64,000 nucleotides of DNA, from contig OZ024743.1 of assembly GCA_964016885.1 (NCBI GenBank), positions 201,810,001 through 201,874,000 of the forward strand. The letters are read 5' to 3'. The DNA comes from Eledone cirrhosa (taxonomy: Eukaryota). Positions 1-64,000 of the stretch are shown piece by piece. The translations under genes were made by a program, and so were the position numbers. Position 1 is the first letter of the stretch. Each line of letters begins with the position of its first letter. The notes under the pieces were generated by a model. That model was not told the origin of the DNA. It saw nothing but the letters and a program-made list of their open reading frames with translations, and ran no database searches.

Positions 1-150
1 GTTGCATCCGCTTCTTTTATCATTGATAATTTTTTCGTTTTAATATTAATTGTTTTTTGTAGTTGTTTATATTAAAAATCTTACTGTAATATTTACTTAA
101 ACGAAGGCAAACATCTAAACTTATAGATTAATCTTGAGCGAAGGACTAGA

Positions 151-206
<56 letters not shown>

Positions 207-594
207 AACGAAGAATGATAAAATTTCAAGCAAAGAGTTTAATTAGGTATATTTTGTAATATTATTAACTAATTATTATAATTAACGCGCATATTTTGCT
301 ATCCTCAAACACGTTTACACATGGCATGAAATATAACTAATCCGGGATGGCTAGGTTTCATCTTCTAACTGGATAAACGAAATCCATTATGTCTTGACAA
401 CAACATGAGGTAACATTATGTTATTCACAGACACACTTTGTACACTGTTCCATATCAGAATGTATTTCCTTCGTCACATTCACAAACAGTATTGAAAATA
501 TGTTCTTCGGCAAATAAAAATGTTTTGTTCATAATATTTCAACTAGCGATTGCTCTACTTCACGCACGACCACCATAAATTAATGACCAGCTCA

Positions 595-775
595 ACACAA
601 GTATTGGTAGAGCGTCAGACACCATGCTTTGCAGTATTGTTATGGTCCTTTGCATTCTAAGTTCAAATCCTGCCGAGGTTAACTTCGACTTTCATACTTA
701 CTAATTCGATAAAATAAAGTACCAGTAATGGACTGCCGTAATGGATTTGTGCCGAAAAATAGAAACACTATTAAT
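595..775 (+). mobile_element. tRNA-derived SINE, family A (degenerate)
   Basis: B-box-like GTTCAAATCC followed by the family core (gaggttaact...tttcat...gataaaataaagtaccagt...gtgcc...tagaaac); about 9 other copies in the window. Confidence 0.7.
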
Positions 776-1323
776 GTGCAATAAGAGCAAAATATAACGA
801 CATTGCTCAATTATTTTATCTAATGTTGTAATAACACAAGGAAATGTTGTTTGTGTATTTTTTTTTATATTTGCTCATAGGCTTTTACAATTTCGCTCAG
901 CCAACAACTATTAAAAAGTGAGTTGCTTAAGATAACAATTTAATCACAAATTGTTGCTATCTTTTAATACACTCCAACAAGTCATCAAATTATGTACAAT
1001 AAAAACAAATCTTATTAATTTGCTCAGGGAATATAAAGAAAATGTATATACACTGATAATTGCAAATGTATGTAAATATTTTGTTTTTGTATTGTATATT
1101 TTATGTTTTCTATTATGTATAATATATTGATTTAATATTGATTGTTTTTTGTAATTGTTTATATTAAAAGTCTGAAAATATTTTTATACATCTTACACTA
1201 ATATTTATAAGATAATTTATAATAACAATTACATAATCTAATTACATTACAACGATAATTTATTATTAATATATATCCTGTTTAACTAGAGTTATTACAA
1301 GCGTTGCCTTAAAAAAATATTAA

Positions 1324-2280
1324 ACTAGACATGAAAAATGCGCAAGCTCAAAAGTGCCACAGAATGTTATAATAAACCTTCAAAAGTGTGGGACTAGAGT
1401 TGTTGCTAAAAAATATTGTAATCATTATATATCGTACATTCTGTGGCATCCTTTATAAAAATAGCTTAAACCAACGAAGCCTTTATTTTTACGTTATTTC
1501 ACTTAGTTAATTCTTAGAGTGTAACATATAAAAATAAATACATCTATGTTTAATGTAATAACAGCTATAAATAATTACGTAATATTATTATCATATACTC
1601 ATAGTAACAAAATAATTGTGTTGAAACTTAATATGATGCTTATATGAACGATCAAATCTATAATGATAATTTCTTAAATATACTAATAGTAAAATAATTT
1701 AGTTATCTATTGTTACATTTTCATAGAACTATAATATTAACAATCGTATTGCATTATCAAATTTTTATCACTACAAACTTTCATATTGGAATTACCTTAA
1801 GCCACTTATTATTACTTCGCTTTCGTACTTTTACAGCTGTAGATATTGCGCTGTATCTTATATCTAATATCAATATCTCGTGGTAATTTGCATGAAGTGT
1901 AAAATAGGTTTATTAATAACTTGAATATGAAATGTATTATACAGGGCTGCGGAGTCGGTCAAAAATTGACTGGCTCCAACTCAGGATCCGATACTCCATT
2001 ATTTCCTAAATTTCAGCTCCGCAGCTCTGTTATTATATTAATTAATTTATTTTATAGTTGTAAATCATATTTTTATATGTTACACTCTAAGAATTAACTA
2101 AGTGAAATAGCGTAAAAATAAAGGCTTCGTTGGTTTAAGCTATTTTTATAAAGGATGCCACAGAATGTACGATATATAATGATTACAATATTTTTTAGCA
2201 ACAACTCTAGTCCCACACTTTTGAAGGTTTATTATAACATTCTGTGGCACTTTTGAGCTTGCGCATTTTTCATGTCTAGT
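1324..2280. mobile_element. Foldback/MITE-like element with ~213-bp near-perfect terminal inverted repeats
   Basis: 1324-1536 is the reverse complement of 2068-2280 (about 1 mismatch); AT-rich spacer; right end abuts a (TA)n tract. Confidence 0.65.
1942..2029. mobile_element. Small hAT-type MITE
   Basis: TIRs CAGGGCTGCGGAG ... CTCCGCAGCTCTG; 8-bp TSD gtattata/ttattata (1 mismatch). Confidence 0.7.
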
Positions 2281-2368
2281 ATATATATGTGTATATATAT
2301 AATTACACACATATATATATATATATTAATATATATATGTATATATATGCGTATGTATATGTATATAT

Positions 2369-2417
<49 letters not shown>

Positions 2418-2470
2418 TATGTATGTATGTATATATATATATACATATATGTATATATATATATATGATA

Positions 2471-2506
<36 letters not shown>

Positions 2507-2611
2507 CATACATACATACACACATATATATATATATGTGTATATGTATAATTACACACATATATATATATATATTTTAACATATATATGTATATATATA
2601 TAGATATGCAT

Positions 2612-3062
2612 ATCTATCTATCTAAGGCGGGTAAAATTCCCGATATCCATGGACGAGTTCTCTCCAGCGGTCTCTGTCCCTCATTATCGCTGCCATATCC
2701 TGCATCTCCAACAGACCAGTGTCTGTCCTTAGGGCTTCAACATATGTTAACCTTGGTCTTCCTCTTCTAGTGTGTCCATGTAGGGGCTCCCAAAGGAGCA
2801 CTGAGTGCAATGTCAACTCTGGATGTCGGTGAGCATGTCCAGCCAACCTCAGTCTCCTCTGTGTCACTTTTGAGCTGACTTTTGGGATGCTCCCATACAG
2901 CTCTGAAAATCCGCCTCTTCATTGCTGTAGTGGAGTCTGTGCTGCTGTATGGGTCTGAGACTTGGACACTAACCAAGAGACTCACTCAGATGGTGGATGG
3001 GTGCTACACGAGAATGCTGAGGATGGCTCTGAACATTAATCAGTATACACTGAGGATGAAAG
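2612..3062 (-). mobile_element. 5'-truncated RTE-clade LINE with 5' inversion
   Basis: 2622-2867(-) encodes RRLRLAGH...LLWEP...RGRPRLTY and ends in a (TAGA)n tail; 2882-3060(+) encodes the upstream segment LKIRLF...[15 protein letters not shown]...CYTRMLR on the opposite strand. Confidence 0.85.
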
Positions 3063-3065
3063 ATA

Positions 3066-3217
<152 letters not shown>

Positions 3218-3228
3218 AACACAATATA

Positions 3229-3270
<42 letters not shown>

Positions 3271-3754
3271 TAGATAGATAAATATATACATATACACATA
3301 CATATATAACCTATCGCACAAGTAGACACGCACAAGCAAGCATGTGTATACTAACACACAAGTATATGACACAACAAGCGTACACACAGCCATGCTATAT
3401 GATACAAATGGCATATAGTTAGTACATGTCCTTTTTTTTCTTACAGCCGGATTATATGCGTGTGACTTAATGGTATCCAGAGGCTAGTATATAATTGTAT
3501 ATAGTGCTTTATGCGACTTTCATTTAGTTTTTCCAGTGCCAGAGGTTCTATTATTAAAATACATCTCGAATAAAAAAAAAATACACATTTCTTTTTTATT
3601 TTAGTATTTTAGCTGTCAGTGAATGGGTTTCTTTCAAAGGGATTCCCAACTTTCTATTTCTGAGTGCATGCATATGAATATGTATCTGCATATACATATG
3701 CATATATATATAGAGATATATATATATATATATGTACATATGTATATATGTACC

Positions 3755-3856
<102 letters not shown>

Positions 3857-3990
3857 CAATGAGTTATATGGTTTGTTGATTATTATTCAACAGAGTTAAT
3901 TTTATAATGGATTTGAAGCACTCTACAGTATATATATGTATACAGTATATATATGCAGTATATATATATATATATATACGTATATATACA

Positions 3991-4022
<32 letters not shown>

Positions 4023-4034
4023 TATATATATATA

Positions 4035-4078
<44 letters not shown>

Positions 4079-4079
4079 G

Positions 4080-4266
4080 TAGGTCCCGGGTTGAGTCGGG
4101 GATAACCACAGTAAGTAAGGTACTCAATACATGGCAGAGTAAAATTTTTTTCTTTTATAGAAGGAGCTTCTTGAAGATTTTATAGAAGGAGCTTCCTGAA
4201 GATTTCATCTGAATGAAACAGTACTAGTCCTGTAGAAGCTCCTTCTATAAAATAAAAAAAATAAAA
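4080..4266. mobile_element. Short PLE-type foldback fragment with hammerhead core
   Basis: Inverted repeat tatagaaggagcttc/gaagctccttctata; CTGAAGA-ttca tc tgaa-GAAAC AGTACTA GTC at 4196-4229(+); flanked by (TA)n. Confidence 0.55.
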
Positions 4267-4280
4267 AATATATATATATA

Positions 4281-4790
4281 TATCAAAATGAAAATCCGAA
4301 GGCAAGGTAAAATTCCAATCATTTAATCACGACACATGTTTCAATAAGAGATAGATCGATTGTGAAGCCATGATCGATTATCACTGACCTCATCAGGTGA
4401 AAATGAATTGTCTTCAAATTCTTGATATGAGGGAGAAAAATAACGATGTTCTCTCACAGAATTCATTCCTTCATATTTGAGAGAACATCGTTATTTTTCT
4501 CCCTCATATCAAGAATTTGAAGACAATTCATTTTCACCCGATGAGATCAGTGATAATCGATCATGGCTTCACAATCTATCTATCTCTTATTGAAACATGT
4601 GTCGTGATTCAATGACTAGAATTTTACCTTGCCTTCGGATTTTCATTTTGATACTTATACTCCGTTTTACATCATGTAGCTGTTCCCTTGAATGGAATTG
4701 GAGATATACAAAAGCGTGGAGAACTTAATATTGCTAACATAAAGTTATTGGACCATTTTACACAACCAATAATGCACCTTACTATATAAC

Positions 4791-4793
<3 letters not shown>
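4281..4793 (+). mobile_element. PLE-type foldback mini-element (inverted arms plus 3' tail)
   Basis: Arms 4281-4456 and 4478-4653, unique tail to 4793, (TA)n on both sides, hammerhead in each arm. Confidence 0.75.
4327..4400 (-). ncRNA. Type I hammerhead ribozyme (core intact)
   Basis: TCAC-CTGATGA-[long stem II]-GAAAC ATGT GTC-GTGA; the mirror copy at 4534-4607(+) has CCGATGA. Confidence 0.75.
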
Positions 4794-4860
<67 letters not shown>

Positions 4861-4863
<3 letters not shown>

Positions 4864-5050
4864 TAAGTAAGACCCCGACGGCTGAGCTCAAGCCGTTTCG
4901 ACGGCTAATTCTGTACAGAATTAGCCGTCGAAACGGCTTGAGCTCAGCCGTCGAGGTCTTACTTACTCCTATTACCCACTCTACTACCCTAAGTATTGAG
5001 TACTTTGGTGCGTTATGATCCACCTAGTTCCTTACCACTTTTCCCTCGCT
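4861..5050 (+). mobile_element. Foldback mini-element, family X (108-bp palindrome plus tail)
   Basis: 4861-4968 is a palindrome with 1 mismatch carrying a hammerhead 3' half (GAAAC GGC..GCC GTC GRGGTCTT); tail matches 27536-27605(-) and 48621-48685(-). Confidence 0.75.
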
Positions 5051-5476
5051 ATATATATATAGTGGTAGAACACTGGAAGGTAATATCCGTAGTGGTAGAG
5101 CACTCAGTCCATGGGACGAGTTAGGTAGAAGTGGTCACACAACAGTTAGTTCATCATACCGAGAACAAATGTTTCATCTTAGCGGATCCGCAGCTCGTAA
5201 TGGACATGGTTATACAGAACAGGAAGTTCAACCGTACGAACGCGCATGCGCAGAAACGATCACTTCACACAGGCAATACTAAAATGTGTGCGAGAGGTGT
5301 AAGGGAGATAACTGCGAAAGTCCGAAAAGAATTCTAGTTGATAAGAAAATTAGGATGTTGTAATTTCATCCGGATTTCTATGTAGTTATGTAATAGGTGT
5401 TTCGAGACGTGTGGACAACGTGTGAAGAATTCATTTCTCGTATTTAGGCAATCGCTATTGCATAATATATATATAT

Positions 5477-5800
5477 AAACAATGAGTTATATGGTTTGTT
5501 GATTATTATTCAACAGAGTTAATTTTATAACAGATTTGAAGCACTCTACAGCGGTTTATCTGGAGTATTATTAATATTAACAATATTAATAAATGGAAAA
5601 TATCTTTATAATACTATATTTATTTTATTATACGTATTTCATAACGGTCTTATACTATTAAGTTTACGCTTAGGTATGTCAATATCTTAACACCAAATAT
5701 TATATTTTATCTGATGAAAGCATACTAAAATTTAAATACGTATACTAAAATAAATTTGGTATTATAAAGATACGTTCCATTTATTAATATTATTAATATA
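5477..5800. mobile_element. Degenerate PLE-type foldback with hammerhead remnant
   Basis: Inverted arms ~5570-5640 and ~5735-5800; TATTTTAT-CTGATGA...(T)AAA TACGTA TA at 5703-5752; tail 5477-5551 also present at 3853-3929. Confidence 0.55.
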
Positions 5801-5865
5801 TATATATATATATATATGCATATGTATAAGCATATGTATATATATATTCACACATATATATACAC

Positions 5866-6670
5866 TTGGTGGGGTTGCCAGTTTAGTCGCCGACGACCCG
5901 ACCATGCGACCAAGTTTACTTGGTGAGGAGGGTGATTTTGGACACCCTGCAGGACAAAAACAAAACCTTACAAAGGGCGGAAGAACTGATAAGAGTCAAC
6001 GGCCATCCAAAAATGTGTAAATATGTATATACATATGTACATATGTGTGTGTATGTATATATGTGTGTATATGCCTGGGGTGTCAGGGAGGGGCATGTAC
6101 CTCTGTATGGGGGGGGGGGGGCGCTAGCCATGCCCTTTTCAGGACAGCTCGTCCTGCATAGGGTCCCACCTGACATTCAGCTCTCATCTGTGGCCCCAAG
6201 AAGCTGTAGCATGCGACAGCGGCCACACTCTGGTAAACCGCCTTGGCTGGCGGGCCGAACCAGGTTGAGGGTAGCGGGACGGGTCTGAAACCCCCCGTTG
6301 AGTTAGATAGGGGATGCTTGCCCCTGCATGCGAAGACTGGACCCAGCGGAGTGAGTGGAGGAGGACAACATCGTCCCAACAGTCATGAAGGCGGCGACAG
6401 CAAGTGGCGTGGAGCGCTAGGGCACGACAAGGCACTACAGACGTCGTGGCCATCCACTGCAGCCAAAGAAGTTCCTGGTCGTGACGGTCCTCCGTACCAC
6501 CGGATTCTGGCTTCTGCGGCCGAGTAAGTGGGATCGTCACTGTGTACTGGCCCTCCCACTATAAACCTTTCCCGCACATGTTTCTTCTTTAGCGTGCTCT
6601 CCCAAAGCCCTGCGGCGATGGAGAACTCAAATAAAGAAGATGTCATCATCGTTTACGATGGACAACCAAG
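5866..6670 (+). mobile_element. RTE-like 5' UTR fragments (GC-rich)
   Basis: 5866-6010 matches 15940-16090 and 27003-27153 with its first 45 bp inverted; 6075-6670 is a GC-rich LINE-5'-like segment between microsatellites. Confidence 0.4.
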
Positions 6671-6737
6671 ATATATATACACACACACTCACACACAAAT
6701 ATATATATAATGAGAGAGAGAGAGAGAGAGAGAGAGT

Positions 6738-6768
<31 letters not shown>

Positions 6769-7181
6769 AGCACAGATAGATATGACGCTACTAATTAACT
6801 AGTAGGACCATTATTCAGAAAGTAGAATGCAGATATTATGAGAAAATAGATATGCCCTACGGTGAAGCTTAAATATTTTGCATTGCATAACTAGTAAAGC
6901 TTGACTGTAGGCCATCTCATGTGTAACATATTGATAATAATAATGGTTTCTTATATAGGCACAAAGCCACCAATTTTTGGGGAGGGGAATGTCGGTGTTT
7001 CTGAACTTAGAACGTAAAGGGCCGTAATTATATGCCATAAAGCATTATCAGACACTCCATTAATACTAACACACACATATATATATACAAATTCAGGGAT
7101 ACATGTGAATATATTCATGTATATGTATGTGTTCGCATGTATCTGTGTATTTCTTTATATTGTATATATATATATATATAT

Positions 7182-8121
7182 AAATGGAATAGAATGAAAC
7201 GAAATTTCATTTCTCACTCTTAGTACGTCACTTACTTAAATGTAAGTATGTATTATGTATACGTACATACATATATGTATACAGACGTACAGTAGTTTGT
7301 ATATATATACATACATGCACACGTATATATATATATGCACGTATCGGTGTACCGAACATTTATTATAATGCTCGGTTTGTTTGTAAACAAACAAACAGCC
7401 TGAATTACGCCGTAAAGTGTTTAGGCAACCACGTCACCGTTTTGTTCAACACTGAGACACGAACGACGTACTAGTTTCAAGCTTATTAGCTATCGTCAGC
7501 ATCGTATACCTTCCTGCCAGATGGTTGAACGTCTGAAAGTATATCCTTTCCTTATGCATATTAACGGCTGAGCAGGCTAATTTGCATATCGAGTGAGTTT
7601 AGTCGGCCGGGCGCACCGAAAACGATAAATGGAATAGAATGAAACGAATATGTATGTACGTATACATACATATATACTTACATTTAAGTAACTGCCGTAC
7701 TAAGAGTGAGAAATAAAATTTCGTTTCATTCTATTCCATTTATCGTTTTCGGTGCGCCCGATCGACTAAACTCACTCGATATGCAAATTAAGCTGCTCAG
7801 CCGTTAATATGCATAAGGAAAGTATATACTTTCAGACGTTCAACCATCTGACAGGAAGGTATACGATGCTGACGATAGCTAATAAGCTTTAAACTAGTAC
7901 ATCGTTCCTGTGTCAGTGTTGAACAAAAAGGTGACGTGGTTGCCTACACACTGTACAGCGTAATTCGGGCTGTTTGTTTGTTTACAAACAAACCGAGCAT
8001 TATAATAAATGTTCGGTAAACTGATACGTGCATATATATATGTTTGCATGTATGTATATATATACATACTACTGTACGTCTGTATACATATATGTATGTA
8101 CGTATACATACATACATACTT
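7182..8121. mobile_element. Retrozyme-like hammerhead repeat, two units in inverted orientation
   Basis: ~445-bp unit 7182-7648, then inverted unit 7650-8121; homologous to 16631-17750 and 61925-62596. Confidence 0.8.
7464..7504 (-). ncRNA. Minimal type I hammerhead ribozyme
   Basis: CGATG-CTGACGA-T AGCT aata AGCT T-GAAA CTAG TA-CGTCG; the mirror copy at 7864-7904(+) has GAAA>TAAA. Confidence 0.85.
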
Positions 8122-8135
8122 ATATATATATATAT

Positions 8136-8170
<35 letters not shown>

Positions 8171-8224
8171 ATTAGTATATCTACCAACATATGTATACAG
8201 ATGTATACCCATGCTAGCAAATAT

Positions 8225-8774
8225 ATATGTTATGTCTTAGTACCTTTGTGGTTCTATGCAGGTGGATGCAGAACAATTATATGAAAGACGTAAGATAAGA
8301 AAATTTTAAAAATTAAAAATTAACTTACTAAAATTTTCACTCGAACTAATTAGTTTCTGTAAGGGGATAAATATAGTTACGTAACATAACTATAGAGAAT
8401 TCCTTACGTCATCAGGGTGTCTATTCTCAGCTAAGTTCCCAGGCAATGCGCGGGCACTAGGAACCCTTATAAAAATAATAATTCAGTGGATGGAATAAAG
8501 CTAGCGGGGACTAAATTCCAAAGCACTTTTTTCAGTGCTTTGGAATTTAGTCCCCGCTAGCTTTATTCCATCCACTGAATTATTCTTTTTATAAGGGTTC
8601 CTAGTGTCTGCGCATTGCCTGGGAACTTAGCTGAGAATAGACACCCTGATGACGTAAGGAATTCTCTATAGTTATGTTACGTAACTATATTTATCCCCTT
8701 ACAGAAACTAATTAGTTGCAGTGAAAATTTCAGTAAGTTAATTTTCAATTTTTAAAATTTTCATATTTTACGTC

Positions 8775-8782
<8 letters not shown>
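8225..8782 (-). mobile_element. PLE-type foldback (~249-bp arms) with hammerhead-like motif in each arm
   Basis: Arms 8279-8527 and 8534-8782, tail 8225-8278; CTGATGA-c gtaagg...ccttac a-GAAAC TAATTA GTT at 8646-8717(+) and mirror; stem I degenerate. Confidence 0.7.
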
Positions 8783-8869
<87 letters not shown>

Positions 8870-8960
8870 AAGTAATTCCGTCGGAAAGGTCTAGGAAAAA
8901 AGAGTGCTCTATGTGAATTACAGAGCTTATTAGTTATGTAATAAACAGCATAAGATAATT

Positions 8961-9022
8961 ATTTCATTTACCAGTGGTTTCTTGAAGGTAACCAACATTG
9001 CTTTCATTCATCAGAATGAAAA
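8961..9022 (-). ncRNA. Type I hammerhead ribozyme in inverted pLTR
   Basis: TTTCATT-CTGATGA-stem II-GAAAC CACTG GTA-AATGAAA. Confidence 0.75.
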
Positions 9023-9302
9023 AAATACTAGTGTCTTTATGGACAGTGGATTTGAAAAACAAAAATATAACAGATATGAAAGTGACGCTGGAGGAAATAA
9101 AAAGGGGGAGGGGTAGAATAATAAATAAGAATATCTAACAACACACACGTACACACATTCACGCACACACGCACACACATTCACATATACACACATATAT
9201 ACATATATATATACATATATACACGCATATATACACATATATATACACAGAGACACATATACACACATACACATATATATATATATCCATACATAAACAC
9301 AC

Positions 9303-9383
<81 letters not shown>

Positions 9384-9403
9384 TATATATATATATATAC
9401 ATG

Positions 9404-9477
<74 letters not shown>

Positions 9478-9822
9478 TATACACATACACATACATACAC
9501 ACGCACACACACATATATACATACACACATATATATACATATATGCATACGTACTGACATATAAAAGGATACATATGCACACACACAAATAAGAATAAAT
9601 AATCATAGTAGGCCGTCACATACAAATAAGCAAATAAAAAATAAGGATTAAGAAAATAAAAAATAAAAAATATTATTAAGTTCACAGCGATACAAGACGA
9701 TAAAATTTAAAATAAAAATAAAGATAATAAAAAAAATAATAATAATAATAAATGACCAAACGCACGTGGTAAGCAAATGCACACAAAAACTAAATATATA
9801 TATATATATACACACACACACA

Positions 9823-9907
<85 letters not shown>

Positions 9908-10145
9908 ACATACACACACACACACATATATACATATACTCACACACATACGCATACATATAAATATACAACCACACCCCATACACATAAACACAGCACA
10001 GACATACAAGAGTATATACATACAAATACATATAGACGCACACATAAATGCATACAACCACATACACACATATAGTGTAACAATTTCTTAAAGATAAAAA
10101 CACAAATATAAAAACCATAAAGTTACATACAGAATTAGAAAAACA

Positions 10146-11426
10146 CATTATTTTTCATGCTAGGAAAACTCTACTCTTTACTAATGAAAGTATTTGTGTT
10201 AAAAGGTCAAGCCATGAAAACTCTTTCGATGTTGCAATGGGTTCATATGACAGTGCGGATGTGTGTGACTTAGTAGGATTATTCCTTCTCCACACACTTA
10301 AAGAGAAATTTCCTTCCCATAATATCGGTTTATACCGTGACGACGGATTGGCAGTTTCTCATACCACCAACGGCCATAACCTTGATAAATTCTGTAAAGA
10401 TTTAATCAATACTTTTGCTAATCTTGACCATAAAATTACTATAGATACGAACCTTACCAATGCTAACTTTCTTGACATTAATCTTGATCTACTTACTGCC
10501 TCTTTTAAACTTTATCATAAACCTAACGAGAATCTAAGATATATACACATATAGTCTTGCCATCCCCTATAGTTTTTAAAAATCTTATTCCCAATATAGT
10601 CGTAGGATTTCTACTTTATCTTCTGCTCTAGATATTTTTAATAAAGCTGCCCCTTATTATAATAAAGCCCTTAATAACAGCGGCATTACAGAATAGATTA
10701 CATATTTACCTCCCTCTCCCCCTAAAATTAATCACAATAATAGGAAAAGGAAAATTATTTGGTTTACACCCACCTTCTCTCTAACTGTCAAAACTAATGT
10801 AGGAAGGAAATTCCTTGACCTCCTAGATAAGCATGTTCCCCCTAATTATAGATATTAAAAGATATTTAATAGAAATGTAGTTAAAATTAGTTACTCTTGG
10901 TGCCCATCTATGAATCTAAAATCACCAACTCTGATCGTACGAGAATAAATCCAGGATGCAGTTGCAGAAAGCCGGATGAATGCCCATTACAGGGAAAATG
11001 TAACACCAAATCCGTTGTATATGAGGCCAAAGTAACACCTTTGATTACAACCAGCCAGCCAGGAGTGAACGATATGTTGGTATGACTCAAGACAGGTTCA
11101 AAACCAGGTTTTATGCACATGTCGCTTCTTTTAAACACTCTGATAAAAGAACAGCAACGGCCCTCGCTAATAAAGTGTGGGAATTCAAAGATAATAACAT
11201 CCCGTACTCTATCTATTGGTCTATTTTAGACCATTCGAGGGAATACCAAAGGGGCACAAAGAATTGTTCTTTGTGTATCCCTGAAAAATTTAGAATTCTA
11301 CAGAATTTGAAAGCCACTTCAACTTGCCTTAACTCCAAGATCGAGATCTTTAGATGTTGTCCTCACCTGAAATCACATCTGTTCTGTAACTGTATTGACA
11401 TTCCTACGATGACTCAACCACCTTGA
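10146..11426 (+). pseudogene. PLE (Naiad-like) reverse transcriptase-GIY-YIG remnant, 5'-truncated, with frameshifts and stops
   Basis: MGSYDSADVCDLVG, GLYRDDGL, FLDINLDL, CSCRKPDECPLQGKC, KSVVYEA..VGMT, FKTRFYAH, CSLC..EK, LNSK.E...CPH. Confidence 0.9.
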
Positions 11427-11777
11427 AATTCTTCTTTGCGACGATCGATGACTTAACCACCTTGAACTTCTTTGCTCTTTACGCCTTACATCTACTACGA
11501 TTTTTATTACTCACTGAACTCACTTTCTGTACCCTTATTTTCTCTTTCTCCCTTATCTCCTCTTATTTTTTAACTTTTTCTTGTGTTATTTATTTTCCTT
11601 ATTTCCACCTACTCTCTACCTTATCCTTTACATACCCACCCCCTTTTGATTTTTAGATATTAATTTTACGCGTATGTATGTTGTCGTGTATATGTGTATA
11701 TAAGCGTATGTATATATATATATGTGTGTATATGTATGTATACATTTTTTATATATATGTGTATGTGTATGTATGTG

Positions 11778-11812
<35 letters not shown>

Positions 11813-11895
11813 TTATATGTGTGTGTGTGTATTTTTATTTATGTGGTCTTGTAACTCTTTGTACTTATCTGTGTGTGTATATTAGTGTGTGTGTG

Positions 11896-11984
<89 letters not shown>

Positions 11985-12403
11985 TATATATATTTGTATG
12001 TAGTTGGTTGTGTGTGTCTGTATGGTTTTGTATGTATATGCATAATTACATACAGAGTTTTTAATGCTTTCTTTTATTGATTATTTGCTACAGGAACTGT
12101 TGAGTGCTCTTAATCAGTTATAAATATTTATACCTTTATTTTTTATTTGTCGTATGCCCTACTATTTGAATACCCCTTCCTTCCCTTTATTTTTATTTTG
12201 TGTATGTATGTATATATATGTGTATATGTATATGTATATATTTGTGTATATATGTATGTGTATACATATGCATAATATGCATAAAATATGCATAAAATTC
12301 AAATAAATTTTTATGTATTCCTTTTATATATATATATATATATATATGTGTGTATATGTGTGTATGTATGTATGTGTGTATATATAAATGTGTATATGTG
12401 TGC

Positions 12404-12441
<38 letters not shown>

Positions 12442-12442
12442 T

Positions 12443-15400
12443 AAAATAACAGATTAAAGTTTAAGCAAAGAATCGCTGCTTTCACCCTTAACGGGATCTT
12501 CTGAAACTAACAAAGTCAATCTGTGAACGCGGAAGTGAATATTTCAAAAAACGTTGCAACCGGAGGAAGACAGGAAGACGATACTATGGTTCGTGGAAAC
12601 GTTCCCTGGCAAAGAACGGGAAAAAACGAATATAATACGTCATTATTTGGAGCGGTGAAAAACAATTACACGCAAAGAGAAAACCACATTTATGGTATAA
12701 AAGAAGTCGTAGACTAATATTCTATTAGGTGGTTCATAGAGACGCTCTCTGGCAATGAACGGAAAAAACGAAGATAATACATCATATGTGGAGCGGGGAG
12801 AACAATAGCACGCAAAGACAAAAGCACGTTAATGGTATAACTGCAGTCGTAGACTAAAATTCTAACTAGGAGACCGAATGATTCTCGGCTTCAGAGTTAA
12901 GAATAAAGTAAATAAAATACAGAGGTAACCGAAATTAAATAAATACAGACACGCATCCATACACATACATACACAAGCATACGCGAAAACACTCGCCATA
13001 GGTATACAAATACACGCACGTACCCCCCCCCCCAACACGGACATACAGAACCCACGCAACGCCTGTACCCGCACGCATACGAATGTATACACCAAATACA
13101 CATAAAATTATATATAAAATTATATATATTAATATATATATATGTGTGTGTGCGTGTGCGTGTATACATATAATTAAATAAACATATATAAATAAATAAA
13201 TACGTATATAACAAGCGCACACACATACCTACATGTAAATACACATATGTTCGGAGACGACGTCAACCAAAACACGAAGTACACATATACACACACCCTA
13301 CATACGTACGCACGCCCATACTCACACAGACCCCAAACTCACGTATACACATAACCAAAACCATATGTACCAGAGGCTTCAACCTTTCCATACAGGTTAA
13401 GGTCAACCTCTCTGTCGTTAATTACTTCGACGTTACCCTCAATTTATCGAATGGCTTTCATTACCCGTATAGAAAGCCGAATGATACGCTTAATTACATA
13501 AGTAAGCTTTCTAACTATCCTGCCAGCATAACCAAGAACCTGGTAAGAAACGTTTCTTTGAGGCTTTCCCGTATATCTACTAACGAGCATATTTTCAACG
13601 ACCATTCCACTTATTACAATGAAGCTCTTGCTCGGAGTGGATTTGTCGATAAGGTAGCATATACAGAGTACGAGAATAGACCTAGAAGAAATAGATCCCG
13701 ACGCATTATATGGTATAACCCACCATATATTATGGAAGTAGCCACACCATCAGCTAAGATCTTTCTATCCCTTATTACGAAGAATTTTCCCCCTACACAT
13801 ATATATAGTAACATTTTTAATAGAAATACTATTAAAATATCTTACTCTACGACTCCCAACCTTGCACATAACATCACAGCTTCAAATTTAGCTAAACTAC
13901 CTAGCCGTAGGAACACGTGCAACCCTGTAATTAGTACTAACTGTAATTGTGGGAATCGGGTTGACTGCTCCTATCCGGGAATTGCCTCTCTAGTAACATT
14001 GTCTACAAATGTAAGGTTGAAACACCCACGTCCCATAGGGCCTACATAGGGTTAACCGCCAATAGATTCAAGCAGCGTCTTTACATGCATACCAATTCTT
14101 TTCGTTACCCTTTAAGACGGAATATGACGTCACTTTCAGCTTATATCTGGAGTCTAAAAGTCAACCATACCCAATATAAGTTACACCGGGAGATCCTAGC
14201 TAGGGCTAGATCGTATAACGGAAATAAAAGACCATGTGACATCTGCGCCGCTGAGGCACTGGAAATACTCCACGCCAAAGACCACATCTTAAACAAAAAA
14301 TCTGAGGCAATTTCGGCTTGTAAACATAAATTCCACAAAACTTTCCTGTATTACAGTCCCACATTATACCCTAACGGATAGTACGAACTATACGCGGATA
14401 TTTTACGTCTTGATGTGGTAGCTAAGTATATGTTATGTTTATACCATTACTTATTTGTATAGTTAAGTATATATTACTTGTATGTTTTGTGAAGGTACGT
14501 ATACTTCCTGATTGTATGTGTTTTGGCGTATATATTATATATTCTGGTACATATGGTTTTGGTTATGTGTATACGTGAGTTTTGCGTCTGTGTGAGTATG
14601 CGGATTCGTACGTATGTAGGGTGTGTGTATATGTGTACTTCGTGTTTTGGTTGCCGTACGTCTCCGAACAAATGTGTATTTACATGTAGGTATTTGTGTG
14701 CGCTTGTTATATACGTATTTATTTATTTATATACGTTTATTTAATTATATGTATAATTTTATGTGTATTTGGTGTATACATTCGTATGCGTGCGGGTACA
14801 GGCGTTGCGTGGGTTCTGTATGTACGTGCGGGATTTTTTTTTGTTTTTTCTTGTTTTTTTTTGTGTGTACGTGCGTGTATTTGTATACATATGGTGAGTG
14901 TTTTCGCGTATGCTTGTGTATGTACGTATATGGATGCGTGTATGTATTTATTTAATTTCGATTACCTCTGTATTTTATTTACTTTATTCTTAACTCTGAA
15001 GCCGAGAATCATTCAGTTTCCTAGTTAGAATTTAATCTACGACTTCAGTTATACCATTTACGTGGTTTTGTCTTTGCGTGCTATTGTTCTCCCCGTTCCA
15101 CATATGACGTATTATCTTCGTTTTTTCCCGTTCATTGCCAGAGAACGTCTCTATGAACCACCTAATAGAATATTAGTCTACGACTTCTTTTATACCATAA
15201 ACGTGGTTTTTTCTTTGCGTGTAATTGTTTTTCACCGCTCCAAATAATGACGTATTATATTCGTTTTTTCCCATTCTTTGCCAGGGAACGTTTCCACGAA
15301 CCAAAGTATCGTCTTCCTGTCTTCCTCCGGTTGCAACGTCTTTTGAAATATCCACTTCCGCGTTCACAGATTGACTTTGTTAGTTTCAGAAGATCCTGTT

Positions 15401-15539
15401 AAGGGTGAAAGCAGCGATTCTTTGCTTAAACTTTAATCTGTTATTTTTATAAATATTTGCTCTACGGTTCCTATATATTTGATATATATTTATCCTTATC
15501 GAGCCCTCTTTGGATTTTAGTCTTCAAATTTATTATTAT

Positions 15540-15542
<3 letters not shown>
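12443..15542 (+). mobile_element. Naiad-like Penelope element 2, 5'-truncated, with ~930-bp inverted pLTR
   Basis: 12443-13374 is the reverse complement of 14543-15447; unique 3' tail to ~15542; (TA)n flanks; ~143-bp internal duplication in the arms. Confidence 0.85.
13375..14381 (+). pseudogene. PLE RT-thumb/GIY-YIG endonuclease remnant (frameshifted)
   Basis: RRIIWYNPPY, IFNRNTIKISYS, CNCGNRVDC, YIGLT..RFKQR, CDIC..EA..I, LNKKSE..SACKH. Confidence 0.9.
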
Positions 15543-15591
<49 letters not shown>

Positions 15592-15874
15592 GTGTGTATG
15601 TGCGTGCGTGTGTACGTACTTATGCCTATGTGTGTATGTAACATTATAGTTTTTATATTTGTGTGTTTATCTTTAAGAAATGTTTACACTCTATGTGTGT
15701 ATGTGGTTGTATGCATTTATGTGTGCGTGTATATGTATTTGTATGTATATACTCTTTTGTGTCTGTGCTGTGTTTATATTTATGTGGTGTGCTTGTATAT
15801 TTATATGTATGCGTATGTGTGTGTGTATATGTATATATATATATATGTGTGTGTATGTATGTATGTGTGTGTGT

Positions 15875-16506
15875 GGTCAGGTCACCAGTTGTTATGGTCA
15901 TTTCACCAGTTGGTGCTACTGGTAACATTTATCCCAGTACAACCTGTCTCATGGTCAGGTCGTTGGCGACTAAACTGGCAACCCCACCAAGGTTTCTTGG
16001 TGAGGAGGGTGACTTTGGACATACTGCAGGACTAAAAACAAAACCTGTCAAAGGGCAAAGGAGCTCTTAAGAATCAATGGCCATCCAAAATCACCAGGAG
16101 AGATGACCCCTTAACCTTTGTCAAGGCAGAATTCTAGGAGAAGGATAACTCTGATATAACAGCTGCAACCCTGATGGTATCCAATGATGTTGACTTGTTC
16201 TTCTTTTTGGTAAATATCATCTTGGTTAAGAGAGTGGGACTGGCTTTGTGCAGTGCCTTTGCTCACTATCAAAGCTTCATGGCACAGGCATTGCTTTATA
16301 TCTGGAGATCTCTCTGCACTTGTCATCACATGGTACCATGGGCCCAGCACTATGTGTCAATAATTGTCACAGGTGTAGTGTTTGTACCAGAGTTTTCAAG
16401 TCGCTGGCTGGACTAAAATGTCACACTCGTTCAGCACATCGGTAGGGATTCTCCTACATGGATATAAAATAGTGGCCGTACTCGAAAACGAGTTGGCAGC
16501 CACCAT
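15875..16506 (+). mobile_element. RTE-derived composite or non-autonomous element
   Basis: 5' part is shared with the 5866 and 27003 copies; 3' part encodes a C2H2-like [22 protein letters not shown] typical of RTE C-termini. Confidence 0.5.
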
Positions 16507-16524
16507 GTGTGTGTGTATATATAT

Positions 16525-16556
<32 letters not shown>

Positions 16557-16559
16557 ATG

Positions 16560-16633
<74 letters not shown>

Positions 16634-16929
16634 TTGTAATAAAATGAAAACGAAATTTCATTTCTCACTCTTAGTACGGCACTTACTTAAATGTAAGTAT
16701 GTATGTATACGTACATACATATATGTATACAGACGTACAGTAGCATGCATATATATATATATATATATATATACATACAGGTACACATACATATATGTAC
16801 GTATCAGTTTAGCGGACGCTTATTATAGCGCCCGCTTTGTTCGTTTGTAAACAAACTGAACAGCCTGAATTTATGCCGTACGGTGTTAAGGCAACCACGT
16901 CACCTTTTTGTTCAACACTGACACAGGAA

Positions 16930-16970
16930 CGATGTACTAGTTTCAAGCTTGTTAGCTATCATCAGCATCG
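16930..16970 (-). ncRNA. Minimal type I hammerhead ribozyme (unit 1)
   Basis: CGATG-CTGATGA-T AGCT aaca AGCT T-GAAA CTAG TA-CATCG; perfect 5-bp stem I, palindromic stem III. Confidence 0.9.
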
Positions 16971-17045
16971 TATACCCTTCTGCCAGATGGTTGAACGTTC
17001 GAAAGTATATACTTTCCTTATGAAAATTAACGGCTGAGCAGCCTA

Positions 17046-17053
17046 ATTTGCAT
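17046..17053 (-). promoter_or_regulatory. Octamer motif ATGCAAAT in retrozyme unit
   Basis: Exact octamer ~80 nt upstream of the ribozyme core; also at 7580, 7781, 17502 and 62097. Confidence 0.45.
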
Positions 17054-17385
17054 ATCGAGTGAGTCCGGCCAGGCGTACCGAGAACGACAAGTTGTAATAA
17101 AATGAAAACGAAATTTCATTTCTCACTCTTAGTACGGCACTTACTTAAATGTAAGTATGTATGTATACGTACATACATATATGTATACAGACGTACAGTA
17201 GCATGCATATATATATATATATATATATACATACAGGTACACATACATATATGTACGTATCAGTTTAGCGGACGCTTATTATAGCGCCCGCTTTGTTCGT
17301 TTGTAAACAAACTGAACAGCCTGAATTTATGCCGTACGGTGTTAAGGCAACCACGTCACCTTTTTGTTCAACACTGACACAGGAA

Positions 17386-17426
17386 CGATGTACTAGTTTC
17401 AAGCTTGTTAGCTATCATCAGCATCG
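17386..17426 (-). ncRNA. Minimal type I hammerhead ribozyme (unit 2)
   Basis: Identical to 16930-16970, 456 bp away. Confidence 0.9.
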
Positions 17427-17659
17427 TATACCCTTCTGCCAGATGGTTGAACGTTCGAAAGTATATACTTTCCTTATGAAAATTAACGGCTGAGCAGCCT
17501 AATTTGCATATCGAGTGAGTCCGGCCAGGCGTACCGAGAACGACAAGTTGTAATAAAATGAAAACGAAATTTCATTTCTCACTCTTAGTACGGCACTTAC
17601 TTAAATGTAAGTATGTATGTATACGTACATACATATATGTATACAGACGTACAGTAGCA

Positions 17660-17737
<78 letters not shown>

Positions 17738-17818
17738 CAGGTACACATACATATATATATATATACATATATATATACATATACATATATATATATACAT
17801 ATATATATACATACAGGT

Positions 17819-17862
<44 letters not shown>

Positions 17863-17888
17863 GTGTGTGTGTTGGTGTGTTTATGTAT

Positions 17889-17936
<48 letters not shown>

Positions 17937-18176
17937 ATATGTGTCTCTGTGTATATATATATGTGTATATATGCGTGTATAGATGTATATATATATATAT
18001 ATATATGTATATATGTGTGTATACGTGAGTGTGTGTGCGTGAGTGTGTGTACGTGTGTGTTGTTATATATTCTTATTTATTATTCCCCCCCCCCTTTTTT
18101 TTTTCCTCCAGCCTCACTTTCATATCTGTTATGTTTTTGTTTTTGAAATCCACTGTCAATAAAGACACCAGGATGT

Positions 18177-18236
18177 TTTCATTCTGATGAATGAAAGCAA
18201 CTTTGGTTGCTTTTAAGAAACCACTGGTAAATGAAA
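18177..18236 (+). ncRNA. Type I hammerhead ribozyme at PLE 3' end
   Basis: TTTCATT-CTGATGA-a TGAAAGCAAC tttg GTTGCTTTTA a-GAAAC CACTG GTA-AATGAAA: 7-bp stem I and 10-bp stem II. Confidence 0.85.
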
Positions 18237-18264
18237 TAATTATCTTATGTTGTTTATTACATAA

Positions 18265-18330
<66 letters not shown>

Positions 18331-18813
18331 ATACACATACTGATTTCTTTTGCCAAAATCTGGGGTTTTTCCCCTTGTTTTTCCCCTGGTTTTTCCCCAT
18401 GTTCTTTTACAAAGTTCTGCGTCACTCACAAAGTTGGTTACAGAGGAAAATACCTGTTGATAAGGTGATATTCCTTGTTCGATCATTATGCTAAAAGCTT
18501 ATAGTTTTAAGCAGACAGCATTATTGATTTAGGTGTCATACAAACCCTGCATTTGGATTTTAGCATCAATTCCATTTGGGTCCAGGTCTGTTTTTATCAT
18601 TTATTTTGTTTGACCTGTTTAGCTTGATCTGTTTTTTGGCTTAGGAGGTTAATGCCTTCTTGACCACTTTTTCAGTTTGTATGGCGCTTTAACATATTGT
18701 TTAGCTCTAGTTTTCTTAACTATTGGAGCGCTTACCAGAATCTCTACGAATTTAGGTTTCGTTTCGCTTTTTCTACCAGCCGAAATACGATTCTTGCTGA
18801 ATTTATATTTATA

Positions 18814-18871
<58 letters not shown>

Positions 18872-18877
<6 letters not shown>

Positions 18878-19105
18878 CAACAGTGACATAAACAGGTACT
18901 CAAGTATCGTTCGGTTCTGGACCCCAATTTCTTCAGCCTGTCATGAGAAAATCAAAAAACTTCACGACAGGCTGAAGAAATTGGGACCCAGAACCCAACG
19001 AAACTTGAGTACCTGTTTATGTCACTGTTGTAATTACTTATACTATACTCGTCCTATGTACTGAGTGGTCCTACTCTTGAATATTTTCACTTAACTTTTA
19101 CTTCA
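18872..19105 (+). mobile_element. PLE-type foldback mini-element
   Basis: Arms 18872-18946 and 18962-19036, tail to ~19105, inside (TA)n. Confidence 0.8.
18967..19016 (+). ncRNA. Type I hammerhead ribozyme
   Basis: ACAGG-CTGAAGA-aa TTGGG acccagaa CCCAA c-GAAAC TTGA GTA-CCTGT; the mirror arm has GATAC. Confidence 0.85.
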
Positions 19106-19726
19106 GTATATATACGGTATATATATATATATATGCATATGCATAGATATACATATATACACACACAAATATATACAAATGAATAAATACCATTAGATAA
19201 ACAAAATTATATATATGGCCGAGCGTGCGTGCGAGCGCGTCTGTGCCTGTGTGTGTTGTATGAACATTTCGTAAATAAAATATCGGAGCGTTGAGGTGAT
19301 AGAAATTCTTAGAAAATGTAGAAATCTCAAAAGGAGACAATGACTGTAAACTCAGTCAATTGCTATAAATATTAGATTTGAAAGTCGGATAACACCCCTG
19401 TTTAGGTGAAATATGTGACCAGCACACCCTAAGAAGTATCGAACTTCGTATCTCTTGAATTTCGACCGAGTACTCTGTACAACTGTATAAACGACCACAG
19501 ACTCCAAATTCCGGTTCTCATACAACTGGTATTGTTTTGAAGCGATTATAAAATATACACCAATTTACATACGTATCGAGATTTGCTTTTCCTGTTTGTA
19601 TAGTCTACCCTTTAAATATATATTTGTGTGAGTGTGTCTGTATATATCTATATATATATATATATATGCATACATACATGTATATTTGTATACATGTATG
19701 CATACACGCGTACATATAGACATATA

Positions 19727-19762
<36 letters not shown>

Positions 19763-19948
19763 TATATATATAGGTTATTTAAGTAACTTGTGGTTATCAG
19801 CGACGGTGCTGTACGAAGCACTCGATGCTGTTACGGGATCCGTCACTCGCTCGGTTGTGCTCCAGGTTTAAGGCGACTGTATTTTGCACTGTGTATATAT
19901 AGATTGATTATATGAAGACAGATTTGCAGCTTTTTATGAAACTTTATT

Positions 19949-20016
19949 GTATATTACAACTGTTTCGATATCGATCAGCTCGAGTTTGATCTTAATAGAC
20001 ACCTCATCAGACATAC
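19949..20016 (-). ncRNA. Type I hammerhead ribozyme in a PLE 3'-end fragment (tail to ~19772)
   Basis: GTATGT-CTGATGA-GGTGTC..GATCA..TGATC GATATC-GAAAC AGTT GTA-ATATAC, followed by AATAAA. Confidence 0.85.
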
Positions 20017-20406
20017 GAGTGTACATGGATGTATTATTACTATTATTATTAGAAAATGACAAACACAGAGATACAAAATCAATTAGACTTATTAGTTTGA
20101 CACTTTGGAGGAAGGAAATAAAAAAGGATTGATGTATCGGATGTTAGTCTTTCATCAAATGTACAAGAGCTTCAACCATTAGGAAGTAAGAAAGGAGGGA
20201 CATGTGAGTATGTATGTATGTTGTTTTTAATTTGTTTCATATATCTGCGTATATATTGTTCGAGATAGTGTCAACGTGTATCTAGCTCTATGTTTATTTC
20301 GTGTGTGTGGTTTGTTTGTGTGTATAAAATATAAATGAAATCCTTTGTGACAAATATATGTCTGTTCATTGCATGTATGTATGTAAAAACCCCTACACTC
20401 CCCTCT

Positions 20407-20468
<62 letters not shown>

Positions 20469-21109
20469 CACTTCAGTAAATAGACATTATTGATGTAAAA
20501 AATTCGCTCTCGTTCCTGATAATATGTAGATTTCGAAGTACAGAGTAGGCTATTATGACAAGATGTTACTATAAATCAATATGTTATATTCTCCTGATAA
20601 AATCTTATCTTTATACTCATCTATCCTCGCTTACAGTCAATTGTAAATACTAAACGACATCAAGTACAATCAAAATACAGTAAAACAATGCCAGAAAAAA
20701 TAATAACTAAAAAAACTCTGCACAAAGAAAGAAAAATAAGAGAACAAGACAATAAAATGAAATAAAATGAAATAAATTGAAATAATAGTTACATCAAAAT
20801 TGATAAAAATTGAGACGAAGAGAAAAGATGATAAAAACTAAACTATAGAAAAATGAATGATTTTGTTTTCGAATATTAATTTCTATGTTGTAAAGCAGCA
20901 ATTGTGTTTCGTAATGGTATTTGTCTGGAAAGAGGAAACAAAAATAGAAGACAAGGCCAACGTTATATAACGATCTTATTATTGAATTCTTTCACAAGTT
21001 TCAATCTTAGGATGTGCAGTCTTCATGCTAGGTTAGTCTTCAAGAGGTTTTAGTCAATGTTATCAACACAGTAATTTGTCACGTACTTATTTGTGAAGAT
21101 GTGTGTCCT

Positions 21110-21245
21110 AATTGTTAGTGTACTGGTGGGCACATGATTTTAAGGTCCTGAGTTCAACTCCAGGAATGGATGATGTCATGTACCCTTGAGCAAGACATTT
21201 TATTTCACATTGCTGCAGTTTACTCACCTGGAAAATAAATAAATT
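21110..21245 (+). mobile_element. tRNA-derived SINE, family B (degenerate)
   Basis: GAGTTCAACTCC B-box, then cccttgagcaagacattttatttcacattgc. Confidence 0.55.
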
Positions 21246-21819
21246 GTGACGACACTGGTGACAAGATATATGGACCTATACCTACCTCATAGACAACATC
21301 GTTGGTGTGTACAACTGCACCAGCTCTTGCAATTCTTGCTCTTAATTCAGCCTCCTGCATTTCATCACATGGAGCTGGTATCACAATTGGCGGGTATAAA
21401 ATTAGTAGGCTGGAATTTGACGACGATACTTAACTCGTCAAAGATATTCTCCGACATGCACTTGATAGGTTTGAAGATCACTGATGCACGGCTGGAATGA
21501 AAATCAGTGCTGCAAAAACTGAGAAACTCGTCCTTTCAAGGAAGCCTATGTAGTGCACTACATAGTGCGCTCTACATGTGTGTGGACGTCAAATGAAGTA
21601 GGTGGTGAAGTTAAAGTAGTTTCATAATTTGGTTTATTAAATAACGTCTACTATGTACATTTCAGATGCGCTAGACAAACCTAGACAAAGGTTACGTACG
21701 TCTCATGTCCCATAATCGACATATCACATATATTGTTTTTAACTTCTGTCTTACATAATCTTTGTTTAACGCCGCTGAAAAGTACATAACAAAGTATGGA
21801 AATGTAGAACCTTCGCTTC

Positions 21820-21878
<59 letters not shown>

Positions 21879-23103
21879 ATTGCCCACCTTTTCTTTTTCC
21901 ATTTACAGTATTTCTCAGACAACATACATTTTTAATATTCTACACTTCTCTTCAACCTCCTCACTCTTTCCAGACACGTAGCCTATCGATTAGATTTTAT
22001 TAGAAGAGTCGCTTTCTTTAATACTGCTCGCTTCTGAATATATAACGTCGTGTAGCGTCTTGAACTCTCCTCCTTCACAAACATTTTCCTTCTGCTTCCG
22101 TAGTTCCTCTTTCAGTTTAACGCTTGAATGTCTTAACTATTTTACAGTTTACTTTCACTTCCTCGCCCATGAGCTTTACAAACGGAAGGAGGTTCTGAAT
22201 GAAAAGAAATAGTTTTAAAATACAATATGTAAATTGTATGTTTCAGGTGTGACCGGATTTCTTTTTTGTATATTAAAACTACATTTTCCAGTTTCTCTCC
22301 TTTTTTAAATATGGTTAGTAATTTTAGCTGGTTATTTCCAGCTTCATTAGATCCTTTCAAGAAACCTCTTCCAGCCGTGACCATCCACTTTTTTGTATAT
22401 CACGTATTACATTATTTCATGTATCATCACGCTTTGATGGGTAATTTGTGGAGGATTTGACTGCTATTTACCGTAGGATGACCTACACCGAAAAGGCTTC
22501 CTTAGCAATTGTTGTTTAACCCTAGGCAAGCTCTGATTGAGTAGATCGAGAAAAAGCGTTCAGGCATTTATCGTCCAGTGTTTAGTATATCAGGACTACC
22601 TCTGACCTTTCAACTCTCTTCGTCCGACAGGGAGATCTCTCAACCACTTTGGTGTTGGTGAGAGATGTCTTCTCTTGTGAAAATGGGTATAGCTTTCATT
22701 ATGTAAAATCTCCCCATTTTGCCTAATTTCTCCCCGCTTGGGTTTTTAGAGGTTGACAGGTCTGGTTTCGAAAATCAGGGACTACCTCTCCAATGTGTCC
22801 ATCCTATTTTAAAACTGTAGAGTGTATGATTCGAGAGAAATTTAACTGGTATATCTAGTAGTTCAAACAGTCACACAAAGACTTCGTTATTGTTTAATGT
22901 GTAGCTGCCCACCCCTATGTGTTGCTGTTAAGCTTCGTGTTATATCTGATCGAGAAGATGGACGATAAAAGGTGTTCCAGCTGTGAGCATCTTGTTTGTT
23001 TCTCAGACACAGTGAACAGTTCATTGAGAGCAATACTATCAAATGTATCATTTTTATGGCTGTAATGTATCATTTTTATGCTCTCTCTCTGTCACTGTCT
23101 ATC

Positions 23104-23165
<62 letters not shown>

Positions 23166-23442
23166 ACACACACAAACACACACATTTACAATCATACACA
23201 CCTATACATAAATATGCATATATAGACAGGAAAAGAGTCAGAGAAAGTGAGAAAGAGACTGAGAGTGAAAACGCAATCGATTCATTGAAATACAATAATG
23301 AGTGGAATAGGTGAATGAGTTTGTAAATATTGTTACACGTATTTTCATAAGCGGTGGTGTGATCGACATACACACAAACTTGCTACAATTCTTCTATGTG
23401 TGTGTAAACTCATTCTCTCCCCCTCTCTCTCTCGCCCCCCCC

Positions 23443-23473
<31 letters not shown>

Positions 23474-24435
23474 AAAATATCCGGATTACATTGAGTTCTT
23501 CATACGGATTGGACACTACCGTAAACTCTTGGTAGATTTATCTACATATATATATATATATATATATACAGTGTATATATATATATACAGTGTATATATA
23601 TATATATAGTTTAATAAATGAACAGAGAACAAAATACAGAGAGGCAGTACAAATGATATTGCTTGAGAGTATATATATTCAAATAAGGAATCGAAACATA
23701 TCAAATATGTTTAGAATTTTGTGTTTCTAAATAAGTAAGCTCAATAGACTTCATCTAGAGCCATATTAATCAAGTGAAGAGATATATGTTTATATATAGA
23801 GAGAAAGAGCCATTATATCGTAAAAGAAACACGGTATATCGTAAATATACTAAATACATATTCTATAGAAGAATGTGTACTTAAAGTGGAATAGGAAGTG
23901 AAACTTATAGTACTATTTCATATCTGGAAAGTGTGGCTAAAAATCAATCTATGTAATCGATCATCGAAAAAAAATCCATCAATATAATCGGTCATCAAAG
24001 ACAAACTATCAATTACCTTTAAACCATATGAGACTCAGGTACTCATCAGAGGTTTAGTCTCACGATTCTAAGGGAAATATAGAATGAATATGGTAAATAA
24101 ATCAATATACCTGTGAATATCTACAGCTAAGTCCAACTCGACCGTGTAATGATATGGTGTAATGACGTTAAACCCAAGACGAATAGATATCCACAAGGTG
24201 GACGATAACTCCGCTAGAAATAGGAACGCTGATATTAGCCACCGAGCTCAGTAAGTTAAGAGGTTTGGAGCCGTTAAATACAAATAATGAATCAAGACAT
24301 ATCAAATATGTTTACGATTCCACCTGTGTACATATTCTTCTATAGAATATGTATTTGGTACATTTACAACATATGTTTCTTTTACGATATATATGGCTAT
24401 TTCTCTCTATATAAAAACATATATCTCTCCACATG

Positions 24436-24505
<70 letters not shown>

Positions 24506-25071
24506 TAGAGCGAGAGAGATGGGTAGAGAGATGGAGAGAGAGAGTGAGTTTAAACACACAAACAAGGACTGCAGCAGGTGTGTATGTATATATACTTAAT
24601 GGCTGTATCTCAGTTTTGAAAATTGCCATCCCTTGGACATTTTCTCATACATGGGTGGCACAAGCATGTATTTGTTATCCCTGTCAAGGACTTAGATTCC
24701 TTTCAGCATATGCTGCAGTGAAAGAAAATCCTACGCTCTCGCAACACACGTGAAAGTCGTTTATATCAAGTGATGCCTGTGCTTGAACTTTTTTAAGTGA
24801 AAAAAGGTCTTTCATTGGACTAATCCAACATTCTGAACAACGGTGATAGGTGTCCCCCAAAACATGTCAACATCATTGGCTGCAATCGAGTCCCAGGATT
24901 TACACGAGTTTTCCTTCTCCTAAAATGATGGCCCATCAACAAATAGGGCTTTCTCACTCTCGGTGGGTTAACTTCATGCTGGGGCACCAAACAGAGTACT
25001 TCCATGTCTCTCCATGTCTCCCGCATACACAGATACATACATACACACATACATACACACCCACACATATC

Positions 25072-25293
25072 TCGACAGTCGATCGACTTTCCTCAAATCG
25101 GACCGTGGAAACAATGTTTCCGATGGTCTTTCCAATTGCTAGTAGTATCTATCGGTCACAACTCCAGGTAGAAAGAGCAATGCGAAATAAAGTGTCTTGC
25201 TCAAGGACATAACGCATCGCCCTGTCTGGGAATCGAACTCACAACCTCACGATTGCGAATCCAATTCTCTAACCACTAAGCCACGCGCCTTCA
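25072..25293 (-). mobile_element. tRNA-derived SINE, family B
   Basis: Reverse complement reads GGCGCGTGGCTTAGTGGTTAGAG (A box)...GAGTTCGATTCC (B box)...ccttgagcaagacactttatttc; homolog at 30756-30958. Confidence 0.8.
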
Positions 25294-25970
25294 CCCACAC
25301 ACATATATATATACATAAATAATATAATTATAAACGATATAGAATAGGATATATCAATTGAGAAAGAAACTAGTATTTATTTACATACATACAGAACAAA
25401 TAATATCTAAATTTCAATACAAATTTAAATACATACTCCTATGTGTTAAATTGCGCAACACTTTTACTGACAGATCTGTTTCTGGAAATCAAAAAATGGA
25501 ATGCTAACTTTCGATCACAATAATTAGTATTAATCACCAATTATCATCTTAAGACCATGATTTCTTTCATCAGTATGTTTAGGTATTTGCTATATATATA
25601 TATATCTCACGTTGCATTAAGATACTAGTCATCTACCCTTGGAAGAAATTTTAAAATAATCTCCACATGGTGTATCAATAACGTTTTAATGAAAGGTAGA
25701 TAAAACAAGACAGGCCTCAAGGAATGCTACAAGGAGCACCAGGCGAATCCATGTGAGACAATCCAGACTTACATAGACAAATTAGGAGCAGAAATAAACT
25801 AATTTTAGGTTTAATCAATACATATGAAATATATATCGATAATATTTCCTGTTATATATCGTTTATACTTATATTATAGATGCTCTGAAGATAAGTTTAT
25901 TGAGCTTTGTACTGAGAAACCTTATCGATATGTATGTTATATATATATTGATTAAACCAAAATTTAGCTT

Positions 25971-26011
<41 letters not shown>

Positions 26012-26071
26012 CGTCAGTCATACAAAAGTGAGTTACAAACGAAACGAAATTTAATTTCGTTTCGTTATTTG

Positions 26072-26117
<46 letters not shown>

Positions 26118-27481
26118 GGGTAATTATTCAGCTAAATAAAGATTTATAGCAATAATGCATCAGTTAGATGGGACGAATCATTTAGTAATGGTACAACCCG
26201 TACATTCGTGTAAGTAAATCATAAGCTATATGAACATAGTGGTAGGAAACACATCAATAACAGTATAGAAGAGACAGAGATGAGAAAAAAAGTCGTTGTA
26301 TTCTTCTGAGACATTAATACAAAAACAAACAAAAATAAAAGTAAAACTGAAATAATAAAAAAACAATCCATTATTTATATATATGATGGGCGTAAGTCGA
26401 CTCAAGGAATAAATAACTAATTCTGTACGTTTTTGTATCTTCAGAAAAGATAGAAATGAGTAAGGAAGCAATGTCTGTAAAACGGCATACGTTAGGATAA
26501 AAAATATAAGGCTATCAATGGCCGTTAAAAAAGCTGCTGTGTTTTAAATGACTAACAGTATTCTTATAACTGAGAGAAAGCGAAAGAAAAGGAGAAAAAA
26601 ATAACAGAATTAAAAATAGAATATGATAGGCAATAGATTAGAGTGTAAACGACTATACAATATTTGCTGAATAAGAATTATTAAACATAATTTCAATGGG
26701 AAATTAATTAAGATATAAATTATATTGGAGTATAATAAAATTGTAATAACAAATCAAGTAAAAATTATGAATAATTTAAAAATTATCAATAGTTTAAAAA
26801 AAGAAAATTGACAAAATAGAATATATAGACGGAAACATGGTTAAGCAGTTCACATCGTAGACAAAGTGGGTTTGGGTTCAATCACTCAGTGTGCGGCACA
26901 TTGGCTAAGTGTCGTATAGGGTAATATGGCTGGGGCAAATGAACTATAAGTCACATTTGATAAACGGAAACTCCAGGAATCCGTTGTATATTTGTTCTCG
27001 AGTGCAACCTGTCTCATGGCCGGGTCGTCGGTGACTAAACCGGCAACCCCACCAAGCTTGCTTGGTGAGGGGGATGATATTTGGATACCCTGCGGGATGA
27101 AATACAAGACACGGCAATGGGCGGAGGAACTCAGTAGAGTCAACGGCCATCCATATATTTTTAAAAAAATTTAATCGGAGAAGTTAAACTGAGAGGTTAC
27201 GCTGAGAGCTGTCGTTGTATTTTCCGTGGCAAACATTTGCACCGAAGATATATGTCGTCAGTTCCAAAAGGTGTGGTTGGTCCTACACAAGCCTTCACCA
27301 CTTAAAACAAAACTTTGTGTGGATCGTTCAACATCAGTTCACTTTCTCAGATTTCCGCCAGTCTTTTGCAGGCAGAGTCCGTAGGCGATGGGGATTGACT
27401 GTCACATCAGACACCGCCATCCAGAGAGCTGAACTTTTGTTGGAAATTCATCCGTCGGATATTCGACGGGAGAGTCCATCA

Positions 27482-27535
<54 letters not shown>

Positions 27536-28405
27536 CGAAGGAGGTGTGGTAAGGAATCAGGTGGACCATAACGCACCAGAGTACTCAATACTTAGGGTAG
27601 TAGAAGGACCAACTCCTAAACAAAAAAGACGAACTTGTAACCGCATGTAAACACCGATTGCGTAGGACTTACCTCGCCCTCAAACCCCTCATGACCTGGG
27701 TGGGTAGACAATGGCTGTAACAACCTTCTTTTCTCCTCTTGCGAACAAGATAGAGGAAACCCCAGCATACATAGGTAGATGTACTTTTCTTTTTTCCCTT
27801 TATCTCTTCGTTTCACTTCCTTCCACTCCCTCTCCTCTTCCTTTTTCGCTTACCCTGAGGCAGCCCATCGGGCTTTTGTAGCCTCAGTACCCCTACCCGA
27901 GTAAATTCTATATAGAATTGGCCGAAAAAGCAATACCAGCTAAAAATATAGCAGCTGTTTTAGACTCTAGTTTTTTTCATTATTTTTTTATTATTTAATT
28001 TTTTAATATTATTGTTATTTTCATTTATTATTATTTTTTAATGTTTTAATTTCAATTTATTAACTTTAAAATTTTATAACTTCCCACACTCGGATTCCTC
28101 CAGAATTCTTTTTTCGCCTGATTTCTAGCTAGCCTAATTTCTTCCACACTCCTAGGAATTGCTGTATAGAATTCACTTTCAACGCTTGACCGGCTCCACC
28201 CACTCCCTCATTGTGAAAGATTTAATTAATAAGTGAAAGATTTAATTGTGTTTACAAGAAATGTTGACCAATTCTTTTGACAACTACAATCTTCCCATAC
28301 AAGGAATTACACCTTGAAAAGTTCGGCTATTTATTACCACGCTAAAAATCTAATTTAATCCAGAAATAACCGTCGAAACGGCTCGAGCTCTGCCGTCGGA
28401 GTCTT
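27536..28405. mobile_element. Family X PLE-type element with degenerate hammerhead
   Basis: Inverted tail at 27536-27605; TTGAAAA-cggctattt...aaataaccg-GAAAC GGC..GCC GTC at ~28314-28397; (TA)n flanks. Confidence 0.6.
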
Positions 28406-28411
28406 GTACAT

Positions 28412-28478
<67 letters not shown>

Positions 28479-28526
28479 ATGATAATACAAGAACGATTTG
28501 TTAAGTCTTCATTACGTTTATTGATG

Positions 28527-28611
28527 GGTGACGCACGTTTCGCTATTGATCAGCTCATGGTTCGATCTGTATCGATCTGGCCCGACTCTGGAATCAAAAG
28601 CTCATCGGACC
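28527..28611 (-). ncRNA. Hammerhead ribozyme, CCGATGA variant
   Basis: GGT-CCGATGA-GCT TTTGAT...ATCAA TAGC-GAAAC GTGC GTC-ACC within a ~190-bp insert in (TA)n. Confidence 0.7.
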
Positions 28612-28671
28612 TCTGCTGCAGAATGAACATATAAAGCATATAAATGTCTAACGTTTCACATGACACTCCGT

Positions 28672-28710
<39 letters not shown>

Positions 28711-28713
<3 letters not shown>

Positions 28714-29040
28714 CAGCATATTTATATTTTATTGGCATATAACAATCGTTTCAATATCAACCAGCTAAGAGTACAATCACAATGAATGACGCTATACTCT
28801 CAATCAACATCAATCATTATGATTGTTCCCTGATCTGATTAATATTGAAATGATTGCATTATTCCAGTAAAGTTCATATATATGCTGCAACAGTGACTTC
28901 AATCCTACTTACTTTTTTTACCCTCTGCACACTACAGCTGCCTTAACTCTGGAATACAACCCAACAAGAGACGGACTTCGTAATATCATCGAGTGCTTTG
29001 AACGGTGCACCGCATGTAACTGTAGGTACATATTTAACTT
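28711..29040 (+). mobile_element. Degenerate PLE-type foldback with tail
   Basis: Inverted arms ~28711-28757 and ~28842-28890; tail with atcgagtgct motif resembling 19805-19826(-). Confidence 0.5.
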
Positions 29041-29042
29041 AT

Positions 29043-29073
<31 letters not shown>

Positions 29074-29142
29074 CATATATGTGTGTGTGCGTGTATGTGT
29101 ATGTGTATATATATTTGTATATATATACAGTATATATATATA

Positions 29143-30683
29143 CTAGCATTAAAGCCCGGCGTTGCTCGGGGTCATTAAGTTACCAAAGTTAGGTTGCACC
29201 ACCCATTTTATGGCAGCACTTTTTTGTCTGCCAGGCACTGGGTGAATGAATTGCAGACCTGGAAGCAGGAGCTGCGCCAGCAGTGACAATTGTAGTTTCG
29301 CCTATGGATATTATCTCTGTGCAAAACAGTGTTGAAATTTATTGTTTCACAGTACTTGCGCAACACGCGCGTAGACGATGCCAGCCGAACAACAGAGCTG
29401 CGATGGAGTTGTTCTGCATGGTTGTCTGTGTGTTTTCTAAATTTAAGACAGTAGAGAGGGTTGTGAAATGAGGGAGAGTTAGCTGTTGTTTCTAGCAGGT
29501 TTAGTGACCTCATAGAAGATATGTGTTTTCTAAATTTAAGACAGTAGGGAGTGGTGTGATATGGGGGAGAGTTAGCTGCTGTTTCTAGCAGGTTTAGTGA
29601 CCTCATAGAAGATATGTTTTCTAAATTTAAGACAGTAGGGAGGGGTGTGATATGGGGGAGAGTTAGCTGCTGTTTCTAGCAGGTTTATTAACCTCATAGA
29701 GGATGTGTTTTCTAAATTTAAGACAGTAGGGAGTGGTGTGATATGGGGGAGAGTTAGCTGCTGTTTCTAGCAGGTTTAGTGACCTCATAGAAGATATGTT
29801 TTCTAAATTTAAGACAGTAGGGAGGGGTGTGGTATGGGGGAGAGTTAGCTGCTGTTTCTAGCAGGTTTAGTGACCTCATAGAGGATATTATTGTTTATCA
29901 TTATCTATAAAAGGCAGATTGTTGTTGTTGTTGTGTGTGTGCACATGATCCATGTTTATACATTTACACAATTTCAAACCGATTCGACTCAAAGTCTGTA
30001 AGAATCCACGTTCGTTGAGAGGTTTTAAAAAAGATTTATCGCTTGTTGTTGAATAAATGTATCTGTTGCTTTTGAATAATTGTCGTTTCGTATGAAATGT
30101 AATAATTGTTTCTACTTTTTTGGCACAAGGCCAGCAATTACCCAGTACATTACTGGTACATTATGTAATAATAAACGTTCTCTCTCTCTCTCCCTCTCAC
30201 TCTCTTCTATCTCTCTCTTCGGCAATCACGCACGTTGTTTAATTGCTTTAAATGTTTTTTTTTATCATTTGAAGTGAGTGTGTGTTTGTATGCGTTTGGA
30301 AATAAATCAGTAAGTTTGAAGTATAAAAGAGAAAGTAGCAAAATGTGTGGCTTGTAGATAGAGCCAAGCAGATGATATGAGAGAGTAAAACGGACAGTAT
30401 CACCATCAAGCTTGGAAAGAGAAAGTAGCAGAAAGTATGAAGTTGTATAGATTTTGAATGGTAATGGAAAGGGTTTAGCAGTTTAAATGAGAGAGAAAAT
30501 CGTAAAATATTGAGTTTTATCTATTTTTTGCGTAATTGTGGGTGAAATTGAAAAAATTATATGTGCCAAGACGCAATCGAAGCTATTTCGAATACTGAAT
30601 TGTAAATTTCAATTGAAGAAATTCTATATCGTAGATTTCTATAACAAAGGAGCATGTCCATACACTGAGCTTTATAGATTATG

Positions 30684-30684
<1 letters not shown>
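29143..30684 (-). mobile_element. Non-autonomous Helitron-like element
   Basis: Minus strand begins A|TC (30684 or 30678) and ends with hairpin CCCGAGCAACGCCGGG followed by CTAG|T. Confidence 0.7.
29430..29887 (+). repeat. ~91-bp minisatellite, 5 units
   Basis: ctaaatttaagacagtag recurs at 29437, 29530, 29621, 29712 and 29803. Confidence 0.95.
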
Positions 30685-30730
<46 letters not shown>

Positions 30731-30755
30731 TATGCATATATATTTATATATAAGG

Positions 30756-30958
30756 GTCGACCGACTTTCGTCAAATCGGACCGAGGAAACAATGCTTCCG
30801 TTGATCTTTCCAATTGCTAATACTCTCTATCAGTCGCAACTCCAGGTAGAAGGAGCAACGTGAAATAAAGTGTCTTGCTCAAGGACATAGCGTATCACCC
30901 TGTCCGGCGATCGAACTCACAACCTCACGATTTCGAATCCAATTCTCTAACCACTCAG
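30756..30958 (-). mobile_element. tRNA-derived SINE, family B
   Basis: Colinear with 25072-25293. Confidence 0.75.
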
Positions 30959-31399
30959 TGTGCGTGTATATTTGTCTGTCTATATCCACAAATTAGCGGT
31001 TTGACAACGTGATCTCTACAATAAGTGTTAGACATGAAATTAATGTTTTTAATTTTACAAATTAAAGCAATAATCCTGCAAAAAAACAACGAAAAAAAAA
31101 ACAAAAAAAAAACAATGATGGGTAAGATCCTTTGTGAAACGTGTGAGGGGATTTATGATGTAAACCACGTATTTGAGGCATACTGAAAAGGTCATTGGGG
31201 GACTCAAGAAAAAAGTAATGGATTAGAAATTACTCGCAAAAAGTAGTAATCGTATAATATCGTAAGCGCAAAGGGAACAACATCACATAAGAATATTAAA
31301 TATAAATATATAATGGTTAGGGAAGGAACGGAAAAATATGATTCATTCTTGTATTCTAGTGGGTGGTTTACCTACACCATGTATACTGCTGTTAATTGA

Positions 31400-33140
<1,741 letters not shown>

Positions 33141-33334
33141 ATCGATATAATAAATTAGAAGTTAAGTGAACTGAAGATCACAAACAAGAATCGTTTTTCT
33201 GCATTCCAGTCCAAGTATTGTAAATGTGAAAGAATGGACCCAGCCTCGCATAATGAAGATATTTGTTCCATACAGAGAACTATTATGGGCACGTATAGGT
33301 CCTATGGTTATTATTATTTCAGGAGGGCAGCAGA

Positions 33335-33550
33335 TTGGCAGTATCGGTGGAGGGTCGGTCATCATGTTTTGTGACATAGAGTTATGTCCCTTTACGGTCT
33401 GGGTTCAAATCCCGCCGAAGTTAACTTTGGCTTTCATCCTTACGGAGTCGATAAAATAACGTACCAGTCACGCACTGGGGGGTTGATTTAATCGAATTTC
33501 CCCTCCCACAAAAATTGCTGGCCTTGTGACTATACTAAAAATCATTATTT
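33335..33550 (+). mobile_element. tRNA-derived SINE, family A
   Basis: TGGCAGTATCGG A box, GGTTCAAATCC B box, family core and 3' end. Confidence 0.8.
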
Positions 33551-34999
33551 ACAATCAGGCTCATTCAAGCAGTGGCCGAATAGTACTAGGGACAATGATA
33601 TACCAACCGTAGCCACCTCGACATTTCATATGTCAAATATTTATTCAATGTAGAGATTTCGTAAAATGTCGCAATGTTAGATTGGTGTGGGGAGTGAGAA
33701 TTTTACATTCCATTAATGGATTAACAAACAACCGAAACTGTAAAATTATAACTCCTTACTAGCATTTAATAAAACACTCGCCGAAGTGTAATTTGGGAGA
33801 TGTTAGGCTACTATTTCAAGCATGTAAATGACTACATGGATAATCCCTTGTGGGTTGTTTGCGGGGTAAGTGAATTGTACCGCGTGTATTAACATATATT
33901 GGATATGGTTGTATTACCTTACCTTTCACCTAGTGTAAATCATTGACAAACTCAGTTTCTTGGTCGATGCTATGTGACACCAGGAGTTGCCACTGGCAAA
34001 TAGTATTAGCAATGGAAACATATCCTTGATTCGATCTAACGATCGGCTCTTTTCCTTTTTTTATGACAATCTTGCAAACAGATATCTTCGACGGTGAAAA
34101 TGAATATGAGTTGCATATTATGAGAACTATTAATGTTACTGAATATTAAATCGCTTTTATTTTCAATGGAAATTAGTGTTTATTAACACATGCTGAAGGA
34201 GACGACTGATTAATAAACAGAAGTAGATATGCTTGTATAGTGCAAACAAAGACACTTTTATGTGTCATCATGAAAAATGTCTGATGGATGAACACATATT
34301 ATAGATTTTATTTAGATGCAGTTCTTTTGTTGTAGCCTCTGCATAGAATTTTATTGCATTATGGAAATATTAAAATTATTAGGTGTGTATCGTACACTGC
34401 AAACTTGTGATAATTGTTCTGAATTGCAGCAAATGAAAAGTACAAAAATGCATTAATAGAGTCATAATTAGAAGCGACTAACTCAAACCGTTTGACCACA
34501 TCAAACGTTCAACTCCTCGTGTTCTTTCTAAATTCTGTTAAGTGGATATGATATATGGAGATAGAGATCGAGGATACACAATAGCAGAGGAAGAGACCAG
34601 ATCCTAATATGGTTTCAATATTAGTTATGGGCAGAATTCAATGCAAATGGAGAAATATATTTATGATAGAGAAAATATGTTCCACTGTGATCAAAAACAA
34701 CGCTTAAAATAATCACCAAAAGTGCTGCAATGAAGAATAATAACACTGGACAACAAATACTTTACATCGGATTTAAGGTGAAGCAATATAATTTTGATGC
34801 TAATTTCAAATCTGCCTTCAGTTTTTGTGCAGCATGTATAATTTTTAAGATACATTCTATTGCAATTTGATTTCGAATTAAAGTATACGTCATCGTATAC
34901 TTTAATTTGTACGTGTATATAGAGGCTGTACAACTACCCGATATGCTACTGGGCTGGATAAAATAAAAAGTAAACAGCTGAAAAAAATGGAAAAGATGT

Positions 35000-35293
35000 A
35001 ACACACCTTAGCTGAGCAGTGAAAACACGCCATTGGCCTTCAATATTCAGCAGTCCGTGTTAGCTTAGCTGAGCAGTGAAAATATACCCTTGGCCCATAA
35101 CAGTCTGCAGTCTGTGTTACCTTACCTGAGCAGTGAAAACACACACACTTGGTCCACAACTGTCAACAGCCTGTGTTACCTTACCTGAGCAGTGAAATAA
35201 TGCCTCTGGGCCTCAATATACAGCAGTCTGTGTTACCTTACCTGTGCTGTGAAATTATCCCTCTGGCCCTCAACATACAGCAGCCTGTGTTAG
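35000..35293. repeat. ~57-bp minisatellite, 5 units
   Basis: ctgagcagtgaaa-like motif at 35012, 35069, 35126, 35185 and 35242. Confidence 0.9.
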
Positions 35294-35744
35294 TCAGTGA
35301 CAGACAGTTTTAAAACCTACTCCCCTTCCAGGTTTTTGTGTATGAAAATGCATGTTTGTGCATGCGTTTGTCTTTATATATGTGTGTCTAATTTAACAAG
35401 CATCCACCTGCTGTGTATGCATATGCGTTTGTCAGACTGTCTGTCTGTATGTGTGTATGTATGTGGGCTATGTATACAGTGTGTGCTGTGATTGTGTATG
35501 TATGCGTGTGTATCTGTGTGGTTGAGCTGTATGTTTGTACGTGTGTCAGTGCGTACATGTTGGGCATGTTTTGTATCTTATATTTCTTTATGTTACGTTT
35601 ACTGTATATGTGTGTATGCATGTGTATACACATTTGCATGTGTGTATGTGTATATCGTGTGAGAATATATGTGCGTAATGTAATATATTGTAGGTATGAT
35701 GTAAGTGAGCTGTATGTGTATTTGTATTTGTTTATGTGTTGCTT

Positions 35745-35883
<139 letters not shown>

Positions 35884-35931
35884 ATGTGTTTGTGATATAT
35901 ATACATATATATATATATATTTATATATTTG

Positions 35932-35983
<52 letters not shown>

Positions 35984-36624
35984 GTGTGCATCTATGTGTG
36001 TGTGGGGCCAAGTAGGTGAGACATCTAGCTCTATCACGTAGAACAAAGAACGGTGAACAGTAAACAAACAAACAAACAAACAAAACAAAGCGAAGTAGAG
36101 GACGAAGAACTGCGTCTGTTTGTGTATGTGTGTGCGTGTGCGTTTGTGTGTGTGTGTGCGTTTGTATGCGTGTGTGTATGTGTATGGGTGTACATGTTTA
36201 TGTAATAATGTATTTATATAGAAATATGTCAGACCTGAAGTGGTGAATGCTCGAGAAGCAGCTGCAAATGCTATTATCACTGAACAGCTATGATATAAAA
36301 ACAACACAGGAACGTAGAACAACAAAGTAAGAACAAAGAAAAACGCTAACACATGATTTGGACTTCCGTCAGTTTCTACGATGAGTGTTCCAATTGTCCC
36401 AATAGTTTGACTAATAGAACACCTGGCTCATGAAATTAATGGAAATCACTAAGAATTCCACTGACTAGTATATACTTAACGTAGTCTTCGGGGAGATTCA
36501 GCGCGACGCATGAGACAAGGCTGGCCCTTTGAATTACTGGTACCACTCAGTTTTTGCCAGCAGAATAGACTGAGTAAAATTCTGCATAAAAATACGCATA
36601 TATGTCATGTATATATGTGATATA

Positions 36625-37257
36625 ACTGTTTCTAGTTTAGGCACAAGGTCAAGAATTTTGGGGGTTATGGGAAAGCCGATTTTACCGACGCCTATATTTG
36701 ACTAGTACTTTAATGTATCGAAACTAAAACGATGAAATGTAAAATTTATATATCAAGATTTGAATTCAGAGTGCAGAATAATTGTACAAATACTGTAAAG
36801 CAGCAGCCGCCAAACTTTCAGACTTCACGGAACACCAAATTCATGATTTTAAATCCCGCAGTCCACTAATATGAATTTTTTAAAAAAGATAAATATATTT
36901 GTAAAATAATTGTTTCTATTTTCGGCACAAGGCCAGCAATTACACCGGTGCATTACTGGTGCTTTATTTGATCGACCCCGTAAGGATGAAAGGCAAATTT
37001 AACCTCGGTCGGATTTGAACTCAGAACGTAAAGGGCCATAACTCTATGCTGCAAAGCATGGTGTATGACGCTCTACCGATACTGCCAATCCAATAATTGT
37101 TTCTACTTTTGGCACAAGGCCAGCAAATACCCAGTGCATTACTGGTACTTTATTTTATCGACTCCGTGAATTTGAACTCAGAGTGCCAAGGGTCGTAACT
37201 CTATGTATCAAAGCATGGTGTCCGTCCCTCTACCGATACTGCTAATCCACCGCCAAT
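36625..37257 (-). mobile_element. Cluster of three family A SINEs (36625-36810, 36905-37091, 37092-37257)
   Basis: Repeated ggcacaagg...ttgaactcag...ctctaccgatactgc; the last two are in tandem. Confidence 0.8.
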
Positions 37258-38397
37258 CCAATAATGATGAGAATTTCTATTTTATTAAACAATACTGAAG
37301 CGTACGGGTGTCATATTGTCGATATACGATAGATATCTGTAACATTCTTTCATGGATGGTAGTTCTTTACTGAAGGGAAACATATTTTAGGGGTGTTATA
37401 AAATATATTTGAACCGAATATTATTTTTGTTTTATTATTAATAAAACATAAACATTGTAAATAATGTACACATTTTTCTGCAGACCATCAACATTTTCTC
37501 TCGGACCACCAGAAGTTCGCGGATCACCGGTTGACAACAGCTGCTCTAAAGCATCCTATCTGACACTTTAAGGAATTCACCAGCTCACCGCTCTCATATA
37601 TATATTATATAATGAGCTGAAAAAACCTCTTTTAACTTTTATTATCCTTGCAGTAAGACAAAATCATCTTCCATTCGGGGGGTAAAATCTGAAACTTCTA
37701 AGCATAGCCATCTATCTACTATTTTTGAAAATATAAAAGATGCAGATAAGAATTGCGTATTACTTCAAAAACCAAGTGGTAAATGCAACGAGTATGTTTC
37801 TATCTTATTAGATCTCATCATTGAAGCATATTCAGTTCAGTTGGCAAGGCGTAATAGTGGTCATAACGAGTAAACACACATCTTACACTCACGTGTACTC
37901 ACACACATATATACACACACGCTCATTCTCTTACTTTCTTTCTCTCTCTATCTATCTCTCTCTTAGGCATACTCCCTCTCTCTCACTCACGCAAACTCAC
38001 AGACAAATCTCATTTGGAAAGAAACACGCAAGCTTGCAACATTTGTCAGCTCAAAAACAACACCTCTATCAACAACAATAATAATTATAATTGATAGTAT
38101 TGTTATAATATTAATATTGATCCAAACACATTTAAACTACGTTTATTGGCTACCAAATATTTAAATATCATTATATATTGTTTTTAGATATGTAGCTGTA
38201 TAATTAATATGGCAAAAATATTCGAAGAAAATCTCTTTTCAATTGGATTCAATCGAAAATATCAACTGTTTTAATGAGATAATACAATTTATTAATCAAT
38301 AATAATGTATTTGCAATAATCTAGCCAATATATATGTATTTTCTCAGTCGCTGTCTCTCACTATATATATTCAAGTAGGCACATCCACAGGCCCATA

Positions 38398-38463
<66 letters not shown>

Positions 38464-39443
38464 TAAAAGGTAAAGAAAATGCTGTAAAATTGTTCCCAGT
38501 GAAAAATAGTTTAATTAGAAATAAGTAAAAATTAGTAATAAGTATTGGTTAGTATTCAGTTTTAGTTTTAAGTTTTTACCGGTTGCGCATTTATAATGGT
38601 TTTCAAAAATAATTTTGAGATAGAGCGCCCGTGATGTTTGCTCTAAGCTGATCAGTTTTGGAAATTCTACCTGTTTTATGTGGAAAAAAGTGGCTCCAGA
38701 GGTATTAAGATTTGGTTGGTTGTTGAATGTCACGTGAATGAGTACTATAAGTTTCACGCCAATTCGTGTTGCAAAAATTCTTGTAGTCAAAACAATTTTG
38801 ATTGGTCGGTAGAGGTCACGTGAATGTTAAAAATTGGTTTTGCGCCAAATGTAGGTTGTCGAAGAGTGTCCTTTTTCGCCTGATTGAGAATTCACTGAAA
38901 AATAAGTCTTTTAAGACAAATATGTGTGTGTGTGTGTGTAGTAAAGCGGTTCATTGTTGTGATGTGTGTGTGAATTGCAGTCATGTTGAAAGGTCAACAG
39001 TTCAGGTGTCTATTAAGACAAATATGTGTGTGTGTGTGTGTAGCAGAGTGATTCGTGGTAGAGGGATTCGGTCATTAGGAATGTGTCTGTACGTGTGTGG
39101 GGGTAATTTTAACATGTTGAAAGATATTATTCAGCTCTTGTCTTATACGGAGAAGTGTGTGTGTGTGAGTGTATGTGTGTGTATGTATGTTTGTATGTTA
39201 GTGTACGCGTGTGTATGTGTGTGTGTATATGTGAGTATGTGTGTGTGTGTGTGTGTGGTGGACCAGTATTTTTGTGATACTGATAAAAATAGTGTACATT
39301 ATTCGATATTTTCAGTAATTTGCAAAAACGGTTCTCTCGAAAGAACATCAAAAACATTAATAATAAAGGGGGTGAAATGATATATTGTCATAACACCAAG
39401 GTGTGTGTGAGTGTCCAGATTGTACCTACTGCAAGGGGAATCC

Positions 39444-39486
<43 letters not shown>

Positions 39487-39644
39487 ATATGTAATATATG
39501 TATACATGTATATATATATAAAATAAATTAGATTACCGATATAAAAGACACAGAAGCGAAAAGCGAAAACCAACCAAACAGTGAGTGTGTTCTGTTATTA
39601 ATTCTGGCAATATTACACAAATATGACCCTCCCCAAGTATAACA

Positions 39645-39675
<31 letters not shown>

Positions 39676-39844
39676 TACATATACATATATATGCATATAT
39701 ACATATATATATATGTAAAAGTTCTATTTAAATTGTTGGGATACAACAAGCAAATATTTTTATAACTGATATAAAGCACTCAAAAAATTATTGGAGTAAA
39801 AATACGATATTAACAAATGGAAACTACATTTATAAAACCATATT

Positions 39845-39909
39845 TATTTCATTATACATATTTCAAGGACACCAAGTTAAATTATGGTGTGCTTTCATCA
39901 GATAAAATA
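39845..39909 (-). ncRNA. Type I hammerhead ribozyme (same family as 5703)
   Basis: TATTTTAT-CTGATGA-AAG CACACCA...TGGTGT CCTT-GAAA TATGTA TA-ATGAAATA. Confidence 0.75.
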
Positions 39910-39983
39910 TAATATAGATCAGTTTTATAAATAAATATTGACATACCCTTAAAGAATGCAACCATTACTGTTGGAAGCTCCCG

Positions 39984-40019
<36 letters not shown>

Positions 40020-40065
40020 GTTTATATGCATATATATGTATGTTTATATATATATATATATATAA

Positions 40066-40373
40066 ATATATAAAATCAAAGATGGTTAAAAGAGTTCCAT
40101 GTATTTTATTAAGCGCATTTAAAAAACAAATATCATCATGGGATGATATTTGCGTTCTCATCAGATAAAATAGGGAGACATGATATATATACATATGATA
40201 TTTGTTTTTGATGATATTTGTTTTTGAAATGCGCATAATAAAATACATGGAACTCTTTTAACCATCTTTTGATTTTATATTATTTATACTCCAATCCTAT
40301 AAATTGTTGAGTGCTACTTATCCGATATTTGCATTGCTTTATTGTGCTACAATAAAACTCACCTCCTACATTA
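40066..40373 (+). mobile_element. PLE-type foldback, same family as 62680-62885
   Basis: 40066-40140 is inverted versus 40210-40280; left arm hammerhead (-) has TAAA; right arm starts in stem II and keeps GAAA TGCGCA TA; tail to 40373. Confidence 0.75.
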
Positions 40374-40409
40374 TATATACATACATACATACATACATAC
40401 ATACATACA

Positions 40410-40490
<81 letters not shown>

Positions 40491-40639
40491 TATATATATA
40501 CATACATACATATATACATATATTCATATATATATATATATACATATATAAATTACTTTACACTTTGTTATCTGAAAATATAATTTTCAAAGTTAATTGT
40601 TTTTATATTTTAATTTGCCTTTTATTATTAGTCATATGC

Positions 40640-40828
40640 GGTGGATTGGCAGTATCGGTTGAGGGTCGGACGCATGCTTTGACGCATAGAGTTATAGCCC
40701 TTTCCATTCTGAGTTCAAATCCCGCCAATGTTAACTTTGCCTTTCATCCTTACGGGGTCGATAAAATAAAGTACCAGTAATGTACTGGGTAATTGCTGGC
40801 CTTCTGCCAAAAGTAGAAGCAATTATTA
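40640..40828 (+). mobile_element. tRNA-derived SINE, family A
   Basis: A box, B box and family core. Confidence 0.8.
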
Positions 40829-41756
40829 GTCATATTATATTTCTTTTATTGTAGTTGGTTACTAAGTTGATATACAATCTAGTCACTCTTTATTTTAAAC
40901 ATACACAGAACAAGCAAAACAACATCATTTCATTTCCTTACGATTGATTGAGACTGTCATAATGGGTATTGCAATCAGTTCTTTCTCTTTTATTTACGTA
41001 TAGTTTGTGTATATGTGTGTGTGTATGTGTGTGTGTGTATGAGTGTGTCTGTGTGTGTGTGTGGCTGTATGTGGGAGTGCGTCGCTGTATGTGTGTGTGG
41101 CTGTGTGTGGTTGTGTGTGTGTGTGTGTGTGTGTGTGGCTGTGTGTGTGGCTGCGTGTGTGTAGGTGTGTTTGTGGCTGAATGTGTGTGTGCGCGTGTGT
41201 GTGTGTATAGGTGCGTGCGTGGTGTGAGTTTGTGTGAATGTGTCGGTCTTTGTATATCTGTGTGTGTATGCGTGTACGTGTATGTGTGTGTGTCAGTGTA
41301 CGTGCGCGTTTGAGTGTGCTTGTGAGATTGTGTCGGCGTTTGTATATCGGTGTTTGTACACGTGAATGTGTGTGTGTGTGTGGTGTGAGTTTGTGTGAAT
41401 TTATCGGTGTTTGTATATCTATGTGTGTAGGGTTGTTTGTGTGGGTATATGTGTGTCAGTGAACGTGCGCGTTCGAGTGGGTTTGTGAGAATTTGTCGGT
41501 GTTTGTATATCTGTGTGTGTGTATACACGTGAATTTGTCTGTGCGTGTGTTTGCTAATTTTATTCGTTTACATGTTTAATTGAAAACGCGTGGCGTGGTG
41601 GTTAATGTTTGGCTCGGGAATTTGAAAACATAGGTTTGATTCCCTGACCGGGTGGCGGAAAATTCATTTTATTTCAAGTTGCTCCAATACTCCCAGCTGA
41701 GTCTGTGGATGCACGTTAATTCCTCGAATAACTAGAACACACGCACATACACACAC

Positions 41757-41829
<73 letters not shown>

Positions 41830-41916
41830 GGAAAATTTGAACAGGAACAAAACAGAGAGGCAGTACAACGAATGTTTATTAATTTCACGCTCTTGAGAGT
41901 GGGGTGGTGGTGGGGA

Positions 41917-41949
41917 ACGACGTTTCGGGCATAAGCCCTTCTTCAGGTG
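41917..41949 (-). ncRNA. Minimal type I hammerhead ribozyme
   Basis: AC-CTGAAGA-A GGGC ttat GCCC-GAAACGTC-GT; palindromic ACGT stem III. Confidence 0.8.
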
Positions 41950-43299
41950 AAAAGTGTGTGGGAAGAGAGTTCAAAGGGTGTGTAGGGGAGTGGTGGAGAG
42001 ACATATAGCAAAAAGGGGGTGGGAGGAAACGGTTCTAATGAAAATAAAAATAAAAACATGATCAAAATAAAATTAAAATGGGGTAAAACAGGTGGTGGAA
42101 GGGTGTGGGCGTGTAGGGGTGGTGGTGGGTGGAGTGGGGAGAGGGAGACGGGGTGTCCGAGCGAGGAGGGCTGAAGGTGGTGTGTGTGTGTAGGTGTAAG
42201 TGTGTGTGTGTGTGTGTATGTGAAAGCAAGGGTTGGGGGAAGAACGGGGTTGCATGTTCAGGAAGAGGTGTGTGTGGGGTGGGGTGTAGGTAGGAGTGTG
42301 TGTGCGTGTGTGGATAGAGGGGTGGGGGGGAGAGGAATCCGGAGGCTGAATGTGTAAATATGTGGCGGAACGCACGTGTGTGTGGTGTTTAAGCGTGTTG
42401 TGGGTGTAGGTGGCGTGTTTGCAAAAAAACATTTTTGGGGTGTGTGTGTGGGTGAGTCATGAAGGTGATTCCGTAAGAAGATGTGGTGGAAAGGTTGGTA
42501 AAATCCTAGGATGGTAGTTGTTTCCGCGGTCAAGGTTCACATACGAGGAATCCGTGAAGAGATGGTCGGAAGAGGGGAGATGTGGGTTCCGCGTGCAACA
42601 GGAAGTGGTCAAGGCAGTAGGAGTGCTGGGTGTCTGTGTGTGCTGGGAGGTGGTCAGAGGGCATAGCAGCAGTAGTGTGGAATGGTAAAGGGGCGAGGAT
42701 GGGTAGGTGTGAAAGTAGGAGTGATGAGGGGGTGTGTGTGTATATTAGTAGAGGTGTTAGTGGGATGAGTGAGTGTTGGAGAAAGGGTGTGGGTGGAGCG
42801 GGGAGAGAAGGTGTGGGGGTCGATGGAGGGAGTGTGGTGTACTGGTGTGTGTAGTTTGATGAAGGGGGTGTTAGTAGGTGTTAGTATACAGGAGGTAGAG
42901 AAAGGGTTGAATGCGGGTGTGAGTGGGGGTCAGTGGTGGTAGGGTGTGTAGAGTTGGTGGTATAAGAGGGTGCGTGTGTACGTGTGTGTGGGGTTGGGGG
43001 GGTGTTAGTGATGTTAGTTGCGGGGTGGTGGGGTGGATGTGTGGGGGTGAGGGTTAGTGGTGGTAGTAGGGTGTGTGTTTAGTGTGAGCGCGTGTATATA
43101 TGTGCCGGTGGGTGTGTGTGATAAGGAGGGGGGGGGAGAAGAAGGGAGGGATGTTAGTATGTTAGTTGGGGAAGGGTGGTCGGATGAGGCGTGGAGTGGA
43201 GGTGTTAGTATTGTTAGTTGTGGGGTGGGCGGTGAAAAGGAAGGGTGTGTTAGTGGTGTTAGTGGGGGATATGTGTGGGGGGAGGGGGGAGGTTGAAGG

Positions 43300-45590
43300 C
43301 TAAAGTAATAAGGGTGGGGAGTTCAGGCCGGGGGGAGTGTGGGTCTGTAAGATGAAGATGGTTCTTTGTTCAACTCTGAGGAGATTGGCGGGTGTTCCAT
43401 GGCATTGGAGTAGGCCACAGACTGTGAGATGGCGTGCGGAATGTCCAGGGGCACCAAAGTGGCGGGCGATGGGGGAACTACCACCGAGACGAATATCCCG
43501 GAGGTGCTCAGTGAATCTGTCCGCCAGGCGACGTCCCATCTGTCCGACGTAAGCCGCGCTGCACTCCGAGCAGTGAAGTCCGTAGACTAGGTTGGAGGAG
43601 GTGCAGCGGAAGGCATGCTGGACAGAGAGAGAGTGGCCGATGGGACCCTGGAAGGTGGTGGTGTTGGTGATGTGGGGACAGGTGTTGCAGCGGGGCCTAG
43701 AACAGGGAAAGGAACCGGGGGAGGGAGCGTGGGTTGGGGGTAGGGATCTGTGGACGAGGAGGGTGCGGAGATTGAGTGCGCGTTTGAAGGAGGGGAGGCG
43801 TGGGGTTGGGAAGATGTGGGAGGTGGAGGGGTCGGACTGGAGGCGTCGAAAGAGGCGGCGGATGGTGCGGTGGATGGGTAAGGTGGAGGTGTGGTAGGTG
43901 ATGGGGAAGGGGAGACGGTGGGTGGGTGTGCGCTGGCGTGGGGTGAGGGTGGTGGAGCGGTGGACAGCACGGGCGCGGGTGAGAGCTGTGTGAACGAGAG
44001 AGAGGGGTAACCTCTGCGGATGAAGTGACTGACTAGGGAAAGGGCCTGGGACACGAAGTCAGCATCTCGGCTACAGAGGCGGCGGATCCTGAGGAGTTGG
44101 GAGTAGGGAATAGAGTGTTTACTGTGTGTGGGGTGGGAAGAGGTGAAGTCGAGGTAAGAGTGGGAGTCGGTGGGTTTGAAGAAGGCGGAGGTGACGAGAG
44201 AGTGGTGGGAGGGGTCGAAGGCGACTGAGATGTCTAAGAAGTGGAAGTGAATGGTGGAGATAGAGGTGGTGAAGTGGAGGGAGGGGTGGAAGGAGCAGAA
44301 GAAAGAGAGAAAGGAGTCGAGCTGTTCTCGGGTGAGGGTCGTGGCTCCGATACAGTCGTCGATGTAACGACCGTACAGTTCGGGCGTGGGGCCGGTGTAC
44401 TGGGCAAAGTATTGGGCCTCAACATGGCCAACAAAAAGGTTGGCATAGTTCGGGCCCATTCTTGTACCCATGGCTACCCCCGTGACCTGTTGGTAAAACT
44501 CACCCGAGAAGGAGAAACAATTGAGGGTGAAGACCAGCTCGGCGAGGCGACGGAATGGGGGATGGGCGAAGGTCGAGGTAGTGTTTGAGGGCGCGTAGGC
44601 CGTCGACGTGGGGGATGACGGTGTAGAGGGACTTGATGTCTAGGGTGAAGAGTAAGGGCTGTGGGCCGGGTGGGTAGGTGAAGGAGTCGAAAAGGCGCAG
44701 GGCGTGGTTGGTGTCGGAGATGTGGGAGGGGAGGGTGGTGACAAGGGGGGCGAGGATGGTGTCGAGAAAGGCGGAGATGAGTTCGGTGGGGCAGTTGCAA
44801 GCGGAGAAGATGGGGCGGCCGTGTTTGTGGAGTTTGGGGAGGAAGTAGATGGTGGGGGTGCAGGGGTGCGGACGATGAGGTGGGAAGCGGTGGGGGAAGG
44901 GGGGAGGAGGGAGGAGGAGACAAGGTGTTGGATGGTGGAGGAAACTTGTTGTTGGTAGAGGGGTGTGGGATCGGAGGGTAGAGGGCGGTAGAAGAGGGGG
45001 TTACGGAGCTGACTGAGGGCTTCGGCCGTGTAGAGGTCCGCGCGCCACACCACCACGGCGCCTCCCTTGTCCGCCGGTTTGATGACGATGTCATCTCGGC
45101 TACGGAGGGAGCGGAGAGCGAGGAGTTCGCCCCGTGAGATATTATTCCGTTTGGAACGGTGGCGGAAGTCGAAACGATTTACGACGCTACGGCTGGCATC
45201 GACGAACGCGTCCAGGGTGCTAAATTGCCCTGGGGCCGGCGTCCAAGAAGATGGTCGTCGGCCCAGGGCAAGAAACGGGTCTGTGGCGTCCGCAGCCGGT
45301 GGCGTTCGGCCGAAATGTGCCTGTAGCTTCGTGCGTCGCACGAATCGCTCGACTTCCGTTCGGGTGCGGAACTCGTCGCTGTGCGGAGTGTGGGGTATGA
45401 AGCGAAGGCCTCTACTAAGGAGTGAGCGGTCAGGTGCGGAGAGGGGGAGATCAGGGGTTATGGTGACAACAAGTGGTGGGGTTTGGGTGTGTAGGGGGAA
45501 GGGAGGGTGTGCTGAGGGGTGAGGTGGAGGGTGGAGATTGGGTAGGGGTGTGGGTCGAGGGAGGGGAGGAGAGTGGTGGGTTCATGGGGA
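43300..45590 (-). pseudogene. Neptune-like PLE RT-GIY-YIG ORF, frameshifted
   Basis: IVIKPADKGGAVVV, LDIKSLYTVI, MGTRMGPNYANLFVG, RYIDD, FLDI, SIPYSQLLRIRRLCS, CxxC linker, LVY..YVGQ, RFTEH, PPGLN. Confidence 0.92.
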
Positions 45591-46061
45591 TGGGCGGGTG
45601 GGGCGTGTAGGGGTGGTGGCGGGTGGAGTGGGGAGAGGGAGACGGGGTGTCCGAGCGGGGAGGGCTGAAGGTGGTGTGTGTGTGTAGGTGTACGTTTGTG
45701 TGTGTGTGTGTGTGTGTGTATGTGAAAGCAAGGGTTGGGGAAGAACGGGGTTGCATGTTCAGGAAGAGGTGTGTGTGGGGTGGGGTGTAGGTCGGAGTGT
45801 GTGTGCGTGTGTGGATAGAGGGGTGGGGGAGAGGAATCCGGAGGCTGAATGTGTAAATATGTGGCGGAACGCACGTGTGTGTGGTGTTTAAGCGTGTTGT
45901 GGGTGTAGGTGGCGTGTGTGTGTGTGGGTGAGTCATGAAGGTGATTCCGTAAGAAGATGTGGTGGAAAGGTTGGTAAAATCCTAGGATGGTAGTTGATTC
46001 CGCGGTCAAGGTCCACATACGAGGAATCCGTGAAGAGATGGTCGGAAGAGGGGAGATGTGG

Positions 46062-46121
<60 letters not shown>

Positions 46122-46138
46122 AAACACACACACACTCA

Positions 46139-46171
<33 letters not shown>

Positions 46172-46173
<2 letters not shown>

Positions 46174-48560
46174 TCTTCTGGTTTTATAATTTCACAAAGT
46201 TTTACCAATAGAGAGAGAGTCGGTTTCTAACATAGACACAAGACTCTCTCACATTGGAATTTACACAACATCAACTAGGTAGATATGTATGTATGCATGC
46301 ATGTGTAGATATGGATGTGATTGTATGTGTGGATGTGTATGCTTTGAGTTGTATGTGTGCATGTGTATATGCTTTGTATCTGTACATGTGTATATGCAGT
46401 TATTAGAGGCAACATTTTTGGAATGTTTTACATATTTTTACTGTTCCATTAATGGATTGTACTTGTCATTTTCTAACTAGTTGTGTTCTTCCTGTTCCCG
46501 TGAAGCCTAGCATTGAGGCAGTTACTAACATATCTCAGTGCCCCAATAATCACAGGCATAAATCTGAAGGCGTAATCAGGGTGGAGTATCTGCAGATTTC
46601 TCTTCAGTTCTGCATAAATATTCTCCTTTTCACTAATCTTTGATATTATATTGGCATCTGCTGGGCAGCTAATTTCCACTACTGTGCATGTTTTCTTTTC
46701 CCTGTCCCATATCATAATATCTGGTCTGTTATGCCTGCATTTTATTGGGGTTTTTACTGGAACATTCCACCAGTACTCTTTCATATTATGTACATGGATG
46801 TCTTCCACATTGTTGTAGCTTTTAATGTGTTTATTATCGGGGCTATCTTTTTTACGAACTGCATTGTACAGTGTTTTGGCCACTACATCATGCCTCATAG
46901 GTAGATAGTACCGCGATGACATATTTGTGCAGCTGCTGATGACATGGGTGATATCCTCGATGTTAGTTCTGCAGAGTCTGCACTTGTTATCACATTTAGG
47001 TGCTTTGCCTGCATCCCTATCTCTTTTGTGAATCAGGTATTTCGTGCTAATCTCCTGTTCTTGGATTGCAAAAGCGTATCCTTCAAAGTGGGAACCAATA
47101 TAGCGGTTGTTGGTCCAAGATAGACTACTTTCCTTATCTATATTACTCTCACTTTGGAGCTTCCTGGCAACATATCCATGCATGATTTTTTGCTGATAGG
47201 CATACAGTTTATCATCCATGGATTCACTGCGATACTGCTGAGCGACATCCCTGGATGTGAATTTTTGATTATCACACAGGGACTATCTCTCAAGATGTTC
47301 CTTCCCAACTCTCATGATCTTATCTGTTTCATGCAGATAGACTTGCGCGAGAAGCGGGCTCCTACGCTACGAGGTTCGTAGATGTTGTCGGAGAGATATG
47401 CTGCGACATTCAAATGTTGTCTGGACTGATATTAGGCCTCTGCCTCCCTGCTTACGTTTCAAGTAAAGGCGGTCTATGTCACTGTTGATGTGGAAGTTTC
47501 CAGTGTTGTTCTGTATATTTCGAGTTCCAACATCAACTGCTCGGATTTCATCTATCGTCCAATTGAGTATTCCAAACGTTGGTGTTAGGACAGACACAGC
47601 AAACACATTGTGAGCCACTATTTTGTTTTGCGCAGAGAGTTCCGATGACCAGATCTGTCTTAATCGGGTGTAGTATTCCCTGGTTACGCGTTCTTTATTA
47701 CAGATACCATTATAAGATATGTTCTCATCTATCCCCAGGTATCTGTAGCAGTCCTCATCAGATATCGGTGAAACAGTTAGACCATTGATGACAATGTTGC
47801 TAGATTGGGTTGTTGTTTTTCCCCGCTTTACAGTCATGTATGAGCATTTATCCTGGTCAAATTCCATTCCTATATCCTTTGAGAACGTTGTAACCAGGTC
47901 AAGATTTTTCTTCATCCCATCCATGAGTTTCAGATCTTCATCCCATCCATAGAGTTTCAGATCGTCCACAAAGAAATTATGGGTTAGGTTCGTATTTCTG
48001 TCCTCCTGTGAGCCAATGATGTATCCCTCACATTTCTTGAGCAGAAAGGACAAGGGGTTAATGACAAGATGAACAATATCACAGATAGACTGTCCCCCTG
48101 AAATATACCCCTGCAATATTTTATTTTATCAGTGAAAATAGAGTCCTCCCTCTCTGTCTTTAACCTTAGGATAGTAGCCCAAGAAGAAGACACCCTCTCT
48201 ATAGCTCTGACAATAATGTCTGGGACTTTAGCAAGTTTGAGGGCCGCTATCATCCAAGAGTGGGGAACAGAATCGAAAGCTTTCTTGTAGTCCAGCCAGA
48301 CTGTAGTCATATTCCTCCTAAGTTGTCGCACTTCCGACATCGCAGTTTTGTTGATTAGGAGTTGTTCAGCACATCCCCAAACCTTTTCTTTCCAGCTGCT
48401 TCTTCTTCTGTGATGATGTTATTATTTTCACAGTGATCTTGGAGGAATAGTTTCAGGCAGGCTGTATACATCCTATACATCAGGTTCTGGCATGCAATGG
48501 GTCGACAGTTTTTTGCCAAGTAGGTGTCTTTGTTCTTGGGGACCAGTAACGTTTGTGCTA
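46172..48560 (-). mobile_element. 5'-truncated R4/Dong-clade LINE (RT, CCHC, restriction-like endonuclease), frameshifted
   Basis: WLDYKKAFDSVPHSW, RGIFQGDSLS, FVDDLKLY, RLYLKRKQGGRGL, CRLC...HVISSC, RHD, RPDI, VEISCP; (TATG)n on both flanks. Confidence 0.92.
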
Positions 48561-48620
48561 TGTATGTATGTATGTATGTATGTATGTATGTATGTATGTA
48601 TGTATGTATGTATGTATGTA

Positions 48621-48755
48621 CAAGGAAAGTGTGGTAAGGAACCAGGTGGACCTTAACACCAGAGTACTCGATACTTAGGGTAGTGGGTTCTAGGAAAAAA
48701 GTTCAGATCTATCTGTCGAAACGGTCGAAAAGTTCAGCCGTCGGGGTCCTGACTC
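48621..48755. mobile_element. Family X foldback fragment
   Basis: Inverted tail plus GAAACGG...GCCGTCGGGGTC; another fragment at 49337-49390. Confidence 0.6.
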
Positions 48756-48795
48756 TTTTCTTATATGTATCTCTCTATCTATGTATCTATCTATG

Positions 48796-49088
48796 ACCCG
48801 AGTGAATGGTCCGAGTGAATGGGCCTTTTCTCTATATCAGCCTGTAGGTTGAGGAAAAAGAGGAGGTGAGGAAAGGAGTACAAACTCTTCGTACTCCTGG
48901 AGATGAGGGTTGCACATTTTTTTTTCGGGGGTATGTGTTACCCATATGTAATGTCTCCCCTTATTGGGGAAAATCGGCTAATTTTTAAATTGCATTTGTG
49001 ATAATATTTTACACGTTTTTATTGTATGTAAACTTCCCCGTTTATATTTGTCCCCTTCTTTTGTGCCCCTGTGGCTAATAAAGAAACA
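48796..49088 (+). mobile_element. Tx1/L1-clade LINE 3' fragment (copy C)
   Basis: Matches the ORF2 end and 3' UTR of copies A and B; 12-bp TSD tatctatctatg at 48784-48795 and 49089-49100. Confidence 0.8.
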
Positions 49089-49098
49089 TATCTATCTA

Positions 49099-49255
49099 TG
49101 GCGGGTAAAATTCCCGAGATCCATGGACGAGTTCTCTCCAGCGTTCTCTGTCCCTATTTATAGCTGCCATGTCCTGCGTCTCCAACAGACCAGTGTCTGT
49201 CCTTAGCGCATCAACATATGTTAACCTTGGTCGTCCTCTTCCAGTGTGTCCATGT
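49099..49255 (-). mobile_element. RTE 3' fragment
   Basis: Homologous to 2625-2780. Confidence 0.8.
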
Positions 49256-49275
49256 GTATATATATATATATATAT

Positions 49276-49324
<49 letters not shown>

Positions 49325-49409
49325 GAGATGCGATGTCCAGAAATAGCCGTTGAAACGGCTTGAGCTCTGCCGTCGGGGTCTTGAAGAATTTCCTATATAT
49401 AGATAGATA

Positions 49410-51837
49410 TATTTCTTTATTTACCATAGAGGCATAAAAAGAAGGGACAAATACAAAGGGGGAGTTTACATACAATCGAGTAAAAATGGTATAAAATGAA
49501 AATAATCGAAAACAACCTCAAAAGGGAGGGGACGTGATGGGGGTTGCACACACCCCCGAAAAAGTGTGCAATCCTTTGCCCGGGGAGCACATGGAGAAGG
49601 TGCTCCCCTCTCCTTCACTTCTTTACCTACAGGATGGTATACAGAGAAGGCCCATTTACACGAGCCATTCTCGCCACTATCACCCACCTTTCATAAAACT
49701 GCCTGTGGCCAAGCACCTCTCTCTCCATTCTTATCCTTCTTCCGAAGTGATATCGGAAGAAGTAGACCAGACTATGGCCAGAGAGGAAGTTGCCTGACCT
49801 CAGACCTTTCAATCGTGTCCACCAAACAACCTCTTTCAACATGGCTATTACGCACAGAAAAACCGCCTTTGCTTCCTTTGTGAAGAGGGGAGGCGGTTTG
49901 ATTGTCATCACGGACTCGGCGGTCAATCGAATCGGCGCTACCCGCGACAGCAGTTGTTCGGCGTAGCCCCACAGATCAGCCACGCCCGGACATTGCACCA
50001 ATGCGTGCGCAACGGTTTCTTCGTGACGCACGCATCTAGGGCAAATCTTTTTCGAGGGATCCCTGCTCGGGCGCCCGTGTCTGTAGAGCCTCTCTCGAAC
50101 GGGTAGAGCCCCCCGGTAGCACTGCCAGGCTAGTGACTTCTGGAAGTTGTCCATTGGTCCCGGGCCGAAAGTCCTACCGAACAGGCTGGCCAGCTCGTCC
50201 TCTTCCATGTCCAGCGACTCTCCAAGGGTGTCATCGCCCCTGCTAGCCACCAGCCCTCTATAGAATGATGAGGTGGATTCTCCACCGATGGCCTGGCCCG
50301 CTTGCCAGAGAACCCTGAGCGCCTGAGCACAATCAGTGTGCCAGTCTCCCAGTTTTCCGGATCTTTGTTTGACCCAGGACTGCAGCTGGGTGAGCGAGAC
50401 GAGTCTCGGAAAGGCTCGTTTCACGAACGGAGCCCACACCGGTTGACCAGTGAGGAATACCTGTAGGTGCCGTAGCCTTAATGCGTGCCTACGCATCATC
50501 AACCACGGCATCCCCAGCCCTCCTTTCGAAGGTTGTTGGCAGCAGATGGATCTTCTCACCATAGGAGGGCGCTTCTTCCAAAGAAATTGGAAGAGCATGC
50601 GTTCCATGGTGGTGAGTGTTTCCTTAGGGCAAGGCACGACAGTCAGGCGGTTGTAAGTGACGGACGCTATGTAAATGTTCGCCACCTCCGCCCGGCCTTT
50701 TAGGGACAGCTTACACTTGGCCCATTTCTGGGTTAGTGCAAACACCTTGTTCGTAACCTCGTTCCAGATCTTTTCCACCTGGAGGTCCGGTCCAAACCAG
50801 ACCCCAAGCAACTTTACCGGGCCCTCCGTCCAGTGTCCGACGACACCGTCGGGAGGCATCGGTCTGCCTCTCCACGTTCCGAGTTGCAGCCCGATGGATT
50901 TTTCCCGGTTCAGTTTCGCTCCTGACAACCTCCAGTAAGGTACCGATTGCCTCGATCTCCGAGTCGGTCGATACCATTACTGTTACGTCATCGGCGTAGG
51001 CCGACACCGCTTTGCTCAATCCTGGTTCCAGGGGGATACCCTGCAACAACTCCAACTTCCTCAGTAAAGGCTCGAGAGTCAATACGTACAGAAGGGAGGA
51101 GAGAGGGCACCCCTGTCGAATGGATCGTGTGATTTCGAACGGCTTCGAAAGGTAGCCGTTCACCTTGATCCTAGAACAGATGTGGTTGCTATGTAAGGCA
51201 GTGATCCAGCCTCTGAAAACAGGACCGAACCCAGCCGTCGCTAGCACCGCATCCAGGTAACCATGGTCGACCCTATCGAAGGCCTTAGACTGATCCAAGT
51301 TGATCAGGGCCCCACCGAAGCCGGGTTTGTTGCCAACCCTCTCTATAATGTATCGCATGAGGTGGAGGTTATCGTGAATTGACCTGGATGGGATAGCACA
51401 TGTCTGCGCATCTCCCACCAGGCCACCCACGACAAGCGCCAACCTCTTTGCTAACACCTTGGCCAAAATCTTTAACTCTGTGTTTAGCAGGGTTATGGGC
51501 CGAAAATTATTTATACTATCCCCCTTGTTCTCGTCCTTCCTCACCAGCGAGACTACGCCCTTGGCTACAGAACAAGGAATTCTCCCGTTCTGCTGCCAAT
51601 TGCAGTAGACCGCTTCGAGGAGTTCGGAGAAGAAGACCGGCATTGCTAAATAAAGTTCGTAAGGTATACCATCGAGACCTGGAGATTTGCGTCTGCTGCA
51701 TTGGCTCAGCGCATCCCTGATCTCATCAGCTGAGATTGGTCCCTCGCAGGACTCTGCCTCTTCGCTCGAGAGACGCGGCATGCTGTCGAGGTATGGACCA
51801 AAATCCACGTCCCCGCCCGGACCCTCGCCTCCCCTAA
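49410..51837 (-). mobile_element. Tx1/L1-clade LINE copy A, 5'-truncated
   Basis: KSPGLDG, NFRPITLLN, LDQSKAFDRV, RQGCPLS, AYADD, GGLG, CPRC...HALVQC; 19-bp TSD tcctatatatagatagata at 49391-49409 and 51838-51856. Confidence 0.93.
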
Positions 51838-52102
51838 TCCTATATATAGATAGATAGATAACTTTCTATTTAGTTGCCACCAAGGCATCAAAGATTGGGA
51901 CAAATACAAGGGGGGGGGGTTTACATACATTTCAAAGGACGTGTAAAATCATATAACAAATAAAATTCAACAATCGAAGTCCTCAATAGGGAGGGGTCGT
52001 TGACGTGGGTCGCACACACTCCCGAAAAAATATGCAACCCTCCTCCTCAGGAGCACAAAGAGCGGGTGCTCACTTCCTCTCCTCTCTCTTCTCCTCTCTA
52101 AC

Positions 52103-55100
52103 CTACAGGCTGATATAGAGAGAAGGCCTATTCACTCGGGCCATTCTCGTCACATTCCCCCACCTTTCATAAAACTTTCTGGGATAGAGCACCTCTCTCT
52201 CCATTCTGATCCTTCTAAAATGGTACTTGGAAAAAAGGATCAGTTGTTGGCTGGGGAGAAAAGAGTCTGACCTCAGCCCTTTCAACCTCGTCCACCATAC
52301 AACCTCTTTCGCACAGAAGAAAACCGCCTCTCCTTCGTTTTTGAAGGGGGGAGGCGGTTTGATCGTGACAATGTACTCGGTGGTCAACCGGATTGGTCCC
52401 ACCCGCGACAGTAATCGTTCCACATAGCCCCACAGGTCAGCAACGCCCGGGCAGTGTACGAATGCGTGCGTGACGGTTTCCTTGTCTCGCACGCATCTCG
52501 GACAGATCTTCTTCGAGGGGTCCCTACCTGGGCTCCCGTGTCTGTAGAGCTTGTCCCGAACGGGTAGAGCTCCTTGGTAGCACTGCCAACTCAGGGACTT
52601 TTGGAAATTGTCCATCGGTCCCGTGCCAAACATTTTACCGAACAGACTGGCTAGCTCGTCTTCCTCCATGCCCAGAGCCTCTCCGAGAGCGTCGTCGCAC
52701 TTGCTGCGCACCAACCCTCTATAGAATGTTGAGGTTGAGACTCCACTGATTGCCGGATCCGCTTGCCAGAGGGCTGTGACTGCCTGGGCACATTCAATGT
52801 GCCAGTCGCCCATTTTCCTCGGTCTTTGGTTGACCAGGATTGCACTTCGGTGAGTGAGACGAGTCCCGGAATGGCTCGCCTCACAAAAGGGGTCCATACC
52901 GGCTGACCGGTGAGGAATACCTGGAGGTGCCGTAGCCTTAATGTGTGTCTACACATCGTCACCCACGACAAACCAGCCCTCCTTTCGAAGGGTGTTGACA
53001 GCATATGGATCTTCTCACCAAAGGGGCTCGCTTCTTCCAAAGGAATCAGAAGAGCGCGTGCTCCATTTTGGCGAGCGTTATCGCTGGGCAAGGCACAACG
53101 GTCAAGCGGTAGTAGAAGACGGACGCTATATAAGTGTTCGCCACCTCCGCTCGACCTTTCAGGGATAGTTTGCTACTCGGCCCACTTCTGGGCGAGTGCT
53201 AACACCCTGCTCGTTACCTCGTCCCAGTTATTCTCCACCTGGAGGTCCGGTCCGAACGAGACCCCGAGCAGCTTCACCGGTCCCTCCGCCCAGTGTCCGA
53301 CGGCGCCGTCGTAGGGCATCGGTTTGCCTCTCCACGTTCCGAATTTCAAACTGACGGACTTGTCCCGGTTCAGCTTGGCTCCTGCAAACCTTTCGTATTC
53401 CTCCAGTAAGGTGCCGATCTGCCCGATTTTCGAGGCGCACGACACCATTACTGTCACGTCATCGGCGTAGGCCGACACCGCTTTCCGCAATCCCGGTTCC
53501 AAGGGGATTCCCACAGTAGTGGCGCGAGAGCCAGCACATACAGAAGGGAGGATGGAGGGCATCTCTGTCGGATGGATTGCGCGATTTGGAACGCCTCCGA
53601 GAGGTAGCCGTTAACATTGACCCTCGAGCAGGTGTTGCTGCTGTGCATTGCCGCAATCCAGCCCCTAAAAATGGGTCCGAAGACCGCCGCCGCGAGCACC
53701 GCATCCAGGTACCCATGGTCGACCCTATCGAACGCCTCAGATTGATCCAAGTTGATCAGGGCCCCACCAAAGCCGGGTTCGTTCCCTACTCTCTCTACGA
53801 TGTATCGCATGAGGTGGAGGATGTCGTGTATGGACCTGGAAGGGATTGCGCGTCTGCGCTTCTCCCACCAGGTACCCGACGACAAGCGCCAACCTCTTCT
53901 CTAACACCTTGGCCAAAATCTTTAACTCTGTGTTTAGCAGAGTTATGGGCCTGAAGTTATCTATGTCATCCCCCTTGTTCTCGTCCTTCCTCACCAGCGT
54001 GACTACGCCCTTGGTCACAGAACTGGGAATTCTACCGTTCTGTTGGCAGTTGCAGTAGACCGCCTCGAGGAGATTAAAAACAAGTCCGGCATCGCTTCAT
54101 AAGGTTCGTATGGTAGACCATCGAGACCGGGAGATTTGCGTTTGCCGCATTGGCTCAGCGCTTCCCCTATCTCAGCGGCTGAAATCGGCGTTTCGTAGGA
54201 CTTCGCCTCCCCGTTCGAGAGCCGCGGCAGACCGTCGAGGTATGGACCGAAATCCATAGCCTCTCACGGCCCGCCGCCCCTCCCGAACAGTCCTGCAAAG
54301 CCCCGTTGAAATGCCGCGCACATCCGCTCAGGTTCAAGGATCACGCGTTCATCCTGGTCCTTCAAAGACCGAATCGTGGTCTTGTTTCCACTTTTTGCCC
54401 CTGTCACTCGGGCCCAGCTAACAGCTTTGGCTCCCTCGTTACCCAGAGCACGTATTTTACTCATGACAACGAAGCCCTCGTGCTTCGCGTCAAAGATCTG
54501 GTCTAGGGCCGTTCTTGACGCCAGCACGCCGGCCACGCTGCCACTCCTAATCGCCTCTTCTACTCTATCTATCAATTCCCTTTCAGTTCTATTCCTATCT
54601 ATGCTAATTCCTGACTAAAACCTATCGATTCTATTCTAATTTCTCTCTTGAGAGAGCCCCACCACCTGCTGTTGACAATTGCCCCCGCCAACCGCTGCTT
54701 AATTAGAGTGCTAATCCGCTTACTGTAAGCTTTTTTTGTCGGTAAGGACAAGTTTAGCTTCCAGTAACCGGGTCCTTGTCTATGGGTTCTATCAAGGTTG
54801 ACCACTCCGGTCACCAACTTGTGATCTGAATAGTCAACCATGAACATTTTGGACTGCTTAATATGTCCCTATCCTTATTTTTAACTAGGACCCTATCTAG
54901 GTACGACCTAGATGTTCCCATGAGATTTGTCCACGTCCACAGTGGCACAGTCGGAAAATCTAGTCGATATCTATCGGCCAGATCAAATCGGCCGATTAAC
55001 CGTTTGAGTCTGTTACATACCCCTCTATCGGGACATGCCCCTACATAGTCCCAACGTGCATCCAGGATACCATTCCAGTCCCCCACTAAAAACAAGGAGA

Positions 55101-55494
55101 CGTTCCCAGAAAAGTCTCTAGGCGCTGGAAGAAGACCGGTCGCGGTGTTCCAGATGGAGCATACGCTGCCACCAGCCTGAAGGCTCCGCCTTCACTACTG
55201 CCGAGGTCTAGAACCACCAGTTTGCCCTCCGGGTCCAGGTGTACCTTCCGAGTTGCGAGGCGCAGGTGTTTTCGCAGCAGAACGACCACCCCGCCCCCAC
55301 CCTCGGCTAACAGAGAGATGCATAGATCTCAAAGTCGTCGAAGATAAGGGCCAGTTGGTGCTCGCTGCTGATCCTGGACTCGCAAATATCTGTCACAACC
55401 ATTCTGTGCGACCTGGGGTCATTTAAGAGTTTGCCCTGCTTCCAGGACATCCCTAGCTGCGCACATTTAAACATCCAACTCTAATAACAGCCAT
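52103..55494 (-). pseudogene. Tx1-type ORF2 (APE endonuclease, RT, zinc knuckle), many frameshifts
   Basis: MAVIRVGCLNVR, AYAPS, GDWN, SYLDR, SDHK, GYWKLN, KSPGLDGLP, AYADD, CPRC..H..C. Confidence 0.9.
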
Positions 55495-55499
55495 GTTGG

Positions 55500-57260
55500 T
55501 GGTGAAGAGTTTAGAGTGGAGAAAAAGGAAAAGACACCTACCTGTCCTTCTCTTGGGGACCAGGCTGCACAATTTCCATGGGGGTGTCAGACGGGTTGTT
55601 TCGTAGGGTGGTGCTAGGGATGTGGTGGGGAGATCAGTGTGTTGTGTGGTGGGGGTGTTTTCTGGGAAGGGTTATTTGGGGTGGTGGTGGGGAAACATTT
55701 CAAGAGGACGCGGTTGCTAGGTCTAGTACAGGGGTTCCTCACGTCCCCGAGAAAGTTCTGTTTGAGCATCGCGTAGGTGTCCCTTGGGACCCTAATAATT
55801 TTTAAATGCGGTTTAGTCGCCGCGTTGGTGAACATTTTCCCTTCGGTTTCCACCGAAGTGTCTTTGTCTATTGTTTGCACAAGTGTTTTGTTTTTTGTGT
55901 TGATGCATGTATACTGTTTTCGTTGTGTTGTGTTTGTTTTTGTTTGTTGTTCTTGTGTGTGTTTGCGTTTTGTAGTATGTGTTATGTTTTCGGAAGGGGT
56001 GGGTTTTTTTGTTTGTGATGTTTGCTCTGTTTGTGCTGGTGGCTGTGTGTTTGTTGTATTTTTGTTGATGTGGTGCCTTATTATCTTTCTTTTTACCGGT
56101 TGAAAGCGTTCTCCTTCGTCGTCACTGGTTGACGTTGATAAAGGGTCCTCGTCCGTGTTATTGGGGAGGGGTATATTTTGGGGTTTTGTTGTGGTTGCTT
56201 TTGTATTTGTTTTAGGTGGGGAGGGGTTGGGTGGGACAGTGTCTTGTGTTGTTATTTTTTCGTTTTGTTGTTTGTTGTTTTGGTGGTGGTGGTGGTGGTG
56301 GTTGTGTTGTTGTGTGTGGGGTAGATAGGAGAGTCTTTTTTTTTGGGGGGGGGGGCATTTAAAAGGGGACAGGAAGCCCTCAGATGACCACTTCTTGAAC
56401 AGTGGTAGCATGAAGGGCGCCTGCCCTCAACAGAAATGTTTATGAAGGGACATCCAGGGACACACGCTGTGGTATACTTGCTATCCGTTCTGGTCTCATT
56501 TGGAGCAGAACTTCAAGGCTATTGCCACCGAATACGCCCCCGGTGGATTCGCCTATCGAAAGGATTGTGTCCTCATATTCTAAGAATCCCGTTAGCAGCC
56601 ACCAAATGCTTACAGTTGGCCTGATGCCTGAGATTCTTATCTTTTGAGTTCTTTTCCCCAAATATGTGGGGAAAAAGGTGTATGCTTTGGATACAATTGG
56701 TGACACAGAATAATTCCGTGCGGCCAATTCATCTTGCTTTAAAACAGATATGCTTCCATACAGTTTCCCTTTCTGTATGAAAGCGATATCCTTCCAGGCA
56801 CTACTTAGGACCAGCCAATTTCGCTTTGGGACAATTGAGCCGGTTTCCTAGTCGCGTTCGAAACTGTCCTAAAAACTACGGTTCTGAGGACTGTGTCCCT
56901 TCTAATTTCTGCGGGGGAAGTATTTGTGAATTCCCCACTTTCCCCGAAACTTAAACAATTCCTTGCTTCTTTCAGCAATTTCTTGGCATTCGAGATGTCC
57001 AGTGCCTTGTATGTCTGCGTTTCTTGAACCGCCTGTGCAAAGAGACTGTAGTTGTGGGTCCGTTTTCTTTCGTGTTGTTATCATTGTTGTTAATGTTATT
57101 CGTGTTGGTTTGCTTTTTTCCTTTGTTGGTGTTGTCATTATTGCTGTTGTTGGTTGTGTTGTTATTGTCATTGTTGCTGTTGTTGGTTGTGTTGTTATTG
57201 TCATTGTTGTTCTTGTTTGTGTAATTGTTACTTTTGGGGTTTTCACCCATTTCCACAAGT
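55500..57260 (-). pseudogene. Tx1-type ORF1 (gag-like), frameshifted
   Basis: CCHC knuckle CYHCSRSGHLRASC at ~56369-56411; N/T/K-rich low-complexity tracts; lies upstream of ORF2. Confidence 0.75.
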
Positions 57261-57595
57261 TTTTCTTTTGATTCCGTGGTGTCTTTTGCGGGAGTACGGA
57301 GGGAAGGCTTACAGCGTTGTGCTGCTACCTTCTCCCTATCACTTTCCGGGGGGGGGGGGGCGTGGAATGCGTCGTGTTAATGGCGTCCATTGTCACTAAA
57401 CGACTTTTTATCGATAACTTGTAACTATCAAATTTCGCCCCAAAAAGGGACGAAATTTATTTCACCCAACGTCTGCAGTCCCTGGCGAGGGGTTAAACAC
57501 AACAAATAACAAGTAGCTTAAACAAAACTACCGCTTCTCGTAATAAATTACGACAAAATGCAGGAGCGAAACAAAAACACGTCTATCTTCTTCGA

Positions 57596-57645
57596 GATAG
57601 ATAGGTAGATAGATAGATGGATAGATAGATAGATAGATAGATAAG

Positions 57646-57711
<66 letters not shown>
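57596..57711. repeat. (GATA)n microsatellite
   Basis: Direct. Confidence 0.95.
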
Positions 57712-58134
57712 CATATGTACCCAAGTACACTCCCATATATACAACTCCTCACAAACTCACACATACACACCGTCTATTGGGAGTGCAGTTAAAGGGGAGA
57801 AGTTGGAAATGATATTTCCTTTAGTATGTGAAAAAGTCAGACGTGAAAAAAGAAAGAAAGAAGGAAAGGTAAAAGAGAACTGTCATTGATCTTTAATTAA
57901 AAACGTGAAAATTTTGACTGCAATGTTGTTTACCAGGTGATTGATCACACAACGACGATTGATAATCTAGGTGCAGTGTCATTTATTTCTCTACATCGTG
58001 AATCACTACAGGACCGACGAGAAACATCCAAAGTCAAAGCTTTGTGTATGTGTTTGTGTGTATGAATATATATGTATATATATACATACAAACATATATA
58101 TATATATATAATGTAATCTGAGTTTTTCGAATAT

Positions 58135-58311
58135 TAATAATTGCTTCTACTTTTGGCACAAGGCCAGGAATGATCCCAGTGCATTACTGGTCCTTTATAT
58201 TAACAACCCCCTAAGGATGATAGGCAAAGTTAGCCTCGGCGGGATTTAAATTCAGACCGTAAAGGGGCGTAACTCTATGCTATAAAGCATGGCGTCCGAC
58301 CCTCTACCGAT
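58135..58311 (-). mobile_element. Family A SINE
   Basis: Family core match. Confidence 0.75.
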
Positions 58312-58760
58312 TAATATTCGATTCGTTTGCAATCATGCAAACAGCCTCTTTTTAAAGCCATGTCAGTAGAATGACTCCGTCATTCTTGCTCTTGTGTTGT
58401 ATTCAGCCATGTAGGGAGATAAACCATGTTTGTTATATATCTATATATATTACTATATATATGCTCATATATATAAGAAAGAAGAAAGCATGTATGCTTA
58501 GGAAATGGCGAGCGTGATTTGAAAATTGTATTAGAAGATTTCATCTAAATAAAACAAACATAAGCCCTCTGAACGGAATACGATGAGCTGTTGCCCATCT
58601 TTTTCGGTTCCGTGGCCTTATACGTCCCGTTATTATTAGACTATTTTATTTAGTAAATGTTACAGCGAGATTGCCTAATTTAATATAATATGTATGTAGA
58701 GAGGGAGGGAGAGAGAGAGGGGAGGGAGAAAGAAAGAGAGAGAGAGTGAAAGATAGATGG

Positions 58761-58795
<35 letters not shown>

Positions 58796-59497
58796 TGGTG
58801 AGAGAGAAGGTGAGAGACAGACAACGATTCACAAACACAGAAAAACAAACTTCGCTATTTTAGCGAGTGGACCATTGCATTGTCCGTAGGGTAAGCTGTG
58901 GCCTGTCTATCGAGGTAATGATAAGGTTATGGATACGTTTAGGGTTTTTAAGAATATTTATTTATTTCCCTTACCGGTTTCACAGTTGTTATGCTTTTCA
59001 AAAGTAGAATTGAGATGGAGGGTTTGGGGTTTGTCTCGCATTATGTTCGTGTTCAAAAGTTCTTTCTGTTTTATGTGGAAATAGTGGCCCGAATTGCTGT
59101 TTTTCTTTTTTTAAGTAATTAGGTTGGTTGATGACAGTCACGTGAATAAGTACAATAAATTCGCGCCAGCTCGCGTTCCAAAGTTCTTATTGTATTTTCT
59201 TTAACAAATGTTACTTTTTTGTTCGCTCAACCGAAGAGCCTGTTCAAGAAATTAACGTGTAAGTATTTGAACATGTTCACTGATGAATGTATACTTAACG
59301 TAATTTTCATGGAAATTGTGAGTATGTGATACTGCTGACCTTTTGGAAGATACTGTTCATCCGATGGGCTTTCAAACATGATCCGTTTACCTAATTTCAC
59401 TCATACGGCATGGGTAAACCAAGTGTTATGATAAATGAGACTTGGCCATGACACCACACAGTGGGATGGACCTGGGAACCTAATGATTTGTATTTAG

Positions 59498-59830
59498 TAA
59501 TAATTATTTCTACTTTAGGCACAAGGTCAGAAATTGGGAGGGTGAGAGGGGAAAGTCGATTAAATCGACACCAGTGCATTACTGGTGCTTTATGTTATCG
59601 ACCCCATAAGGATGAAATGCAAAGCTATCCTTGGCGGCATTTGAACTCAGAACGCAAAGAGCCATAACTCTATGCTAGTAATAATAAGTAATAATTATTT
59701 TTAAAATCGGCACAAGACCAGTAATTCTAGGAAAGGGGAAGTTAATGATATACTTGAATAGTACTATATTTTATCGATCCCGGAAGGATGATAGGTACAT
59801 TCGACCTCAGCGAGATTTGAACTCACAATG
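59498..59830 (-). mobile_element. Two adjacent family A SINEs
   Basis: Family core matches at 59498-59678 and 59690-59830. Confidence 0.7.
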
Positions 59831-60384
59831 AAAGTCGTAAATAAAGAATACGCATTTGTATCTAGAAATAATAAATATATCAATTTTCGTTCTATTTCTG
59901 TTTTAAATTTTGCTTTTATATTCAAATCCCAAACTTTTTCAAGATTATATTTTATTGTTATACTAGAGTTCTTAACTGATATAAGTTAAATTTTTATTGA
60001 TACGAATAAAAGTTTGTAGTCGTTATCTATACCTGCTCCATGAAAACATCAAGTTTCAACTTTATTTATACTCAACTGATATATATTAGAGATGGCAATA
60101 AAATCGATCTGTTTAATATATGACCCTGCGGGCAAATGCCAAGTTATTGTCCTTGATGGTTTATGCTTCTATAGTATGTTTGCTATAATTAGTTTGTGTT
60201 ATATATGCAGATTCTATATTCCTAGTGGCTGGTTTTCTTAGAGACACATTTACTAATTGTTTCATTCCAATTAACATACTCATATAACCCAATGTCCTCT
60301 AGGCACCTTCAATACACGCACACACATTCATATATATATATATATATCACTTTCCACTGATTGACATGATTTTCTTATTTTACA

Positions 60385-60456
<72 letters not shown>

Positions 60457-60465
60457 ATATATATT

Positions 60466-60534
<69 letters not shown>

Positions 60535-60780
60535 GTATGTATGTATGTATATATATATAAGTATACACACACACACATACATATATGTATGTATATATAT
60601 ATATAAGAACACACACACACACACACACACATACATATATATATGTATGTATGTATGTATATATATATAAGTATAAAGAAACTGCTCAAGAACAGAAATG
60701 CTATAAGGATAGCTTATAAAATAGGGTGAACACCTTTAAAAGGTGGCTAATATGAACAAGCGAACACCATATCCCCCTCC

Positions 60781-60837
<57 letters not shown>

Positions 60838-61131
60838 ATTAGTATTTAGCTTCGAACATAGCTGCTTCTAAAGAAATACGGTATGTTTATAAATAAACAT
60901 TTAGAAAGCTATAGCTACGAAAAACACTGACAGCTAACGGCACCCAGCGGTGTCCGGCAGAAGCAATGGGAACAATGGTCTATGCATTTCGAACACAACT
61001 GGTCAGGAAGGTCTCCCCCGCTCTTGAAACTGCTGGACTTTAAAACAGGCGAGAATATATAGTTTTTTCGTTTGTGTGAATGAGGGGATTAACCTCATTT
61101 GTATATGAAGCTTTATAAATCGGCTAAACTT

Positions 61132-61235
61132 ATAATTGTTTCTACTTTAGGCACAAGGCCAGCAATTACACAGTGCATTACTGGTACTTTATTTTATCGA
61201 CCCCGTAAGGATGAAAGGCAAAGTAAACCTCGAAT
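61132..61235 (-). mobile_element. Family A SINE 3' half
   Basis: Family core match. Confidence 0.7.
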
Positions 61236-61924
61236 GGAATAGGATTAGCATTTAGCTTCGAACATAGCTGTATACAAATATGTATTTGAATTTCACATAT
61301 CTAAAGAAATACGGTATGTATGATGGTTCCCCTTGCTTCTGACGGACACCGTTGGGTGGCGTTAGCTGCCAGTGTGTTTTTCATAGCTATGGCTTATTTA
61401 TCAACATACCGAGAGAGAAAGAAAAGAGAGGCAGAAGAGCTGCGATGATGGTGGTGGAAGTGATAGTGGTTGTGGTAGTGACCGTTGTGACAGCAACGCT
61501 GAATTATTTTAATCTCACGCCTTTTTGGAAACGAGATGTTATGCGTTTGCTTGCGAAGGAGTACAAAAAACAGGACGCCACGTGAAAGAGAGATAGTAGA
61601 GAGAGAGGCTAGGTGAGTGAGAGCATGAGAAAATAGCACGTTGTCGAAGACGAATATTTTAAACTTTCGCTGTAAAAAAACACAGTTTAGCCTCACGTAT
61701 AAATTCATTCATATATTATATTCCATTTACTGAATCTATTCGGTAGTATTGCTGTCTTACATATGCGTAATTTCGTGTTGTATTTATTACATATGTGCAT
61801 ATATATATATATGTTCTCTATCTGACCACCGATCCAGATGTCTATATTATTATAGTCTGTGACCCAGAAACCTTTGGTAATGGAGTAGTTATATTTTGTG
61901 TTATTCACTTCCTAATTATATATA

Positions 61925-62474
61925 TGTATGTATGTATATATATATATACATACTACTGTACGTCTGTATACATATATGTATGTACGTCTACATACTTATA
62001 TTTAAGTAACAGCCGTACTAAGAGTGGGAAATGAAATTTCGTTTCATTTTTTCCGCTTATCGTTTTCGGTGCACCCGGCCGATTAACCCACTCGATATGC
62101 AAATTGGGCTACTTAGCCGTTAATATGTATGAGGTAAGTATATACGTTCAACAATCTGGCAGGAAGGTATACGTTGCTGACGATAGCTAATAAGCTTGAA
62201 ACTAGTACAGCGTTCCTTTGTCAGTGTTGAACAAACGAGCAACGATGGTTGCTAGACACTACGGCTTAATACAGGATGTTTGTTTACAAACACACCGAGC
62301 ATTATAATAAATGTTCGGTGAATCCATACGTACACATATATATGTGTGCATGTATGTATATATATATACATACTACTGTACGTCTGTATAGATATATGTA
62401 TGTACGTGTACATACTTATATTTAAGTAACAGCCGTACTAAGAGTGGGAAATGAAATTTCGTTTCATTTTTCCG

Positions 62475-62518
<44 letters not shown>

Positions 62519-62596
62519 CGGAAAAAATGAAACGAAATTTCATTTCCCACTCTTAGTACGGCTGTTACTTAAATATAAGTATGTACACGTACATGT
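61925..62596 (+). mobile_element. Retrozyme-like hammerhead repeat, 1.3 units (420-bp period) plus inverted end
   Basis: tactactgtacgtctg at 61951 and 62371; 62512-62596 is an inverted copy of the unit end across a (TA)n spacer. Confidence 0.8.
62172..62212 (+). ncRNA. Minimal type I hammerhead ribozyme
   Basis: CGTTG-CTGACGA-TAGCTaataAGCTT-GAAA CTAG TA-CAGCG. Confidence 0.85.
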
Positions 62597-62679
<83 letters not shown>

Positions 62680-62681
<2 letters not shown>

Positions 62682-64000
62682 GTAGGAGGTGAGTTTTATT
62701 GTAGCACAATAAAGTAATTCAAATATCGAATAAGTAGCACTTTACAGTTTGTAGGACTGGAGTATAAATAATATAAGATCGAAAGATGGTTAAAAGAGTT
62801 CCAAGTATTTTATTATGCGCATTTCAAAAACAAATATCATCATGAGATGATATCTGCGTTTTCATCAGATAAAATAGGGATACAAGATATGAAGCTTAAA
62901 AAACACTTGTGAATAGTGAAGTTTTAAATCAACATATGAAAAATAATTTAAGATTGATGTGTGATATTGGGAAAAAGTGAGTGGGGTGTTGGAAAAGGTA
63001 AGGAATAGGAGGAGATGAGAGTAAAGAATGGTGGGGTAGGAGTATAAGAAGGAAGGATGAGAGAGGAGGAGAGATGGGTAATAGAGAGAGAGAGAGAGAT
63101 AGCCTTTACAACTGAGAAAAATATATATTGTCTCACAGAGAGAAGTTAAAAAGCCGTTGGAAGATAATAGATAATTTAAAAGAATTTGAAATTAAAAGTT
63201 AATGAGGTTTATGCATAAAGAGAAAAAGGGATTAAGAATAATATTAAATTAAGGTTTGTATATTGAAGGGTTTAATACTACGTGCGAGGAAAAAGAAATT
63301 ATTAATATGTATTATTAAAATAAAAATATTAATGTTATTAAGGATATAATGTGAAAAGAAGTAAAAGAATGAATGAGTTGTGAATTTAGAGGAATTAGTT
63401 AGTGTTTAAGTTTGTTTTTATGTAATCTAATATATGTGCGTAATATATGTACGTAAATAGTTTGTTTAAAAATGAGCGTAGAAAGCAAAGATGAAAAGAA
63501 TGTTTAAGGAAGAAAAATATCTAACATCAAAAAATATATATGTTTACGAAATATTTTCTAATGGTAATAATATAATATATTAAAGGAATTAGTTAGGGTT
63601 TAAGTTTGTTTTTATGTAAAAGTCAAACGAGCATGAAAGGAAGAAATAAGGAATTTAAGGAAGAAAAATCTAACGTAAAAAAAAGGTTTATGTTTACGAA
63701 GGACTATTAAAGGTAATACTATAATGTATTTAAAAAAAAAAATTTATGGCCAATGATATGAAGAAAGATGGAAGAATGGATAATGTTGTGGTGAGTAATA
63801 ATAAGAATTGAGAAGTAGTTAGGAAGAAAAAGTTCAGATTAGAGGTTAGAAATTAGAAAGAAAAGAGGAAGAAAGGAAAGTGATAAAGATGAATGATATA
63901 GAATGAGTAACATCTGAAGTAATTGGCTGGTTCAACAACCTGAATAAGAAAAACAAACAAAAATTTATTCAATTTGATATTGCCAGCTACTATTCTTCTA
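62680..64000 (-). mobile_element. Probable PLE 3' UTR and tail running off the window end
   Basis: Hammerhead plus tail at 62680-62885; pyrimidine-rich sense strand like the 3' UTR of PLE 1; no clear ORF in the window. Confidence 0.4.
62806..62876 (-). ncRNA. Type I hammerhead ribozyme at PLE-type 3' end
   Basis: TATTTTAT-CTGATGA-AAAC.CAGATATCATC tcat GATGATATTTGTTTT-GAAA TGCGCA TA-ATAAAATA. Confidence 0.85.

What the first reader, a model, noticed from the sequence alone, without database searches (positions are those of the whole stretch)
16811..16836. Covarying hairpin indicates RNA structure selection in the retrozyme unit
On the sense strand the 16.8-kb copies read AGCGGGCGCU-auaaua-AGCGUCCGCU, while the 7.4/8.0-kb and 62.3-kb copies read ACCGAGCAUU-auaaua-AAUGUUCGGU. 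That is four compensatory base-pair changes in a 10-bp stem, with the loop and G-U pair kept. Hammerhead stem I also stays paired (CGAUG/CAUCG versus CGUUG/CAGCG). Neutral drift is unlikely to do this, so a structured domain outside the ribozyme is implied.
Basis: seen in the sequence. Interest (0 to 1): 0.75.

Follow-up and report, generated by a model that had tools for sequence, protein, structure and literature searches.

The report
Stepwise covarying hairpin in hammerhead retrozyme
The hairpin is real and lies in a 456-base non-coding repeat that carries a hammerhead (self-cutting RNA) motif and has over 24,000 copies in this animal genome; its subfamilies changed both sides of the stem one base at a time while keeping it paired, which likely reflects selection on the folded RNA that a Penelope-type retrotransposon would copy, a known kind of element with an unusually complete record of such changes.

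Summary
Observation confirmed: two 10-bp hairpin versions differ by four double changes around one loop. They sit in a 456-bp unit with a type I hammerhead (24,001 exact cores). Copies end in (TA)n at two fixed points, and two-armed loci mostly use one point per arm (68 of 86): a non-LTR retrozyme with the Penelope-like insertion signature. A tree built without the hairpin orders intermediate subfamilies between the two versions. Neutral simulation keeps all 10 pairs in 188 of 100,000 runs. Palindrome-perfecting mutants are not in excess, so template switching is unlikely. Other helices covary too. Corrections: the window gives one comparison, not several; the G-U pair was lost and regained; G.G and A.C intermediates, bulged stems and a loop-less variant also spread; the ribozyme folds without the hairpin in silico. 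No RNA data. The scan noted similar two-armed retrozymes elsewhere in this genome. Verdict: new member of a known kind; the hairpin's specific role is inferred only.

The parts
16811..16836 (-). Focal 10-bp hairpin, youngest (A) version; loop AUAAUA
   Evidence: sequence; inner pairs form with probability 0.99 in whole monomer
17267..17292 (-). Same hairpin in the second tandem unit
16631..17691 (-). Tandem array, 456-bp period, 2.3 units, 3' end in (TA)n at 16516-16631
   Evidence: 17 other-or-own copies 100% identical among the 40 scored
16930..16970 (-). Type I hammerhead motif: stem I CGAUG/CAUCG, CUGAUGA, U.U-based helix II, GAAA, minimal palindromic helix III, GUA triplet; predicted cut between 16935 and 16934
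   Evidence: motif scan; Rfam HH9 19.3 bits, E 0.083, below gathering 52
17386..17426 (-). Second hammerhead motif; predicted monomer 16935-17390
16839..16861 (-). Neighbouring hairpin H1, with a U-A to C-G change between B and A
16890..16904 (-). Hairpin GGUGAC/GUUGCC, re-formed as AGCAAC/GUUGCU in subfamily C
16873..16881 (-). 5' strand of long-range helix LR1 that closes the domain holding the focal hairpin
   Evidence: C-G to U-A in subfamily D
16674..16682 (-). 3' strand of LR1
16681..16698 (-). Small hairpin at 3' end point 1 (inferred reverse-transcription start 1)
   Evidence: 181 arm ends
16632..16670 (-). UUCG-capped hairpin and tail up to 3' end point 2 (inferred start 2); 16664-16670 is one strand of helix LR2
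   Evidence: 179 arm ends, 168 into (TA)n
17057..17063 (-). LR2 strand lying downstream of end point 2 in a multimer or circle; U-A to C-G in subfamily C
17046..17053 (-). Octamer ATGCAAAT upstream of the hammerhead, role untested
   Evidence: sequence; present in 9 of 10 subfamily consensus rows with its CG flank, octamer itself in all 10
7181..8125 (.). Two-armed insertion of subfamily B; hairpins at 7351-7376 (-) and 7992-8017 (+); one arm ends at point 2, the other at point 1
61917..62606 (+). Subfamily C locus; hairpin at 62294-62319, hammerhead core from 62177

Best explanation
The hairpin is one helix of a 410-556-nt non-coding hammerhead repeat unit whose subfamilies changed the stem base by base while keeping it paired, likely because source copies whose RNA folds properly are the ones that a Penelope-like element (PLE) would reverse-transcribe into (TA)n runs. 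Shown: dispersed tandem and two-armed copies, two fixed 3' ends, a ladder of intermediate stems, no palindrome-repair bias. Inferred: arrays are transcribed, cut by dimeric hammerheads and possibly circularised; a PLE protein (Hydra-type is my best candidate) binds a multi-helix domain downstream of the cut, closed by helix LR1, which holds this hairpin and end point 1, and starts reverse transcription internally at two sites. Selection would act on shape (a stem of about 9 or more pairs), not on stem or loop sequence. I put template/protein-complex architecture at about 0.45 and general RNA stability at about 0.3 within this reading.
For: Tree of 277 copies from 166 locus groups with the hairpin masked orders B, then G.G at pair 2, then G-C, then G-C at pairs 8 and 5, then U.G and C-G at pair 9. 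Wobble intermediates on the ribozyme strand: pair 9 U.G 10 loci vs C.A 1; pair 8 G.U 4 vs A.C 0. Neutral simulation 188 of 100,000. Three pairs went A-U to G-C against a neutral spectrum of G>A 14.7 vs A>G 5.5 per 1000. Helices other than the focal one: broken pairs 1 vs 5.4 expected in D (P 0.003), 4 vs 7.2 in C (P 0.05), 1 vs 2.7 in A (P 0.10), whereas private changes hit paired and unpaired sites alike and broke 46 of 59 pairs. Monomer folding z -10.5 sense vs -5.3 antisense. Two end points and 68 of 86 two-armed loci with one of each match the PLE tail and two internal start sites (PMC11167929, PMC8557442). PLE pieces with CxCX5C, CxxC and CxH motifs, as described for the (TA)n-targeting Hydra clade, lie in the window and flanks.
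Against: No transcript, cut or circle was observed. Pair 5 shows A.C (6 loci) as often as G.U (5), and pair 2 passed through G.G (8 loci). Weakened stems (about -7 to -10 kcal/mol) amplified to at least 1,016 copies, and a loop-less variant is at 2 loci. Multi-locus haplotypes are fully paired in 9 of 19, single-locus ones in 13 of 39: no clear difference. All states come from one lineage in one genome, so events are few and related. The P values share history. Breaking the hairpin in silico left the hammerhead folded in 45 of 45 mutants and LR1/LR2 in 43 of 45. No autonomous PLE sharing this unit was found.
Confidence: 0.72

Rival explanations
1. DNA-level template switching in the quasi-palindrome copies one arm onto the other, so covariation needs no selection.
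For: The family does fold back during insertion (inverted arms at many loci); a perfect-palindrome variant exists at 10 of 193 locus groups; a short-patch switch for pair 9 cannot be excluded.
Against: In subfamily C the perfecting T>C occurs 29 times (of 71) and the neighbouring breaking T>C 24 times (of 56); the perfecting G>A is 56 of the first 100 of 414 and a breaking G>A 86 of the first 100 of 418. One-sided intermediates exist for pairs 2, 5, 8, 9, with either arm changing first, and the G.U between changed pairs persists in A.
Confidence: 0.05
2. Drift among a few source copies plus mutation bias (CpG decay, A-to-I editing) produced the pattern by chance.
For: One lineage, few events, and the hairpin was noticed because it covaries; the stem changes fast (8 of 20 vs 20 of 299 elsewhere); A5>G is 67 of the first 100 of 140 against 24 of 56 for its partner; mismatched intermediates amplified.
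Against: Simulation with the measured spectrum, CpG included (about 20 vs 14.7 per 1000), gives 188 of 100,000, still about 2% if some ten helices are allowed for. No unit-wide A>G excess on the sense strand (50 vs 38 T>C in 109 loci, P 0.46). The changes run against the AT bias.
Confidence: 0.12
3. The selected thing is a signal in the loop (TATA-like box in DNA, or AAUAAA in RNA) presented or masked by the stem.
For: TATAATAA is unchanged in all ten subfamily consensus rows; B, C and intermediates carry AATAAA; an octamer lies upstream of the hammerhead.
Against: The youngest subfamily A reads AATAAG; a variant without the loop is at 2 loci; eight unchanged bases are expected about half the time at 7% background divergence; the searches that sampled variants fixed the loop.
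Confidence: 0.08

Closest known systems
Metazoan non-LTR retrozymes (Cervera and de la Pena 2020, PMC7229834, parts 2-4 of 6 read; Li, Clavereau and Pollet, bioRxiv 10.64898/2026.07.22.740005, parts 1-3 of 5 read)
   Same: Tandem non-coding units with a type I hammerhead each, thousands of copies, predicted highly self-paired RNA; helix III of one pair with a palindromic tetraloop as in axolotl HHR_Amex1 and a U.U base of helix II as in HHR_Amex2; proposed mobilisation by PLEs.
   Different: Both weak features sit in one ribozyme here; unit 410-556 nt with an internal (RY)n rod; the parts read give energy-based folds but no subfamily-level covariation outside the ribozyme; expression and cutting are shown there, not here.
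Penelope-like element insertion anatomy (Craig et al. 2021, PMC8557442, passages and section 11 read; Frangieh et al. 2024, PMC11167929, parts 1-2 of 4 read)
   Same: Partial tandems, inverted arm, optional tail between two start sites of reverse transcription, internal initiation in a stem-loop, (TA)n targets (Hydra and Naiad clades).
   Different: No ORF; tail about 65-70 nt rather than 30-40; no autonomous partner identified.
Compensatory evolution in SINE and other structured RNAs (general knowledge, recalled; one search gave only a search listing)
   Same: Pair changes through G.U intermediates are the textbook route.
   Different: Here the intermediates are preserved as amplified subfamilies in one genome.

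Membership tests
Non-LTR retrozyme | Type I hammerhead motif in each unit | tested here: met
   (core intact in all ten subfamily rows)
Non-LTR retrozyme | Short tandem units dispersed at many loci | tested here: met
   456-bp period; 100 cut-to-cut monomers of 410-556 nt; many contigs
Non-LTR retrozyme | No protein coding | tested here: met
   frames of 120 aa or more over the array are Ile/Tyr repeats from (TA)n
Non-LTR retrozyme | Highly self-paired monomer (predicted) | tested here: met
   z -10.5, 0 of 100 shuffles as stable
Non-LTR retrozyme | Self-cleavage | not testable with these tools
   motif only; helix II base is U.U, not G-C
Non-LTR retrozyme | Expressed as linear and circular RNA | not testable with these tools
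   no RNA holder listed
Rfam hammerhead families | Score at gathering threshold | tested here: not met
   0 matches; HH9 19.3 of 52 bits
Non-autonomous PLE derivative | Inverted second arm and two 3' end points (tail) | tested here: met
   181 and 179 ends, 21 between; 68 of 86 two-armed loci with one of each
Non-autonomous PLE derivative | Microsatellite target | tested here: met
   (TA)n after 147 of 181 and 168 of 179 ends
Non-autonomous PLE derivative | Homology to the pseudo-LTR of an autonomous PLE | tested here: inconclusive
   PLE pieces flank many loci but in the two read, (TA)n or other sequence separates them from the unit; no genome-wide partner search
Selected RNA helix | Two-sided changes beyond chance, independent of relatedness | tested here: inconclusive
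   6 of 10 pairs with two-sided change, 96% cells paired, 0-1 of 500 shuffles, but 15 hand-picked related haplotypes; lineage simulation supports; R-scape not available

The most novel reading that the evidence does not exclude
The helices downstream of the ribozyme, including this hairpin and two long-range helices that enclose both reverse-transcription start points, are the cis-acting docking platform by which a Penelope-type enzyme recognises a multimeric or circular retrozyme RNA, and the subfamily ladder is a natural mutational map of that platform, with each compensatory step frozen in the genome.
Probability: 0.35. Interest if true: 0.62.

Novelty: new member of a known kind. Interest (0 to 1): 0.4.

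Why it matters
How animal retrozymes are recognised and pasted by a helper element is proposed but not shown in the papers read. Covarying helices outside the ribozyme point to the parts of the RNA that matter, and natural intermediates give ready-made variants for testing. The ladder is also a rare within-genome record of compensatory steps, including mismatch intermediates. The class of element itself is known.

Tried and rejected
RNA evidence: no RNA holder listed. Other species: runs X4 and X6 (organisms B, C; word share 0.28) laid 0 contigs on either version, so no cross-species test. A-to-I editing as driver: no sense-strand A>G excess and no neighbour preference in 109 C loci, after leaving out 16 polymorphic sites, 5 ascertained sites and the (RY)n region; the site-level A5>G excess is at the level expected from the unit-wide ratio and stays unexplained only relative to low T>C counts. 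First simulation (138 of 200,000) used single-locus changes only, undercounted transitions, and was replaced. Hairpin as folding aid for the hammerhead: not supported in silico. Rfam e-value hits to microRNA families fall on the (RY)n rod, far below gathering. Pfam gave 0 families for 6 PLE frames; their clade call rests on motifs read by eye. The 558-bp family at L368 is not homologous apart from one 12-nt match per unit, E 0.55. A sequence look-up of earlier findings found nothing. Literature searches listed no description of this family or of covariation outside the ribozyme in animal retrozymes; supplements were not read and may list related elements.

Full report
Observation. The two hairpin versions are at the stated places. 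Pairs 2, 5, 8 and 9 differ on both sides, and both stems fold with 10 pairs. The five window copies give two states only.

The element. 16631-17691 is a 456-bp tandem with a type I hammerhead motif per unit. Its helix II starts with U.U and helix III is one pair capped by a palindromic tetraloop, features described for axolotl retrozymes that cut as dimers (PMC7229834, part 3). Rfam does not call it. The 3.0-Gb genome holds 24,001 exact cores and 28,736 hairpin-pattern matches against 44 controls; 3,895 belong to the AGC class. In 301 locus groups arms end at two points about 65-70 nt apart (181 and 179 ends, 21 between, 240 running on), mostly into (TA)n, and 68 of 86 two-armed loci use one point per arm. 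This matches the tail and two internal start sites of PLEs (PMC11167929 parts 1-2; PMC8557442 passages). I looked for the two end points after an earlier scan note suggested them. PLE pieces with RT followed by GIY-YIG and the Hydra-type motifs lie in the window and in flanks, but no helper sharing the unit was found.

The path. I sampled copies by similarity and by position along contig C1 (fetched in 21, 22, 28, 29); these patterns fix the loop or the core, so variants there are under-sampled. A tree of 277 copies from 166 groups, hairpin masked and midpoint-rooted, places C and B at one end, then AGCGAACATT/AATGTTCGGT (G.G at pair 2, A-U at pair 6), AGCGAACATT/AATGTTCGCT and the side branch AGCGAATGTT/AATATTCGCT, then AGCGGGCGTT/AACGTCCGCT with A.C and G.U neighbours at pair 5, then U.G at pair 9, then A, with bulged D forms nested beyond. 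A is youngest (0.5% from its consensus against 1.5-3% for the others), which supports the direction B to A but is not a rooting by outgroup. Within the AGC class of 193 groups: pair 9 U.G 10, C.A 1; pair 8 G.U 4, A.C 0; pair 5 G.U 5, A.C 6; pair 2 G.G 8; pair 6 A-U 11, G.U 61. So the changes were stepwise, mostly but not only through wobbles, and the G.U was lost and regained.

Chance. From one copy at each of 109 C loci I measured a neutral spectrum; eight changes drawn from it leave 10 of 10 pairs in 188 of 100,000 runs. On 15 hand-picked haplotypes 6 of 10 pairs change on both sides and 96% of cells pair, a count that ignores relatedness. Other helices defined on B alone break less than expected: D 1 vs 5.4, C 4 vs 7.2 (these four lie in a hairpin that re-forms in shifted register), A 1 vs 2.7, two intermediates 2 vs 4.7 and 2 vs 3.4 (P 0.003, 0.05, 0.10, 0.04, 0.19). 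Against: 9 of 19 multi-locus and 13 of 39 single-locus haplotypes are fully paired.

Template switching. Counts by eye from genome-wide listings in subfamily C: perfecting T>C 29 of 71, neighbouring breaking T>C 24 of 56; perfecting G>A 56 of the first 100 of 414, breaking G>A 86 of the first 100 of 418. No excess in either direction, so neither replication nor cDNA fold-back explains the pattern. Editing and CpG decay do not either.

RNA or DNA. The monomer folds at z -10.5 on the ribozyme strand and -5.3 on the other, and the hairpin forms in context with probability 0.97-0.99 in B/C and A and 0.43-0.97 in D forms. LR2 pairs the tail with sequence downstream of end point 2 and covaries in C, which would need a multimeric or circular template. 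RNA is the simplest carrier for an element copied through RNA, but none was observed.

Function. Random breaking of the stem left hammerhead helices intact in 45 of 45 and LR1/LR2 in 43 of 45, and weakened the neighbour H1 in 16 of 45, so a role in catalysis is unlikely. Loop signals are doubtful: A lacks AATAAA and a loop-less form is at two loci. The hairpin lies in the multiloop closed by LR1 with end point 1. I therefore favour a shape constraint on the template domain used by the PLE enzyme, with general stability as the close alternative; both are inference.

Verdict. Real, selected most likely, and part of a unit-wide fold in a new member of a known class. The literature searches listed no account of this family; supplements of PMC7229834, PMC8557442 and the preprint were not seen and may bear on that. 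Interest 0.4.

Noticed in passing
window 10081-11426 (+) and 13192-14381 (+): Broken PLE frames, RT then GIY-YIG, with CxCX5C, CxxC and CxH motifs as described for the Hydra clade; the second sits in a large inverted repeat (about 12440-13380 and 14480-15460) with 140-bp tandem units.
   Followed up: partly
window 43300-45581 (-), hammerhead-like motif at 41946 (-): A different PLE (RT plus GIY-YIG in frameshifted pieces) with a minimal hammerhead-like core downstream.
   Followed up: no
window 18184 (+), 9014 (-), 18972 (+), 20010 (-): Further hammerhead-like motifs of unrelated sequence; 18184 and 9014 are two copies of one family, and 18972 has paired stems by eye.
   Followed up: no
window 8290-8780: Perfect fold-back insertion of another repeat, related by eye to the 558-bp hammerhead family at L368, directly beside the B locus.
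   Followed up: partly
L368 3240-3251, 3798-3809, 4332-4343, 5303-5314: The 558-bp family shares one 12-nt stretch with this unit, in both about 65-70 nt before the 3' end (E 0.55); possible common docking motif at end point 1.
   Followed up: partly
window 17046-17053 (-): Octamer ATGCAAAT about 90 nt upstream of the hammerhead core in all subfamilies; possible internal promoter element.
   Followed up: no
L049 1120-1220: A PLE 3' end with a hammerhead-like motif whose core reads CTTGATAAG and which ends in (TA)n with a tail resembling that of subfamily B.
   Followed up: no
genome-wide: Strand imbalance 273 forward vs 141 reverse for one hairpin variant, perhaps one long array; not checked.
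   Followed up: no
window 46473-48418 (-) and 49627-55191 (-): Fragments of two other non-LTR retrotransposons (RT with restriction-like C-terminus; L1/Tx1-like), named from motifs by eye.
   Followed up: no
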